This document shows, piece after piece, positions 1-61,891 of a stretch of 61,891 nt of DNA. The DNA is from a virus (taxonomy: Duplodnaviria; Caudoviricetes): the IMG/VR virus record IMGVR_UViG_3300044800_000230, positions 1-61,891 of that record, one strand, 5' to 3'. Numbering within the stretch: position 1 is the first letter of the stretch; each line of letters starts with the position of its first letter. Both the position numbers and the translations under genes were made by a program. The notes below the pieces were generated by a model. That model did no database searches. It worked only from the letters and a program-made list of their open reading frames with translations, and had not been told where the DNA came from.

Positions 1-168
1 TGGGTCTGGTTCATGGCATCATCCTGACGGCGATGCTGATCCAGGAGAGTACTGAGAAGAGGAAAAATGGACAAAACTCCTATTCCTAAAAGACTTTATT
101 CTGTCAGAGATTCTTCCGGATACCTTTTGTTTATATTGCTAAACCCTCTGTGAGGAAAGTATGTTTTA

Positions 169-540
169 ATGTCACCACATCGTTCGCAACCGATGTGCCA
201 TATTCCCGGATGTCCTAATAAAGCCGATAATACCAGTCTTTGTTCAAATCATCAGAAACAAAGGAATAAAGATATTGATAATCATAGAGATTCCAAGACA
301 AGGGAACTTTATGATTACAGGTGGCAAAGGAATAGAAAGATGTTCCTCAATGCCAATCCTCTTTGTGCTGAGTGCTTTAAAGATGGAGAGATTAGAAAAG
401 CAGAAGTAGTTGATCACATCATCTCTCATCATGGTGATCAAGACCTGTTCAATGATATGGATAATTGGCAATCATTATGTAAACATCATCATGATTCCAA
501 GACGATGAAGGAGATGAACGAAAGGAAAACAGGAGGGTAG
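169..540 (+). CDS. HNH endonuclease, terminase-associated (HK97 gp74-like)
   Basis: PLCAEC...VVDHIISH...NWQSLCKHHHDSKT HNH motif; lies immediately upstream of terS. Confidence 0.9.
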   Translation: MSPHRSQPMCHIPGCPNKADNTSLCSNHQKQRNKDIDNHRDSKTRELYDYRWQRNRKMFLNANPLCAECFKDGEIRKAEVVDHIISHHGDQDLFNDMDNWQSLCKHHHDSKTMKEMNERKTGG

Positions 541-625
541 GGGGTGTCAAATCTCTGGAGGCCCTCCCTCTATACCATGGCTTGGAGAGGCCAGAAATTT
601 TCGCAGTTGAAAATTTTTCTGGATT
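535..625 (+). other. Probable cos/packaging-site region
   Basis: Non-coding gap between HNH and terS with GGGGGTGTCAAATCTC, the typical position and look of cos regions in HNH-terS phages; exact cut site not determinable. Confidence 0.45.
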
Positions 626-634
626 GAAAATTTT

Positions 635-1132
635 ATGAACGCACCTAAACCAACAGCACTTAAACTTATCCAGGGGAATCCTGGTAAGCGTCCGTTAAAC
701 GAGAATGAGCCTAAACCTGAAAAAATTATTCCCCGATGTCCTTCTCATCTCAATAAGTTGGCGAAGAAACATTGGAAAGAAGTTTCTAAATATTTATTCA
801 AGAATGGTTTATTGACAGAAATGGATGGTGACGCATTAGCAATATATTGCCAGCAATGGGCAGATTGGATTCAAATTGAAGACCATCTTAAACCGGAAAA
901 GAAAGAAGATGGAACAATCGAATTTAAAGACATGCAAATCAAGATGACCATGGATACCGATGGTAAAGTTTATTACGAGGGAAGGTCAAATCCGAGAATT
1001 AAGCATAAGTATGAACTTATGAAAATGATGAAAGGATACCTTGCGGAATTTGGTATGACTCCATCATCACGTTCAAGAATCGGAATACAGCCGATCGGTG
1101 GAAAGGAAGGAATTAAAAAATTTCTGACGTAA
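635..1132 (+). CDS. terS: Terminase small subunit, P27 family
   Basis: PKPTALKLIQGNPGKRPLN N-terminus and EFGMTPSSRSRI C-terminal motif. Confidence 0.92.
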   Translation: MNAPKPTALKLIQGNPGKRPLNENEPKPEKIIPRCPSHLNKLAKKHWKEVSKYLFKNGLLTEMDGDALAIYCQQWADWIQIEDHLKPEKKEDGTIEFKDMQIKMTMDTDGKVYYEGRSNPRIKHKYELMKMMKGYLAEFGMTPSSRSRIGIQPIGGKEGIKKFLT

Positions 1133-2830
1133 GTGGACAAAATTGGAAGACAGAAGTCAAAACATGCCATTGGTTTTATAAGCAATCTGACACATGTCGA
1201 GGGGAGGCAATTTGCTGGGAAACCATTTCACCTTTTCATGTGGCAGAAAAGGATCATTCATAAGTTATTTGGGACCCTTAAACCAGATGGATACAGGCAA
1301 TATAGAACATGTTATTTAGAGATTCCCAAAAAAAATGGGAAATCAGAATTAGGTGCGGCAGTTGCCCTTTTATTACTTTGTGGAGATCATGAACTTGGGG
1401 CGGAGGTTTATTCGGTTGCAAGCGATATTGACCAGGCTGGGATTATTTTTAGAAAAGCTGCCCAGATGGTAAGAAATTCAAAAGAATTAAGTGAGAGGTT
1501 GAATATCCTCGACTCACAAAAAAGAATCATAGATTATCAAACCAATAGTTTTTACAGGGTTTTATCTTCCGATGTGGAGACTAAACATGGATATAATCCA
1601 CACGGTGTAATCTTTGATGAACTTCATACGCAACCAAATAGGAAATTATGGGATGTCTTAACCGTAGGGACAGATGCGGCCAGGAAGCAACAAATTGTTT
1701 TTGTTATGACAACGGCTGGTTTTGATAGGAATTCCATCTGTAAAGAAGTGCATGATCATGCAATGAATGTAAAAAAAGGAGCCTTTGAAGATCCCAAATT
1801 CCTTCCTATTTTTTATGGCACTCCGGATGATGCGGATTGGGAAGATGAAAATGAATGGATAAAAGCAAATCCTTCAATTGGGAAAATTTTTGATATTGAA
1901 AATTTAAGAGAAGGATATAAAGATGCCAAACAAATTCCAGCAAGGGAAAATGAATTTAGAAGATTGAGATTGGATCAATGGACTCAACAATCTGTCCGTC
2001 TCATCCCAATGGATAAATGGGATGCCAATAATCAACAATTCTTATTTGAAGAAATGCGAGGCCGATCTTGTTTTGCTGGCCTCGATCTTGCCTCCTCGAT
2101 TGACATTGCGGCCTTCGTTGTTGTTTTCCCAGATGAGGAAGGCTATCTCAATGTCCAACCCTACTTTTTTGTTCCTGAAGAGAATATCAAGAGAAGATCC
2201 GAGAAGGATAGAATTCCTTATGACCTCTGGGCAAAACAGGGATTCATTATTTCAACTCCTGGCAATGTGATTGATTATGCATTTATTGAGGAGAAAATTA
2301 AGGAAATAGCCGAAACTCATGATCTCAAGGGTGTGGTTTATGACCGATGGGGAGCTGTCCAGATTTCTCAGAGGCTTCAGGATATAGGCATCAATGTAAT
2401 TCCTTTGGGTCAAGGGTTTGCATCCATGTCTGCACCCACTAAGGAATTTTTGACCTTGATTCTGAAAGGCAAAATTCGCCACAACGGAAATCCTGTTCTC
2501 TGGTGGATGGCTTCAAATATCGCTGGGAAAGGTGATCCAGCCGGAAATATCAAACCAGATCGAGAGAAATCTGGGGATAAGATAGACGGAATGGTTGCCC
2601 TCATTATGGCTATTGATCAAATTATTCGGAGTGGCATGGCAAAGAGCGTCTATGATGAGCGAGGTCCCCTTTATCTTGAACTTCCAGAGGTAGAGGAGCA
2701 AAAAGAAGAGGTAAAAGAATCCGTGTCTGAAGAGAATCCAGAACAACCACTCATTCATTATTGCCCGAGATGTAACTGGATCATAACGAGCAATATTTGT
2801 GAGCATTGTGGGAGGATAGGAACGGCATGA
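1133..2830 (+). CDS. terL: Terminase large subunit
   Basis: Walker A IPKKNGKS, Walker B VIFDELH, nuclease motifs GLDLAS and KIDGMVA. Confidence 0.95.
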   Translation: MDKIGRQKSKHAIGFISNLTHVEGRQFAGKPFHLFMWQKRIIHKLFGTLKPDGYRQYRTCYLEIPKKNGKSELGAAVALLLLCGDHELGAEVYSVASDIDQAGIIFRKAAQMVRNSKELSERLNILDSQKRIIDYQTNSFYRVLSSDVETKHGYNPHGVIFDELHTQPNRKLWDVLTVGTDAARKQQIVFVMTTAGFDRNSICKEVHDHAMNVKKGAFEDPKFLPIFYGTPDDADWEDENEWIKANPSIGKIFDIENLREGYKDAKQIPARENEFRRLRLDQWTQQSVRLIPMDKWDANNQQFLFEEMRGRSCFAGLDLASSIDIAAFVVVFPDEEGYLNVQPYFFVPEENIKRRSEKDRIPYDLWAKQGFIISTPGNVIDYAFIEEKIKEIAETHDLKGVVYDRWGAVQISQRLQDIGINVIPLGQGFASMSAPTKEFLTLILKGKIRHNGNPVLWWMASNIAGKGDPAGNIKPDREKSGDKIDGMVALIMAIDQIIRSGMAKSVYDERGPLYLELPEVEEQKEEVKESVSEENPEQPLIHYCPRCNWIITSNICEHCGRIGTA

Positions 2831-4617
2831 AAAACCCATTGGTTACCTTGGGTCGGTATCTTAAACGGTCACTTCAGGACAATTACGGACCTGAAGCCGA
2901 TTACTGGTATTACCCTGTTTTCAAAGATACTCAGGCAGGGGTTCCTGTTGAGGAAACAAATGCCCTGACCTGTTCCGATGTCTTTAAATGTGTGAGGGTC
3001 ATCTCCGAGACTGCCTCGTCAATCCCCCTTATCCTCTATCGCTGGCTTGATGGGGGTGGAAAGGAGAGGGCTGAAGATCATTACCTCTCCAACATCCTGA
3101 AGATCGAACCCAATCCATTGATGACTTCGATGCAATATCGGGAGGTTATTTTTAACCATCTTCTAACATGGGGAAACCACTATTCTCAGATTATTCATAA
3201 TGGTTTTGGGCGGGTTGATTCTCTTTGGCCTCTTCGACCCGACAGGATGGAGGTCAAACAAGATCCTGGCACGGCATATGGTCTTATTTACCGATACCGC
3301 CCAAGTATGGGTGGAACGATTGATATTCCCATGGATGAAGTTCTTCATTTCGCAGGTCTTGGTTTCAATGGCATCATTGGATATTCACCGATTGCCCTTC
3401 ACAGGGAATCAATAGCCCTCTCCATGGCGGCTGCAGAGTTTGCCTCTCGCTTCTTTGGTAATGATGCAACCCCAGGTGGAATTCTTGAACATCCAGGAAA
3501 GTTGGGTCCTGTAGCCCATGAGAATCTTAAAAAAGCACTCATAGCAGAACATTCGGGGGGAAAGAATAGATGGAAACCCATGATCCTTGAAGAAGGGATG
3601 AAATGGAATACCATCACAGTCCCGATGAAGGATGCCCAATTCATTGACATTCGAAAATATCAACGGACCGATATCTGTGGAATCTACCGTGTCCCACCCC
3701 ATCTGATTGGAGACCTTGATCGTGCAACCTTCACGAATATTGAACACGAGTCGATGAGTTTCGTGACAAATACGATCCGTCCGTGGTGTGTGAGATTCGA
3801 ACAGACATTGAATAAGAAACTACTTGGCCCCATTGAGAAGAACAGATATTTCTTTGAACATCTTCTTGAAGGTCTCATGAGAGGAGATGTTGAGACCAGA
3901 TATAAAGCCTATGCCATAGGGAGGAACTGGGGTTGGCTTTGCGCCGACGATATCCGTGAGATCGAGAATATGAACCCACTTCCCAAGGGACAGGGAAAGA
4001 TTTACTTAGTTCCGCTGAATATGATACCCGCCGATCAAGTTGGTCAGGCTCCAGCCAAACCGATTCCGGCAAAAGACCAGGGAGTCATCGATGTCCAACC
4101 CGTCGACCAGAAATTACTCCCACAGAAAAAGAGCGACGAGCAGGAAGCCTTCGAGATAAGAAATCGCCTAATGCTCTCTTTCAGGAGACTTTTTGAGGAC
4201 GGGACAGCTCGTATTGTGCGTCGTGAAGTGATTGGTATAAAAAAGGCTCTGAATCGTCCAGATTATGACAGCTTTTATCGGGATATAGATGACTTTTATA
4301 AAGAATTGCCTCTCTTTATCATGAATACAATGAGTCCAATTGTTTCAAGTTTTAATGAATTGTCGAATGAGAGTGATGGTGCTGAGATTCTGAACCGTTT
4401 CATCATTGACCATATCAAGGAATCTCGGTCAGACATTCAGACGTGGGAAGGGTCACTGATCCAGAAAGAAAGATTTGAGAAGAATGACAAGGCTATTGAA
4501 ACCAAATTGAATGGATGGGTAGGTGAACGACCGGTAAAAGAAGTAGAAGGTTTCTATAGATACAACAACGGAATATTAAACTCGGATAAAGTTAGATATA
4601 CAGAAGCATCAACATGA
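2827..4617 (+). CDS. Portal protein (HK97 family) with long C-terminal extension
   Basis: GNHY, LWPLRPDRM, EVLHF, GYSPI, ICGIYRVPPHLIG, IREIENMNP motifs; ATG overlaps the terL stop. Confidence 0.93.
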   Translation: MKNPLVTLGRYLKRSLQDNYGPEADYWYYPVFKDTQAGVPVEETNALTCSDVFKCVRVISETASSIPLILYRWLDGGGKERAEDHYLSNILKIEPNPLMTSMQYREVIFNHLLTWGNHYSQIIHNGFGRVDSLWPLRPDRMEVKQDPGTAYGLIYRYRPSMGGTIDIPMDEVLHFAGLGFNGIIGYSPIALHRESIALSMAAAEFASRFFGNDATPGGILEHPGKLGPVAHENLKKALIAEHSGGKNRWKPMILEEGMKWNTITVPMKDAQFIDIRKYQRTDICGIYRVPPHLIGDLDRATFTNIEHESMSFVTNTIRPWCVRFEQTLNKKLLGPIEKNRYFFEHLLEGLMRGDVETRYKAYAIGRNWGWLCADDIREIENMNPLPKGQGKIYLVPLNMIPADQVGQAPAKPIPAKDQGVIDVQPVDQKLLPQKKSDEQEAFEIRNRLMLSFRRLFEDGTARIVRREVIGIKKALNRPDYDSFYRDIDDFYKELPLFIMNTMSPIVSSFNELSNESDGAEILNRFIIDHIKESRSDIQTWEGSLIQKERFEKNDKAIETKLNGWVGERPVKEVEGFYRYNNGILNSDKVRYTEAST

Positions 4618-4777
4618 CATATGAAGAAGCGGTCAAGAAAGCATGGGTTGAGGCTGGCGATGAATATGCCTACCTTACTGATGAACGTTTTCTTGAGTAT
4701 TTACTTAAAGGGATAGATTTCCCAGAATAAGATAGGGTTTAGATAATCTCCTCTGCAGGGAGATTCCCAATATATAG

Positions 4778-4820
4778 AAAAGGCCATTCCATGATCATGG
4801 TGGGATGGCCTTTTTCTTTT
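4778..4820 (+). terminator. Hairpin plus T tract after portal
   Basis: AAAAGGCCATTCCA...TGGGATGGCCTTTTTCTTTT inverted repeat. Confidence 0.6.
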
Positions 4821-4839
4821 TGGGAAAGGAGAAAACAAA

Positions 4840-6072
4840 ATGCCATTACCAACACCTGGCAAAGACGAAAAGCAAGACGATTTTATTGGACGATGTATGT
4901 CCAAAATAAAAGATGAATTTCCGGACAACAAACAACGGTTAGCCGTTTGCTTCAAACAGTGGAAAGAAAAAGAGAAAAAATCAGATGATTCCGATCTCGA
5001 ACATCGGGGAGTGATTGGGTATGCAGACCATGGAAAGGCGGATGAGGGTGAGGCTTGGGATGCGGGTGGTGAAACGAAAGGTGCAACTGTCCAAGACCTC
5101 AAGATCATGTGCGCTTGGTATGACAATGCAAACCCGGATGTCAAGAGTTCATATAAATTGCCGCATCACAAGGGGAGTGGTGGTCATCCTGCCGTTTGGC
5201 GAGGGGTTGCAGCGGCGATGGGTGCACTCATGGGTTCAAGGGGAGGCGTTGATATTCCCGAATCAGATAAGCAAGGGGTTCATGGACATCTGGCAAGTCA
5301 TTACAAACAATTTGACAAAGAACCTCCAGAATTTAAATCCTTCGTCGATTTCGAATCCCGCCAACCTGAATACCATTATGAAAGACGGTGGTTTCCAGAA
5401 GGTGAACTTCGGGCAATAGACGGCAGTATCCCTAAGATCGAGGGTTATGCCGCAATTTTCGATTCCCTTTCGGAGGAGATGTTCGGCTTCCGTGAAAAGA
5501 TTGCAAAAGGTGCCTTTGCCGATTCGATAAGGAAAGATGACATCCGTATGCTCTGGAATCACGACCCGAATTTTGTATTGGGTCGAACAAAAGCGAGGAC
5601 ATTGGAATTGAGTGAAGATTCAAAAGGTCTTTTTTATAGGGGGATACCACCCAATACGCAATGGGCACGTGACCTCATGGAATCGATCAAACGTGGAGAT
5701 GTGAACCAATCAAGTTTTGGGTTCATCATACAGAAGGAAAGTTGGGATAAAAACGCAAAACCATGTGTGAGGACACTCGACGAAGTTCAGTTGTTCGATG
5801 TCTCACCCGTCACCTATCCCGCTTACAAGAATACAGAAGTTTATGTTCGTTCGGGACTGAATCAATTTTGGTTCCCAGGCAGTTCTATATATAGTGCGGG
5901 CGAATCCGACCCGACAGTCTTTATTCTTCCGCAAAGGCAGGAAGATTTAACCCAGGTTGACAGAGACGATGCTAATGGGCAGTTCGTCACTCCAGACCCT
6001 TCTAAGGCTCTTGTCGATCCTGACCGTTGGGAAAAGATCAGGGCCATAAAAGAAAAAGGAGAAAAGAAATGA
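4840..6072 (+). CDS. HK97-family prohead protease with ~190 aa N-terminal extra domains
   Basis: IEGYAAIF, FREKIAKGAF, LWNHD, SSFGF, DVSPVTYPAY motifs in the C-terminal half. Confidence 0.9.
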   Translation: MPLPTPGKDEKQDDFIGRCMSKIKDEFPDNKQRLAVCFKQWKEKEKKSDDSDLEHRGVIGYADHGKADEGEAWDAGGETKGATVQDLKIMCAWYDNANPDVKSSYKLPHHKGSGGHPAVWRGVAAAMGALMGSRGGVDIPESDKQGVHGHLASHYKQFDKEPPEFKSFVDFESRQPEYHYERRWFPEGELRAIDGSIPKIEGYAAIFDSLSEEMFGFREKIAKGAFADSIRKDDIRMLWNHDPNFVLGRTKARTLELSEDSKGLFYRGIPPNTQWARDLMESIKRGDVNQSSFGFIIQKESWDKNAKPCVRTLDEVQLFDVSPVTYPAYKNTEVYVRSGLNQFWFPGSSIYSAGESDPTVFILPQRQEDLTQVDRDDANGQFVTPDPSKALVDPDRWEKIRAIKEKGEKK

Positions 6073-7349
6073 CTCTTCAAGAATTAAGATCGCTTATCGA
6101 TCAAAAATATACCGAACTCGAATCAATGAAAAAGAAGATTGAGTCGGAGAAACGTTCAGCAAATGACGATGAAAAAGTCCTCTCCAATAAACTCATGGAT
6201 GAGATTGAGTGCATCGATGCCGAGGTAACAAGCATTGAGACACAGGACAGAGTCGATGCCATGATTCAGAAAAGAAGACAACCGGTCAATAGACCGATTA
6301 TCGATGATCTCACAAGAGCAGATCAACAGAAGAAAGAGTTCAGGTCTTTTGGAGAGCAACTTCAAGCAGTTGTTTCCGCTGGTACAGGTGGAAGAATCGA
6401 TTCAAGACTTGTCCGGGCGGCAACAGGTATGGACGAGACTATCCCGTCAGATGGTGGATTTCTTGTTCAGACCGAATATGCAGCCGATCTTCTTGGGCGT
6501 GCCTATGAGTTGGCAATCATAGCGCCGAAATGCCGAAAGATTCCCATTAGTGGACCAGCCAACTCGATCAAGATCAATGCAATCGCTGAGACAAGCCGTG
6601 TGACTGGATCTCGTTGGGGTGGTATTCAGGCTTACTGGTCAGCAGAAGCTGGCACCAAGACTCCATCTGCTCCGAAATTTCGCCAGATGGAATTGAGTCT
6701 CAAGAAACTTGTTGGGCTTTGCTATAGCACGGATGAACTCCTTGCTGATGCATCTGCCCTTCAATCTGTTATTACCCAGGCATTCTCGGATGAATTCGCC
6801 TTCATGATGGACGATGCCGTTATCAATGGGACAGGTGTGGGTCAACCTCTCGGTATCATGAAATCAAATGCCCTTGTTGTTGTAAATCGTGCGGGTGCGG
6901 GTGTAATTGCCAACACCGATATTGGTAATATGTGGGCAAGACAGTGGGTTCGGGGAATGACAAAATCCTTTTGGTTCTGCAACCAAGATGTTCTTCCCGC
7001 TTTCTTCGCTATGTCAATGACGGTTGGAACAGGTGGTATGCCTGTATATCTGCCTCCTGGTGGATTGAGCCAGACACCATATTCTACCCTCATGGGTCGT
7101 CCCCTTATCCCAATCGAACAATGCCAAACTTACGGTACAAAAGGCGACCTTATTTTAGCAGACTTCGGGGAATATATTCTTGTCGATAAAGGCGGAATGA
7201 CAAGTGCGAGTTCAATCCATGTCCGTTTTGTGAACGATGAGACTGCATTCAGATTCGTCTATCGCGTGGATGGGCAACCAGCATGGAACGCCGTTTTGAC
7301 TCCTTACAAAGGAAGCAATACCGTCAGCCCATGGGTGGTACTGAGTTAA
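6069..7349 (+). CDS. Major capsid protein (HK97 fold, N-terminal coiled-coil delta domain)
   Basis: DGGFLVQTE, ELLAD, GTGVGQPLGI, TLMGRP, RVDGQP; follows the protease. Confidence 0.93.
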   Translation: MTLQELRSLIDQKYTELESMKKKIESEKRSANDDEKVLSNKLMDEIECIDAEVTSIETQDRVDAMIQKRRQPVNRPIIDDLTRADQQKKEFRSFGEQLQAVVSAGTGGRIDSRLVRAATGMDETIPSDGGFLVQTEYAADLLGRAYELAIIAPKCRKIPISGPANSIKINAIAETSRVTGSRWGGIQAYWSAEAGTKTPSAPKFRQMELSLKKLVGLCYSTDELLADASALQSVITQAFSDEFAFMMDDAVINGTGVGQPLGIMKSNALVVVNRAGAGVIANTDIGNMWARQWVRGMTKSFWFCNQDVLPAFFAMSMTVGTGGMPVYLPPGGLSQTPYSTLMGRPLIPIEQCQTYGTKGDLILADFGEYILVDKGGMTSASSIHVRFVNDETAFRFVYRVDGQPAWNAVLTPYKGSNTVSPWVVLS

Positions 7350-7356
7350 ACAATTT

Positions 7357-7386
7357 GACGGGGCGGTTCAGTTCCGCCCCTGTTTT
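7357..7386 (+). terminator. Intrinsic terminator after major capsid
   Basis: GGGGCGG-loop-CCGCCCC followed by TGTTTT. Confidence 0.7.
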
Positions 7387-7412
7387 CTAAATCACAATAA
7401 GGAGGAAATATC

Positions 7413-8240
7413 ATGGCTCTAATTTCACAGAAAGAAAAAATAGACATAGGTTTGGTCGGAAGATTGGTATCCGCCACCACGGCGATTACACCTGCCTACG
7501 ACATGGGAACCTATGAGAAAGCCTTGTTTCTCGTCCAGATGGGAACAACGGCTCTCACACTCGGTTCTACATCTTTCAACCTTTTAATGAGACCACTTCA
7601 ATTCGTGAACTCGACAGATGCCTTGGCATTGGGAGTTCCGATTGCGGCATCATCTCAGGCTCAACTTCAACTCGGAGCCTCAAGTTTTGACACTCTCACG
7701 GGAGCATCGATTATCACCTGCGTTCAGGGATCATCTCCGAGAGCTGGTGAAAGTTTTGTCCTCAATGGTCTCACCTTCACCTATTCTGCGGCAGTTGCAG
7801 CATCCACGACCGACGCTTTCACATCGGCTCGACTCATGTCGGCATCATCAAACCTTGCTGGGAATCTTACAAGATTTGCGGCAATCGTTAATGATCCAAC
7901 TTATGGATGCACAGGTTTACTTGCTACGGCTACTGCAACACAGGTCACACTGATAGCAGTTCCACCTGGAGATAAATCTATCACCCTTGCTATTAATGTT
8001 ACGGCTGGGGGTTCATCTGGTTCTATGAGGGCATATCCTACCCAGATGCAGGGTTATATCGAATTGGATACCAGAAATGTCTCAGTTTCCAGTTCATATC
8101 GATATGTGGGTCTGGAAATTCAGCCTGCAAGTTCTTTCGATATCAATGTGGTGGTTCTCAGGGGAGAAGGACGTTATTTCCCTGGTCCATCAACAGGGAT
8201 TCCCGGTCAGGCAGTTGGAAGTTACATTCAAAACATTTAA
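7413..8240 (+). CDS. Ser/Thr/Ala-rich structural protein, likely capsid decoration
   Basis: Strong RBS, directly after the capsid gene, beta-rich S/T/A composition. Confidence 0.55.
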   Translation: MALISQKEKIDIGLVGRLVSATTAITPAYDMGTYEKALFLVQMGTTALTLGSTSFNLLMRPLQFVNSTDALALGVPIAASSQAQLQLGASSFDTLTGASIITCVQGSSPRAGESFVLNGLTFTYSAAVAASTTDAFTSARLMSASSNLAGNLTRFAAIVNDPTYGCTGLLATATATQVTLIAVPPGDKSITLAINVTAGGSSGSMRAYPTQMQGYIELDTRNVSVSSSYRYVGLEIQPASSFDINVVVLRGEGRYFPGPSTGIPGQAVGSYIQNI

Positions 8241-8248
8241 GTTTCGAG

Positions 8249-8278
8249 AGGGTGGGGCTTCGGCCTCACCCTATATTT
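8249..8278 (+). terminator. Hairpin with cUUCGg tetraloop
   Basis: AGGGTGGGGC-TTCG-GCCTCACCCT then ATATTT. Confidence 0.65.
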
Positions 8279-8523
8279 GATATGAGCAAATTAGTAATCA
8301 AGATCAATGAGGATGATGAGGATAAGAGGCCAAGTTCTCTACCCAGAGAGAATTTGGATATAAAGATTGTCCAATGGTCTGGACCTTCTTCGGAGAAATA
8401 CGAATGAAAAAAAAGAGAAAGTGCAATCATATTTGGAAGAACAAACATGTTCCTTGGTATGCCCCATGGAGAGAAGATATCGTTTGTTCCAAATGTGGGG
8501 CAACGGCATGGAAGAGATTATAA

Positions 8524-9171
8524 ATGGAAATTACGATTAGAAGACTTTCAAGATCAGATGTCACACAGAATTATGTTGATTGGTTGAATGATCCCGAAAT
8601 CAATAAGTATCTCGAAACGAAGATCGTCCCCCAATCAATAGATGACTGTGAAGAATATATAGATAGGATGAGGAAAGACCCGAATCAATTTCATTTTGGA
8701 ATTTTCCATGAAGGAGTTATGGGGAGTTATAATTCCAAAATTATTAGTCACATTGGCAACTGCAAACTCGGTCCCGTGAACTGGGTTCACCGAAATGCTG
8801 ATGTAAGTATCTTCATTGGTGACCATGGAGTATGGGGACAGGGTGCCGGGTATCAGGCTATTATGCTTTTGCTTGACTTTGGGTTTAATATTTTAAACCT
8901 TCATAGGGTGAATGCCCATGTTTACCAGGGCAATGAGAGAAGCGAAAGACTCTTTAAGAAATGTGGATTCAGAGAAGAAGGAGTCGAGATCGACAAAGTT
9001 TGGTTCAATGGAAAATATACAAATGTTATCAACTATGGAAAGTTGAGGGAATCCCATGATTTTGGATGGAAGGACAGTCCTTGTGACTGGAGGAACGGGG
9101 TCTTTCGGGCGGGCGTTCGTCAAGAAAGTATTGATGGGGCGACCAAGGAAAGTAATAGTCTTCAGCCGTGA
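8524..9171 (+). CDS. GNAT/RimJ-like N-acetyltransferase (PseH-like)
   Basis: YVDWLNDPEINKYL, IFIGD..WGQGAG, LNLHRV, NERS..LFKKCGF; 3' end overlaps pseB. Confidence 0.85.
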   Translation: MEITIRRLSRSDVTQNYVDWLNDPEINKYLETKIVPQSIDDCEEYIDRMRKDPNQFHFGIFHEGVMGSYNSKIISHIGNCKLGPVNWVHRNADVSIFIGDHGVWGQGAGYQAIMLLLDFGFNILNLHRVNAHVYQGNERSERLFKKCGFREEGVEIDKVWFNGKYTNVINYGKLRESHDFGWKDSPCDWRNGVFRAGVRQESIDGATKESNSLQP

Positions 9172-10036
9172 CGAGTTCAAGCAACATGAGATGCGGAATG
9201 AGGTCAGTGATCACCGGTTGGAGTTCTTTATAGGCGATGTGAGGGATAGACAGAGGCTCTCACGGGCTTTTGATGGAGTGGATGTGGTGGTTCATGCGGC
9301 GGCTCTGAAGCAGATCCCAGTATGCGAATACAATCCCTTCGAGGCGATTGCGACCAACGTTATAGGGGCACGCAACGTGATGGACGAGGCCATTGACAGG
9401 AAAGTATGGCGGGTAGTTGCCATCTCGACGGATAAGGCTGTCGAACCTGCGAACGTCTATGGGAAGACGAAGGGACTCTCGGAGGCATTGTTTGTGAGTG
9501 GGAACTCATATACGGGACGCAAGCCGACGAAGTTTTCCGTTGTGCGATATGGAAATGTCGTGAATTCACGTGGTTCGGTTATCCCATTCTTCATGCGACT
9601 CAAACGACAGGGAGAAAAAGTCTTCCCGATTACAGACTTGAAGATGACACGGTTCTGGATAACCCTTGTTCAAGCGGTCGATCTCGTTCTCTATGCGATC
9701 CAGACTATGCAGGGTGGGGAGATATTCGTCCCTAAGATTCCCTCGATGAAGGTAGTTGACCTTGCAAAGTCTATCGAACCAGATTGCGAGTTTAAGGAAA
9801 TCGGTCGTCGCAAGGGCGAGAAACTCCATGAGATCATGGTCTCGGAGGTTGAGGCCGAGGACACACGGAACTACGAAGGACATTATATCATTCAACCTGC
9901 CTTCCATTGGTGGAGGATGGATGATGGGAATGGAGGTGAAAAGGTTCCAGCAGATTTCAGATATTCGAGCGACAAGAATGAAAAGTGGCTCGATGTGAAC
10001 GATTTGAGGAGGTTGTTAGGAATTGAGGAAAGTTAA
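9056..10036 (+). CDS. pseB: UDP-GlcNAc 4,6-dehydratase (inverting)
   Basis: VTGGTGSFG, SRDEFKQ, HAAALKQ, STDKA, YGKTK, RYGNVVNSRGSV, MTRFWI, GEKLHE. Confidence 0.92.
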   Translation: MILDGRTVLVTGGTGSFGRAFVKKVLMGRPRKVIVFSRDEFKQHEMRNEVSDHRLEFFIGDVRDRQRLSRAFDGVDVVVHAAALKQIPVCEYNPFEAIATNVIGARNVMDEAIDRKVWRVVAISTDKAVEPANVYGKTKGLSEALFVSGNSYTGRKPTKFSVVRYGNVVNSRGSVIPFFMRLKRQGEKVFPITDLKMTRFWITLVQAVDLVLYAIQTMQGGEIFVPKIPSMKVVDLAKSIEPDCEFKEIGRRKGEKLHEIMVSEVEAEDTRNYEGHYIIQPAFHWWRMDDGNGGEKVPADFRYSSDKNEKWLDVNDLRRLLGIEES

Positions 10037-10837
10037 AAAGGAGGCGATGAAAGATGGCATTTGATATGACAGGGGTTACCGAAAATAAGGATAGTTATAC
10101 ACTGAAATTCTCTGCTGAATTATGTTTTTCAAAAAGTCTTCTAAAAGATGAGAAAGCACTAAAAAAGTTGGTGTGGTATCTAATTAGAGAAGAATTATTC
10201 GTGGAAAAGGGTTTATTGCCAGAATGAATCAAGGAAGTGATTAAGATGGGAACCTTAAAAAGAAAACAGATAGAAAAAAAGTTAAAAAAAATATGTGGAA
10301 ATTTATATCTGACTGATGAATTACTTGAAGACGATGTCGCTCTTGGGGCGGTAGTTCGTGCAACTTTGTTAGAGGAAGGTAAGGTGAAGATTAAAATATC
10401 GGAGTAGATGAGAAAGGAGTTTTATGGAATTATCTTTTAAGGAAATGGAAAAAGTAATTGTCCCAAAATATATGACGAAGAAAGAATGGGAAGGAATGAT
10501 GCTTGAATTTACCATTTCATGGGTTCCCAGACCGATGATTAATTGTGTAAAAGATGAACTTGAGAAAAGATTTGGAAAAATATTTGATAAGCGGAAAAAA
10601 ACTTATGCAGTTGATGCTCATTCAGTAGAGGCGATCTCGGTCGCCAGAAAACGGGACTCATGTATGAGTCCATGGAAAGGAGAGAAAAGTGAAAAAAGGG
10701 ACTAAGTATTTGGATGAGGCGAATGAATGGATTAAACAAAATGGATGGGCAAATGTTACGTTCGAACACCTTCTTAAGATGGGACAATTTCTATTTGATG
10801 TTGATTTGGAGAAGGTGAAGTGGGAAGGAGGAAAAAG

Positions 10838-11887
10838 ATGAAACGATGCACAAGATGTGTGATGCCTGAAACGTGGGCAGGAATTACATTTGATGAGAAT
10901 GGGGTTTGCTCGTTATGCCGTGAACACGAAAACCAAGAGAATATTAATTGGGAAATCAGACAAGAACGTTTATCCAATATCATATCTCGTTATAAAGAAT
11001 ATGCAAAAGAAAACAATGTCAAATATGAAGCGATAGTCGGTATTTCTGGCGGGAAGGATAGTATTTATACTCTTTGGGCAACGGTGAGGAAGTATTGTCT
11101 AAAGGTTTTAGTTGTAACCTTTGATCACGGATTTCATCTTACCTCTGAAGGAGAATGGAATCTATCTCAGATACCGAAGATTCTTGATTGCGATCATATT
11201 AGGTTTTCAATCGGAAACGGTTTAAGAAATGCCCTCTGTAAAAAAGGATGTGAACTTATCGGTGATTTTTGTCTTCATTGCCATCTCGGGGTCGGCACAA
11301 CTGCTGCACGAATCTCAAAGTTGTGGAATGTGCCTTTGCAAATATGGGGTGAACCGACTGCCCTTTATTCAACTACGGGGGATTATAGACTTGATGATCT
11401 TGAGGAGCAGAATCAAGAACATTTTGAGAAAGTATTTGCCGTGGGTACAACCACAAAGACGATAATCCCAGATGGTTATGATGCCATCGATTTGCAACCT
11501 TTGATGTGGCCAGAAGGGAAATTTCCTTTGAAGGCAATCTATCTGGGACATTTTGAATCATGGGATCAGGAAGAACATGCACGGATCATAAAGCAGGAAC
11601 TCGGATGGAGAGATTATCCCAAACAAGAGACTTGGCAATCATGGGATAAAAATGATTGTCCGTTAGAACTTGTGAGGGAAGCACAAAAGAAACTTCGTCG
11701 AGGATTCGGGAAGGCTTCATTTGCCGCCAGTAAAGAAATACGAAGTGGGAAAATTAGCCGTGAAGAAGGAATGAAATTGGTCGAGGAATATGAGAATAAA
11801 AATCTAATTGGGCTTGACGAAATGTGTCAGGAGATGGGGATCGAATCGTTTGATAAACTTAAAACAATTACCAATATGAGGATTTAA
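10838..11887 (+). CDS. N-acetyl sugar amidotransferase (PseA/WbuX-like PP-loop ATPase)
   Basis: CTRCVMP..FDENGVCSLC, SGGKDS PP-loop, IRSGKISREEG. Confidence 0.85.
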   Translation: MKRCTRCVMPETWAGITFDENGVCSLCREHENQENINWEIRQERLSNIISRYKEYAKENNVKYEAIVGISGGKDSIYTLWATVRKYCLKVLVVTFDHGFHLTSEGEWNLSQIPKILDCDHIRFSIGNGLRNALCKKGCELIGDFCLHCHLGVGTTAARISKLWNVPLQIWGEPTALYSTTGDYRLDDLEEQNQEHFEKVFAVGTTTKTIIPDGYDAIDLQPLMWPEGKFPLKAIYLGHFESWDQEEHARIIKQELGWRDYPKQETWQSWDKNDCPLELVREAQKKLRRGFGKASFAASKEIRSGKISREEGMKLVEEYENKNLIGLDEMCQEMGIESFDKLKTITNMRI

Positions 11888-12280
11888 GATGAGTGTTGAA
11901 TCTGAATTTAAAAAAGAGATGGTGGAGATCAAGGCAAGACTTGAAAAATTGGAAGAAATGTTTCCCCGTTTATATCAGACCATGATAGGTGTGAAAATGA
12001 TAGGAGAGACAAATATTGAGAGAGGAAATGAGATCATTAAATTAATGGATGAACTAATCAAAAATCTCACAAATATTATTAAATCATGAGGAAGATATGA
12101 CTAAACTCATTCTCGGCACGAAATATAAAGTTTCATTTGAAGATTGTTGCGTGAGGGGATACTTCACATCAATTCTAAAAGAAATTGAAATGAGTGAAGA
12201 CGAAAGTTACCCAACTAAAATGATTTTTGAGAATGGAGTTACATTGGAAGATTGTTGGTGTGGAACATTTGAGGAAATAG

Positions 12281-13024
12281 ATGACTAAATTGATATTAGG
12301 AACGGCACAGTTCGGAAGTGATTACGGAGTAAAACATGATGGGCAACCGTCCGAAAAGGAAATCGAAAAGATTGCCCGTGTGGCTTGGGATGGTGGGATA
12401 AGGACGGTTCACACGAGTTGGCAATACGGTCTTCCAAAGATTTGTGATGCGATATTCGACCAGTTTGAGAAGATTGAAAAGGACAGGGAGTTTCCTCACC
12501 TATTCAAATGGGGGAATGATGGAGTGCTTTCAAGACTTGGTATGAGTGCCTATAACCCAGATGAGATAAAGAATATCGTTGTTGATATGATTGTGCCCGT
12601 AAATGTTCTGGACAGGAGATGGTTGGAATTTAAAAATCCAAAACATAAATTGATTGCCCGTTCAGTATTTCTTCAGGGATTGCTTTTGATGGATCCGGAT
12701 TTAATGCCTGATTGGGTTACAGATTATGGAAAAACTGAAATAGCATTTTTCCAATTTGAATGTTCTCAACGAAGATTGGCATTTTACGAAGCCGCCCTTG
12801 GCTGGGTTCTCGGTTTGGATGAAGTTGATTATGTCATTGTTGGTGTGAACTCAACGAAACAACTTGAGGAGTTATTGGCGGTTGAACCCTTGAAATGGGA
12901 TTATGATTTTTCGATTCAGGATGAGAATGTTCTCGATCCAAGGAGATGGCCAACACTCGATAACCAGTTGAAGAGAACAGTTGAAACCTCGACGGCCATT
13001 GAAGGAGTGAATTTGAAATTATGA
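12281..13024 (+). CDS. Aldo/keto reductase of the sugar-cluster type (compact)
   Basis: KLILGTAQFG..YG, ARSVFLQGLL, VIVGVNS..QL, LDPRRW. Confidence 0.8.
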   Translation: MTKLILGTAQFGSDYGVKHDGQPSEKEIEKIARVAWDGGIRTVHTSWQYGLPKICDAIFDQFEKIEKDREFPHLFKWGNDGVLSRLGMSAYNPDEIKNIVVDMIVPVNVLDRRWLEFKNPKHKLIARSVFLQGLLLMDPDLMPDWVTDYGKTEIAFFQFECSQRRLAFYEAALGWVLGLDEVDYVIVGVNSTKQLEELLAVEPLKWDYDFSIQDENVLDPRRWPTLDNQLKRTVETSTAIEGVNLKL

Positions 13025-13277
13025 TTAAGGAGGTGAGTTTATGAGTCAACATGATCATCATAACCATTGCGACCACGACCTGAAATATTGTGAAAAATGC
13101 GACTGTGTCTATTGCAAAAAGTGTGAGATGGAATGGAAGAAACCGGAATATCATTGGTATCCGTATTATCCGACTTATCCGACGTGGCAACCATACACGG
13201 TCCCATGGACGGCAGGTAATTTAGGAACAATTCAGACAGGGACAGGTGGTTCCCATCAATGCACTTTTACTTAGGAG

Positions 13278-13943
13278 ATGGCTGGTAACATGAAAGTGTT
13301 GGGTGTGATACAGGCACGCCTGAACTCATCGAGATTCCCCGGTAAGGTTCTGAAGCCGATCTTTGGGACACCAATGCTTCTTGTCATGGTTGATAGGGCA
13401 ATGCAATCAAAATGGATGGAAAAGGTAATTGTGGCGACGAGTATTCAGAAGACCGATGAACCAATCTGGAGTATTTGTGATGCGAACAAAATAGATTATT
13501 GGCGGGGAAGTCTCAATGATGTTTTGGATAGATTTCATGATGTCGCTATCAGATGGAAACCTGACCACATTGTCAGAATGACGGCTGACTGTCCGATGAT
13601 TGATTCAGAGATCATAGACCACACCATAGATAGGCACCTTGAAGGGGGATACGACTACACCCGAAATATCGGCTTCCCAGACGGTCTCGATGTTGAAGTG
13701 ATGACATATTCTGCACTTTGCAAGGCATGGGAAGAGGCGGGATCATCTTATGAACGAGAACATGTGACACCTTATTTTTACTATCATCCTGAACTATTCA
13801 GAGTTGGAACTTATGAAAATGGAACAGATTTGAGTCATCTGAAGATTTCGATTGATACAGAAGATGATTATGTGAGACTTTCAAAGATTCTGGAGATTTT
13901 AATATGCGAAAACTCAACCTTGAGAATTCTGAGATTCTATTGA
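13278..13943 (+). CDS. spsF: SpsF-type acylneuraminate cytidylyltransferase
   Basis: IQARLNSSRFPGKVL, RGSLNDVLDRF, RMTADCP, REHVTPY, SIDTEDD. Confidence 0.88.
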   Translation: MAGNMKVLGVIQARLNSSRFPGKVLKPIFGTPMLLVMVDRAMQSKWMEKVIVATSIQKTDEPIWSICDANKIDYWRGSLNDVLDRFHDVAIRWKPDHIVRMTADCPMIDSEIIDHTIDRHLEGGYDYTRNIGFPDGLDVEVMTYSALCKAWEEAGSSYEREHVTPYFYYHPELFRVGTYENGTDLSHLKISIDTEDDYVRLSKILEILICENSTLRILRFY

Positions 13944-14597
13944 AAGGAGAGTTCAGAATAAGATGAAAAATAAATTGTCTAATGATGAAAAAAAGAGATT
14001 GGGATTTATAAAAATTCTTGAGGGAATGAAAATGGTTTGTGAAACTGAAAATCGACATCCAAACCAAAGTGAAAAAAATAAGGCAAGAAAGATTATGGGA
14101 GAGATAGATTATCTTGATTGGAAAATTATTTTGGATAAGACAGCTCCTGTGATTTCTCATGAAACATTTAAGCCGCCTCTCCCGATTATAGGGGAACCTA
14201 AATGTAAATCATTCGGAGAATTTCTTCAAGAAGTTGCAAGGGGGGGAAAAACAAAAGAATATGATCCAACAAAATTGATTCCTACACATTGGATTTGTGT
14301 ATGAAAAAAACTGAAAAAATTGTCAGTGGAGGTTCAAATGTTAAAAATTTCAAATTTTATATGTGAATGTTTAGATTTCATTCTGGAATTCATTTTTTTT
14401 AGAGATGAATATTGGGATAGACATCCCAAAACAGGAAAGGAAAGAAAATTGAGTTTCTTTCATTGGCGGTATTTGAAATATAGAACCGCATATGCGTGGA
14501 GACATAGAGATTTTAGAATTTTTATGCAGAACCGTGAGAACTATCTGAAAAAACTTAAGAATCGACGGGAGATATTATTCTATTGGAGAAATATTGT

Positions 14598-15845
14598 ATG
14601 AATTTTACCCAATCTGAAGCATTACTACAACGAGCCTTGAAGGTGATTCCAGGGGGAACACAGACCTTTTCCAAGTCGAGGACGACATGGCCTGAAGGAG
14701 TGACACCTGCTTTTATACAGAGGGGTAAGGGTTCCCACGTCTGGGATGTTGACGGGAACGAATATATCGATTTCACTTCGGCACTCTGCCCAATTATTCT
14801 GGGTTATTGCGATGAGGATGTCGACAATGCGGTCAAAAATCAGATTTCGGAAGGGACGATATTTGGTCTCCCTCATCCTCTGGAAGTTGAGGTTGCGGAG
14901 GCAATTTGCGAGATGGTTCCGTGTGCCGAGATGGTGAGGTTCGGCAAGAATGGGAGTGATGCGACGAGTGGGGCGATGAGACTTGCACGGGCATATACAG
15001 GAAGAGACCACATTGCCCAATGTGGCTACCATGGTTGGCAAGATTGGTCAGTAGCACCTTCAGCAAGGAATTTCGGGGTGCCATCAATAGTCAAATCCTT
15101 GACGCATCCATTTACCTACAATGACATTGACTCTCTGAACCAGATTTTCAAGATGTATCCCGAGAATGTCGCTTGCGTCATTATGGAACCGATGAATAGA
15201 GAATGGCCGGCCATGGGATTTCTTGAGGATTGCAAAGAGATTGCCCACAAGAACCACGCCCTATTCATTTTTGATGAGATGATAACAGGATTCAGATTCG
15301 CCATTGGAGGTGCGCAAGAATATTTCAATGTGATTCCCGATCTTGCCTGTTTTGGGAAGGCGATGGGAAATGGTTATCCGATTTCCGCCGTTGTAGGGAA
15401 GGGTGAATATATGAGGTGGTTTGAGAAGATTCATTTCTCATTCACCTATGGCGGTGACTGTGTGGGATTAGCGGCAGCGAAAGAGACATTGAGAAAGATC
15501 AAAAATAAGAATGTAGATGTAGAAATTTTTGCAATAGGGGGGACCCTTTTTTTTACAATGGAAAATATAGGAAAGTATCTATCTGGTCATCCTGCATGGA
15601 CTTTTTTTAATTACAATACAGGTAAATTATATGGTCGCAATTATATAGAAAGTGCTGTGAAAACAATTTTCATTCAAGAGTTGGTGAAACGGGGAATCTT
15701 ATGTATCGGTCAACACGTTATCAATGCCTCTCATTCAGCAAATGATATGGCTACCTTGATAGAGGCCTATACCGAAATTATAGAAAACTTTAAAGACATG
15801 AATCTTGAATGTGAACCATTGAAAGGAGAGTTCAGAATAAGATGA
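14598..15845 (+). CDS. Class III PLP aminotransferase (glutamate-1-semialdehyde aminomutase-like)
   Basis: WDVDGNEYID, KNGSDA, GYHGW, FDEMITGFR, GKAMGNG. Confidence 0.88.
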   Translation: MNFTQSEALLQRALKVIPGGTQTFSKSRTTWPEGVTPAFIQRGKGSHVWDVDGNEYIDFTSALCPIILGYCDEDVDNAVKNQISEGTIFGLPHPLEVEVAEAICEMVPCAEMVRFGKNGSDATSGAMRLARAYTGRDHIAQCGYHGWQDWSVAPSARNFGVPSIVKSLTHPFTYNDIDSLNQIFKMYPENVACVIMEPMNREWPAMGFLEDCKEIAHKNHALFIFDEMITGFRFAIGGAQEYFNVIPDLACFGKAMGNGYPISAVVGKGEYMRWFEKIHFSFTYGGDCVGLAAAKETLRKIKNKNVDVEIFAIGGTLFFTMENIGKYLSGHPAWTFFNYNTGKLYGRNYIESAVKTIFIQELVKRGILCIGQHVINASHSANDMATLIEAYTEIIENFKDMNLECEPLKGEFRIR

Positions 15846-15933
15846 ATGAATATTGGCCCGTTGTTGGTTTTGCTATTTTTTGTTGTTTTGTATTTTACCT
15901 AATAGTCAGATGGAGTAAAGGGAGCAGAATAAG

Positions 15934-16539
15934 ATGATAATACTCGATTTTGGCTCGGGCGGAACCTGTCTTAACGACTGGGATTACACGAAACGGATGA
16001 TTGATACCATGATGAATGTGAACAAGAATCGAAGGAAACCTGTCATCATAAAATGGCAACTATTTAAAGAGGCAGGAGACAATGTTCCATTGAAACGGGA
16101 CATCTTCGAGAAGGCATATCAATATGCCAAGGAATTCGGATATGAAACTACAGCATCGGTATTTGATTTACCGAGTCTTACTTTTCTTCTGAAATTCGAT
16201 ATCCCGTTTGTAAAGATAGCAAATAATCGGAAATTGGATTTCCTTATAGAGAAGATTCCGAAAGGAACGAAGGTGATTAAGAGCATTGGGTCTATGGAAG
16301 AATTTAAAAATGGTTCATCCCTCTGTTGTGTCTCAAAATATCCTGCAACGATTGATGATTATGAAGATATATTTGGAGGAAAACTCCTGATAGGAATAAG
16401 TGACCATACGGAGGATTGGGAACTCTACCTGAAATATGCCCCATTGGTCTATGAGTGTCATTTTTGTCTTGACGATTCACGGGGTTTTGATGCTGGAAGT
16501 TTTGCGAGGAGACCATGGCAGTTAGAACAAATTTTATAA
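15934..16539 (+). CDS. Minimal NeuB/PseI/SpsE-like nonulosonate synthase (TIM barrel only)
   Basis: IKWQLF, TASVFD, FVKIA, LCCVSKYPA, GISDHT, ECHF..D; no C-terminal antifreeze-like domain. Confidence 0.75.
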   Translation: MIILDFGSGGTCLNDWDYTKRMIDTMMNVNKNRRKPVIIKWQLFKEAGDNVPLKRDIFEKAYQYAKEFGYETTASVFDLPSLTFLLKFDIPFVKIANNRKLDFLIEKIPKGTKVIKSIGSMEEFKNGSSLCCVSKYPATIDDYEDIFGGKLLIGISDHTEDWELYLKYAPLVYECHFCLDDSRGFDAGSFARRPWQLEQIL

Positions 16540-16792
16540 AAGTAAAAGACGTCGAAGAATTCACAAAAACACAAAAAAGAGGTTTTATGACGATAAAAGA
16601 AATTAAGGGATACGAGCAAATTATCGATGGAATTGAACTTATTCGATCAAGGAATAATAAAAATTGGATGAATCTTCTTCGGATTGCCTTAAAACATGCA
16701 CCGAAAGAAGGTCAGAAGATCATGCGAAATATCGTAGATTGCGATTCTGAAATAAACAAATTAACCAGCCGATTGGCAGGAGGAAATAAGAA

Positions 16793-17299
16793 ATGAGAAG
16801 CATGCAGAATGAAGAATGGTTTTGTGGATTCAGCACTGAAACCAAACCGACAGGTTGCCCAATGGGAACGAAGTTCTTTGAATTGGATACCAAATGTACC
16901 TATATCTGGGACCTGATTCAGTGGACTCGTGACCCCACAACCCTCTTCGGGGCAGAGAAACATCCTACGATTAATATTTCAATCTCGGTGACAAGTTGTC
17001 AAAGTTTTATGAGTCCTCTCTGGGTCAAGCCGGGAAGAACACTAATTAATATCCTGACAACTACGCCAGTATCAACCGGAGTGACTTTTACATTGACGGT
17101 TCTTTCGGCAGAATCGACTCTCGGGGTCTTCTTTACCTCGACGGAAGTTTCGGGTTCAGTCGTTAAGATGCTTCCAGTTACGACATTGAATTACGGTGTG
17201 CCGATTGCAGATGGAGGTGTCTATTTCAATGCCGCACTAACAGCGGTGGTTCCGAGTACCAGCCTTGGAACAATAACCATTACTCCCTATACGATGTGA
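16793..17299 (+). CDS. Hypothetical Ser/Thr-rich virion-type protein
   Basis: STETKPT..GTKFFELDT N-terminal motif; Thr/Ser/Val-rich C-terminal part. Confidence 0.45.
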   Translation: MRSMQNEEWFCGFSTETKPTGCPMGTKFFELDTKCTYIWDLIQWTRDPTTLFGAEKHPTINISISVTSCQSFMSPLWVKPGRTLINILTTTPVSTGVTFTLTVLSAESTLGVFFTSTEVSGSVVKMLPVTTLNYGVPIADGGVYFNAALTAVVPSTSLGTITITPYTM

Positions 17300-17328
17300 G
17301 GGATGATGAAATAAAAGAAGAAAGGAAA

Positions 17329-19056
17329 ATGAAAATGGCAGATGAAGCCGAAACAAAAGTAACGGAAGATTGTCAGATGCAGAGGGATAAGTATAAGAAA
17401 AAGGACAAGGTGATAATCACTGGTTTTGCAGACTCATGGAAGAAGGCCCCATTCAACGATGAAAGTTTCGAGGTATGGGGAATGAACTCCCTTTTCGAAC
17501 TGATTCCGAGATGGGATCTGTGGTTTGAAATCCATGATGTGAACCTTTTCGAACTGAGGACGAATAAGGAAATTGGATATGGACTTACACGCACGGGGCA
17601 ACCATATCTTGAGGCGCTTGCACAACTGAAATGCAAAGATGGGACGCCATGCCCTGTGATGATGGTCGAGACCTACCCCGATATCCCGAACGGGGTACGT
17701 TATCCATTCGAATTTGCGAGGGATAAATTAGGAAATTATTTTACTAATTCCGTATCTTACATGATTGCTCTCGCTATCTTATGGGGATACAAGGAGATCC
17801 ACATCTTCGGGGTAGATATGGCAACGAATTGTGTGGCTCCTGAAACACGAATTTTGACATCTGATCTTAGATGGATACCAGCCTCCGAGGTTAAAGACGG
17901 AGATGAACTTATTGCTTTCGACGAATATTCCAAGGATGGAGACGGTCATAGTCGAAGATGGAGAAAGACAAAGGTCAAATCTGCAACTAAAATCCAAGGA
18001 CCCTCTTGGGAAACATGCTTTGAGGATGGAACAAAAATGATAACATCTTCCCTGCATGGATGGCTTACTCATGGAGAAAATGAGAACCGATGGAAAACGA
18101 CAGAGGATTTAATGACTCGACATCATCGGTCGGACAGACCGACCAGAGCATTAAAACTTCTCCCGACATGGGAAACGGATAATTCACGGGAGGCAGGATA
18201 TCTTGCGGCAGCTTTTGATGGTGAGGGTCATTTAGTTCAAGGGGAAACTCGTAATTGTGGAACCCATACTTTGAGAATCGGATTCTCCCAACATGAAAAT
18301 GCAATGAGCCAAATGGTTGAGGATTATTTAGGAAAATATAAATTGGAATATAGTGTAAACAGAAATAATGGAACAAGAAAATATCAGATAAATGGTGGAC
18401 GGCCTGAATTATTACGATTTTTAGGACAGATTCGTCCTGTCCGATTACTAAGTAAATTTTCGCCCGAGATTTTAGGACAATTGACAAGTAGGGAAAATGT
18501 GGCAGTTACGGAATCAAGATTCATCGGTGATCATTCATTAATCGCAATTCAGACGGATACTAAAACATTTATTGCCGAAGGATTCGCAAATCATAATACC
18601 GAGTACGGAACTCAACGTCCCTCGTGTGAATATTACGTCGGAATTGCCGTGGGAATGGGGATCAAGGTCTATATCCCACCGGAGGCCGACCTTCTGAAGG
18701 CTGAATTCATGTATGGATTTGAGGGGGAGAAGAAACTTTCCTTTATCTCGAAGATGGAATCCCTGATCACGAGTATGGATCAGAGGAGAGCAATTGCAAT
18801 GCAGAATCAGGCAATGTCCCAACGGTCGTTAGACCAACTCATCGGCAGGATGGAGCAAATGAAACTTCAGAAAGAATGGCCGGAGTTAGCATCCGATGGG
18901 GGGAAGAAGAAACTTGATGAAGAGATTGCCAAATATAATATCGAGTGGTCGAACCATCTTCAGGCCCTTGACCTTGCAAGGAAACAGGCGGACCAATATG
19001 TCGGGGCGGTCGAGGGATTAAGAGAGGCAATAAAGATTCGGTTGCTCTTTAAATAA
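17329..19056 (+). CDS. Putative nonulosonate transferase (CstII/GT42-Maf-like) containing an intein, with C-terminal coiled coil
   Basis: KVIITGF..EVWGMN and TNSVSYMIALAILWGYKEIHIFGVD resemble the CstII KVIIAGNG and TSGVYM...LGYKEIYLSGID motifs. Confidence 0.6.
   Translation: MKMADEAETKVTEDCQMQRDKYKKKDKVIITGFADSWKKAPFNDESFEVWGMNSLFELIPRWDLWFEIHDVNLFELRTNKEIGYGLTRTGQPYLEALAQLKCKDGTPCPVMMVETYPDIPNGVRYPFEFARDKLGNYFTNSVSYMIALAILWGYKEIHIFGVDMATNCVAPETRILTSDLRWIPASEVKDGDELIAFDEYSKDGDGHSRRWRKTKVKSATKIQGPSWETCFEDGTKMITSSLHGWLTHGENENRWKTTEDLMTRHHRSDRPTRALKLLPTWETDNSREAGYLAAAFDGEGHLVQGETRNCGTHTLRIGFSQHENAMSQMVEDYLGKYKLEYSVNRNNGTRKYQINGGRPELLRFLGQIRPVRLLSKFSPEILGQLTSRENVAVTESRFIGDHSLIAIQTDTKTFIAEGFANHNTEYGTQRPSCEYYVGIAVGMGIKVYIPPEADLLKAEFMYGFEGEKKLSFISKMESLITSMDQRRAIAMQNQAMSQRSLDQLIGRMEQMKLQKEWPELASDGGKKKLDEEIAKYNIEWSNHLQALDLARKQADQYVGAVEGLREAIKIRLLFK
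17830..18597 (+). mobile_element. Intein (256 aa) with LAGLIDADG-type endonuclease domain
   Basis: Starts CVAPETRILT; block B SSLHGWL; AGYLAAAFDGEG; ends TFIAEGFANHN followed by Thr(+1). Confidence 0.9.
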
Positions 19057-19089
19057 AAGAGAGGCAAAGAATTAATTTAGGAGGAAAAT

Positions 19090-19488
19090 ATGGCTTGGAC
19101 GGCAAGTGTGTTTGATAAAAATGTGTTAAACGGAAGAGTCATTGTTGTTGTTCAATACTCAGACGGGACAAACCTGTTTAATGAGACCTATGAAACCATA
19201 GGACAACCATCAACGAGTTGGATTGAAAATCTTACTTTCAACCGTCTCAACCAACTAAACAATCAGAGTTTGGCGGGCCTTCCTTCAACAGGAATTATTA
19301 CACCCGTAAATCCTACGACACTCGTTTCCATATCAACATCACAACAGGATTGGGTTGTGAATTTCGGGATGTTGCAGAAAATAGACCTTTTGTTGAAATA
19401 CAATATAATTTCGACGACCGACTCAGACATTCTGGCATTGAAAAACTACCTGACAAACAACTGGAGGGTATTCCTAAAAGGGACATAG
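19090..19488 (+). CDS. Hypothetical protein (probable virion component)
   Basis: GGAGG RBS; within the structural block. Confidence 0.45.
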   Translation: MAWTASVFDKNVLNGRVIVVVQYSDGTNLFNETYETIGQPSTSWIENLTFNRLNQLNNQSLAGLPSTGIITPVNPTTLVSISTSQQDWVVNFGMLQKIDLLLKYNIISTTDSDILALKNYLTNNWRVFLKGT

Positions 19489-19837
19489 GAATTGAAATGA
19501 AATGGTATTATCTCGGTCCGATTGGAGAACCATACCGGAGAAGTTGGGGCAACTTGGAACCTAATAAGTGGAGAGGAATTTTGAAAATCACTGGTTGATT
19601 TGTGAACCAAACCATTCATCGATTGCGATATTAATATCAGAGGAAGAAATGGTTTCTCCAACCAAAACATCATTTTTGAAAATGCTCACTCTATTCCGAA
19701 AGCGTTCTATTTTTATAACGTCGCCTGGTTTCCAGGATATTGAATCAATTAATGACACAACTTCATTCATAAGTTTTTTATACCAAAAACAAGGTTTAAT
19801 GTCAAGCAAATTAAGAATGAGTGGAGAAGAATTCTAA

Positions 19838-20503
19838 ATGACCCTACCCGTAATTGACAATTTTCCATATAGCGATGGGGATTTAGCCACCATTTCAAGT
19901 GGGAAATGGGCAACCGCACCTGGATTTGGCGGTTTAACGGTATCTACCAACAAACTCCTTAATACTGCTAGTGCATGGAATTGTTGTTATTGGACTGCCG
20001 ACTCATTCAATAATAACCAATATTCACTCTGTCTGCTTATAGATAGTGGTGGTTGGCTGGGGCCAGCGGTTAGGATTGCAGCAGCGGGAAGTGGAAATAT
20101 GTATTTTATCATGCCAGGCGATCCTCTTCCCAATGGTGTGCGGTTCTTTAAGGTTATTAACGGTTCATTTACTCAATTAGGTTCAACAGTTTCTCGAACA
20201 AATGTTGATGGTGAGATTTGGAAGTTATCTATTTCTGGGACAACCCTAACAGCTAACATAGCTGGTGTTGACGTAGCAACTCAAGATGCTGGTTCAGAAC
20301 TTACAAGTGGTTATGCGGGGATAACAATTTGCACAAGTTATAAAACAATGGATAATTGGGAAGGTGGGAATGTAGGGGTAGGGGGGGGGTCAACTCCAGA
20401 GGCAAGTTTAAAAATAGTAAAAGGTTCATCCGGTTCTGGTTCGGGATGTTTTCTACCCTCTGAGAATGAGGCGATAGAAACAATAAGTAAAACGGAGGAT
20501 TAA
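19838..20503 (+). CDS. Beta-sandwich (lectin/ConA-like) virion protein
   Basis: DNF..SDGDL, GPAVR, LTSGYAGI...DNWEGG pattern; Gly/Ser-rich tail. Confidence 0.5.
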   Translation: MTLPVIDNFPYSDGDLATISSGKWATAPGFGGLTVSTNKLLNTASAWNCCYWTADSFNNNQYSLCLLIDSGGWLGPAVRIAAAGSGNMYFIMPGDPLPNGVRFFKVINGSFTQLGSTVSRTNVDGEIWKLSISGTTLTANIAGVDVATQDAGSELTSGYAGITICTSYKTMDNWEGGNVGVGGGSTPEASLKIVKGSSGSGSGCFLPSENEAIETISKTED

Positions 20504-20504
20504 A

Positions 20505-20975
20505 ATGGCTCAAGAATTATGGGTTCTTGGAAATACAAGTGCCTGTCCGATGGCATCATCTTCGGAAAGGGCGATCATATCTCTTGTTTCAACAAATAAT
20601 GATATTCCAATCAAGGAATGGTCAGTCTGGTTCGACGGACTTATCAGTTCGGGGGCTCCGGTTAGGGTGACACTTTCCAGATGCACGACAATTGGGAACA
20701 TGACTACTGCAACGGTTTTCTCACAATGTATCAGGAGTGGGTCAACGGGAGCCGTAGGTAGATCGGTAGGACGTGTGGTGGATATGACCAATACATCCTC
20801 TGAACCAGGATCATCGGGGTATCTGGCAAGAAGGTTCGTTCACCCGCAGGTAGGTTATCACGAAAAATTCCCGATGGGTCAGGAACCACATATTATCAAT
20901 GGTCAGGCGGTCTGCATCTTCGTCAGTTCACCCACAACACTCGATTGCTTCGCCGAGATCGTTTTTGAGGAGTAA
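20505..20975 (+). CDS. Hypothetical Ser/Thr-rich structural protein
   Basis: GGAGG RBS; composition and location. Confidence 0.45.
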   Translation: MAQELWVLGNTSACPMASSSERAIISLVSTNNDIPIKEWSVWFDGLISSGAPVRVTLSRCTTIGNMTTATVFSQCIRSGSTGAVGRSVGRVVDMTNTSSEPGSSGYLARRFVHPQVGYHEKFPMGQEPHIINGQAVCIFVSSPTTLDCFAEIVFEE

Positions 20976-21095
20976 TTTATGGAAGAAGAAAAAAAGGAAC
21001 CAGAGGTAGAAGCGATTTTTATTCAACCGCACGATTGTTTTACGACGGTTGTTTTCGATTTTAACACTCAAGAAGATAACAAGGAGGAAAAATAA

Positions 21096-21503
21096 ATGGG
21101 AACAAAAGGATGTTCAACTGGGATAATGGATGCCCTTCTAACGGCTATTTGCACTCCCAACGGGAATTTGAGGATAGTTCTGATGGCTTCATCGGGGGCT
21201 TCATGGCCCATAACAATTGCATCTGCATCTTCAAACTCAACGGGATGCCTTGCACAATCGACTAACGGTGGTTTCCCGACAACGGGTCTTTTCACGATCG
21301 GTTCAACTGGAAATAACAGGTATATAACCATTCCCGCCTGTTCCTGCGACACTATATTGCAGACAGACGTGGCATCCTACGTTGCCTTGATTGATGATTC
21401 ATCCTCGATCCGATATATCACAACCTGCACCACGCAGGCGGTAACTGCGGCAGGGAAAGTCAATATCGGGACTTGGCAAATCACGGTTAATATACCCACC
21501 TAA
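21096..21503 (+). CDS. Hypothetical Ser/Thr-rich structural protein
   Basis: AAGGAGG RBS; QAVTAAGKVNIGTWQI pattern of fibre-associated proteins. Confidence 0.5.
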   Translation: MGTKGCSTGIMDALLTAICTPNGNLRIVLMASSGASWPITIASASSNSTGCLAQSTNGGFPTTGLFTIGSTGNNRYITIPACSCDTILQTDVASYVALIDDSSSIRYITTCTTQAVTAAGKVNIGTWQITVNIPT

Positions 21504-21514
21504 TGGAGGGTTAG

Positions 21515-23425
21515 ATGTTTCGTTGGCCTGTAACAAGGCGAAGACCGTTTTTCGGTAAACTATTGACGGCTGCGGCAATCGCAGGGGCTCTCACAATAAC
21601 CCCTGCGAATTGTTCACAAAGTCAAACTGTTGTCTCTCCAAACGTTCAAGCCAATACAATTTTTCCCTCATCCTGCATTCAGACACAGACATCGACTCTC
21701 CCCACGATTGTTCAGAAAAATATAATATCTCCTGATTCGGCGACTCAATCACAATCGGCGACAAATATTTCTTTTGGAGACCCATCTTGGATAGATTACT
21801 ATCCAGAGAGCAACCAACAAAACGAAGAGTATATTTATGATGCCGATCATTTTGGAGTAGGTCAATCTTTTACTGGCGATGGCAGAACCCTTGACCATGC
21901 CAAATTTTATCTTCGCAAAAATGGACTTCCAACTGGAAATATTTATGTAAAACTTTATATCCATTCTGGAACTTATGGTGTAGATAGCGTCCCTACTGGA
22001 GACCCACTTGCCACTTCTGATCCTGTAGATATTGCTGGATTAACCACAAGTTTTCAGCTTATCGAATTCAATTATTCAATGCCATATACACCAGTTAATG
22101 GGACGCATTATGTTCAGACGGTAGAGTATACTGATTCAGCTGCAGGTAAGAATCTTCGAGTTGGCTCAAATGATCCCAGTGGCCCACCTTATGACAATCC
22201 AACCCACGCTGGAAATGAAAGTTACACTTATACTTATTCACCATTAGTTTGGGGTGTCAGGCATGATATTGATCTAATTTTTTATGCCATTTCGGATCAA
22301 GGGGCAATTTTCACTGTATCTCCTGATTCATGTATCCAATCTCAATCCACCACACAACCCTCTATTAATATTGGTGGGGCCATATCGATAAGTCCTGTTA
22401 GTTGCACGCAGGCACAGGAAGCGACTTCACCTTCGATTGTTCAGAATAACATTCTGACAATTGCGAGTTGTACACAGACTCAAACGGCAACCCTTCCTTC
22501 GATTGTACAGAAGAATATAATAACTCCTAATTCATGTACACAGGCACAAGGGACAACCCTTCCCACTGTCGTTTTTAAAAGTGTTGTTTCGCCTAATTCT
22601 GACACCCAAACCCAAGGAGCGACACTCCCCACGATTGTCCAGACCAATGTCGTTACTCCGAATTCGGCAACGCAGACACAGACTTCTACCCTGCCAAGTG
22701 TCGGGGTAGGGGTTAATATTGTCTCCAATCCGGCGAGTCAGACACAAACGGCGACTCTTCCTTCAATCATCCAGACGAATGTAATAACTCCTGTATCCTG
22801 CGTGCAGATACAAGCGACCAGTTTACCGACGATAATACAGACGAATATTATCTCCCCAAATTCGGCAACCCAAACCCAAGGTGCAACGGTTCCTTCTGTT
22901 GGGGCAGGAATGACTGTTTCACCGAATAGTGCCACGCAGACCCAAACAGTAACCCAGCCGACAATCGTTCAAAAGAATGTAATCATTCCCAACTCAGCGA
23001 CACAGGTTCAGACGGCGACATCCCCTGCAGTTGGTTCGGCAGTAATAATCACGCCTAACAATTGCACACAGGCACAGATTGAAACATCTCCGATGGTTGT
23101 ATATGTGGCCATTATTACCCCAAATAATGATTCACAATCTCAAATCGCTACATCTCCAACCCTTACAATAACACCTTTTATCCAGCCAAATAATTGCACC
23201 CAAACGCAGATAGCAACATCCGTTGTTAGTCTGGGTGCCTTAATCCCAAATAGTGCAACACAGGGGCAAACGGCGACATCACCCCTTGTAATTTCTGGGA
23301 TGGCGGTGATCATTGATTTCGTTTCAAATACCATGGATTCGATGGCGATGGCAAAAGATGTTGAATATTCGCACACGGCAAAAAAGAATAATTATCTTTT
23401 TAGAACGAAACCAGAGGAGACCTAA
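21515..23425 (+). CDS. Fibre-like protein with ~18 Thr/Ser/Gln-rich 22-aa repeats and an inserted globular domain
   Basis: Repeat consensus IITPNSATQTQTATLPTIVQTN; non-repetitive domain at about 21780-22300. Confidence 0.75.
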   Translation: MFRWPVTRRRPFFGKLLTAAAIAGALTITPANCSQSQTVVSPNVQANTIFPSSCIQTQTSTLPTIVQKNIISPDSATQSQSATNISFGDPSWIDYYPESNQQNEEYIYDADHFGVGQSFTGDGRTLDHAKFYLRKNGLPTGNIYVKLYIHSGTYGVDSVPTGDPLATSDPVDIAGLTTSFQLIEFNYSMPYTPVNGTHYVQTVEYTDSAAGKNLRVGSNDPSGPPYDNPTHAGNESYTYTYSPLVWGVRHDIDLIFYAISDQGAIFTVSPDSCIQSQSTTQPSINIGGAISISPVSCTQAQEATSPSIVQNNILTIASCTQTQTATLPSIVQKNIITPNSCTQAQGTTLPTVVFKSVVSPNSDTQTQGATLPTIVQTNVVTPNSATQTQTSTLPSVGVGVNIVSNPASQTQTATLPSIIQTNVITPVSCVQIQATSLPTIIQTNIISPNSATQTQGATVPSVGAGMTVSPNSATQTQTVTQPTIVQKNVIIPNSATQVQTATSPAVGSAVIITPNNCTQAQIETSPMVVYVAIITPNNDSQSQIATSPTLTITPFIQPNNCTQTQIATSVVSLGALIPNSATQGQTATSPLVISGMAVIIDFVSNTMDSMAMAKDVEYSHTAKKNNYLFRTKPEET

Positions 23426-23787
23426 TGCCAGATTTTCAAGGAACCAAAACAGTCATCTTGCAACCTGGGGATGTGAAAGTCCCATATGGATTCCAATGGA
23501 CGGTCTGCTCCTGTTCTACAGGGAATGACGGGTCTATCCCATTCGGACATTCAATTTCAACTGGTGTGACAACCGCCCATAGGGAAGATGGTGTCTCGAT
23601 GTCAACGGCGATAGTAGCCGGTTCAAGTTGGACAGGGAATGTGGCAACAATCCTTCTTTCCTTTCCTTCTTCAACGGGTGCCTTGTCAGGGAAATACCAT
23701 CTTACCTTCACGGCAACGATCTCTGACGGGACTACGACCTATTCGAAGGAATTTGACTTCAATCGAATTATGGTGAGGAACCTATGA
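23425..23787 (+). CDS. Ig-like/beta-sandwich head-associated protein
   Basis: S/T-rich beta pattern, GKYHLTFTAT; coupled to neighbouring genes. Confidence 0.45.
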   Translation: MPDFQGTKTVILQPGDVKVPYGFQWTVCSCSTGNDGSIPFGHSISTGVTTAHREDGVSMSTAIVAGSSWTGNVATILLSFPSSTGALSGKYHLTFTATISDGTTTYSKEFDFNRIMVRNL

Positions 23788-24368
23788 AAATAATAACTTC
23801 TGTCTCATCCACCGATGAACCAATTAAATTAGAAGAGGCAAAGAGTCACCTTAGAGTTGACATCAATGATGATGATAACCTGATCCAAAATCTCATCAAG
23901 GTGGCGAGGGAAAATGCTGAGAATTGGATGGCGAGGGCATTACTCCCACAGACAAAGATTTTATACCTTGATGGGTGGCCTGATAAACTCTTCATCAAAG
24001 TCCCGTTCCCGCCATTGATCTCTGTTACCTCAGTGACATACACGGATTACAATTTTGTGGTTTATCCTCTTTCTACGTCGGTCTATACCGTGGATTCGGT
24101 GAGTATTCCTGGGAGGGTAATATTGAATTGGGGTGTAATCTGGCCAATCACTATGTTATGTCGAAATAACCCTATTGCCATCACCTTCACATGCGGTTAT
24201 TCAGATGTGAGTTCAATTCCTGAATCGATCAAGCAGGGAATGAAGATCGATATTGCCGATATGTATGAGCAGAGAGAACCAAGGGTTCTCGGTGGTGGGA
24301 CAATGGTTCAGATACCGATTTTGGAACGACTCTATTCGGGTTACACCGATTGGACATGGAAAATATGA
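23784..24368 (+). CDS. Head-tail connector (HK97 gp6/phiE125 gp8-like)
   Basis: EPIKLEEAKSHLRVD..DDNLI, RALLPQT, IPESIKQ..MYEQRE. Confidence 0.88.
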   Translation: MKIITSVSSTDEPIKLEEAKSHLRVDINDDDNLIQNLIKVARENAENWMARALLPQTKILYLDGWPDKLFIKVPFPPLISVTSVTYTDYNFVVYPLSTSVYTVDSVSIPGRVILNWGVIWPITMLCRNNPIAITFTCGYSDVSSIPESIKQGMKIDIADMYEQREPRVLGGGTMVQIPILERLYSGYTDWTWKI

Positions 24369-24691
24369 GAGCAGGGCAGTTGAGGCATAGACTTGATCTT
24401 CAAACGAAGGTGCCAACCCGTGGGAGTTTCGGAGAGGAGATTCTTACATGGAAGACGCAGGTTACCGTCTGGGGGTCTGTCGAGTCACTCTCTGGACGGG
24501 AATATCTTCAGGCTCAGGCGAATCAATTACAATCAGAAGTCACACACCAGATCAGACTCCGTTATTACAAAGGGTTGAGACCAGATTGGAGAATTAAGTT
24601 CGGGTCGAGAATCTTTGATATTCTTTCAGGTCTGAATCCCGATGAAAGAAATAAAGAACTTCTCTTAATGGCTCGTGAATTCGTGACATAA
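24365..24691 (+). CDS. Head closure protein (SPP1 gp16-like)
   Basis: MRAGQLRHR..VWGSV..LSGREY..IRLRY. Confidence 0.88.
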   Translation: MRAGQLRHRLDLQTKVPTRGSFGEEILTWKTQVTVWGSVESLSGREYLQAQANQLQSEVTHQIRLRYYKGLRPDWRIKFGSRIFDILSGLNPDERNKELLLMAREFVT

Positions 24692-24692
24692 C

Positions 24693-25259
24693 ATGCACTT
24701 CGATACAGGGTCAGGACACAATTTTATCACCATAGAATTACAGGGATTCAAGGCACTTGAAAATTGTTTGAGGGAACTGCCTGAAAAACTTGCCAAGAAA
24801 TATCTTGATAATGCGATAAAGGAAGGTCTCAAGATCGTTAAGCAATCAGAACAGGCACTTGCCCAGAAAGGAACACAACCCCACAAATGGCCAGGTCATC
24901 TTGCTACAAGTATCGAGATATATAAAACAAAACCCGGATCTTGGCCTTCAGGTGCTACGACGGCCTTTAGCGTGAAACCAATAAAGAAAAAAGGCGGGGG
25001 GTTTGCAATGATTATCGAATACGGGACAAAACCCCACTCTCTTGCACCAGTAAAGAAAAAGGCATTGGCATGGCAGGGGATCGTGAGAGAATGGGCGCAC
25101 CATCCAGGTTCAAGAAAATTTCCTTTCCTTGTCCCTTCTTGGGAACCAAATCTTGAATATATAATGGCAAGGATTGGAAATGTCCTCGCTGAAAATATAT
25201 ATGAGGAAACTGGAACATATAATTTTCAGGATAAATGGGTCAAGACGATAACTTGGTGA
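24693..25259 (+). CDS. HK97 gp10-family tail completion protein
   Basis: IEYGT, HPGS..PFLVPS; position in the neck cluster. Confidence 0.8.
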   Translation: MHFDTGSGHNFITIELQGFKALENCLRELPEKLAKKYLDNAIKEGLKIVKQSEQALAQKGTQPHKWPGHLATSIEIYKTKPGSWPSGATTAFSVKPIKKKGGGFAMIIEYGTKPHSLAPVKKKALAWQGIVREWAHHPGSRKFPFLVPSWEPNLEYIMARIGNVLAENIYEETGTYNFQDKWVKTITW

Positions 25260-25263
25260 TGAT

Positions 25264-25665
25264 ATGGATGCGGTAGAGGAGGTTTTTTATTCGGTTCTTT
25301 CAGGCACAGCGGCAATAACGGGCCTCGTTTCGACAAGGATATACCCGAAAATTCTTCCAGAGGACCAAGTCTATCCTGCTATTGTCTTTACTCGCACTGG
25401 GACGGAGGATTATACCTGTATTGGAGGAAAAATTCTCAAAATTGGAAAAGCAACTATAAATGTGGTCGTCCTCTCGACGAGTATTGCCATGGAAGGAACA
25501 ATCGAGAGGGCGGTTAGAGATACACTAATAAACATCCATGGTCTCTATGGGAACGTGGAAGTTAAACAGGTCGATCACGAATCGGGGCCAGCCTCGTCTT
25601 ATGATCCAGTTCTGGATGTCCAGATAACGACGTTGGATTTCTCGGTTCTGTATGAAGACCAATAA
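25264..25665 (+). CDS. Tail terminator (DUF3168-like)
   Basis: LVSTRIYP..LP..YPAIVF; position. Confidence 0.75.
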   Translation: MDAVEEVFYSVLSGTAAITGLVSTRIYPKILPEDQVYPAIVFTRTGTEDYTCIGGKILKIGKATINVVVLSTSIAMEGTIERAVRDTLINIHGLYGNVEVKQVDHESGPASSYDPVLDVQITTLDFSVLYEDQ

Positions 25666-25676
25666 AGGAGAAGAAA

Positions 25677-26156
25677 ATGGGAATAGTAAGCGGAAGATTA
25701 GCAAGTGTCAGAATGGGGTCAAGTGGAATCGACTATATTGGAAAGTGGACAATTAACGTCAGCAACGACACCGTGGAGGCCGTCCCCTTTGGCTCCTTTT
25801 GGGCTTTGTCAATGCCCGTGGGAATGAAGTGGAGCGGATCAGTAGAAGGTTGGTTTGATGCTTCAACTACAGGTGGAGTTCAATCAACTATGTGGACTGC
25901 CATTCTCTCTGCTGTCAAGGTGCAGGATCTCAGATTTTATGTTGGTGGTTCAACATCAGGGATGTTCTACATGCCCCAATATACGACCTGTGGAGTAACC
26001 ACGGCCGGAAATCTTGATGCAGGAGCCTATCTTGGGAATTTCAAACACACAATCGGGGCGAAGGAACTTGGAACCATCAGTTTTGATGTTATGGGCTATA
26101 AGGGTATCGGGTTATTTTCAGCAACATCGGTGCTTATTGCCGAATCAACTGGTTAA
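25677..26156 (+). CDS. Major tail tube protein
   Basis: Position before chaperone and tape measure; WSGSVEGWFD. Confidence 0.7.
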   Translation: MGIVSGRLASVRMGSSGIDYIGKWTINVSNDTVEAVPFGSFWALSMPVGMKWSGSVEGWFDASTTGGVQSTMWTAILSAVKVQDLRFYVGGSTSGMFYMPQYTTCGVTTAGNLDAGAYLGNFKHTIGAKELGTISFDVMGYKGIGLFSATSVLIAESTG

Positions 26157-26171
26157 TAGAAAGGATAATTT

Positions 26172-26585
26172 ATGCTGAATTTGAAAAGGTTTAATGAGGG
26201 TACATGGTGTGATGTGCCGGAGGAGATATGTTCTGACGGGGTTTCTTTTAAAATCAGACCTCTCCATGGGAAGCAATACATGACTATAAGGGAATCCTGT
26301 AAGAAGGGGAAGATTGCGGTCATGGAGCCAGATGGGAAAATCCAGATCGTGGATGATTATGATGAGGCGAAAATCTTCTGGTTCACATTCTCGCATCTGC
26401 TTGAGGCCTGGAAAGGAATCACGATTCCCGGGGCAAAGGATGATGAGGAGATAAGGGAAGAGATATTCAACCGCCCCAAATTCCGGGATTTCATCAATGA
26501 AATGGCCGCCAAACTTCTTGTCGGGGAGGAAAAGGCTTTTGAGGAGGAGTTAAAAAACTCCGTGCGCTCGCAGAATGGGTCGTAG
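26172..26585 (+). CDS. Tail assembly chaperone (gpG-like)
   Basis: Between tail tube and tape measure; ends with slippery LKN codons. Confidence 0.75.
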   Translation: MLNLKRFNEGTWCDVPEEICSDGVSFKIRPLHGKQYMTIRESCKKGKIAVMEPDGKIQIVDDYDEAKIFWFTFSHLLEAWKGITIPGAKDDEEIREEIFNRPKFRDFINEMAAKLLVGEEKAFEEELKNSVRSQNGS

Positions 26586-26899
26586 GGCAGGAGGAATTAT
26601 CTTGCGATGAATGTCGTGAGAAATATATTGCTCTTAAAAAATCCCCACCATGCGAGCGCTGTTGGCCTGGGGTGAATGAAAAGAATGTTGAAGTATGGGA
26701 AGTCTATCAGGCGGCGAGAATGGATGAAATGGGAATAACGGTTTCAAGTATCCTCTCTCTTTGCAGGGAATTTGGGGTTAAAGACCCAGAAGAATGCATT
26801 CTTAAAATTAGAGAGATTGTCGGAGAATGTCACAAAGTTAGGAACAGGAATAAGGATACGAAAGGCGAAGGAGCATTAAAGGGAGTGTTAAATGGGTAA
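26552..26899 (+). CDS. -1 frameshift extension of the chaperone (gpGT-like)
   Basis: In-frame A AAA AAC heptamer at 26552-26558; the -1 frame is open and continuous with ORF 26672-26899. Confidence 0.75.
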   Translation, partial: KKLRALAEWVVGQEELSCDECREKYIALKKSPPCERCWPGVNEKNVEVWEVYQAARMDEMGITVSSILSLCREFGVKDPEECILKIREIVGECHKVRNRNKDTKGEGALKGVLNG

Positions 26900-27027
26900 A
26901 GAGAGATGAAAAAATGAATCCAATATTACTTCAAATAGTAGGAATTGCAACTTTTTATTTAATCATTATTGGGGGCCTATATTTAATAGGCCATACATGA
27001 TTCTTGGCATCATAAAGGAAGAATAAA

Positions 27028-29427
27028 ATGCCACAGGTAATGTTTACCGTTGGGGCTGAAACGGCGAGTTTCCAGAGAAATATGAAGGCGGCAGCCGATT
27101 CAGTCAAGGGAATACAGGGTGCTATTGAATATATAAAATGGGATGCCTTTACCAATTTGGCTCAGAAAGCAGCATCAACTGTTCAACAGGTATTTTCGGT
27201 ACTTGAAAAGGCATCAGAAGGTCTGCAACTTGAAAAAACTTTCTACGCAATGGCCAATGCAGCGGGAGTTTCAGGTGCCGCTTTTTTGGATTCGATGAAT
27301 AAGACTGCTCAAGGAACAATTTCTGATATGGCCTTAATGACAGGGGCAATAGAAGGATTAAGGGGGCATTTGAGTCCTGATATGATTGAAAAGTTGACTG
27401 CCGCTTCTCTGACTTTTGCGGCCGCCACAGGAGTAACTACCAAACAGGCATTTGAAGGATTGATGAATGCTATTGAAACCGGAAGATTGCGATCACTTGG
27501 AGCTTTAGGCGAGAATTTTAAAGAACTTAATATTCAATTAGTGAATTATGCCACGGCCTTGGGTTTAAATTCTGTTCAAGAATTAACGGCGGCACAAACA
27601 GCCGCGGCCCTATACCAAATATCTCTCCAACTGGCTAAAGGTTTACAAGCCTCAAATGTAGCCCTTACTGACCAATTCATTGCAATTCAACAAGCCAAGG
27701 CTGCATGGGATAACTTTTTTACATTTTTACAGAAAGTGGCTCTTGGTGCATGGGCAGGGATTACTGCTGCATTTTGGAGAGGTGTGGGAGTTATCCAAAA
27801 TACCGTTGCTGCATTAATGGATGTGGTGGGTCAAGCCTTTGGGTTAGTCTCAACACTTCCAGGGTTAGATTTTTTAAAAGAATATCAAGGTGCTGCGGAA
27901 CAGGGAAGAGATAAAATTCTTGCTTTAGCCAAGGCGAATAATGAATATGCTAAAAGTCTTGAAAAGACAGGACCAGCTTTATTCAATGTAACAGATATTG
28001 CTGGAAGGGGAACACCACTCCCTTCATTGCCAGGTAAAACTCCCCCCCCACAAAATATTGCTGGATTAACCAAGGATTGGATTGCAGAGGAAAAGAAACT
28101 ATATGATGCAGATATAGCAAACCTCAAGGCATATGCTGAATTGGCGAAAACCGAAACCGAAAGGGCATTGTCTGAATTAGATGTGATGAGGGCACAACAT
28201 CTTGTAACGGAAGAAGATTATATAACCCAAAAAGCCAATACCGAACAGGAAGGCACGGCTAAACTTCAAAAATTATTGGAAGATGAAAAAATAACCACTA
28301 CAACTTCCTATGGTTGGATGGAAAGTACACTCCGTGATTCAATATCGAAACTTCAAGGTTCAAATACAAAAAAATTAGAAGAAACTAAAAGAATTAATAT
28401 TCAAATTGTAGGTCTTGAAGATGATAAACAGAAACGATTGTCTGATTTGGACAAACAAGGATATGCCTTGCGAGAACAAGGATTAAAATCATCTGATCAA
28501 AAAGTAATATCCGAAACTCAAATGACTGATGCCGTTTTGGTGGCATCACATCAAACCACCTATAATAAATTACAGGCTCAACTTGAAGGTGAAACTAAAC
28601 TGGCACAGGCAAGGGCCTCAGCAGGTGAAATCAGACCTGGGGAAGCAGCAACAGTTGAATACCAGAATCAATTAAAACTTCTTGATGCTCAAAAAGATAC
28701 TTTGGAAACCCAACTTTATATAGCAAAAAGTCGAGAAGAAGAAGTTAATCTCGAAAGTCAACTTGAGATTATTGAAATGAGAAGAAATGCCTTGATAAAA
28801 GAGATGGCAGTAACCCTCAAATCTGAAACTTTTCCGGCTTATCAGGGACTAATCGATGGTTTCAAAAAATATACGGTTGATTTGGGAACCGGATATACCC
28901 AGATGGAGAATTTGGCTAAAGGATGCGCATCTGGAATGGAAAGTGCTTTCACGGGGTTCTTCAGCAACATTTTTGATAAAAGCACTACATTTTCAGACAA
29001 GATGAAAAAGCTCTTCCAGGATATGGGACAGGCAATTATCAATGAGTTGATGAAGGCCTTGGTAGTAAAACCCTTAGTGGGAAGTTTAACGGGTGGGGGA
29101 ACTGGTATATGGGGAAGTCTTCTTAGTTCTATTTTTGGTAGTAAAGGTGGCGGTTCTTATGGATTTGGCGAAGCGAATGTTCTTTCGATGGGTACGCAAT
29201 ATCAGCACGGAACTTCATATGTTCCCCAAACAGGACCAGCCATATTGCATAAAGGGGAGGCCGTTATCCCAGCTAATCGAAATAGGGGAGGGGGGGATGT
29301 AAACACAACCAATGTCTTCATCCAGGCCACGGATGTCAATAGTTTTCAACGGCTTTACGGCCCCACAATAGAATCAATTTATTTTGGAGGCAAAAGATTT
29401 AATAAAGTTGCAATGCGAAATCAATAA
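27028..29427 (+). CDS. Tape measure protein
   Basis: 799 aa Ala-rich helical protein; C-terminal GTSYVP..AILHKGEAVIP motif. Confidence 0.9.
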   Translation: MPQVMFTVGAETASFQRNMKAAADSVKGIQGAIEYIKWDAFTNLAQKAASTVQQVFSVLEKASEGLQLEKTFYAMANAAGVSGAAFLDSMNKTAQGTISDMALMTGAIEGLRGHLSPDMIEKLTAASLTFAAATGVTTKQAFEGLMNAIETGRLRSLGALGENFKELNIQLVNYATALGLNSVQELTAAQTAAALYQISLQLAKGLQASNVALTDQFIAIQQAKAAWDNFFTFLQKVALGAWAGITAAFWRGVGVIQNTVAALMDVVGQAFGLVSTLPGLDFLKEYQGAAEQGRDKILALAKANNEYAKSLEKTGPALFNVTDIAGRGTPLPSLPGKTPPPQNIAGLTKDWIAEEKKLYDADIANLKAYAELAKTETERALSELDVMRAQHLVTEEDYITQKANTEQEGTAKLQKLLEDEKITTTTSYGWMESTLRDSISKLQGSNTKKLEETKRINIQIVGLEDDKQKRLSDLDKQGYALREQGLKSSDQKVISETQMTDAVLVASHQTTYNKLQAQLEGETKLAQARASAGEIRPGEAATVEYQNQLKLLDAQKDTLETQLYIAKSREEEVNLESQLEIIEMRRNALIKEMAVTLKSETFPAYQGLIDGFKKYTVDLGTGYTQMENLAKGCASGMESAFTGFFSNIFDKSTTFSDKMKKLFQDMGQAIINELMKALVVKPLVGSLTGGGTGIWGSLLSSIFGSKGGGSYGFGEANVLSMGTQYQHGTSYVPQTGPAILHKGEAVIPANRNRGGGDVNTTNVFIQATDVNSFQRLYGPTIESIYFGGKRFNKVAMRNQ

Positions 29428-29438
29428 AGGAGTAAAGA

Positions 29439-29783
29439 ATGGATACTTATCCTACCTCACCTGTACCAACCTATTCATATACTAAACAAATAGGATATAA
29501 AACTTTGGTCTCTGCATTTGAAAATGGAGTAGAGCAAAGACGAAATAAATGGGGACAGGGGAAATTAACTTTCACCCTGACCTATGCTTATCTTTCGACT
29601 TCCGATGTGACGACACTCTACAATTTCTATGTTTCAGAGAAAGGTTCATTTACCACTTTCCTTTTTAATGACCTAAGTTCAACCTCGGCTTATACGGTGA
29701 GGTTTGTGGACGATAATCTATCTCTTGAACAATTTGCTAAAAATGTTTCAAGGACCGGACTAAAAATGATTCAAGTTCTTTAA
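29439..29783 (+). CDS. Distal tail protein (lambda gpM/DUF2460-like)
   Basis: FENGVEQRR..W..FTLTY, VRF; follows the tape measure gene. Confidence 0.75.
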   Translation: MDTYPTSPVPTYSYTKQIGYKTLVSAFENGVEQRRNKWGQGKLTFTLTYAYLSTSDVTTLYNFYVSEKGSFTTFLFNDLSSTSAYTVRFVDDNLSLEQFAKNVSRTGLKMIQVL

Positions 29784-29794
29784 GGAGAATCTAT

Positions 29795-30955
29795 ATGGGA
29801 ATAACCACAAACTTTAGTTGGGATTACGGTACACAAAATCAAACCCCTTGGTGGACGGTCTGGACAGGAGTCATCCAGGACATCGATACCGAACTCTATG
29901 GAGTCAAACTAAAAACCAATGCCTGGGTTGATGTCCGTTCCTTTGGTGCTTCCCCATCTGCCTCGGCAACGGTAAATACGGCAGCAATCCAGGCTGCCGT
30001 TAACTCTTTAAGTGGGAATCCTGGGATTATTGTATTACCAGAAATATATCCTACAAATGACACAATAACGGTAAGTAATCATAGACAATATATCATTTCA
30101 TTGGGTAGATGGGTAGGGGGAATTGTTTTCAATCCGACAGCCCATGACAAACCAGCAATTAGGTTTCAAAAATCTACAGCCGTTCCAATAGTTCAGAATG
30201 GCATCCGTGACCTTGTTATCATGTCTTCCGATACAACATATCGAAAGATAGGGATTGACCTGGTAGATGTAAGTGAGTTTAGTTGGAATGATGTAGCAAT
30301 TTCTCAGATGGTAGATTCTTCATATTCAAGTATCGGGTTAAGATTTAAGGGAAGAGATACTTCAAGTTTTATTAATCCCCATATAGTCGCTGATATTCCC
30401 GTTAGGGTCAGTAAAAATCCCAATATTTCTACCATTGATATAGATTGTACCAATTTCCACAACACTTATTTTGTCGCCACAAGCACTAATCCTAACTTTT
30501 TGATAGATGATGGGTGTTATTTATCTAATCTTAGTTTTACCGGTTCAAATATCTGGGCAGCGGGGGGGCATGGATTTTATTATTCAGATACCACAACGGC
30601 GGGTCAAATGTATAATTTATCCATTGACAATTTGAGGTGGGAACAATCAACTAATGCCACCGGATATATTGTTTATTCTTCTTCTGCTTATTGGATTCAA
30701 AATGTAAAACTCCGGGGAGTACATGGAGGGGGTTCAAATAGAGGATTTTATTTTAGGCGTGCAGGTCATCTGACACTTGAAAACGTGGGTTATTTTGGCT
30801 CAGGAGTTGCCTTAGATGTGACGGAAGTGGGTGGTCCAATAATTATTAATAATTTTTATAATCCATCTGGCTCGATTTCCACTGGTTCACTTACACTAAC
30901 AGAAACTATCTCTGGTGGTTCTGGAAATTCAATAGTAAGGGCACTTTGGAAATAG
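29795..30955 (+). CDS. Tailspike/receptor-binding protein, pectate-lyase-like beta-helix
   Basis: VDVRSFGA...NTAAIQAAVN followed by Asn/Ile-rich beta-helix rungs. Confidence 0.75.
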   Translation: MGITTNFSWDYGTQNQTPWWTVWTGVIQDIDTELYGVKLKTNAWVDVRSFGASPSASATVNTAAIQAAVNSLSGNPGIIVLPEIYPTNDTITVSNHRQYIISLGRWVGGIVFNPTAHDKPAIRFQKSTAVPIVQNGIRDLVIMSSDTTYRKIGIDLVDVSEFSWNDVAISQMVDSSYSSIGLRFKGRDTSSFINPHIVADIPVRVSKNPNISTIDIDCTNFHNTYFVATSTNPNFLIDDGCYLSNLSFTGSNIWAAGGHGFYYSDTTTAGQMYNLSIDNLRWEQSTNATGYIVYSSSAYWIQNVKLRGVHGGGSNRGFYFRRAGHLTLENVGYFGSGVALDVTEVGGPIIINNFYNPSGSISTGSLTLTETISGGSGNSIVRALWK

Positions 30956-30998
30956 TAGGAGAAACAAATGTCATTAATTTGCACAAGTTAGGAGAGAA

Positions 30999-31724
30999 AT
31001 GCCGGAGTCGATACCCCAAACCTACATAACAGAGAAAAACAAACCTTCAAATTCGCCTATTATGTTGTATGAGATAGAAATTTCTCCTGCATCCATCCTC
31101 TACTTTTGCGAATGGGATACCCAAATAGTTTATCCATCAGGAGTAACAGGATATGGATTAGGAGGGGGTCCTTTAGGAGGAGGAGTATTGGGAGGAGGAG
31201 GGAGTCAAACATATTTACCTTTTCCTTTGACCCATGAAGGGATTGGAGTCAATGCATTGGGTGAAATTGATACTGTCAAAGTTAAATTATCCGCAGTAGA
31301 TCGGACTATCATTTCAACCTTGGCTGCCAACAATGGTTTAATCGGTTGCAAGGTTGTTATGAAATTGGTCTTTTTTGATAGATTGGATGATCCAGATGCC
31401 AATATTGCCAGTACATTCTATATTGATTCTGTTGAGACCACAGAACAAGAAGCAGTTTTTAACTTAACTTCCAAACTTGATCTATATCAGGTTCAGATTC
31501 CAGGAAGAATGTTTGAAAGGGATCATTGCCAATGGACATTCAAAAAGGAAGGATGTTGGTATTTTAGTGGAACTACTTATTATTTTCCTCCTGCTGGTTT
31601 CACTAATGAGGGTGTGGAATGCGACCATACGAGAATAGGACCAGTGGGATGCAAGTATCATAATAATGCGAGTCGCTATGGTGGGTTTCCTGCGATTCCG
31701 ATGAGAGGACTTTATGTCATTTGA
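30999..31724 (+). CDS. Minor tail protein L-like
   Basis: IPGRMF..HCQW..C..C..GC...YGGFP cysteine cluster. Confidence 0.8.
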   Translation: MPESIPQTYITEKNKPSNSPIMLYEIEISPASILYFCEWDTQIVYPSGVTGYGLGGGPLGGGVLGGGGSQTYLPFPLTHEGIGVNALGEIDTVKVKLSAVDRTIISTLAANNGLIGCKVVMKLVFFDRLDDPDANIASTFYIDSVETTEQEAVFNLTSKLDLYQVQIPGRMFERDHCQWTFKKEGCWYFSGTTYYFPPAGFTNEGVECDHTRIGPVGCKYHNNASRYGGFPAIPMRGLYVI

Positions 31725-32133
31725 TAAAATTAAATCTGATGAAATCTCTCAATCACTTCTCGGCATGAAATTCGAGATAGGTGGACGTGGACCTGAGAAG
31801 ATAGACTGTTACGGTGTCCTGAAGTATTTCTTTTCTGAATTTGGTTTCAACCTTCCCGATTATTCCTACATGGATGATTGGAGTGGAAAGACAGACCTTT
31901 ATCTTCAGGAGTATGCCAATTTCTTTAGGAAACTTGGAAAAGATGAAGAATTAGAAATTGGAGATGTAATTCTTTTTAATAGCAAGGAAAACCCCAGTCA
32001 TACGGGCATATACCTTGGCGAGTGCCGATTTATTCACGCCTATGACAAAGCAGGAACACGAATAGACTCACTGGTTAATCCTTTGTGGAAAGGAAAGATT
32101 TATGGTTTCTTTAGGGTTAAGGGAACAGAATGA
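31714..32133 (+). CDS. NlpC/P60 tail tip protein (gpK-like)
   Basis: GRGP..DCYG...HTGIYLG..FIHA. Confidence 0.85.
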   Translation: MSFDKIKSDEISQSLLGMKFEIGGRGPEKIDCYGVLKYFFSEFGFNLPDYSYMDDWSGKTDLYLQEYANFFRKLGKDEELEIGDVILFNSKENPSHTGIYLGECRFIHAYDKAGTRIDSLVNPLWKGKIYGFFRVKGTE

Positions 32134-35100
32134 AGGTTAATGTAAAATATATCCCATGTTTATTTGACGAGTCAACCTGGATTCAATTTGAATCTCATAA
32201 CCAAACTGTTTTTGCGATATTCCAGTTTCTTTTCCAGAAGTATCCTGAAGTTCGGGATGATCCTCCTTATATAACCGTTCGAGTAAACGGTAAGAAAATA
32301 CATCTCCTCAAATGGGCAAAACCATTAAATGATGGCGATGAAGTTCTTATCATTCAAGAAATCGGTGGCGAAATCATTGTAGCTATCGGAGCTGCATTAG
32401 GTCTTTGGGGAGCATCCGCAGCGGGACTTTTTGGGATGTCTCTGGCAATGACGATCAATGTTGGTTTACTTATTGTTACCGTTGCCTATACAATTTATTC
32501 CTATTGCACCGCCCCAGAAGCCGCTAAAACTGGTAGAGGTCTCAATTCCTCACCCACATATGGCTGGGAAGGAATCCAGATGCAAGTCCGTCCGGGTGTT
32601 CCCGTTCCTACTGTTCACGGTGAGCATCTTCTCGGTGGAAATCTAATCGAAGCCTACATCAGTTCAGATGCTGACAAGAATTATCTAAATATGCTTATTG
32701 CCCTATCTGAAGGTGAAATCGAAGGCATCATGAAAGAGGATTTATCTGGGGTTTGCACATCCACATCCGATGTCCCTTACATTTTGATAAATGATAACCT
32801 ACTCAGCAATTTTAAAGATGTGACATGGGATTACAGACTTGGGACTCAAGATCAAACTCAGATACCAGAATTTGGGGACGTTTGCCAGACCTATTCTATG
32901 GCTGGAGTTCACATGACCACCACACCCTATCTCTACACAACGGTTGATTCAGATGTGGAGGCATTTGAACTTAGGTTCAGAGTTCCATCCCTTTTTAACA
33001 GTTACAAAGGAAATTATTATCCATTTACTACTGGGGTTTTGATCGAACATAAATTGCATTCCGCTGGCACTTGGACGACCGATGAAACCCTAACTATTAC
33101 GGGTTCCTCACAACAACCATTAAGACGGTTTTTCAGATTAGATAATTTAACTCCTGGTCAATACGATATTCGGGTTACTTATTCTAATTCTGGTTGGGTT
33201 ACTTCTCCTGAACATCCATGCGATATCTATTTAGACAATATTACTGAAATTAAATATGATACCTTAATTTATCCATATACGGCTCTTCTTGCAATCCAGG
33301 TCCTTGCAACCGAACAATTATCAGGTCAACTTCCGAATGTTTTAACCAGAATCAGAGGCATAAAGGTTAAAAATCTTGACACTTCTGCCACGGCCTGGAC
33401 AAACAATCCTATCTACAATGTGAATGACCTTATGGTTAATCCACGATACGGTATGGGAAAATATATTACTCAATCTAACGTCAACAACGACCAGTTAATC
33501 CTGATGGCCCAATATTGTGATCAGATGTTAGGTGATGGGACACAACGAGCAGGCGATTCTACAACGTCCACATCCTTGACCGATTCGGATTACACATTTG
33601 TTGCAGGGGATATTGGAAAATATATCTGTTGTAAATCCGTTGCAGACATAACGGTTTATACTGTTTTATTGATAACATCACTTTCGGGTGATCACACCGC
33701 TATAGGTTCGGGAGGTTGGACACTTGGGACTCCTCCGGCTGGTAATTGGGAATTCGGAGAAAAGAGATCCGAATTAGATCTGGTTATTGATGCCCCAAAC
33801 CAAGCATTTGACTGTATCAATCAGATTTGCAGTTCTTTTAGGGCTTTGCCGATTTGGAGTCATGATGCAATTCAACTTCTAATAGATAAGAAAGAATCTC
33901 CCTCCTATATATTCAACATGGGAAATATTATCGAAGGTTCTTTCAAACACTCATTTGCTTCTGAAAAGAGTAAACCTAATTGTATTCAAGTAGATTATGC
34001 GGATAGAGACAAGAAATTCCAGAAAGAAACTGTGGATATAACCGATTCTGTCACCATTGCTGGCGGTGTCCCAATGAGAACAAGAAGGATGTCTTTATTG
34101 GGGGCAACCCGTCAATCTCAAATCTATCGAGAAGCGAGATTTCATCTCCTTGCTGCAAAATATCAGGATGAACAAATAACCTTTAAGGGAGCAATTGATG
34201 CTATCCATTTGCTTCCTGGGGATGTTGATAAATTCCAACATGATGTCTTTGCGTGGGGTCAAGGTAGTGTAAGGATCGCTTCAGCTACCACCACTTCAAT
34301 CACCTTTGAACAATCGATCACGATTGGGGCGAATTACATAATCACTTGTAAATTAGCAAATGATACTCTCGAGACCAGAACGATCCACGAAGGGGCAGGA
34401 ACCTATACAACAATAACCTTTGACGTGGCCTTCACATCACCAGGACCTCCAGCCGGTGGCATATATGCCATAGGTGCGGTAGGTGTTGAAGCGAAACCTT
34501 TTAGGGTTATGAGTATTTTAAAAACCCCCGAGAATGAAATTGAAGTAGTTGCAACTGAGTATTCTGAAAGTGTTTATACCGATACGGAGATTGTTTTAGC
34601 CCAACCCGTTTATTCAGCCCTACCTCCCAATATTCAATTCCCATCTGGCCCAGACGTATCTAATCCATTACTGGTCCCTCCTGATGTGACTAATTTTGCC
34701 GTGACCGAGACAACAGGCCAAACGGGTGTATCTATCACCTTCACACAACCAGCGGCAACAACGAATTGGTCAAGGGCTGATATCTATGTTTCCATAGACG
34801 GAGGTTCCACTTACAAATACATCAATACGATGCATGATGCTGGCCCGATGGTTTACCCTGATGTGTTGGCGGGTAGCACGTATTATTTCAAGGCAATCAG
34901 TTATTCTCCATTTGATGTAGCAGGCCCAACCCCTCCAGTTGTTCATCTTACAATAACAGGAGCGGCCGCTGTCGGGATAACAAGTCTGACAGCAACGGCT
35001 GCCTTTAGAAACATATTTCTTGATTGGGTTAACGTAGCGGACACAAATATTAGTGGGACTGAAGTTTGGAGATCGGATTCTAATAACCGGGCTGCCGCCT

Positions 35101-36146
35101 CATTGATCGCAACGGTCTATGCAGATGCTTATATCGATCAGATTGATGCCTATGGTGTCACAAAATACTACTGGCTTAGAAATAAGAATCCCAATGGCAC
35201 TTATTCGGCCTGGTATCCTGTAAACCAGTATGCTGGAGTATATGCCACTACCGCCTATATACAGGGAACAGATATTGAAAATCTGGGTGTCGATCTTTCT
35301 GACATATTTATGAAAATCCCTGTTGTAACAGGAGATTCTTGGTCAGATAATTACCCCAGTGCAGGATATGTTTATTGGAATGCCCATACCCTTTATTACA
35401 ACGGAGCCGGTTATTCAATAGCCGCAGACAGTACAAATTTAAAATATATCTATTGGGCGAATGGTTGTACAGGTTATTACGCATCTGCCACCAACCCAAC
35501 CTTGGGCGATGGGGATTTTGTCATAGCAGTAAATATCAGTGGTTATCACGATTTGGCATGGAACGCCATTGCCAATGAAGTAATCGGGTCTGCTTATATT
35601 GAAAACGGGGCTATCCTTAATGCCAAAATAGGCAATTTGGAAGTTGATTCTGCCAAGATAGCCGATCTAACCGTTGGAACCATCAAGATTGCAAACTATG
35701 CAATAGGTCGAGGAGTTGAATACTATAATGCCGCTGGCTACACTCTTCCTTACACTGATACTGCCGAGCATGAAATAGGAACCCTTACGGCTGTAACCTA
35801 CACAACAACCGATAGTGTATGGTTATGGGCATCAATGGTGGTCACAGAGATGGCTTATAAAGCTGCGTGGAAAAGTGGAGCTTATGTCCCAATTCAGTTC
35901 AGAATCAGAAGAGATTCTACCACGGGGACAATAATAACAGGGGCACTTACGATGGGACAGAACCAGATATTTGGTCAACTTCTTGATGCCCCTCCAATTA
36001 TTTTGGTAGGTAGCGATGTTCCAGGTGGAAGTGCAGGAAACCATGTCTACAAATTGACAGCCCAATTAACCAACGCTTCCGATTCAGGCGCCGATCAGGG
36101 AATCATAGCTTTTCGATTAATGATGGCTATGGCAAAAAGTAAATAG
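32130..36146 (+). CDS. Central tail fibre/host-specificity protein (gpI-gpJ-like fusion)
   Basis: N-terminal ubiquitin-like segment, VPTVHG, LSEGEIEG, WTNNP..RYGMG, FnIII-like repeats, AKIGNLEVDSAKIADL. Confidence 0.85.
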   Translation: MKVNVKYIPCLFDESTWIQFESHNQTVFAIFQFLFQKYPEVRDDPPYITVRVNGKKIHLLKWAKPLNDGDEVLIIQEIGGEIIVAIGAALGLWGASAAGLFGMSLAMTINVGLLIVTVAYTIYSYCTAPEAAKTGRGLNSSPTYGWEGIQMQVRPGVPVPTVHGEHLLGGNLIEAYISSDADKNYLNMLIALSEGEIEGIMKEDLSGVCTSTSDVPYILINDNLLSNFKDVTWDYRLGTQDQTQIPEFGDVCQTYSMAGVHMTTTPYLYTTVDSDVEAFELRFRVPSLFNSYKGNYYPFTTGVLIEHKLHSAGTWTTDETLTITGSSQQPLRRFFRLDNLTPGQYDIRVTYSNSGWVTSPEHPCDIYLDNITEIKYDTLIYPYTALLAIQVLATEQLSGQLPNVLTRIRGIKVKNLDTSATAWTNNPIYNVNDLMVNPRYGMGKYITQSNVNNDQLILMAQYCDQMLGDGTQRAGDSTTSTSLTDSDYTFVAGDIGKYICCKSVADITVYTVLLITSLSGDHTAIGSGGWTLGTPPAGNWEFGEKRSELDLVIDAPNQAFDCINQICSSFRALPIWSHDAIQLLIDKKESPSYIFNMGNIIEGSFKHSFASEKSKPNCIQVDYADRDKKFQKETVDITDSVTIAGGVPMRTRRMSLLGATRQSQIYREARFHLLAAKYQDEQITFKGAIDAIHLLPGDVDKFQHDVFAWGQGSVRIASATTTSITFEQSITIGANYIITCKLANDTLETRTIHEGAGTYTTITFDVAFTSPGPPAGGIYAIGAVGVEAKPFRVMSILKTPENEIEVVATEYSESVYTDTEIVLAQPVYSALPPNIQFPSGPDVSNPLLVPPDVTNFAVTETTGQTGVSITFTQPAATTNWSRADIYVSIDGGSTYKYINTMHDAGPMVYPDVLAGSTYYFKAISYSPFDVAGPTPPVVHLTITGAAAVGITSLTATAAFRNIFLDWVNVADTNISGTEVWRSDSNNRAAASLIATVYADAYIDQIDAYGVTKYYWLRNKNPNGTYSAWYPVNQYAGVYATTAYIQGTDIENLGVDLSDIFMKIPVVTGDSWSDNYPSAGYVYWNAHTLYYNGAGYSIAADSTNLKYIYWANGCTGYYASATNPTLGDGDFVIAVNISGYHDLAWNAIANEVIGSAYIENGAILNAKIGNLEVDSAKIADLTVGTIKIANYAIGRGVEYYNAAGYTLPYTDTAEHEIGTLTAVTYTTTDSVWLWASMVVTEMAYKAAWKSGAYVPIQFRIRRDSTTGTIITGALTMGQNQIFGQLLDAPPIILVGSDVPGGSAGNHVYKLTAQLTNASDSGADQGIIAFRLMMAMAKSK

Positions 36147-36154
36147 AGGATAAA

Positions 36155-37510
36155 ATGAATGGTTACATAGCGATCGACAGTAAAGGATGGGTAACAGAAA
36201 TTCACATGGATGAAACAGGTGTAAATCATGACAGTCATATATCTGATGGTCATATCCCTTTCCCTTATGGAAACTTATGGGGGTGTGATCCCTCGCACGA
36301 TATAATTCGTAAACTGATTCATTCTCAAATGATAATGTTCTATGATGGAAAGCAATTTTGTCAGGTCAAAAATCCTAAAGACATTTGGAAAAGAATCCTG
36401 GTCACCAATCTACATGGACCGCTTGCCTCTAATGAGCATCAAAAATTACTTGATAGTCTCGATAGTAGCTTTCCAGATGTCCCAACAGGAACAATTATCG
36501 AAACCCCTCCACCATTAGGGAAGGCCTTTGAACCTTCCTTTGAATGTGAAATAAAACCAGGATTGAAAGTAGGTCTTTCCAGTGAAGAGGATATTGATCT
36601 GTGGGAATCCCAGATGGTCAAAAGTGGACTTTACACGGCAGAGGAAGCTTGGAAAGTAGCCTCTCTATGGTTTAGTGACCATATGACTTGGCCCGTGAAG
36701 ACTACCTGGAAGGATAAACCAATTCAACTTGAACTCTACATTTTGAACAGAGGCACCAATAATGTGATGGCTGGGTATAACGACCATATAGATAGAGCCA
36801 GACCATTATGGTTCTGGAAACAAGTGGCCTTGCCTACTTTCAAGACTTTATACGGTTATGGATTTGAGAATATCAACAGTCAGGTGCGAATTGACAAACC
36901 TAACTATGTGAAATTTTTGACTGAAGCCTACGGACATGAGGTTTTAAGGAAAACGAATGACAGTTTTATTTTAAGATTGAATATCAAGGATGCAATTAAG
37001 AACATTGGAGATTGGCCTGCACGAAAAACAATGGGGCCGGATTGGAAATGGGAAAAGGATGGTATATCGGTGAGAGAAGCAACTGATGTGGATCTACCAA
37101 CTATCTATTCAACCATAGATACTTCATGGGGAGACAATTCACGGAAACAATTGTCGTTGTACAACCTTGACAGTATGTGGAATTTAGATTCTGCTTCAAT
37201 ACTCCTGAGTCTTTATGATGGAAAGATTATTGAAGCCCGTATCTTCAGAGAAAGAAAGGATAAAATCACCAGTTTAAGAACTAATATTTTAAGAACAGTT
37301 ATTGATGATAAAACCAATTTGGCTATGACTGGAATGCTTGAATGGCAAGCAGGTGTTGGATATGAAGAAACATCATTTATTATTGAAACTAAGTTATTTG
37401 AAAGAGTTAAGGATCAATGGCTTGCAAGAGGATGGAAGGTTTTCAGTCAAGACCAAAATATTACTGAATGCCGAATGAATGTAAAGGAAAGATTGAATGC
37501 TAATTTATAA
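36155..37510 (+). CDS. Hypothetical protein, possibly with degenerate GNAT-like domains
   Basis: 451 aa ORF with RBS; VREATDVDL segment resembles a GNAT start. Confidence 0.4.
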   Translation: MNGYIAIDSKGWVTEIHMDETGVNHDSHISDGHIPFPYGNLWGCDPSHDIIRKLIHSQMIMFYDGKQFCQVKNPKDIWKRILVTNLHGPLASNEHQKLLDSLDSSFPDVPTGTIIETPPPLGKAFEPSFECEIKPGLKVGLSSEEDIDLWESQMVKSGLYTAEEAWKVASLWFSDHMTWPVKTTWKDKPIQLELYILNRGTNNVMAGYNDHIDRARPLWFWKQVALPTFKTLYGYGFENINSQVRIDKPNYVKFLTEAYGHEVLRKTNDSFILRLNIKDAIKNIGDWPARKTMGPDWKWEKDGISVREATDVDLPTIYSTIDTSWGDNSRKQLSLYNLDSMWNLDSASILLSLYDGKIIEARIFRERKDKITSLRTNILRTVIDDKTNLAMTGMLEWQAGVGYEETSFIIETKLFERVKDQWLARGWKVFSQDQNITECRMNVKERLNANL

Positions 37511-38060
37511 AGCACTTAATAAAATTAATGGAAAGATTTATATAGGGGAAACCAATAATTTGGAGAAAAGGATTGTCGAACATTTACGGTCGGCCCAACG
37601 TGGGGATAAAGGATATTTTTACAATGCTCTTAGAGCATATGGTAGTCAAGTCTTTGAATGGTCTACTATTGATATTGCAGATTGCAGAGAAATTTTAGAT
37701 GAGAAAGAAGAATATTGGATCAACCATCTGCATACCAAACCTCCATATGGTTATAATGTGGCTAATGGTGGAAATTGGAATCCTGGGAAAAATAGAGGGA
37801 CTAAAAGACCTGATCTTGCCGAGAGAAATAAAGTAATAAAACCTATGTTGGGGAAACACCTTTCAGAAGAAACTAAAAGAAAGTTAAGTGAATCCAAAAT
37901 TGGAAAAAAGAGGCCAGATCAATCAGTAAGAATAAAGAAGATAAATATGGAAGATAATCCTGCCAAGAGACCAGGAGCAAGAAAGAAACTTGGAGAACCC
38001 CGTCCATGGTTAGTGGGGGAAAAAAATCCAATGAGTAAAAATAGAAGGCCAACATTATGA
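37497..38060 (+). CDS. GIY-YIG homing endonuclease with NUMOD3 motifs
   Basis: LIYKALNKINGKIYIGET..R..EH, E..WI, GYN, GKHLSEETKRKLSESK. Confidence 0.88.
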   Translation: MLIYKALNKINGKIYIGETNNLEKRIVEHLRSAQRGDKGYFYNALRAYGSQVFEWSTIDIADCREILDEKEEYWINHLHTKPPYGYNVANGGNWNPGKNRGTKRPDLAERNKVIKPMLGKHLSEETKRKLSESKIGKKRPDQSVRIKKINMEDNPAKRPGARKKLGEPRPWLVGEKNPMSKNRRPTL

Positions 38061-38536
38061 ATTTAGAATTTAGAGAACTCTCTTCTTATGAAGCTTACAG
38101 GTTATGGGAGAAGTTTGGTGAAGACCTGGGAATTGGACACCTCAGATCTACATACGGAAATTATTGGATTCGTCAGCCAGTACAAGGTGAAAGGGTCTGG
38201 GTAGTCTATGACAAAGATGAAAATAGAGTAGGGTGGGTCGCTATGAGACCGGACGGGGTTGATCCGATGGTCTGGCAGGCATCAGGTATATTTAGTCCAT
38301 ATAGAGGGCATGGATACTCGAAAGAGATGCTCCTGTGGTCTTCTGACACATCCTGGGCAATCTGGGGGGTAAAAGTGATGCTATTTGAGATAAGCAATCA
38401 TGTAATGTTGCAATCATACATTCGATACCACTATGAGAGGATTTTCAATAAGACTATACCTGGTGAATTCGTGGCAGGATATATCAATTATCCGACTCCA
38501 GGTTATGTCATCTTTGGCCTGGAAAGGGGAAAATAA
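38057..38536 (+). CDS. GNAT-family acetyltransferase-like protein
   Basis: VGWV..., GIFSPYRGHGYSKEM acetyl-CoA binding motif A. Confidence 0.6.
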   Translation: MNLEFRELSSYEAYRLWEKFGEDLGIGHLRSTYGNYWIRQPVQGERVWVVYDKDENRVGWVAMRPDGVDPMVWQASGIFSPYRGHGYSKEMLLWSSDTSWAIWGVKVMLFEISNHVMLQSYIRYHYERIFNKTIPGEFVAGYINYPTPGYVIFGLERGK

Positions 38537-38854
38537 ATGGTAGAAAATAATTTCTGCAAAAAACATTCAGGAATGGAAGAGGCCATAGCCTTTATCAAAG
38601 ATTGGCAGAAGGGAGTTACAGAAACACTTAAACATATTGTGACTGGAAGGTCAGCATGGGCTTTTTTTGCCTTATTCCTTACCGTCTGTTTGGCTGTTGT
38701 AGGTTTCCTTTGGCATGGGCAAGTTGCAATATGGGATAACGTAAATCTAAATCACAAAGAAACGATGAGAGCAATAACTGATCTTCGAGAGAAAGTCATA
38801 ATAATCGACTATAAAGTTCAGAAACATTTAGATGATACAAACGGGAAAAAATGA
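38537..38854 (+). CDS. Single-TM membrane protein (holin/lysis associated)
   Basis: One hydrophobic helix flanked by coiled coil; upstream of the endolysin. Confidence 0.5.
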   Translation: MVENNFCKKHSGMEEAIAFIKDWQKGVTETLKHIVTGRSAWAFFALFLTVCLAVVGFLWHGQVAIWDNVNLNHKETMRAITDLREKVIIIDYKVQKHLDDTNGKK

Positions 38855-39007
38855 ACAACACTGAGCAAATCATTCAGAAATGTTATGGCATCACCCATTG
38901 GGCAGTCCTTCGGGGAAGGGCTACTTTGAAGAAGGACAGAAGGGAATTTGACCGTTGTGATGTGATTGTCAACGACCTTGTTCAGAAATTGATAAAGGTG
39001 ATTAAGG

Positions 39008-39343
39008 ATGACTCTTAGAGAAGCCCGGTGCAAATTTAGTTATCTTTTAGCAGAAAAACTTCTTCCCAAGATGAGAGAATTAGGATTTGAATATGCCTTT
39101 GATGAAGTGACCAACCATCAAGGTAAGGGTCACATGGAAGGAAGTCTGCACTATTCGGGTTGTGCAGGGGATATAAATCTATATCTTAATGGAGTCTATC
39201 AACCATTAACTGAAACTCATAGACCATTGGGGGAATATTGGGAATCTCTTGACCCTAATTGCCACTGGGGAGGAAGGTTTGATCCCCCAGATGGGAATCA
39301 TTATAGTTACAGTCCTAAAGAAATATTTGGAGGAAGGGAGTGA
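39008..39343 (+). CDS. Endolysin, M15 family Zn peptidase
   Basis: SLHYSGCAGD, LGEYWESL, WGGRF..DGNHYS. Confidence 0.85.
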   Translation: MTLREARCKFSYLLAEKLLPKMRELGFEYAFDEVTNHQGKGHMEGSLHYSGCAGDINLYLNGVYQPLTETHRPLGEYWESLDPNCHWGGRFDPPDGNHYSYSPKEIFGGRE

Positions 39344-39526
39344 TGTATTTTAGTTGGCAAAAAATCTATCCCTTTTGGTGGTTTAGGATATGGTGGCATC
39401 GGGTGGATGGTCTTACTGTTATCATCAAATGGTGGATGTTAAGGGTTGTATGGGTGAAAAGAGTGGTGAAATGAAAGAGACAATTGGTTTAGGCGACCTA
39501 TTTAAAAGTGAAAGGAGGTGATATTA

Positions 39527-40039
39527 ATGGCAGATACAGGCGTAGGAATTAAGGGTCAAGTTTACAATGGAGATGTTGTCGGGATATACAATCGGGTAAT
39601 CAGATTCTCGGAAGAAATGTGGAAATGTGCATCTTCATCGGTTCCTTATCTATCTACTGCGGATCAGGCAAGATTGGGCAAGTATCTTGATGCGATCGAT
39701 GCTTACAATGCATGGGTACAGGCTCAACCAGAACTCGATCTTCCAGAAACTGCTCCAAAATCTTATGTTTTGGATACTCCTCCGGCAACTGCAGAGGTAG
39801 AAAGTGACGATCTGAATGATGTTATCAGGATGATGACAGACATGAAGGATGAACTGATAAACTCCCAGTCAGCCAGAATGCCCTGCAGGTTAGTTTCCTT
39901 TGATGCGGTGAGGTTGACGGACTATGTCAGCAAGATCAGAAAATTCCTGACTGATTACATCCAGAAGGTTCAACCTCTCGACCTTCCAGAATCAAGTCCA
40001 AGGGATGCGGTTTCAGGGACTGGAAAGGTAGGGGTGTGA
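39527..40039 (+). CDS. Hypothetical protein with two LDLPE motifs
   Basis: Strong RBS; internal ELDLPET / PLDLPES duplication. Confidence 0.5.
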   Translation: MADTGVGIKGQVYNGDVVGIYNRVIRFSEEMWKCASSSVPYLSTADQARLGKYLDAIDAYNAWVQAQPELDLPETAPKSYVLDTPPATAEVESDDLNDVIRMMTDMKDELINSQSARMPCRLVSFDAVRLTDYVSKIRKFLTDYIQKVQPLDLPESSPRDAVSGTGKVGV

Positions 40040-40342
40040 AATGTGCTTATTAATCTTAACCAAAGGGTCGCCTAAACCATTTTTTAAACATTTGAAGATA
40101 AGAAGATGATTAAAGGTTCAAATGTCTGTTTTGAGTGTTTGGCCCATAAACATGGATACTATTCAGCTAAGGACATGTTAAATGATTATTATTGGATCAA
40201 GATGTTAACTACAAAACAAATAGCAGAACTTATTGGAGTAACTTTCTCGGCAGTAACCGAGAGGTTACACTTTTATAATATTCCTCTTAGATCCGTAGGA
40301 TCAGCAGGAAGAATAGATCGTTATAGAAAGGAGGTGAGTTAA

Positions 40343-40522
40343 ATGAGTCCGACAGTCATTAACCTAATTACCAATATAGTAGGTGTATTATTGGTTATTT
40401 TGGAGCCCATCAGGTCCTATTTGTCTTCTCAAACCTTTAACTGGACAACTTTTTTGATGTGCATAGGTGGTGCAATTGTTGCCTACTTTACCAGTAAAAG
40501 CACATTGTCCATACAGAAATGA
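40343..40522 (+). CDS. Putative holin (2 TM, 59 aa; not in ORF track)
   Basis: MSPTVINLITNIVGVLLVILEP...FLMCIGGAIVAYFTSK with AGGAGG RBS. Confidence 0.55.
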   Translation: MSPTVINLITNIVGVLLVILEPIRSYLSSQTFNWTTFLMCIGGAIVAYFTSKSTLSIQK

Positions 40523-40534
40523 AAGGAGGAAATT

Positions 40535-40690
40535 ATGTTAGGGATAATTCTATTGGTATTTGCGTTTTGTCTATTGGTAATAGCGGCTTTTGGATGGACA
40601 CCAAAACCACCTATCAATCTTGGGTGGCTCGGACTGGCTCTATGGGTTCTCTCCATTTTGCTTGGTGGGGTCCATATAGGGATCAGATAA
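40535..40690 (+). CDS. Small 2-TM membrane protein (not in ORF track)
   Basis: MLGIILLVFAFCLLVIAAFG...NLGWLGLALWVLSILLGG; AGGAGG RBS. Confidence 0.55.
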   Translation: MLGIILLVFAFCLLVIAAFGWTPKPPINLGWLGLALWVLSILLGGVHIGIR

Positions 40691-40704
40691 AAAAGGAGGA
40701 GTTT

Positions 40705-41094
40705 ATGAAAAGGAAGATCAGAGTTTCTATCGTCATGGTTCTGGTTTTGTTGGCTCTGGCGGCTTGCGCCTCATTTGACACGAATGCCTACAAAACTTTG
40801 GCTGTAGCTAAAACATCTTACACCCAAGCGATGTCTGCATTGGGAAGTTTGCAGACTCAAGGTAAACTTTCAGATGCAGAAGTCCAGAAAATTTTACCCA
40901 TAGCAAGAACCTATTATCAGGCCTATCTTATCACCGAATCGGCTTATGAGGTCTATCATGCCAATCCAACAATAACGAATCAGGATCAACTGATCAGTCT
41001 TATGAATGATGTGGTCCTAAAATTAGGTAACTTGAGTCAAATTTTGATTCCCTATAACATTGCAGTAAATCAAATTGCAGTTCCTGCAAAATAA
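40705..41094 (+). CDS. Lipoprotein, possible spanin component
   Basis: Likely start at 40705 after GGAGGAG; MKRKIR, hydrophobic stretch, LAAC lipobox. Confidence 0.6.
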   Translation: MKRKIRVSIVMVLVLLALAACASFDTNAYKTLAVAKTSYTQAMSALGSLQTQGKLSDAEVQKILPIARTYYQAYLITESAYEVYHANPTITNQDQLISLMNDVVLKLGNLSQILIPYNIAVNQIAVPAK

Positions 41095-41325
41095 GGAGGT
41101 ATACCATGACACCTGCGGCCATCATTATTGCCCAACTGATTTGTCAATATGGAATTCCAGGAGCGATCCAAATTATCCAGATCATCACTAAACCATCCAT
41201 AACGGCGGCAGATATTGCGGCATTGAAAGATATTAAACCACCCGAGAGTTTTCTCACAATTAAAACCACTTGAAAAATATTAAGGTGGGTGGTCAAACAG
41301 GGCAAATACCAAGAGATAGGGCAGG

Positions 41326-41350
41326 GAGGTCAATCTTACGGGTTGACCTC
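41326..41350. terminator. Hairpin between convergent late and early operons
   Basis: GAGGTCAATC-TTACG-GGTTGACCTC. Confidence 0.5.
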
Positions 41351-43111
41351 ATTCCTTCTTAAGCAACCGAAGTATTTCTATTAAAATTTTACAAATAAAA
41401 ATAAACTGCCATTCTTTTTTATTTATACCTGCATGACCTGGAGAATCCCCAACTTGGGCTTGATATGCATTTAGTGATATCTCTAATTCTTCTAAACTAT
41501 TCATGTTGACCTCATTCCTCCTCTCCCAGCTTAGTCCCATCTGCCTCCGTGTAAATATCTTCTCTTTTATCATCAAGGAAATCGAAACTCTTGTTTTGCT
41601 CCTTCCTCAGCAATCTGCGGGATTCCATAAAGAAATACTTTACTGCATCATAACGTTCATTACTGTTAGATTTGTCATAGGGATAGTGCAAGTAAGTCTC
41701 CTCAAACTCTTTCTGGTCGGTCTCTTCTTGAGTCATCTTTCCCCTCCTTCCTGATATACATAGCAATCCAAATACAATTCTGGGTAGTCAATACAGATAT
41801 CATTTCCTCTTGAACACATACCAGTTTCATCATCATAAAAAGGGCACATTATTTCTTCTCTACCAGTTTACATAATTCATCTACCAAATCCTGATAATAT
41901 GAGTCTGGTGTTTCATCCCATTGTCGTTTAAATTTTTCAATCCTCTCCTCCAACCCCTTCACTCGTTTCCTACCACAATCAACAGTTTCAAATTCCTTCC
42001 TCAGATTATGTCTCAACGTTTCATTATCTCTTTCCAACTCCTTCACCTTATTTTTTAATATTTCTATCGTAGAAAGATATTCGCAACCACGGCAGTATTC
42101 TCTTGCACCTGGAGCCCTGGAATGAAATTCGCCCTCCAACTCCTTGATGCGTTCAGCGGCCATTACCATTGTGTTACCCCATCCCATATGCCCTTCGGTC
42201 GCAATTTCATTGGCTTGATAATTTAATAATTCAATAATATTTATCTTCTCATCCATCTTTCCCCCCTTGGCCAATGGGATTAAGAACATTTAGCAAGATA
42301 CATCATTAACCATATTAAAAATGCAATTGGAATCCAACTTAATAAAAAAGCTATCCCCATCCTGTCATGTTTATTCATTTATTTCATCTCTTAGTTGACG
42401 GTCAATGGGCAGGATTAATGTAAGTATGTATCCTGTGTGTGCTCAATCTAACGAGGTGAATTAGTCCCCGACTTACATTCACAGCTTATTAAGCCACCAT
42501 TGGCCGCCTCACTTTTTCTTATTTCGTAAAAAAGCCATTAACTTTTTAAATGCTTTTTCGGGAGTTCTATAACAAGCCCATGGTCCGTGAGGTTGAACTG
42601 AAGCATGCCAACTTCCACTTGCTGTTCTAATAATTTCAATTTTATTTACTTGTGATACTTTCACTTTCCCTCCTAAAGGCGACCAATGGGCAGGTCTTCT
42701 ACCTGAGTCACGTGTTGCAATAAGACATTGGCTCGACACGGAATACTTTCCCCGCAATGCTCCACCATTGGCCGCCTCACTCTTCATCTCTCTACCTTAT
42801 TAAAAATGCAATTGGAATCCAAAGCAACTTCAAATTGAAAGTCAGATAATTTCTTCGCACAGGTTCTCAACGCATTCTTAAGGGGCAACCAATCTTTCTC
42901 TTCAATCCAATCGTCCATGTTATTAGTCAGATCCAGCAATTCTTCTTTTAATTCCTTTGCTCCGTTCATCTCTCCCTCACTTTAGGGGTCGGCAAACAAG
43001 CCGTCAGATTATACGTCCACGGGTTATCCCACAAGATAGAAGATAATCTTGCCGACTGACAGAAGTAAACTTTCCTTTCATTGCCTACCGACCCCACTAT
43101 TTTACACTCTT

Positions 43112-43810
43112 TTATTTTCCCGTTGCCACCATTTTATCTACTCGGAATACCTTGATCCCAGGAATATTGGTTTCACCCTTTAATACCCGAACGATACCCC
43201 CTATCTTCTTTAAATTTGGAATAAGATATTGCCTTGGGATTAGGGATTCTTTTTCTATTTCAAAGTCCCAACTCTCCCTCATCGCAGCACCCATCAACTT
43301 GACTTTTGGTGTTTCGGGGGGGGCGATTATAACTTCGATAGGTTTAATGGCTTCTTCAACGGCCTCTTCTATAAGGGCATCAGCTTCTTCAAGGGCTCCT
43401 GCCTCGGCAAGTGCGGTAGCCTGTGCAATCTTTTCTTCTTCCTCCTTGTGACGGCGTTCCATCTCGGCCTTAATCGCCTCCTGACGAAGTTTCTCTTCCT
43501 CTGCCCTACGAAGAAGATCCTGTGCCACTTTGTAATTTTTCACCTGCCCATTCAGGTATTTCTCTGCCACTATCAGGGGAGCCTCGATAAGTGCCTTCTG
43601 ATTCAGGGCTTCCTTATGGGCAGCATTAGCTTTGGTAATTATCGGATCAAATGTTTCAGAAATCTTCTTTCTAAGAGCTTTTATGGTAAGAAAAAAATCA
43701 TTGGCCTTTACCAATGTTCCCTGATCCCTCACCACAATCATTTTTGCCTGATCGGGGATAGGCATCACTTCTTGTCTTACCACTTCAACTTGACTGATTG
43801 CTTCGTTCAT
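43112..43810 (-). CDS. Coiled-coil protein of the recombination module
   Basis: C-terminal WDFEI...IPRQYL..NLKKI...IPGIKVF pattern. Confidence 0.55.
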   Translation of the reverse strand: MNEAISQVEVVRQEVMPIPDQAKMIVVRDQGTLVKANDFFLTIKALRKKISETFDPIITKANAAHKEALNQKALIEAPLIVAEKYLNGQVKNYKVAQDLLRRAEEEKLRQEAIKAEMERRHKEEEEKIAQATALAEAGALEEADALIEEAVEEAIKPIEVIIAPPETPKVKLMGAAMRESWDFEIEKESLIPRQYLIPNLKKIGGIVRVLKGETNIPGIKVFRVDKMVATGK

Positions 43811-44204
43811 GGGGCCTCCTTTGACATTCTTTGCAATTTGCCTGTAATTTATCCCAATGCGAATTGCATCGGGTAAATTCAGAATGTGATTTTAACAATT
43901 TGCATGTACAACAAAGCTTATGAGTATTAGGATTGCCTCCAGCATCTACAATCCTTTTTCTTGCATGAAGAATCATATGATAGACATTATTCTCACAAAT
44001 CACTATTGATAGATCATCATCGATAGTTTTAACATGATGAACAACTACTTTTAAGGGAAGGGGGTATCCTAATACCTTTTCTGCTACAAGTCTTGAATTA
44101 AAAATATATCCATCACAGTTTGCTTTTGGATGATCTAAACATTTAGTCATTAATCTCCCATCCTTGTGAATCCTTGACCCGTTCCAGTTCTCTCTTCTAT
44201 GCAT
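43785..44204 (-). CDS. HNH homing endonuclease-like protein (possibly degenerate)
   Basis: HPKA..GYI..RLVAEKVLG..VVHH...H; C-terminal CxxC motifs. Confidence 0.65.
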   Translation of the reverse strand: MHRRENWNGSRIHKDGRLMTKCLDHPKANCDGYIFNSRLVAEKVLGYPLPLKVVVHHVKTIDDDLSIVICENNVYHMILHARKRIVDAGGNPNTHKLCCTCKLLKSHSEFTRCNSHWDKLQANCKECQRRPHERSNQSS

Positions 44205-44769
44205 TTTCCCTCCATCTCGCTACGGTTAAAGCTGCCAAAAACACCGGCAGGAGCAATTTTGGTCTTTCAATCGGCTCCAATTTATAAGTCCCGTCATCAT
44301 GAAGATAAAGATCGAATACCTTCTTGATGGGAATATTATTGACTCGGCACAACTCCCAATAAGCAGCATCCTGTAGTTCGTCTATCTTAGCTGAGGCTCC
44401 GGTCTTTAAATCAATAAGTACTAAACATCCGTTTAGGTATCCAATGCGATCAATCCTGCCAGCATAGAAATAGATTGGATGGTAGAGCTTATGTTCAATA
44501 TACCCAGGGTGGGCTACCGATCCCGTATCTTTCCGAAATTTCACATAGGCATCAAGATAGGGTCTTATCCTCTCATCAACCGTTGACCAATCTAATTCAT
44601 CATGGTCAAGATATTCAGTGGCAAGATGGATTAAACGCCCTCTCTCTAAATACCAAGGATCAACCTTCCATCTGTTATCGAGTATGGAAAGGCATTGAGT
44701 CACCGAGATAAGTTTCCGGTCTCCTAAAGTATAGGTATGAGTGGATTCATCAAGGTTGAGCATTGCCAT
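44197..44769 (-). CDS. PD-(D/E)XK exonuclease
   Basis: SVTQ, RGRLIH, YAGRIDRI, LIDLKTG, Q..AY. Confidence 0.8.
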   Translation of the reverse strand: MAMLNLDESTHTYTLGDRKLISVTQCLSILDNRWKVDPWYLERGRLIHLATEYLDHDELDWSTVDERIRPYLDAYVKFRKDTGSVAHPGYIEHKLYHPIYFYAGRIDRIGYLNGCLVLIDLKTGASAKIDELQDAAYWELCRVNNIPIKKVFDLYLHDDGTYKLEPIERPKLLLPVFLAALTVARWRENA

Positions 44770-45625
44770 CGGATAGCTCCAGTTTCACCTTTTCGCAGAT
44801 TTCATCGTAGAGATCACGGGTGATATCTGTCGTCGATTCAAAATCATATTCTCGATAGAGCCATTCTTTGATCTGATCATCGGTAGCCCCGGTCTCCTTG
44901 GCGATTGCATAGAATCGTTTTCGCTGAGGTTCGGAGATGATTTCACCCTTTGACTTATCGGCGGTCGGTTGAGACTTGCCATTCTTCTTCTGAGGCTCCT
45001 TCTTCTGGGGCTCCTTTAGTGGGGATTTGCCATTCGGTCCGACTTCCATCCCCTCTGGAAGATCTTCAATGTCTTGATCGAAGATATCTGAGGCCGCTGT
45101 GATGGTGAGCGTCATATCTATGAGTGCCCTTTTTTTCGCCATCTTGAGGATTGTGTTGGCAACGTCAACCGGATTCATTCTGACTTGCTTCTGTTGATAG
45201 GGAGCTTTTTCTCCTTTCTTCCAGACAGTTCGTTTCCTATCCGTAGGAGCCTCATTGAACTCTTCTTCACAGACTGGTTTTCTCCACTTATATTTTTCTT
45301 CATTGGAAGAACATTCTCCGATACCGACTCCAAGTAAAGTTCCTAAAGCCTGGGAAAATCCTTTGACGGCGATCCTATATCGTATTTCATCCTCGGTTGA
45401 AAGATCCGTGATATATTCCGATGGATCGGCCCCGATGTGAAATGTTGAAAGAAGTTTTTCGGCCCCAGGTTTATAAAGGGTAGGTTTAGGTGTTCCTGGG
45501 ATGATGCCGTAATGGTGATCTTTTTTCATCACGGCTTCCATGACTTCTTGAATAAGTTGCACTTGAGCTTTAATCTGCATTGCCGTCAGTGGTTTCTTAC
45601 CATACATTTCAATTGCATTTTCCAT
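44750..45625 (-). CDS. Putative single-strand annealing/recombination protein
   Basis: HYGIIPGT.KPTLYKPGAEK, NTILKMAKKRA..D, FDQDIED; adjacent to the exonuclease. Confidence 0.55.
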   Translation of the reverse strand: MENAIEMYGKKPLTAMQIKAQVQLIQEVMEAVMKKDHHYGIIPGTPKPTLYKPGAEKLLSTFHIGADPSEYITDLSTEDEIRYRIAVKGFSQALGTLLGVGIGECSSNEEKYKWRKPVCEEEFNEAPTDRKRTVWKKGEKAPYQQKQVRMNPVDVANTILKMAKKRALIDMTLTITAASDIFDQDIEDLPEGMEVGPNGKSPLKEPQKKEPQKKNGKSQPTADKSKGEIISEPQRKRFYAIAKETGATDDQIKEWLYREYDFESTTDITRDLYDEICEKVKLELSDGNAQP

Positions 45626-48600
45626 CTTCTTCCTCCTCGTCTAATTCTTTTTTTCTATCTTCTTCTGATTCCATTTCCCATTCCTCGCCATGCCAAAACA
45701 AATGTCGTTTAAGAGTGCTAAACGGGATAATTAGCATATCGTAGAAATCCTTTTAACGGAGTAGGTCACATAAGTTCATAATTCCCTCCGTGCAACCCTC
45801 ACAAATTCCCCCATTATTCCTTTTCTTGTGGTTTTTCCTTTGTGACAGACTGGATAATATCAATCACATCCTTCTTGATTTCATTCTTGAAATCTTTACC
45901 AGTTTTGATAGCCGATTCAATGTTTTTAGGCGTAATTTGTTGGGCAACCATCATTCCAATAATGGTATTTCTTGAGGGAGTTATTATGGCCAGAAAAAGG
46001 AAGATTCCGAAAAGCCATTTTGCCCATCTAAATTTATTAACTACATTCAATAAATCCTCATCATCATCCATCGTTCCCAATACTTTGAAAAACACTAAAA
46101 TAATCAATCCTAATCCCAAAATAATTACACCCCCCGTAAAAGTTATAATCAAGTTTTCAATAAAACCTAATAAATAAATCAACCACGGACTAATTATTGG
46201 TTCCATATTTGTCTCCCTTCTTTATGATACTCACAAATTCCCCTATGACATATAGGGCTAAAATAACCATTATCCCGGCCCCTGCCACCTTAAACCATTG
46301 AGCCCAAGTCAAAATATCAGATAGATGCCGTTCCATCATTGGGAGCCTCCTTCTCAAATCCTTCTACCTGTGTAGCAAGTTTTTCTACTTCTTCTTCAGT
46401 TAGGTATCCTCTTACATCCCCATCTGCAACAGGATTGTCATAATGTAATGTTCCATTCTTCCTAACAGCCAATTCATATAATCCTTTATCTCCACCATAA
46501 GAATATTGAAATTGAATTACGGATACCTCAAAACCATTTTTAAAGGTCATTATTGCCTGTACTCCTCCCATTCCAGAAGGATGAGGATTAAATTTCAGTT
46601 CTTGAAATTTCATTGGGAGCCTCCCTTTTTATTTTTATAGAACCTTTCAAACTCGTACCATACTCCATTAACTTTAGCTTCCTGTTTGGTATGGGAAATG
46701 GATTGGATAACACCGTCTTCAAGTCTGCCCGGAGAAATCCAAATCAGGACATCTTCTCCACGGAGAAAAGTATCAGGGTTGATACGATTTACGGTGAATG
46801 ATTTCATTTTCTTTTATCCTCTTGTTCGACTCCTTTCCCCTCGACTATTTTCCTCATCACACTCATGATGTCTATCTGTTCCTCTGTCAGAATAATCTGG
46901 AAAATTGTCTCCTCTTTGGACCGATTAAAAAATGTGTTCTCTTTTCCATTTGTGACTTCTTTGGAAATCCAAATTTTATATTTAGTCATTTCTCTTGTCT
47001 CCTTTCTGTGATTTCCTCCTCCCAAGCATCTTTGTGTATCTTCCAAGACCATTCGGCCTCCTTCGCTGAGGCTTCTAATGCGACAATGCGAATATAATTA
47101 CCGCATGAACAGTAAAGTAATAATTCACCATTGAACAAAGTTGCTCGAAGTAAGTGCATTAGCTCTCCGTGGGTTCTGCCTTGGCAATGGCTTCACTTTT
47201 TAAGAATGGTTTTCCATTGACATATTCAATTTGAGCGGTTTGAGCAATCACCTTTAGATATTCAAAATTACCCTGTAAAGCCTCTACTATAATCCGGCCT
47301 TGAATCCTTGCCCATTGTTTATGCTCTTCTAAAAGATCTGGACAAGAGGCGATCAAGTGGACGTTGGCCTCTCTTTGTTCTTCCCCCACATCAACGGCCC
47401 ACAAATCACAAATGGCCTTACCATCTAATGTCGATATTTCATAAGTTGTTCCATAATACCGTAGTTTATTAAGTTTCCATGGCCCTGATGTATATTTCAT
47501 TTTCCTTCTCCCATAATAGATGCCGAAGAATTCTGTCAGATTTGCTTCTAACTTGGGCTCACATCTTGTCTTGCGACACGTCGGAAAGTTTCCTCAAGAG
47601 CTTACGCCAATGAGGTTCAAGTGCCGGGACTGCCCTATCCCGGAGTGCCCTTCCGAACAGATGCTCTTTTCAGCTTGAACCTGGATTATCCAGGGTGGCT
47701 GAAACCATCTCTCATTCAAAATGTCTTCGCTTATCATATAAGATTCCTCGGCATCCTTTATCGTATCCCTCATTCAAAATGTGTGCGCCTCTGACAAATG
47801 CCCAGCACAACGCCAGCAGGATCAGATAAGTGATTAATGCAATTAGTAAAAGTATTTAATCCGCCCGTTCAATCCTTTCCTTCATGTAGCCCTTCTCGTC
47901 AGTATCGGGAAGATCGGATTCTTTTCCCAATGTGACCGCCTTTCCTCCGCTGCTAATTTCCATCGTCATTCCATCTTTTTTTAGATCGGTATCCATTTTT
48001 TCGATTTGGTCAAAAAGTTTACCTTGCAAGGCACTCCATTCAAATGTCACAGAGTCCTTTATTTTTTCTTTTGTAAAAGAAATTGAGACCTCACAGATAT
48101 TTTTTCCTTTGACCACTCCGATCTTCGCACCGAAAGAGATTGTGAGTGGATCTTCGCCTGCATTTGCCCATGCCTGCTCCAAATCTTCAGTATAATATTT
48201 CAACATTCCTTGAATCTTGTTCGGGATGATTGACAAAGCTCCTTTGATGCTCATGTTCCCTCCTTTCCTTATTTAAGTAATTTAACGTCTCTTCTTCTTG
48301 AAAACTTAGCTACCTCTGATTCCATCATTCGTTTCGTTGGAGCCTTTACAGAGTGAATCCATCTTTTGCGCTGACGGTATTCTTTTTGATTTTTCGGTTT
48401 AATCACTTTCACAAACCAGCACATCAAAATAGCTTCCCACATTGGATGTCCTTGTTGGGGCTTATCCATGAAATAACCATTTTCGAGTTCAATAAATCTT
48501 TTAATAACCACTTCTTACTCCTCCTTTCTGGGGTAGGTTGGAGAGGATTCCAAACTGGAGATGAGTAGAGCCAGTGCTTTCGCCCCACCCGCTAATCTTT

Positions 48601-49621
48601 TGACTGTAGTTCACGCAAGATCTCAATTAAGATATTGGCGATAAGTTGCAAAAGTAGGGTTTCCCTGCCAATCTCACAGATAGTAATTTCATTAAAAGCC
48701 CTTTCCAACTTTTCAAGTGAATTGATAATCATCACCTCCTTTTTTAGAAACTTGTCCTGTGGTTTTGGATCCCTTTTCATCCCCTGTTCCGTCGGTTTCC
48801 CGATCTGACAGGTTAATGTCAGGTCGCCTTTTAGGTCTACGGGAATTCCCGTTGACCACTAATTTAGCTGTCGCCACCCCCATATCCAATTCCCGTAGGA
48901 CTGCTTTCGCAGGGACTTAGGTTCGGTCAACACCTGACAAATGGTTTTGGGATTCCTCATGGTTTTACCATTCTTCCAAACTTATCTCTTTTAAGAGGAT
49001 ACTTACCTCTTGATTTTAATTCCCTGACCATTTCCAAAAGAGTTTTACCTAATATCGATACCTTCTTCTTTTCCATTTAAGCCTTCCTTTTAAACCATTT
49101 TAAGGCATCAACAACCATCATCCTGGCACTTATTACAGATAAAACCTCATCACCGGGAGCAAATTTATAGGCTTTTTCAATTCGATTGGCTTCAATGATT
49201 TTCCACCATTCCTCAGAATAAGGTTTAATCTTTGATTCGTTATTCGTTTTTCTCATTTTACCCTTCCCTCTGTTTTTGTTTTTTCATTTTCTATCTTTGC
49301 AAGGGCACAAGTTAGACATTTCCGATTAGGTTTGGCTGGATGCTTTCTACATATGAATTTTCTCATGTTAAGCCTCTTTTATGCCTTTTGACCGGAGAGA
49401 TCCCTTTTCTTTGTGCCTTAGAGGGGGGTTTTTGCAGTCTAAACCGACCAAACACGAGACTTCAGCATAGGGTGAGTGTCTGTATAGGGGGCAATGGGTC
49501 GAAATGCATTTTTCACCCGTATAGCCATTACATTCATAGCAATTTGCCCAAATAGCCTGTTTACGGGTAAGAGGCTTTCCTTCAGTGAACTTTTTATGCT
49601 CGGAAGCACCCTTAATTTGAC

Positions 49622-50392
49622 TCATTTTTTATAATTCCACCTTTTATTCCAATCTGAATACATCCGATTTTGATTTGAAATTAATTTCGACAAAAATTGT
49701 ATAATTGACTCAGTTTCCATTTTTGTCTTTTCACCATCTTCGCAGGCCTGTAAAATATTAGAAAATACTTTACCTAATTTTTTATTGAAGTGAGTAAACA
49801 TCTGCCTTATCTCCATCCGACCAGTTCCATTTGTTGAAACTTTTCTATTTTTAATCCACTCATGGATTTTTTCTTTGGGAATGTCGAGGGCTTTAGAAAT
49901 GACAGGTAAAGTTGAACCTTTTGCTAAAAGGTCAAAAACATCATTTTTCTTATTGTTGTTGATTTTCCATACAGCGCTATGATAAGAAGTTCGGATTAAT
50001 GATTTGGGAAGTATTTTGGAAAATTCATCAAAGATTCTTTTTCTTGAATATTTTTTTTCAACCAGAAGAATCATTGTTCGGCATATATCGTTTTTAGTTG
50101 GAGGCAGGGGTCCACCAATATTGGAACTGAGTGCTAATTTTACGATTTCAATAGTGCTATCTTCGTTGATAACCTCTGCTTCGATTATCTCTATATTTGC
50201 ATCTTTGTACGCTTCAATGCGGTGTCTCCCATCTATGATGTAATAATCTTTTGTAATTTTAATTGGAGGCAAAGGAACTCCACCCTCTATTAGACTCCAA
50301 AGATAGAGTTCATGCTCATGGTTAATAATGCTACGGATACCAAAACGATCCTTCAGTTCCGATATTTTGACTTGAATAATAATCTTTCCCAT
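49622..50392 (-). CDS. ParB/Srx N-terminal domain protein
   Basis: LPPIKI..IIDGRHRIEAY. Confidence 0.75.
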   Translation of the reverse strand: MGKIIIQVKISELKDRFGIRSIINHEHELYLWSLIEGGVPLPPIKITKDYYIIDGRHRIEAYKDANIEIIEAEVINEDSTIEIVKLALSSNIGGPLPPTKNDICRTMILLVEKKYSRKRIFDEFSKILPKSLIRTSYHSAVWKINNNKKNDVFDLLAKGSTLPVISKALDIPKEKIHEWIKNRKVSTNGTGRMEIRQMFTHFNKKLGKVFSNILQACEDGEKTKMETESIIQFLSKLISNQNRMYSDWNKRWNYKK

Positions 50393-50393
50393 T

Positions 50394-50969
50394 TTATGCC
50401 TCCTTTATCCAATTAATAAAAAGTTCTTTGTCGTATGAATCTGCCATAGCCCAATATTTCTTTAATTGTTTTAGAACGACACTGTCCTCTATGATTTCAT
50501 CTTGTTCATTCTCTTCCCCATTAACAATGTTCTCTTCTGGCCTTGCCATCGGCAACCCATCAATTACATCTTTTACGTGTTTCGCTGTTACTTTTCCATC
50601 CGGTGCAGTCTCAACTGCTTTCTGCCATACTTTCTTTTGTTGTTCTGGTTCGAGAGATGCAAGGGCGGCGGCGTGTGATTCTTTTTGGGGAAGATTGTCG
50701 GAAATTTCCGACAAATTCTGTGAAATCTGTGCGGCTCCAATTAACTCATAGGCTCTTTGTCGTTTTAAATCCCATCTCTCTTTGCAATATTCCTCAAAGG
50801 TTTGGAAAATAAGTTTATAAAGTTTCTCTTTTTGAATAATTAAGAGAGCAGTTCCAACTTCTACGAAATGAGCCATTCCCTTTTCAATGATTTTTTCTAA
50901 TTGATTAAGTCGTTTCTCAGTATCCGTGGATAATTTAAATTGGTGATCTATAGCAAGTTCCATCAGCAA
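50394..50969 (-). CDS. Phage DNA-binding protein (DUF3102-like)
   Basis: FVEVGTALL.I...LY...TFEEYCKERW..RAYELI. Confidence 0.55.
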   Translation of the reverse strand: MLMELAIDHQFKLSTDTEKRLNQLEKIIEKGMAHFVEVGTALLIIQKEKLYKLIFQTFEEYCKERWDLKRQRAYELIGAAQISQNLSEISDNLPQKESHAAALASLEPEQQKKVWQKAVETAPDGKVTAKHVKDVIDGLPMARPEENIVNGEENEQDEIIEDSVVLKQLKKYWAMADSYDKELFINWIKEA

Positions 50970-50990
50970 CCTCCTTGATTGTTGATGGGA

Positions 50991-51020
50991 AGATTACCAC
51001 AAAAGGTAAATCCTTGTCAA
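50991..51020 (-). promoter_or_regulatory. Leftward early promoter (pL-like) with operator TTACCACAAAAGGTAA at 50994-51009
   Basis: Minus strand TTGACA-18 nt-TAATCT with TG extension; operator lies in the spacer and -10. Confidence 0.75.
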
Positions 51021-51048
51021 GTCTTTTTTTTGATAAATAAATTATTTC

Positions 51049-51291
51049 TTATTTTTCTTCGGAATCGGAATCTTCGATTAACTCTCGGAGGGGTATGTGG
51101 AAGACCTTTGAAATCTTAATTAGAACATCTACTGGAATTGTATGTTGTCGATTATATTGACCATCTTCGTAATTCTTAATATTAGACTTGGACTCACTTA
51201 TCATTAAACCAAAGGTTTCCCTTGATAGTTTGCCTCTAATCTTTCTAATTCTTTTTGCTATTCTTTTTATCTCTTTTTCTGGATGTTCCAT
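51049..51291 (-). CDS. XRE HTH repressor (short, no protease domain)
   Basis: RIRKIRGKLSRETFG..I..SNIKNYEDG..LIKISKVF; divergent from the Cro-like gene. Confidence 0.8.
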   Translation of the reverse strand: MEHPEKEIKRIAKRIRKIRGKLSRETFGLMISESKSNIKNYEDGQYNRQHTIPVDVLIKISKVFHIPLRELIEDSDSEEK

Positions 51292-51300
51292 AAAAATATC

Positions 51301-51330
51301 TTGACTTTCAATTACCTATTGTGGTAAAGT
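51301..51330 (+). promoter_or_regulatory. Rightward early promoter (pR-like) with operator TTACCTATTGTGGTAA at 51312-51327
   Basis: TTGACT-18 nt-TAAAGT with TG extension; operator matches the pL operator at 15/16 positions when inverted. Confidence 0.75.
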
Positions 51331-51337
51331 CCCCACT

Positions 51338-51538
51338 ATGAATGAGAAGAAAATCAAAAAAAGGTTAATCGACCTCGGTTTAACTCAAACCGAACTCAGC
51401 CAACAGATCAACATTCCAAGGAATCGAATTAATGATGCAATAAAGGGTAGGCGAGAGGGCAGACGCTACACCCAACAAATCCTTGATTTCCTTTACCCAC
51501 TCATTAATTCAAAAAAAGGGAACTTGCCCACAGGTTGA
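51338..51538 (+). CDS. Cro-like HTH regulator
   Basis: LIDLGLTQTELSQQINIPRNRINDAIKGRR. Confidence 0.8.
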   Translation: MNEKKIKKRLIDLGLTQTELSQQINIPRNRINDAIKGRREGRRYTQQILDFLYPLINSKKGNLPTG

Positions 51539-51671
51539 TACTTGCAAAGACTGTTCCATAATAAAAACAGTTGCCATTTCTGTAAACCGACGGAAGAAAT
51601 CATGCCAAGTTTTGGCATAAATGACAACAATTTGCGTCAAAAAATAGAGGGGAGCACCAACTCTCCTCTTA

Positions 51672-51728
51672 GAGGGGCCAGGGAGCGGAACCTTTTGGAA
51701 GGGGTGACAAGTCCCTGGCCTCTTTTTT
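51672..51728 (+). terminator. Terminator between cro and integrase
   Basis: GGCCAGGGA...TCCCTGGCC stem followed by TCTTTTTT. Confidence 0.6.
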
Positions 51729-51833
51729 GAAATTCTATCAAATCATTAAGTTTTGGGCAACTATTTTTTGAGGGGGGACTTTACAGCCATGACCACAATT
51801 GATATGCTTCTCTGTTTAGAGGAGGGCGAAACC

Positions 51834-52919
51834 ATGAAAGGGAGCATATCAAATTACAAAGAAAATCGGTGGAGGATCAGGCTGTATTGGAAGGGTCAGA
51901 GAGTGCAGATTTATCGAAACAAGAGAGGGGAGATCCTCGAAGGGAAGGTTCAGGCTCAAAAGGCTTGGATTCACCTAAATCAGGAGATCGAGGATAAAAT
52001 CTTTGACCTATCAGAATGGACTAAGGAGAAGCCTTTCCTTCTAAAGAACGCCTTTGAGATATTCCAGAAGGCCAAACAGTGTGAACAGGAGTGGAAATAC
52101 GCCAGGGGTAGGGCGTTTAAGAATTACATTAAGCCCCAATTTGGTGACATGGATATACGGGAGATTACCACCACTCACGTCAATCAATTTCATGGGCATC
52201 TCATAAGCAAAGGATTGAAGGGAAAGACGATCAAGAATATTCTTGGGGTCCTTCGTTCAATTCTCCGGTTCAACGGCATTGGTCAAAAGATTATATGGCC
52301 CGTGATTGAGGTCCAGACTGAACCTGTGAAGTGGCTCACCCGGGACCAGCAAGAGATGATCATGGAATATCTGGAAGAAGAGGATAGGGCTATCTTCCGG
52401 TTCCTACAAATCACAGGCTGCCGACCTTCTGAGGCGTGTGCTTTACAGAGGGATGACATTGATTGGAGTCATGGGATTATCACCGTCAGACACAGCATGG
52501 GACTTAGGCGAAGGGTGATTGATCATACAAAGACGTCAAGAATCAAGATTATCCCTATCTCTGTTTTTGGGGAGTATACTTCGATCCTCAAACCTAAAGA
52601 AGTGACTCCTTTTATTTTCAGTCGAGACGGCCGCCCTTACCATAAACAACGCCTTCAAAGGGCGTGGTTAAGAACTGTCAAGAAAGCTCAACAAAAATAT
52701 CCTGTCCCTTCAATCCACGTCAAAAATGCCTTCCGACACTCGATGGCTTCGCAACTCATCAATGCCGGAGTTCCTATCGAAGCGATTTCAAAGATGCTCG
52801 GCCATTCTTCCATCCGTATGACCGAGAAAGTCTATGCCAATATTCTGCCCGAGACAGCTTGGGGATACAGGAAATTAATTTCATTTGAGATAAAAGAAAA
52901 GGCAAATGGCAATTCTTAA
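51834..52919 (+). CDS. int: Tyrosine integrase
   Basis: TGCRPSE, TKT, FRHSMAS, LGHSSIRMT..VY catalytic motifs; start chosen after the GGAGG RBS. Confidence 0.92.
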   Translation: MKGSISNYKENRWRIRLYWKGQRVQIYRNKRGEILEGKVQAQKAWIHLNQEIEDKIFDLSEWTKEKPFLLKNAFEIFQKAKQCEQEWKYARGRAFKNYIKPQFGDMDIREITTTHVNQFHGHLISKGLKGKTIKNILGVLRSILRFNGIGQKIIWPVIEVQTEPVKWLTRDQQEMIMEYLEEEDRAIFRFLQITGCRPSEACALQRDDIDWSHGIITVRHSMGLRRRVIDHTKTSRIKIIPISVFGEYTSILKPKEVTPFIFSRDGRPYHKQRLQRAWLRTVKKAQQKYPVPSIHVKNAFRHSMASQLINAGVPIEAISKMLGHSSIRMTEKVYANILPETAWGYRKLISFEIKEKANGNS

Positions 52920-53463
52920 AGACAAAGTGATAGTTGATCTATGCTCTGGTAGCGGGAATTGGTCAGAACCATATAGGAAGGCTGGATATATTGTTATTCG
53001 ACACGATATTGCAATGGGGCCAGATCACGATGTTCGATTCTTGCCAAAGCCTAAAATAAAAACTTACTGTGTTCTTGCTGCCCCCCCTTGCACTTATTTT
53101 GCTTCATCCGGTGCAAGATGGAAAAGAACTTCAGCGGAAATGATTGAGGGTTTATCGGTTGTTGATGCATGTTTGAGATATATAATTTTTTCAAACCCCC
53201 ATTTCTGGGCCTTGGAAAATCCAGTAGGGAAATTAAGTTCGTTTTTAGGTAAACCCGATTATTATTTTGACCCATGTGATTTTGGTGATTCTTATACTAA
53301 AAAAACTTGTCTTTGGGGAAAGTTCAATAAACCGATACTGAAACCTGTTCAACCGGTAGGTAAAAATCCAATCCATTTTATGTCACCATCCCCAAATCGG
53401 GGGATTAACAGAAGCATTACACCATTAAAATTTGCAGAGGCATTTTTTGAAGCAAATCAATGA
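52906..53463 (+). CDS. Short C5-cytosine DNA methyltransferase-like protein
   Basis: DLCSGSG, AAPPCT, LENP, KKTCLWG. Confidence 0.75.
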   Translation: MAILKDKVIVDLCSGSGNWSEPYRKAGYIVIRHDIAMGPDHDVRFLPKPKIKTYCVLAAPPCTYFASSGARWKRTSAEMIEGLSVVDACLRYIIFSNPHFWALENPVGKLSSFLGKPDYYFDPCDFGDSYTKKTCLWGKFNKPILKPVQPVGKNPIHFMSPSPNRGINRSITPLKFAEAFFEANQ

Positions 53464-53690
53464 ATGGGTCACAAATGGGTCATAATTCTGGAACTACATC
53501 GTAAGGGGTTAAAATTACAATGGAAATAAATATTGACACGAGGTTCGACTCCTCGTCCCCCAATTCACATTCCTTTTTAATTTCCAGTATTAAACCCCGT
53601 TTTCAAACCACCAAACCAAATTCATTAATCATCTTAAACAACTACAAACCTGACATCAATGTTTATGCTGTGTCGCCAATGGGTCCCAGC
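53463..53690 (+). other. attP-like region with tRNA/tmRNA 3'-end core and arm-type repeats
   Basis: T-arm CGAGG-TTCGACT-CCTCG then TCCCCCA (53539-53562); AATGGGTC twice near 53463-53482 and once near 53679. Confidence 0.6.
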
Positions 53691-53701
53691 AAGGAGATAC
53701 C

Positions 53702-54100
53702 ATGAATCGAATTATAAAATTTAGGGCGTGGGACAAGGAAGAGAATGTAATGGGTGAAGTGATAACTATGGATTTAATGGATGCTGGTTCAATCCGTTAT
53801 TTTTTAGACAATTCTAACGATATTTATGACCAATATAAAGAAAAATGTGAACTCATGCAATTCACTGGTCTCCTCGACAAGAATGGGAAGGAAATTTATG
53901 AAGGGGATATTATCAGGGAAGATGAATTTATCGGTGATGTACGATTTTTGCACGGATCTTTTCTTATCTGGTATGGAAATGTTCCTAATGATTGGTGTCA
54001 CGAATATATCCCCTGTTATGTCGAAACAGATCAGCTTAAAGATGGTGAAGTCATCGGAAATATTTATTCTAATCCTGAACTCCTCAAGGAGATAACATAA
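53702..54100 (+). CDS. YopX family protein
   Basis: IKFRAWDK, LMQFTGLLDKNGKEIYEGDI, EVIGNIYSNPELL. Confidence 0.9.
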   Translation: MNRIIKFRAWDKEENVMGEVITMDLMDAGSIRYFLDNSNDIYDQYKEKCELMQFTGLLDKNGKEIYEGDIIREDEFIGDVRFLHGSFLIWYGNVPNDWCHEYIPCYVETDQLKDGEVIGNIYSNPELLKEIT

Positions 54101-55305
54101 AAACACTTAAAGATTACCTATTCTATCGGGATGATTGGTCCACCATCTATTGTGGGGATTGTTTGGAAGTGATGAAAACCTTTTCTGAAAATTTAGTTGA
54201 TAGTGTTGTAACCGATCCTCCTTATGAACTTGGTTTTATGGGCAAGGCATGGGATAAAACGGGAATTGCTTACAATGTTGATATGTGGAAAGAAATTTTA
54301 AGGGTGTTGAAACCAGGCGGATACTTGCTTTCTTTTGGTGGTACCCGAACCTATCACCGTATGGCTTGTGCGATTGAAGATGCGGGGTTTGAGATAAGGG
54401 ATATGGTGGAATGGATGTATGGGAGCGGATTCCCGAAGTCGCTGAATATAGGCAAAACAATAGATAAGTTACAGGGGAATGGGAGGGAAGTGATTGGAAC
54501 AAAACAACACGCAAAAAAGGATTTTAAAAATAATCTTTATGCACAAGATTCAGCAAATAGAAATAATAAAAAAATATTTGGATATGGAAAAGAAGAATTA
54601 ACTAAAGGCAATTCCGACTGGGAAGGTTGGGGAACTGCCCTTAAACCAGCCCATGAACCTATCTGTATGGCAAGAAAGCCATTAAGTGAAAAGACCGTTG
54701 CCGAGAATGTCCTGAAATGGGGAACGGGGGGAATAAATGTTGATGGATGTAGGGTGCCGACCAATAGGGACAACGTAAACTCTCGCAAGGATAAGTCAGG
54801 GGGATGTGAATTTTTTATGAAAGGCGACAAGAGAGGCGAAACAGAATGGAATGGCGTACAAGGTCGCTTTCCCGCCAACCTCATCCACGATGGGAGTGAG
54901 GAAGTGGTGGAATTGTTTCTGGTAATAGGTAAAACGCATGGTGGTAGAAGTGGAAAACAATCAAATGGTATTTTTGGAAAATTTGGTGGTGAATATCAAG
55001 ATATAGGCGATTCCGGTTCCGCCGCCCGCTTCTTTTATTGTGCGAAGGCTTCAAAGAATGAACGAGGCAATGGCAACAATCATCCCACTGTCAAACCTAT
55101 TGTCCTTATGAAATATCTTATAAAACTTATTACCCCACCAAACGGAATAGTCCTCGATAATTTTATGGGAAGTGGATCAATTGGAAAGGCAGCAATATTA
55201 GAAGGATTTAATTTTATTGGAATTGAGAATGAGGGAAAATATTGTGAGATTTCAGTGAAGAGATTAAGGCAAGAGGTATTTGATTTTAGGAAGGAGCCCT
55301 CATGA
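54097..55305 (+). CDS. N4/N6 DNA methyltransferase (beta class)
   Basis: IYCGDCLE, VTDPPY, HPTVKP, VLDNFMGSGS; probable ATA start at 54097 (ORF track starts at 54163). Confidence 0.88.
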   Translation: MKTLKDYLFYRDDWSTIYCGDCLEVMKTFSENLVDSVVTDPPYELGFMGKAWDKTGIAYNVDMWKEILRVLKPGGYLLSFGGTRTYHRMACAIEDAGFEIRDMVEWMYGSGFPKSLNIGKTIDKLQGNGREVIGTKQHAKKDFKNNLYAQDSANRNNKKIFGYGKEELTKGNSDWEGWGTALKPAHEPICMARKPLSEKTVAENVLKWGTGGINVDGCRVPTNRDNVNSRKDKSGGCEFFMKGDKRGETEWNGVQGRFPANLIHDGSEEVVELFLVIGKTHGGRSGKQSNGIFGKFGGEYQDIGDSGSAARFFYCAKASKNERGNGNNHPTVKPIVLMKYLIKLITPPNGIVLDNFMGSGSIGKAAILEGFNFIGIENEGKYCEISVKRLRQEVFDFRKEPS

Positions 55306-55573
55306 CACCTTTGGGTAAGCTCATTTTAGTGTGCCTCATATTTTGGGGAATCGTCATCGCGATGATTGTTAGGGGATGCGGATGAAATATGGGTCAGTGC
55401 ATCGAGGGCATTTTGTTTACACACCCAAACTGGAACCGGATGAAAGCAAGGGATCAGGACAAAATGAGCGACCTGGACACTGGCTCTCAATATTATCCCC
55501 GGCCTGGCTAAGGATTTTTCCTCCTTGGCAGGAACCCTCCCTGCAAATGCTGGGTCGGGGATAGGAGGTAATT

Positions 55574-56242
55574 ATCGGTAAAGCTCCTGCATTTCAATTC
55601 TATGTAAAAGACTGGTTAAGCGATCCAGAGCTTCAATGTGTATCAGCTTCCTCAAGAGGTTTGTGGATTGATGCCCTTTGCTATATGTGGGAAGCCCCAG
55701 AGAGAGGAAGGTTAACCGCAACGACAGAAGAACTTTCCAAATTACTCAGGGCTACCAATGGAGATTTCACACAATTCTTAAATGATCTAAAACGTCACAA
55801 ATTTGGTGATGTGACAATTCGTGACAACGAAGTGACATTAATAAATAGAAGGATGTTTAGGGAGCAAAAAGATAAAGAAAATCATATATTACGCCAAAAG
55901 AAGTATAGAACCAAACAAAAAAGTGACAAAGAAATGACGCCCCCTTCTTCTTCTTCATCTCCTTCTCCTACTCCAATACAAAAGAAAATATATAAAAGAA
56001 AAGTATTGTCTGATGATGAATTCTTAGCTTCTCTTAAAGAGAAATTCACCTGGATAGATTGGGAACAGACGATGATTAAGATGGATGCCTGGTTAATGGC
56101 TAATCCGGGAAGAAAAAAGACAAGGCGCTTTATTGTAAATTGGATAAATAAGATTGAAAAACCACTCAAAATAAAATCAAACATTGAAGGGGATTATCCA
56201 AGGGCGAGGGATGTTTTGAAAAAACAGGGGATAGAATATTGA
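55574..56242 (+). CDS. Replication initiator (DUF1376/YdaU-like)
   Basis: GKAPAFQFYVKDWLSD...SRGLWIDALCYMW, NRRM; probable ATC/ATT start. Confidence 0.7.
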   Translation: MGKAPAFQFYVKDWLSDPELQCVSASSRGLWIDALCYMWEAPERGRLTATTEELSKLLRATNGDFTQFLNDLKRHKFGDVTIRDNEVTLINRRMFREQKDKENHILRQKKYRTKQKSDKEMTPPSSSSSPSPTPIQKKIYKRKVLSDDEFLASLKEKFTWIDWEQTMIKMDAWLMANPGRKKTRRFIVNWINKIEKPLKIKSNIEGDYPRARDVLKKQGIEY

Positions 56243-56489
56243 AAGGAGGAGTTATGGGACTAACACAACAGGACTTTAATTTAGTTAAAGGAATATCAGA
56301 TTCAGTAGAAAAAATTCTAAAATTATTAGAGGGGAAAATGACATTAGAACCAGAGGAGAAGCCAAAGGAAAAGTGTTGGTGTGATATGGATAAAGTTCTT
56401 TTTTGGAATTATAGAAAAGAGGGATTAATGCCATATCCAAATATTTTAAAACCAAATTTTTGTCCTGTCTGTGGTAAGCCAAAGAAGGA

Positions 56490-56813
56490 ATGGGCCAAAT
56501 GATGCAAAAACTGAAGGATCGTAAGCGATCAGAAGCGGAGATCACCAAAGAGATCCGGGTATATCTCAAAATCAAAGGGGTTTGGCATTACAAACAATGG
56601 CAGGGATTAGGTTCGCTTCATGGAATAGCCGACATAATAGGGATTTATGGGGGTCAATATCTTGCCATAGAAGTGAAAAGGGAAGGTGGGAAACTCTCCG
56701 ATAAGCAATACTTTTTCCTCCAGAGAGTTAGAAAATTAGGGGGTCTTGCTTTTGTGGCCCGATCTCTTGAAGATGTTGACAACGGGTTGGCCGGAGAAGG
56801 AAAGCTTGAATGA
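56490..56813 (+). CDS. VRR-NUC domain nuclease
   Basis: SEAEI, GIADI, AIEVKREGGKLSDKQ..FL, ARSLEDV. Confidence 0.85.
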   Translation: MGQMMQKLKDRKRSEAEITKEIRVYLKIKGVWHYKQWQGLGSLHGIADIIGIYGGQYLAIEVKREGGKLSDKQYFFLQRVRKLGGLAFVARSLEDVDNGLAGEGKLE

Positions 56814-57225
56814 CCAATCATGACAAAGGGTTTGTCTTTGAATATCGCGATAAATTTAAGGGTGACAAGAAACTGCCGTGCCTCAAATGTTCTGATAGAA
56901 GGATATTGGCGTGTTCGAAGATAAAACTAAACGGGAAGATTGGGTGTGTGAAATTTAACAAATATGTCAGCCCGAGGGATGGGAGGAGGTGAGAAAATGG
57001 AAAAGACTAAAGTGCAAGAAGCAATTTTGGAATATCAAAAGAAGCTCATCGAGCATTCTAAGATTGAAAAGGAATCTTCTGAGATTACTAAATCCATTTC
57101 TTTGCCAGAAAAGCGAGTTGAGTTATCACTGGAAGAAGTAACGGAAGCAAGAAAGAAGATGATTTTGGCAATTCAGAAAGAATGTGGTTGTTAATCAATG
57201 CGGGATTCTAATGGGAGGAGGTGAA

Positions 57226-57290
57226 TTGGGTTACATTTTCTTCGATTTGATTATTTTAGATTCGGTTTCCTTAATTTAAATTCAATTCAC
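57226..57290 (+). repeat. TT-NNN pentamer array 1 (13 units), putative guide ncRNA
   Basis: TTGGG TTACA TTTTC TTCGA TTTGA TTATT TTAGA TTCGG TTTCC TTAAT TTAAA TTCAA TTCAC, then TAAAAGGAGG. Confidence 0.9.
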
Positions 57291-57305
57291 TAAAAGGAGG
57301 TTATT

Positions 57306-57569
57306 ATGCAAAGAGATTCAGAGAAATCAAGGAAAAGTTGGGAATTAGGGAATGAAATTATTGTTAAATATTTGGAGGGGAAAATTGAGGGGACCGATAA
57401 AATCAGGGTTGCCCAAACGGCCTGTAATATCCATGCCCGAATGGTGGCAAGCGAGGCCAACATGGAAACGAATAGGCTGGTATTGGGCAAGATGATTTAT
57501 TCGGATGAAAAAGAATTGAAAAAATATATTCAGAGTTCCATGCCCCAGATGATGATTGAGAAGAAGTGA
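57306..57569 (+). CDS. Hypothetical helical protein between arrays 1 and 2
   Basis: AAGGAGG RBS; 87 aa. Confidence 0.7.
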   Translation: MQRDSEKSRKSWELGNEIIVKYLEGKIEGTDKIRVAQTACNIHARMVASEANMETNRLVLGKMIYSDEKELKKYIQSSMPQMMIEKK

Positions 57570-57570
57570 G

Positions 57571-57670
57571 TTGTTTTGGGTTGGATTAGGTTGTTTTTTA
57601 TTATGTTGCTTTCCTTTGGATTACTTTTGTTTAGGTTACGTTCGATTTAATTTAATTGTATTCATTTTAA
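57571..57670 (+). repeat. TT-NNN pentamer array 2 (20 units), putative guide ncRNA
   Basis: TTGTT TTGGG TTGGA TTAGG TTGTT TTTTA TTATG TTGCT TTCCT TTGGA TTACT TTTGT TTAGG TTACG TTCGA TTTAA TTTAA TTGTA TTCAT TTTAA, then AAAGGAGG. Confidence 0.92.
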
Positions 57671-57684
57671 AAAGGAGGTCTATC

Positions 57685-58233
57685 ATGTATGAAATCGAAA
57701 GAGAATTAGAATCATTGTGTCCATATTTACAGAATAAACCGAAACAGAGGGAATTCATTCTTGATAAAGATGGAAAATGGGTAGAGAAACCAGAACCGAC
57801 CATCAAGAGAAATCGGGTTGATCCCGAAGAGGCTGGCTATCATGACGAAAAAGGATGGTATATCCCATCAAGGCAGATTTGGGCATCCATGAGAAATTCA
57901 TCTGGTCAGGTTCAACTTGGGAAGAGTAAATTAAACAGGCTTTCTAAGTTTTATATTGCTACGGTTCGGGTTGAACCAGCACAAATTTACATCCACAAGA
58001 AAAAACCCGATGCGATTTACAATGACCCCTGTTTTAAAGAAAGCAAAAAGGGTGGGGAAATGGTTTATAATCCTCGGCCTATGTTCAATTCTTGGAAGGC
58101 AAAAATCAAAATCGTTGTTTTGGAAGATTCGATTCCAGAAGAGAAGATTGAGGAATGTTTGATTTATGCCGGACTCTATAAGGGCATTGGATCAAGAGCA
58201 CCGGAATTTGGGAGGTTTAGGATTGTGAAATGA
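57685..58233 (+). CDS. RAMP/Cas7-like protein, copy 1 (182 aa)
   Basis: Beta1 ELESLCPYL, WYIPSRQIWASMR (cf. IPGSSxKGxxR of Cas7/Csm3), C-terminal G-rich loop GLYKGIGSRAPEFGRF. Confidence 0.7.
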   Translation: MYEIERELESLCPYLQNKPKQREFILDKDGKWVEKPEPTIKRNRVDPEEAGYHDEKGWYIPSRQIWASMRNSSGQVQLGKSKLNRLSKFYIATVRVEPAQIYIHKKKPDAIYNDPCFKESKKGGEMVYNPRPMFNSWKAKIKIVVLEDSIPEEKIEECLIYAGLYKGIGSRAPEFGRFRIVK

Positions 58234-58234
58234 C

Positions 58235-58319
58235 TTTGTTTGGATTTTATTATGTTGCTTTCCTTTGGATTACTTTTGTTTAGGTTACGTTCGATTTAAT
58301 TTAATTGTATTCATTTTAA
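58235..58319 (+). repeat. TT-NNN pentamer array 3 (17 units, chimera of arrays 4 and 2)
   Basis: TTTGT TTGGA, then the last 15 units of array 2 (TTTTA...TTTAA), all in register. Confidence 0.9.
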
Positions 58320-58333
58320 AAAGGAGGTCTATC

Positions 58334-58882
58334 ATGTATGAAATCGAAAGAGAATTAGAATCATTGTGTCCATATTTACAGAATAAACCGAAACAGAGGG
58401 AATTCATTCTTGATAAAGATGGAAAATGGGTAGAGAAACCAGAACCGACCATCAAGAGAAATCGGGTTGATCCCGAAGAGGCTGGCTATCATGACGAAAA
58501 AGGATGGTATATCCCATCAAGGCAGATTTGGGCATCCATGAGAAATTCATCTGGTCAGGTTCAACTTGGGAAGAGTAAATTAAACAGGCTTTCTAAGTTT
58601 TATATTGCTACGGTTCGGGTTGAACCAGCACAAATTTACATCCACAAGAAAAAACCCGATGCGATTTACAATGACCCCTGTTTTAAAGAAAGCAAAAAGG
58701 GTGGGGAAATGGTTTATAATCCTCGGCCTATGTTCAATTCTTGGAAGGCAAAAATCAAAATCGTTGTTTTGGAAGATTCGATTCCAGAAGAGAAGATTGA
58801 GGAATGTTTGATTTATGCCGGACTCTATAAGGGCATTGGATCAAGAGCACCGGAATTTGGGAGGTTTAGGATTGTGAAATGA
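58334..58882 (+). CDS. RAMP/Cas7-like protein, copy 2 (identical)
   Basis: Translation identical to copy 1. Confidence 0.7.
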   Translation: MYEIERELESLCPYLQNKPKQREFILDKDGKWVEKPEPTIKRNRVDPEEAGYHDEKGWYIPSRQIWASMRNSSGQVQLGKSKLNRLSKFYIATVRVEPAQIYIHKKKPDAIYNDPCFKESKKGGEMVYNPRPMFNSWKAKIKIVVLEDSIPEEKIEECLIYAGLYKGIGSRAPEFGRFRIVK

Positions 58883-58883
58883 C

Positions 58884-58933
58884 TTTGTTTGGATTTTATT
58901 TTTTTTGGTTGATTTTGATTATATTATTTTATT
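58884..58933 (+). repeat. TT-NNN pentamer array 4 (10 units)
   Basis: TTTGT TTGGA TTTTA TTTTT TTTGG TTGAT TTTGA TTATA TTATT TTATT. Confidence 0.8.
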
Positions 58934-59113
58934 AAGCTTGGGTTTGTCAAATATACAATCGCCAAATTAAGAATTTATTAGATTCTAAGCAAAAAGCATT
59001 TGAACTTGCAGAATCTGAATGGAAGGAATCAAGAATGAAAATGATTTCAGCGATAAATGAGGATGCGGAATTGTGTGGAAATGAATGAGGGATTATAATG
59101 GAAGGAGGTTATT

Positions 59114-59392
59114 ATGGAAAAAAGAATTTTTAAAGCTGGTAAAGGGAGTAGTTTTGATGATGAAAAGGCACAGGTTTATGGGGAATTTCTCTGGAAGATG
59201 AGGGAAGAAAATGGCGATGTTTTAACTCCACATCAGATTGTCGACAAGGCCAAACCCAAAAATTCCCCGATCCATGAATATTTTGAATGGGATGATGGGA
59301 TTGCCTCGGAGAAATATCGAATTTGGCAGGCTCGTTATCTCATCGGTCTGGTAAAGTTTTATCTCATTGACATTCCCCTTTCACCCAAATAA
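59114..59392 (+). CDS. Conserved phage protein (LTP...SPIH.YFEWDD..A.EKYR..QAR family), possibly C-terminally truncated
   Basis: Recognisable motif; GGAGG RBS; downstream of the RAMP genes. Confidence 0.6.
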   Translation: MEKRIFKAGKGSSFDDEKAQVYGEFLWKMREENGDVLTPHQIVDKAKPKNSPIHEYFEWDDGIASEKYRIWQARYLIGLVKFYLIDIPLSPK

Positions 59393-59885
59393 GATGAAGG
59401 AAAAAGGAGGGTGAGAAGATGAGTTCGGGAAGAATGATCCAACTTGAAGGATCTCCTAAAGATAAAAAGAAAGAATTTTGGGAAGGTAAAAGGATTATGA
59501 TTTCTGGACAAGCGACTACAGCCCTTAATATTCCCAGTGAGAACGGAATATTGACATTTTACCCCACAGGAAAATTTGCAGAATTAGGTATTGAAATATG
59601 GGCAACAGCAATATTGAGGTCTTAAGGGAGGGTGAGAAGATGACAATCACTGATGAGATTGATAATAAAATCTCTGAATTTATAGGAAGAACAGGCAAGG
59701 AACCGACAAGTATTTATCTTGGTAAAAGCGAATGGAATTATCTTATGGGCTGGGCTAAAAATTGCTGCCAGCATTCTTATCCTTTAAATGGAAAAGATAT
59801 TCCAGAATATAAAGGGAAACAAATATTTCAGGTAATCGCTGATTCTCATTTGGGTATTGGATGAAGGAAAAGGAGGGGGAAGAGA

Positions 59886-60358
59886 TGAAGAAATTATTTC
59901 TGTTGGCGATGATTGGGTTGTTGGTGAGCGGGTGTGTGGGTGCCACAGGATGGGTAAAGGGGGACGGTCAACCATTTGATCAAGCACAATTTGAGAAAGA
60001 CAGGGAAGAATGTAATAGAGGATGGGGCATATGCCTAACGGTAGATATTCTAATTACGGGAGGATTCGTTTCTCTAATCCACTACTTTGAAGCCAGGCAT
60101 TGTATAACAACAAAAGGATACGTAAGAGAAAATTCTAAAGAAGAAGCAATTCAAAATGCATCGAAAGGGAAAACAGAAGGAGAGAAGATAATTCCAAATA
60201 AAGAAAGCCGTGATGAAATTTGGGTGATGGTTTGGCCTGAAGGAAGATTTTATCACCTACCTCCTTGCCCAGTTGTTAAATCCTACAATGGACTGAATAT
60301 GAAATTGAAGGATGCTGAAAAGAGGGGATATATGCCATGCCCTCATTGTATAAAATAA
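59886..60358 (+). CDS. Lipoprotein with C-terminal Ada-like Zn-binding motif
   Basis: MKKLFLLAMIGLLVSGC lipobox; FYH..PC...AEKRGYMPCPHC. Confidence 0.65.
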
Positions 60359-60594
60359 GGAGGTCAGATGCCCGAGAAAAAGTTAGATGGTGGCTCTTAT
60401 GCTGAAGAGATTGTAAGGATATTTAAACTTGGCAGGTTGGGAAGGAAAATTCTCGCTGAAAAAATAGAATTATTAAAACTCCGTGAACTGGAGCAAAATG
60501 AATTTATTGATTTTCTTAAATTATGGATCACGACTTGGAAGAAAAAGAAATAATCTTCATTGGAGAAAAGTGAAGTGCCCGAGAAAAAGTTAAA

Positions 60595-60766
60595 CGGTTG
60601 GCTCTATGGATGGAAAGATATTGCCGAGTATGTTGGATGTTCAGCCAAACAGGCCCAGTATTATGCAGCGAAACATCATCTTCCCATTGTTAGATTACCC
60701 AACAATAAACCCGCTGCCAAGCCATCAGAAATTGACCATTGGATGAGGGCACGAAGTTCTACTTAA
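60595..60766 (+). CDS. Small HTH DNA-binding protein (excisionase-like)
   Basis: LYGWKDIAEYVGCS.KQAQ...LPI....AKPSEIDHW. Confidence 0.65.
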
Positions 60767-60796
60767 GAAAGTAAAATTATTAGGAGAAAGTGATTT

Positions 60797-61621
60797 ATGT
60801 TTGCTCATCAGGTTATTGAAAGTCTTAAATTAATAGATGTTGCAAGATTGCCAATGAGAGATTTTATTATAACCTCTATCAGCAATGCACAACAATTTCA
60901 CATGGGGAATATAGAAGATTTGCAGAAATTTTCAAATCATTTAGCAGGACACATTTTATTCAAAGATGATATGGCAGAAAATGTAAGACTTCCGTATAAA
61001 TTAACGTGGTTTGATTATACCAGCATGAGTAAGAATAAACCTTCTAAGATTGGAATTTTAGCAGAAGAAAATAAAAAAGATGAAATAGTAGCCATTTTTT
61101 TTGGATTTTCTTCTAAATTAAATTTTTGGGTTGCATTACCATATAGAATTAAAATATCAATCGGTACTGGATGCAGTGAATTGAAAAACTTGTATTCAGA
61201 TATTACCAAAGAAGAAGTTGAGTCACATTTTCAATTAGAAAAAGGCTTTTGGTTGGGAGGTTTGAATATTTCATTATTATTTTTATCCTGTAAAAATATA
61301 GGAGTTAATAAAATATTGCCCCCAGAAAAATTGAATTTTAAAAGAAAAAACCAAGGGAAAACTCCATTATTTAGCTATCACGTTTTGTATCTTCGCCAAA
61401 CAAGTCCAAAAGAAAAATCTATTCCTCAAAATCTTTGGAAAAATCGGATTCATTTATGTCGTGGACATTTCAAGTTATACACCATTGAACATCCTTTATT
61501 TGGAAAATTTACAGGTCGTTATTGGTGGCAAGCCCAAGCAAGGGGAAATAGAAAAATGGGAATTATTTTAAAAGATTATGAGATTTGTCCAACCCTTGTC
61601 CAGCCATCTATTGTCCCTTGA
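60797..61621 (+). CDS. Hypothetical phage protein
   Basis: 274 aa; C-terminal RIHLCRGHFK..RYWW..ARG motif. Confidence 0.5.
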   Translation: MFAHQVIESLKLIDVARLPMRDFIITSISNAQQFHMGNIEDLQKFSNHLAGHILFKDDMAENVRLPYKLTWFDYTSMSKNKPSKIGILAEENKKDEIVAIFFGFSSKLNFWVALPYRIKISIGTGCSELKNLYSDITKEEVESHFQLEKGFWLGGLNISLLFLSCKNIGVNKILPPEKLNFKRKNQGKTPLFSYHVLYLRQTSPKEKSIPQNLWKNRIHLCRGHFKLYTIEHPLFGKFTGRYWWQAQARGNRKMGIILKDYEICPTLVQPSIVP

Positions 61622-61648
61622 GAAACAACAATAAAAATTAATCAATCT

Positions 61649-61683
61649 TTCGCTTCTATTCCCTTCTATTCCCTTCTATTCCC
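61649..61683 (+). repeat. Short tandem repeat (TTCTATTCCC)x3
   Basis: Read directly from the sequence. Confidence 0.8.
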
Positions 61684-61800
61684 ATCCACACCCTTCTTAT
61701 TTGCCTCATCTCGCCTTGACTTTACTTTCTGTTTAGTATAAGCATACATCATACACTAAACCTTAATTCTGTGGACATAGGATAGGGTTTCATATGTCTT

Positions 61801-61830
61801 TTGAATACTCTTTTGCATTATGTCTATAAT
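61801..61830 (+). promoter_or_regulatory. Sigma70-like promoter upstream of the junction-spanning ORF
   Basis: TTGAAT-18 nt-TATAAT; ATG at 61837 just downstream (leaderless). Confidence 0.55.
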
Positions 61831-61891
61831 TTTATCATGAAAAGGAAAAAATCAGAATCCAGAGTAGAGCGCCGAAAAGAGAATATTTTAC

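Follow-up and report, generated by a model that had tools for sequence, protein, structure and literature searches.

The window analysed here, the whole 61,891-nt stretch of viral DNA, carries genes for terminase, portal, tape measure, tail fibre and integrase. The context is viral and non-CRISPR, and the source phage is temperate and siphovirus-like. On a single strand (+) lies a cassette in the order array, 87-aa partner gene, array, vipr, array, vipr, array, each array being a run of pentamers that begin with TT and continue with three variable letters (TT-NNN). Array A1 (nt 57226–57290; 13 pentamers) stops one nucleotide short of AAAAGGAGG, which is the ribosome-binding site for the 87-aa gene (nt 57306–57569). 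Array A2 (nt 57571–57670; 20 pentamers) spans from 2 nt past the stop of that gene up to the AAAGGAGG of vipr copy 1 (nt 57685–58233), which encodes a predicted 182-aa minimal RAMP (Cas7-like) protein. Array A3 (nt 58235–58319; 17 pentamers) precedes vipr copy 2 (nt 58334–58882), and array A4 (nt 58884–58933; 10 pentamers) closes the cassette with no ribosome-binding site after it. An imperfect direct repeat brackets the cassette.

A sequence-only reading had placed four TT-NNN tracts of 13, 20, 17 and 10 units here, and they were recovered at those exact positions, on the plus strand and beyond chance by shuffling. The 182-aa ORF with its IP...R motif and C-terminal GIGSRAPEFGRF loop is likewise present at nt 57685–58233. 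Contrary to that reading, the gene is not solitary, since the ORF list, sequence identity and contig depth place an identical second copy at nt 58334–58882, and a conserved 87-aa partner gene accompanies it. The stretch had been drawn to nt 59392, which takes in a 92-aa ORF (nt 59114–59392) not counted here as part of the system.

The second vipr arises from an exact tandem duplication (nt 57596–58900) of period 649, in which nt 57596–58251 equal nt 58245–58900. The identical stretch is 656 bp, letter for letter, and includes the whole vipr gene. The joint is a shared TTTTATT, a 7-nt identity inside the arrays, so that A3 consists of the first 3 units of A4 and the last 14 units of A2 and is therefore not an independent tract. 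In the Logan contigs of run X1, the repeat unit is covered at depth 99.9 and the flanks at 42; the joint is represented by a 53-nt contig, whose depth of 46 is flank-like. The chimeric A3 suggests unequal recombination within arrays as one way for new guides to arise.

Exact scanning of the window on both strands, with a minimum of 6 units, gave six period-5 TT runs. Four are the tracts above, all on the plus strand; the fifth (7 units, nt 61649–61683) is a 10-nt tandem repeat, and the sixth (6 units) lies on the minus strand. In the three independent tracts TT occupies positions 1–2 in 43/43 units, and all four bases occur at positions 3–5. When the letters of each tract were shuffled 200,000 times, the observed run was reached in none of the shuffles for the 13-unit or the 20-unit tract and in 66 for the 10-unit tract with its 70% T. 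In 200 shuffles of the whole window, done within 100-nt blocks, the longest run was 7 units, against 20 observed. The TT-NNN tracts are far beyond chance.

No CRISPR array or CRISPR-like repeat was found in the locus, and no cas family, such as the Cas10/Cas8, Cas5, Cas11 and Cas6 partners of a class 1 system, among the ORFs scanned within about 2 kb either side. PADLOC returned no CRISPR-Cas or other match for Vipr, the 87-aa partner or the 92-aa downstream ORF. Rfam gave no family in the locus; its one match, to a snoRNA, was below threshold and lay within coding sequence. The tRNA scan found none.

Fold and relatives of the Vipr protein

The AF2 model of the 182-aa protein has a pLDDT of 94.6 and a pTM of 0.87. 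In VIA-align against 48,161 PDB chains the best match was Csm3 (6ae2_B; Z 11.5, rmsd 2.7, 134 residues aligned), and rows 1–44 were all CRISPR-Cas effector or Cas6 entries. Foldseek, among the matches listed at E ≤ 0.001, gave CRISPR-Cas effector chains (Csm3, Cmr, Csf, Cas7-11). The RAMP/Cas7 fold proposed from the letters is borne out by this high-confidence prediction, nearly all top PDB matches being Cas7, Csm3, Cmr4, Cas5 or Cas6 chains. We are confident that the modelled protein adopts a RAMP/Cas7 fold, with an RRM core, a thumb and a glycine-rich loop. The C-terminal motif G[IV]G..P..GRF is conserved in the Vipr family.

The family profile matches a single gene of phage SUSP1, AVU07_agp039, at E 4.5e-36, and the pairwise comparison of the two Vipr proteins gives 28% identity (E 3e-11). 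AVU07_agp039 has one GGT-NN array upstream and three downstream of its partner gene, a layout matching the description in bioRxiv 10.64898/2026.04.26.720920. On these sequence comparisons the window Vipr is a homologue of the characterised Vipr of SUSP1; phrog_4652 is a further basis for the annotation. A single-protein scan of the viral contigs collection gave no match, and in the genome contigs collection the sole match was a 30%-identical gene in a Paceibacterota MAG.

In SUSP1, G1, G2 and Y3 are held by the G-loop residues D177, W178 and R179. Their counterparts in the window Vipr are S, R and A, and the SUSP1 handle contacts therefore cannot simply be transferred. Arginine at the W178 position was considered as a mark of U specificity and rejected, because two related loci (L052 and L054) have W yet carry TT arrays. 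In the GT-NNN relatives fetched for comparison, the residues that contact G1 have been lost (A17 and A/S177); H17 and D177 are missing from the TT clade as well. The UU could take the place of G1-G2, giving an NNNGG-like unit that pairs through positions 4–5. Alternatively, it could take the place of G2-Y3, giving a YNNNG-like unit that pairs through positions 3–4. The base composition of positions 3–5 does not discriminate between these registers.

The 87-aa gene lies directly upstream of vipr in 12 of the 15 clade loci scanned, the remaining 3 having less than 310 nt of upstream DNA. Its product is predicted to be all-helical (AF2, pLDDT 81) and, from this conservation, is a candidate accessory ("vap"-like) protein. 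Pfam held no family for it, its fold had no PDB match at E ≤ 0.001, and the Atlas look-up gave only unnamed clusters (scores 0.81–0.83). By hhalign it is unrelated to the 146-aa partner of SUSP1 (probability 0.2%). The predicted complex of Vipr with the 87-aa protein scored 0.06 against a mark of 0.32.

Array variation, signals and target search

Linkage was counted over 42 metagenome loci. TT arrays stand beside the gene, on the gene strand, in 14 (34–91% identity over the tblastn segment); GG-, GT- or GC-based arrays in 24 (25–45% identity, several over partial matches); 3 are without arrays and 1 has only a distant 7-unit TT run. As the sequence-only reading required, periodic flanks also mark the homologues: TT-NNN arrays accompany the close clade, and GG/GT-based ones the distant relatives. 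In trees of 28 and 31 rows the TT clade is a single branch (support 100/99). A second TT lineage is formed by L052–L054, and the TT clades group weakly (65/48) with the GT-NNN relatives.

The constant and variable letters behave differently between related loci. For instance, in the comparison of the window with the related locus L002, TT is kept in 33/33 units, and the L002 homologue of the 13-unit array has TT in 13/13. Across the 5′ array parts of the same pair, NNN is identical at 23/75 positions, against 136/183 identical third codon positions of vipr. By this measure NNN turns over faster than synonymous sites, while TT is invariant. Two other loci (L009 and L010) have identical vipr genes (537/537 nt); the arrays upstream of these genes number 13 and 9 units and differ in their NNN, and the arrays downstream are set apart by insertions of whole units. 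L010 contains both a UU-type and a GGY-type system, at a distance of 2.7 kb. L054 has seven TT arrays, with a recurring spacer of about 35 nt between those upstream, like canonical multi-guide arrays. In a set of 304 units taken from the 5′ portions of 36 clade arrays, all four bases occur at positions 3–5.

The 3′ ends are more constant. The last 3–4 units are conserved (TT[TA]AA TT[TA]AA TTCA[CT]...), mostly followed by AAAGGAGG. No stable 3′ fold was predicted (folding z-scores 0.69, 1.30 and −0.61); the guides of SUSP1 are described as ending in a pseudoknot in the accessible text of bioRxiv 10.64898/2026.04.26.720920 and 10.64898/2026.04.26.720927. When a simple rule is applied, a Shine-Dalgarno-like motif and a start codon follow within 16 nt in 19 of the 32 distinct clade arrays. 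These arrays run into ribosome-binding sites and therefore lie in mRNA leaders, and are not obviously separate small-RNA genes. Promoter and terminator scans of the plus strand stayed close to the shuffled expectation, with none convincingly bracketing the arrays. No RNA run holding the stretch is listed among public runs; the one holder is a DNA run.

For targets, 37 distinct clade arrays were searched against both strands of 458 kb, comprising the window and the fetched loci, under the rules NNN, xNN and NNx at period 3, NNN at period 4 and NN at period 2. The best scores differed by no more than 1 from the maxima of shuffled guides, in a database far too small to bear on targets. One period-4 exception (L013, nt 339–388; 23/30 against 20 in shuffled guides) falls under the same limit of size. 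There were no self-targets in the 458-kb database.

Assignment of the locus and alternative explanations

The RAMP fold, the homology to SUSP1, the linkage to TT arrays, and the invariant TT with hypervariable NNN lead us to assign the locus to a distinct clade of the VIPR (Viral Interference Programmable Repeat) family. Membership in that family, with UU-based arrays, is very probable. The sequence-only reading had mentioned phage RAMPs with GGY-NN repeat RNAs; that system exists and is VIPR (bioRxiv 10.64898/2026.04.26.720920). The same reading took a TT-based code for a separate variant, which is consistent with the available text of that preprint. By analogy, the arrays probably function as guides. 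By homology with the SUSP1 system, they would be transcribed and the array RNA processed, one Vipr protomer would settle on each RNA pentamer to build a filament, and the protein would grip the constant UU instead of the published G-G-pyrimidine handle. The variable bases would be presented for gapped pairing to the DNA of a competing mobile element, and the paired DNA would be silenced without cutting.

An extension of this proposal is put forward tentatively, and we regard it as unlikely: that UU-handle VIPRs constitute a second, orthogonal code, whose tracts double as mRNA leaders and all three of whose variable bases may pair. A Vipr lineage would have re-tooled its handle pocket from G-G-Y to U-U, allowing two VIPR systems to work side by side, neither loading the guides of the other. 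The guide tracts would serve as leaders of the partner and vipr mRNAs, with filament assembly setting the amount of Vipr, and the code would be a gap-free three-in-five against the published two-in-five.

It is also conceivable that the arrays act in cis as mRNA leaders and have that function only. Vipr, or a U-binding host protein such as ribosomal protein S1, would cover the U-rich, periodic leader as far as the ribosome-binding site, tuning translation of the partner gene and vipr, much as TRAP does on its spaced triplets. The arrays do occupy the entire gap from stop codon to ribosome-binding site, 19/32 clade arrays end at a Shine-Dalgarno motif and start codon, and separate promoters, terminators or folded tails are not predicted. 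However, an operator should be conserved, yet NNN is randomised between loci whose genes are 88–100% identical, and whole units are gained and lost. A4 and other arrays have no gene start after them, and of the four tandem array units with repeated spacers in L054 only the last touches a ribosome-binding site. A leader function on its own is hence improbable. Nevertheless, a leader role can be compatible with the guide role, as autoregulation.

Explanations at the level of DNA (curvature or flexibility, UP-like promoter elements, or recombination hotspots through which gene cassettes are shuffled) draw on the tandem duplication, which recombined at a 7-nt identity within arrays, and on the imperfect direct repeat on both sides of the cassette. 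They appear very unlikely, because the period is 5 rather than the 10–11 of DNA bending, and the pattern is strand-specific, always on the gene strand. It also tracks the RAMP family, other members of which have a different constant motif at the same period, and the recombination in arrays is better read as a result of their repetitiveness. Chance, or low-complexity T-rich spacer DNA, could match the run of the 70%-T 10-unit tract, as 66 of 200,000 shuffles did. With 0/200,000 for the 13- and 20-unit runs, at most 7 units in the window block shuffles, and recurrence of the register-perfect pattern in 14 independent metagenome loci, this explanation is already refuted and retains practically no probability.

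Comparison with known systems

VIPR, described in 2026, is a CRISPR-like device that combines a small Cas7-like protein with guide RNAs written in five-base steps (bioRxiv 10.64898/2026.04.26.720920). In SUSP1, cryo-EM reveals the mechanism that the sequence-only reading had put forward: a subunit sits on every pentamer, the protein holds a constant handle, and the variable bases make up a gapped guide (bioRxiv 10.64898/2026.04.26.720927). By homology, the same one-subunit-per-pentamer, gapped-guide mechanism may be carried over to the window Vipr. The system of Escherichia phage SUSP1 is a type II VIPR consisting of Vipr, vap1 and four vrRNAs (10.64898/2026.04.26.720920). Both phages encode a minimal RAMP of about 180–195 aa, and the two proteins are homologous. 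Both have pentamer-periodic arrays up- and downstream on the gene strand, with fixed and hypervariable parts, as well as a small partner gene, and neither has a nuclease alongside. Here UU is fixed and three bases vary, whereas SUSP1 has GGY and two variable bases, and the G-loop reads S-R-A against D177-W178-R179. The partner here lies upstream, has 87 aa and is unrelated to the 146-aa partner of SUSP1; no folded tail is predicted, and the arrays abut ribosome-binding sites.

Under "VIPR type classification", the available text of 10.64898/2026.04.26.720920 names the alternative repeats NNNGG, YNNNG and NNNNG. The pentamers described here resemble such alternatives in having two fixed and three variable letters. 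Each published alternative named in that text contains G, whereas no G is fixed here, and the TT-NNN units match neither the GGY/NN consensus nor the named G-containing alternatives. Non-canonical VIPR-like 5-mer clusters (GAC/NN, CAC/NN, WGT/NN and TGH/NN) are reported in the accessible text of bioRxiv 10.64898/2026.10.21.760802. They share with this locus a Vipr-like fold adjoining period-5 arrays with fixed letters other than GGY, but the model in that text fixes three letters and frees two. That text names no TT or UU motif; its full list is in Fig. S10A and may include TT. In the running text of the VIPR preprints covered here and in a literature search for TT/UU pentamers, no TT- or UU-based VIPR repeat came up.

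The backbone proteins of class 1 CRISPR systems (Csm3, Cmr4 and Cas7) share the RRM core, thumb and glycine-rich loop. Characterised relatives polymerise along guide RNA with periodic base displacement, according to the available text of 10.64898/2026.04.26.720927. In contrast to class 1 systems, the locus has no CRISPR array, no CRISPR-Cas model matches Vipr, the 87-aa partner or the 92-aa ORF, the period is 5 and not 6, and the RAMP is a single small phage-encoded protein.

As far as the accessible texts go, published VIPR handles all contain G, and the UU clade suggests that the handle pocket of a minimal RAMP can be re-specified. UU and GGY Viprs form a natural protein pair for working out how handle recognition is encoded, and possibly an orthogonal protein-guide pair for two programmable silencers in one cell. 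How a unit with three variable bases is decoded is a question that the UU clade poses. The clade widens the picture of VIPR and leaves its basis unchanged.

Locus layout and the TT-NNN arrays

The window is a single contig of 61.9 kb that makes up its entire assembly. Its genes for both terminase subunits (small and large), portal, tape measure, a J-like tail fibre, an integrase and DNA methyltransferases mark the phage as temperate and siphovirus-like. Between 57226 and 58933 every gene and tract lies on the + strand, in the order array A1 (57226–57290, 13 TT-NNN units), an 87-aa partner gene (57306–57569), array A2 (57571–57670, 20 units), the 182-aa vipr gene (57685–58233), array A3 (58235–58319, 17 units), an identical copy of the 182-aa ORF (58334–58882) and array A4 (58884–58933, 10 units). 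The intergenic gaps are taken up by the arrays: A2 starts 2 nt past the stop of the 87-aa gene, and A1, A2 and A3 run up to AAAGGAGG, which precedes the next start codon.

The periodic TT-NNN tracts described in the sequence-only reading are real. All 43 units in the three independent arrays (A1, A2 and A4) have T at positions 1–2, and all four bases are used at positions 3–5. When each tract's own letters were shuffled 200,000 times, no shuffle attained the observed run of A1 or A2 and 66 attained that of A4; block shuffles of the window gave runs of at most 7 units versus 20 observed. Both controls put the runs above chance. A 7-unit TT run at 61649 was rejected as a further array, being part of a plain 10-nt tandem repeat (TTCCCTTCTA × 3.5, 61649–61697, also scored at period 20) just past a 274-aa ORF (phrog_20769) near the contig end.

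An imperfect direct repeat (57120–57225 and 59010–59113) brackets the cassette. The 3′ end of a 76-aa gene and the downstream GGGATTCTAATGGGAGGAGGT are repeated past A4 as a start-less ORF remnant and GGGATTATAATGGAAGGAGGT before a 92-aa gene (BLASTP 43% over 30 aa, E 2e-4; 71 identical bases of about 116 aligned). The upstream copy has a ribosome-binding site at about 57213–57221 without a gene behind it. The cassette looks to have been inserted at a gene boundary.

The segment 57596–58251 is identical to 58245–58900, an exact tandem duplication with a period of 649 nt. Its joint falls on TTTTATT, common to A2 and A4, and A3 is therefore a chimera that opens with A4's initial three units and continues with the 14 final units of A2. 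Duplication via this 7-nt identity within arrays gave rise to a further copy of vipr as well as to the 17-unit chimera. The one public sequencing run listed with this DNA (X1, a DNA run, available as contigs) is probably from the source sample; there the flanks have a depth of about 42, the 656-nt repeat unit 99.9 (k-mer depth about 2.4 times the flanks) and a 53-nt contig spanning the new joint 46. The duplication is therefore present in the data and is no assembler artefact; this support comes from the same sample and so is not independent. Unequal recombination inside arrays may be a route to new guides and to higher Vipr dosage.

A RAMP protein related to Vipr of SUSP1

A Pfam scan assigned no family to the 182-aa protein, which falls in phrog_4652 of PHROGs, a family without annotated function; a full-library search recovered 337 representatives at E ≤ 0.001. 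The AF2 model built from a 94-row alignment (pLDDT 94.6) was compared with 48,161 PDB chains. Csm3 (6ae2_B) came top with Z 11.5, the best 44 rows were CRISPR-Cas effector or Cas6 entries, and Foldseek agreed, which bears out the RAMP/Cas7 fold proposed from sequence.

Among phage records, tblastn matched 117, Felixounavirus for most, and the homologue in phage wV8 has GGT-NN period-5 tracts on its flanks. The family profile matched one gene (E 4.5e-36) of SUSP1, the Escherichia phage with a characterised VIPR system, at 28% pairwise identity to the window protein (E 3e-11). One GGT-NN array lies upstream of SUSP1 vipr and three lie downstream of its partner gene, in agreement with the published locus. 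As published, VIPR comprises a phage-encoded minimal RAMP (Vipr) and vrRNAs of 9–16 YNNGG repeats with a 3′ tail. Double-stranded DNA is recognised by pairing with the NN dinucleotides, every third base of the target being passed over, and the system silences competing phages and satellites; seven types are given, with NNNGG, YNNNG and NNNNG as alternative repeats (bioRxiv 10.64898/2026.04.26.720920). The SUSP1 structure, as reported in its text, has one protomer per repeat, with G1 contacted by H17 and D177, G2 by R138 and W178, and Y3 by E71, M72, R179, C173 and T175 (10.64898/2026.04.26.720927).

Of the 15 clade loci that were scanned, 12 have an ORF of 86–88 aa immediately before vipr; in the remaining three the upstream DNA is too short to show it. 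The partner protein is helical in its AF2 model, with no fold match in the PDB, and its gene is unrelated to the partner gene of SUSP1.

Arrays and handles across the family

Periodic flanks recur in homologues, as the sequence-only reading anticipated: 14 of 42 metagenome loci have TT arrays and 24 have G-based ones. The former (L002–L014 and L040; 34–91% identity over the tblastn segment) carry them on the gene strand, adjoining the gene; the latter are distant relatives (25–45%, several on partial matches) with GG-, GT- or GC-based arrays. No arrays were found in L018, L025 and L043, and in L026 the only periodic tract is a distant 7-unit TT run. In a 28-row tree, which omits the truncated row L021 and the near-copies L001, L010 and L047, the 11 TT rows form one branch (support 100/99). 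A search with relatives having R at the W178 position as queries yielded a second TT lineage, viral contigs L052–L054, with TT arrays in 3 of 3. L054 has seven, and its four upstream arrays, spaced by a repeated segment of about 35 nt, show the canonical multi-guide layout. This lineage is a separate clade in a 31-row tree (100/99), where the node relating it to the window's clade and GT-NNN relatives stands at only 65/48. The fixed array letters track the protein tree.

In the alignment with SUSP1, proteins with GG arrays have H at 17 (absent in three short rows), D at 177 and an aromatic residue at 178; those with GT-only arrays have A (H in L015), A or S, and an aromatic residue; the TT clade has N, S or A, and R. 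R178 was rejected as a marker of U, since L052 and L054 have W at 178, yet TT arrays. The register is therefore left at two options, and UU may stand in place of either G1-G2 or G2-Y3. Of these, the second is weakly preferred by the tree; base composition of positions 3–5 favours neither. Across the family representatives (alignment A1), the D177 position holds D/S/A/N/G and the W178 position W/Y/F/R/H/G/N, a diversity that makes further unreported handle motifs likely.

On the phage contig L010, two VIPR systems are separated by 2.7 kb, one of TT type (148–1349) and one of GGY-NN type (3577–4543). The latter has a 205-aa RAMP-like ORF at 3821–4438 with GG-based arrays of 33 and 19 units on its flanks; hhalign matches this ORF to the family profile with a probability of 97.9% (E 4e-13). 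The sister contig L047 has an identical vipr (537/537 nt) and no GG arrays in the 18 kb available. This arrangement suggests that TT and GGY handles may be orthogonal. About 6.8 kb from vipr, L047 has a 12-unit TT run of few unit types (TTCAC, TTCTC, TTAAC and others; 3189–3248), which could represent either an outlying array or just a simple repeat. On L012 (1228–1340) a GC-rich hairpin (GGCGGGGAGCAATCTCCGCC), possibly a terminator, comes after a downstream TT array, a hint that the 3′ ends of transcripts may be where some arrays are located.

Proposed guide reading and comparison with published VIPR

Between the window and L002, TT is identical in 33/33 units and vipr third codon positions in 136/183; NNN positions are identical in 23/75 in the 5′ parts of the arrays and in 17/24 in the last four units. 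The vipr genes of L009 and L010 are identical (537/537 nt); upstream of vipr the arrays count 13 units in L009 and 9 in L010 and differ in NNN, and those downstream differ from each other by entire units. The variable letters therefore change at a far higher rate than silent positions, and the register is kept throughout. Such turnover fits guides and would not be expected of an operator. Several results count against a guide role: a target search with the candidate guides in a small database of the window and fetched loci gave no targets, a look-up of public runs listed none of RNA, 19 of 32 clade arrays lead into a ribosome-binding site, and a promoter and terminator scan found none framing the arrays. 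The arrays may be excised from the operon mRNA or may act on it, and a cis-regulatory role could be compatible with the predicted guide role. The array 3′ ends are conserved (TT[TA]AA TT[TA]AA TTCA[CT] ...), with no stable fold predicted.

VIPR is known from four 2026 preprints, three of them on VIPR itself (10.64898/2026.04.26.720920, 10.64898/2026.04.26.720927 and 10.64898/2026.10.15.759431) and one a language-model survey that recovered VIPR arrays (10.64898/2026.10.21.760802); the text of the survey counts 21 clusters with non-canonical motifs and names GAC/NN, CAC/NN, WGT/NN and TGH/NN. No TT or UU motif was found in the text consulted of three of these preprints or by a term search of the fourth (10.64898/2026.10.15.759431), and their figures or supplements may list one. 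Compared with the motifs named in those texts, the TT-NNN system of the window is a VIPR with a different putative handle.

Follow-up and report, generated by a model that had tools for sequence, protein, structure and literature searches.

Four arrays of TTNNN pentamers in a temperate tailed phage, alternating with small genes that include two copies of a gene for a 182-aa protein, very probably constitute a VIPR system (57226-58933), in which the arrays would be UU-anchored vrRNA genes giving rise to DNA-targeting guides. VIPR (Viral Interference Programmable Repeat) systems, described in 2026, have been proposed both to be an ancestor of the RAMPs of CRISPR and to offer a very small platform for programmable DNA binding. 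As outlined in the preprint text, they combine phage-encoded minimal RAMPs (Vipr) and an accessory vap gene with vrRNAs in which 9-16 YNNGG pentamers precede an invariable tail; the NN bases pair with dsDNA, one target base being skipped per unit, and competing phages or satellites are silenced transcriptionally (10.64898/2026.04.26.720920). The text of the cryo-EM preprint on the SUSP1 complex describes one protomer per repeat, with the fixed bases sequestered and the variable bases presented; H17 and D177 recognise G1, R138 and W178 recognise G2, and the Y3 pocket excludes purines (10.64898/2026.04.26.720927).

Following these accounts, the four TTNNN arrays would be transcribed with the operon and processed into vrRNAs, on which the 182-aa Vipr would polymerise into a filament with one protomer per 5-nt unit. 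Each protomer would grip the invariant UU as positions 2-3 of the published G1-G2-Y3 anchor, leaving the variable bases exposed for discontinuous pairing with foreign DNA. The target would probably be a competing phage or satellite, which would then be silenced as in the published systems.

Arrangement of the arrays in the phage genome

The window (the whole 61,891-nt stretch of DNA that was analysed) encodes the small and large terminase subunits, portal, protease, major head protein and tape measure of a temperate tailed phage, together with a J-like tail fibre, an integrase (51753-52916) and methyltransferases. The arrays are housed in a block of small early genes on the + strand, in the order array 1, 87-aa gene, array 2, vipr, array 3, vipr, array 4 (Table 1). 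All four lie on the coding strand and hence, as an earlier note on this DNA had stated, on the sense strand of the operon. A phase-aware scan for perfect (TTNNN)n runs revealed only one other TT run of at least five units in the 61.9-kb window (61649-61683), which is a 10-nt simple tandem repeat. The longest run for any other dinucleotide in the window was at most 8, and in 50 mononucleotide shuffles of the window the longest run averaged 3.9 with a maximum of 6. The TTNNN array feature is thus genuine and strongly non-random. The tandem repeat itself (61649-61697; TTCCCTTCTA, 3.5 copies) is non-coding, lies near the contig end and is unrelated to the VIPR arrays.

Table 1 Arrays and genes of the proposed VIPR locus in the window
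Feature	Position	Strand	Description
Array 1	57226..57290	+	13 TTNNN units, perfect; putative vrRNA gene
87-aa gene	57306..57569	+	all-helical protein; candidate accessory gene (vap-like)
Array 2 (feature under study)	57571..57670	+	20 TTNNN units, perfect; putative vrRNA gene
vipr copy 1	57685..58233	+	predicted 182-aa minimal RAMP (Csm3/Cas7-like), phrog_4652; G-loop GIGSRAPEFGRF
Array 3	58235..58319	+	17 TTNNN units, perfect; chimeric
vipr copy 2	58334..58882	+	identical to copy 1
Array 4	58884..58933	+	10 TTNNN units, perfect; after last vipr copy

The intergenic spaces are filled tightly. Arrays 2, 3 and 4 begin 1 nt after a TGA stop codon (57567-57569, 58231-58233 and 58880-58882), just as the earlier note had described. 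Its companion statement, that arrays 1, 2 and 3 all end directly at the Shine-Dalgarno (SD) motif, applies to array 2, which abuts AAAGGAGG at 57671-57678 (the SD of vipr), and to array 3, which abuts AAAGGAGG at 58320-58327; it fails for array 1, which is separated by the 2 nt TA from AAAGGAGG at 57293-57300. The final four units of array 1 (TTAAT TTAAA TTCAA TTCAC) match the conserved A/U-rich tail of the clade. Array 4 has neither this tail nor a downstream Shine-Dalgarno site and may therefore be truncated.

The two vipr copies arose by tandem duplication. An exact 656-nt repeat at an offset of 649 (57596-58251 = 58245-58900) carries the entire 182-aa gene, and the duplicated unit of 649 bp comprises vipr and part of its arrays. 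Array 3 joins the head of array 4 to the tail of array 2; being a chimera created by the duplication, it does not count as an independent array. The reads bear the duplication out: independent assembly of X1, the only public run (DNA) that contains the stretch and perhaps the source sample, yielded a junction unitig (58222-58274) at a depth of 46, and the depth of the repeat unit was 99.9 vs ~42 for the flanks (~2.4x). The junction falls in the 7-nt TTTTATT common to arrays 2 and 4, indicating that the arrays can act as sites of unequal recombination.

Possible traces of a further event surround the cassette. A gene end followed by GGGATTCTAATGGGAGGAGGT lies just upstream of array 1 (57142-57222), and a diverged copy of it occurs at 59024-59109, before the next gene past array 4. 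Moreover, array 4 is followed by an ORF remnant without obvious start (58935-59088) that is similar to the C-terminal end of the 65-aa gene (56997-57194). It looks as if the VIPR cassette had been inserted between paralogous small genes, immediately past an SD.

The 182-aa protein, its relatives and the anchor

The 182-aa protein belongs to no Pfam or NCBIfam family, and its sole match was phrog_4652 (function unknown). An AF2 model built with an alignment of 12 homologues reached a pLDDT of 86. Foldseek returned 49 matches to this model at E ≤ 1e-3, with Csm3, Cmr4 and Cas7 chains first (best 6ifn_F, E 2.9e-5), while the best VIA match was 6ae2_B (Z 10.7, rmsd 2.7 over 134 residues). As judged from the predicted fold, the protein is a minimal Csm3/Cas7-like RAMP, consisting of a single RRM with a glycine-rich loop and a thumb; the structural matches thus bear out the suggestion of the earlier note that the arrays neighbour a RAMP. 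In the 12-homologue alignment, the C-terminal G-loop GIGSRxPE[FY]GRF was invariant at G167, G169, R171, G176, R177 and F178.

When 1.84 billion representatives were searched with a profile, 1318 proteins were found at E ≤ 1e-3, nearly all of ~170-200 aa, and no named family was found for the 16 proteins checked among the best 150 of these matches. By tblastn, 117 phage records were detected, mostly Felixounavirus-like. The match in the Felixounavirus wV8 (E 2e-5) is a 195-aa gene that has a second gene behind it and GGT/NN pentamer arrays with hairpin tails on the flanks. Nine of the ten residues named for SUSP1 in the cryo-EM preprint are present in wV8 under the same numbers, SUSP1 being compared through its published residues. 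When a profile of the UU clade was compared by hhalign with 16 G-type proteins (including wV8 gp95), the two aligned over 175 columns with a probability of 99.9% and E 3e-31. The homology between the 182-aa protein and the G-type proteins flanked by pentamers thus runs end to end, and it is this homology, together with the architecture, on which we base the assignment of the locus to VIPR.

Scanning of viral and metagenome contigs yielded 45 loci for comparison. All 18 loci whose protein was at least 35% identical to the query carried NNNTT arrays around the gene and on its strand; at identities of 34% or less, the loci carried NNNGT, NNNGG or NNGGY arrays, and YNNNG and NNNGG repeat types were seen among the distant relatives. 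In a tree of 33 distinct proteins of at least 170 aa (shorter and duplicate rows left out), the 11 distinct UU-type proteins formed a single clade with a support of 100/100 vs 22 others. We also scanned viral contigs for (TTNNN)12TT irrespective of the protein. Among the 80 loci listed, 76 were simple repeats or poly-T and four had complex triplets; two of these four had a Vipr HMM match, one immediately followed the C-terminus of a Vipr-like ORF, and one was a T-rich coding sequence. AA-phased arrays near vipr were found neither in the window nor in the fetched loci. Among the genome contigs scanned for a host, only one distant relative emerged (30% identity, on a Paceibacterota MAG contig), which does not point to a host.

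Several of the collected contigs deserve mention in their own right. On contig L013, ~45 GG-anchor pentamers (3569-4063) end at an SD, and the N-terminus of another Vipr-like ORF comes next; as this contig also carries a UU-type VIPR, two anchor types coexist in one phage. Three loci found by the array pattern alone (L051, 2110-3201; L058, minus strand, ~8550-9770; L088, 181-250) contain Vipr-like genes flanked by GTT/NN-type arrays, i.e. with a G-U-U anchor, and in L088 a conserved A/T-rich motif precedes the variable units rather than following them. Contig L001 has three arrays in series downstream of vipr (6543-6881). There, a 47-codon ORF (6605-6745) begins within the last unit of the first downstream array, and a short GATAGAAGA-like motif recurs before the second and third arrays. 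The arrays appear to come in modules.

Alignment of the 33 proteins on wV8 numbering revealed that the anchor and the protein covary. At GG-type loci, D177 and an aromatic residue at 178 were present in 9/9 proteins and H17 in 7/9, the other two being gapped there. The combination A17, A/S177 and W178 characterised 8 of the 10 rows labelled as GY-type, with L018 and wV8 as exceptions (arrays really GGT/NN). UU-type loci had N17, S/A177 and R178 in 11/11 cases. R138 was kept in all 33 proteins. As far as the alignment indicates, the published G-reading residues are therefore replaced in the UU clade, H17 by N, D177 by S/A and W178 by R. Both this replacement and the covariation as a whole suggest that the UU occupies the old G2-Y3 positions and that the old G1 has become a third variable base; in UU arrays, 37% of the bases at the former G1 position are G. 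Since two further loci from the array scan use GTT/NN units, the anchor is evolvable. The UU clade can be regarded as a natural specificity-switch experiment, in which a swap of the anchor goes along with changes at the guanine-reading residues known from cryo-EM, and the covariation points to the residues that determine the anchor code. It also suggests mutually orthogonal Vipr/vrRNA pairs, which would serve multiplexing, and prompts one to ask whether DNA pairing follows an altered rule when each unit has three variable bases.

The 87-aa gene accompanies the clade as well. It was found upstream of vipr in 17/18 UU-type loci, the 18th of which begins inside vipr, and was missing from the G-type loci at E ≤ 1e-3. 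Its product had no Pfam, PHROG or NCBIfam family and only Foldseek matches with E > 3; the best VIA match (Z 7.4) reflected generic helical hairpins, and the ESM Atlas contained unnamed clusters only, at 0.83 or lower. No similarity was detected to the G-type Vipr profile, including its alpha-bundle part, and hence there is no sign that the 87-aa protein is a split-off alpha-bundle. Complex prediction for Vipr and the 87-aa protein, run without controls, gave a score of 0.01, which speaks neither for nor against a complex.

Role of the variable triplets

The composition of the units was determined from 44 distinct arrays with 578 units, excluding two runs that are not VIPR and, as a chimera, array 3. 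Within the variable part, the information content is 0.04, 0.10 and 0.13 bit at the three N positions, and 62/64 triplets are represented, in line with the view of the earlier note that the triplets are non-repetitive and information-bearing rather than products of slippage. The TT positions are 98% T, a figure that is partly circular because the array finder demanded TT. For array 2, all 20 triplets read as previously listed and none has C at position 5; across the 358 variable units of the clade C occurs there in 10%, so that this represents a depletion and not a rule. More generally, the variable positions of UU-type arrays are C-poor (10-17%) and G-rich (25-40%), and each array displays a gradient from G-rich at the 5' side to A-rich at the 3' side. 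This bias may keep the RNA unstructured or mirror a bias of the targets.

A non-circular test of the TT dinucleotide was provided by aligning near-identical relatives, the comparison that the earlier note had put forward. Between L001 and L011, 19/105 NNN positions differed, as opposed to 0/110 TT positions, 3/537 positions of vipr and 4/264 of the 87-aa gene; between L001 and L013, the differences amounted to 20/82 for NNN, 0/86 for TT and 0/537 for vipr. Overall, near-identical relatives thus differed by 18-24% in NNN, 0% in TT and 0-0.6% in vipr: TT is frozen while the triplets turn over, as anticipated. All three N positions changed at similar rates (7, 7 and 5 of 35 each for L001 vs L011; 6/27, 8/27 and 6/28 for L001 vs L013). 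At 83-91% protein identity, the triplets were wholly different, with TT and tail retained. This tail arises from the last five units, which converge on A/U-rich ~TTTAA TTAAA TTAAA TTCAY with the 5-nt phase kept. Since the tail also persists in arrays that have no gene behind them, it is not merely a translation signal. Folding of the arrays did not exceed that of shuffles (z -0.92 to +1.11; array 2 +0.85), as expected for a guide that is coated by protein. The wV8 tail folds into hairpins, and the UU-type tail lacks predicted structure beyond shuffles. A search against Rfam assigned no ribozyme or other family to the arrays and produced only two sub-threshold chance matches to snoRNAs.

Going beyond the earlier note, which had envisaged RNAs processed from the operon transcript and a RAMP that coats this transcript to block its own ribosome binding site, we consider it likely, on balance of the analyses presented here, that the main role of the arrays is to supply guide RNAs directing a RAMP filament to foreign DNA. 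That such RNAs pair up with a RAMP, as the note had supposed, agrees with the published VIPR systems, which do so according to the preprint text (10.64898/2026.04.26.720920). Several features speak against the guide reading. The canonical GGY/NN motif is absent, the tail lacks a structure or pseudoknot like that of the characterised type II systems, no ribozyme or other Rfam family was matched, the 87-aa gene corresponds to no described family or fold, and no target emerged from the sequence searched. The variable positions are, moreover, C-poor and G-rich, which is not obviously required of a guide that targets either DNA strand. We searched for targets in ~0.4 Mb of sequence (the window and ~45 loci). 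Whole variable regions, with skips of 0-3, had no target in this set, and sub-windows of 6 or 9 units under five rules gave nothing above shuffled arrays; the only matches were those of arrays with themselves, with their copies or with G-rich arrays of other loci. As the sequence set is tiny, this blank result has no bearing on the pairing rule.

The strongest rival explanation is that the arrays are chiefly cis-regulatory, i.e. that Vipr coats its own mRNA up to the SD and so holds down translation of both the 87-aa gene and vipr, the triplets having no part in targeting. The layout lends itself to this idea. Besides the direct contact of arrays 2 and 3 with AAAGGAGG, an SD-like motif follows within 16 nt downstream in 37/45 clade arrays, as compared with 16% of random 16-mers, and a stop triplet lies within 8 nt upstream in 34/45, as compared with 27% of random 8-mers. 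No + strand terminator was found among the window arrays and no + strand promoter or terminator between arrays and genes; the only + strand promoter-like match that touches an array is weak (9/12) and located at the start of array 3 (58225-58253). From the adjacency of stop codons and SDs, the lack of a + strand terminator and the single weak promoter-like match, we conclude that the arrays are probably part of the operon transcript. Occlusion of the ribosome binding site is physically plausible, since a filament that extended to the final unit would lie right next to the SD. We nevertheless regard cis-regulation as an improbable main function. Arrays past the last gene, which have no SD (array 4 of the window; L001 6747-6806 and 6832-6881), keep TT, and those of L001 also keep the tail. 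Furthermore, the NNN turnover is ~30x faster than that of the flanking genes, which would be needless for a pure binding platform, and the variable bases serve as guides in the homologous systems according to the preprint text (10.64898/2026.04.26.720920). As a secondary effect, however, cis-regulation can coexist with guide function, and the mRNA-embedded layout abutting the SD offers a possible link between guide loading and autoregulation.

Targeting of RNA in place of DNA, after the manner of the Csm3/Cmr4 backbones that are the closest solved structural matches, appears more improbable still. It would fit the top fold matches, which are backbone subunits of RNA-targeting type III systems, as well as the lack of a DNA target in the ~0.4 Mb searched. 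The Csm3 fold match is, however, common to the whole RAMP family and no indicator of substrate, and the characterised Vipr relatives bind dsDNA, on either strand, according to the text of both preprints (10.64898/2026.04.26.720920, 10.64898/2026.04.26.720927). Finally, that the arrays, being U-rich, unstructured and placed just upstream of SD sites, are leaders or spacers that enhance translation (e.g. through binding of ribosomal protein S1) or DNA-level repeats (curvature, iterons, slippage) without relation to the RAMP is highly improbable in view of the phase of exactly 5 nt, maintained for as many as 20 units with 98% TT (partly circular) and needless for S1 binding, the invariable location on the coding strand without AA-phased arrays near vipr, the use of 62/64 triplets, which slippage would not produce, and the exclusive co-occurrence with one protein clade.

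A simple microsatellite or slippage origin, an S1-type leader and DNA curvature were accordingly dismissed. TRAP-like or Hfq-like binding arrays, which are analogies only, were rejected as well, no supporting protein being encoded nearby.

Returning to the interpretation of the arrays as VIPR guides, we raise as a tentative and rather doubtful extension that the UU clade might form an orthogonal VIPR 'dialect', in which Vipr would load UU vrRNAs only, all three variable bases would be read and the filaments would feed back on translation. If so, a UU Vipr would not be hijacked by the G-type solo vrRNAs of rivals, and cross-loading would not take place; such UU-only loading would explain how UU-type and GG-type systems can stand side by side on L013. 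The pairing rule would then be unlike the published one of two paired bases and one skipped base, possibly involving contiguous triplets, and the operon arrays flush with an SD would exert feedback on the translation of vipr and the 87-aa gene.

Comparison with known systems

With the backbones of class 1 CRISPR systems (Csm3, Cmr4, Cas7), the locus shares the RRM/RAMP fold and, as far as the mechanism laid out in the preprint texts applies, a guide RNA that is bound periodically and whose bases are flipped by the thumb. These backbones have a period of 6 nt, whereas the period here is 5 nt and the system is phage-borne with a single type of protein. Tandem Repeats Finder detected no repeat-spacer array with a period of 25-80 nt in the window, a PHROGs scan of 23 large ORFs returned no CRISPR-associated family, and the neighbouring genes had no Cas family matches. 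The locus thus lacks the repeat-spacer array and the cas operon of class 1 CRISPR-Cas and does not belong to it.

The similarity to VIPR type II (Escherichia phage SUSP1, Pseudomonas fulva prophage) is far-reaching. Both have a minimal phage RAMP of ~20 kDa with G-loop and thumb, and ~10-20 pentanucleotide units on the gene strand that flank the gene and combine fixed with hypervariable bases. The tract here likewise ends in a conserved 3' tail, if one unlike that of type II, and the 87-aa gene may be the counterpart of the one small accessory gene. The anchor of type II is GGY with two variable bases, whereas here it is UU with three, and the residues H17, D177 and W178, by which type II reads G, correspond to N, S/A and R. 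While the type II tail is structured with a pseudoknot, the tail of the UU clade is A/U-rich, remains in the 5-nt phase and has no predicted hairpin or pseudoknot. Unlike in type II, the arrays occupy the gaps between ORFs, reaching from a stop codon to an SD, and the accessory candidate is located upstream and encodes a helical protein of 87 aa with no detectable similarity to anything.

Other repeat types have been reported within the family. Alternative VIPR repeats (NNNGG, YNNNG, NNNNG) are named in the Methods of the preprint (10.64898/2026.04.26.720920), and the text of the Evo-PIN preprint mentions the non-canonical cores GAC/NN, CAC/NN, WGT/NN and TGH/NN (10.64898/2026.10.21.760802). 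So far as these texts describe them, such variants have in common with the present locus the pentamer period, a Vipr-like neighbour and a relaxed anchor with at most three variable bases; the variants named there have one G or more, or else a different core that is not UU, in contrast to TT+NNN. A UU anchor is not named in the text of the VIPR and Evo-PIN preprints and may appear in their logo figures (Figs S17 and S10A); a literature search for a UU-type repeat notation found nothing relevant. Since the units follow neither the canonical GGY/NN (YNNGG) pattern nor NNNGG, YNNNG or NNNNG, the locus is most likely a variant rather than a plain member of VIPR, with a UU anchor that is new with respect to the G-containing published motifs.
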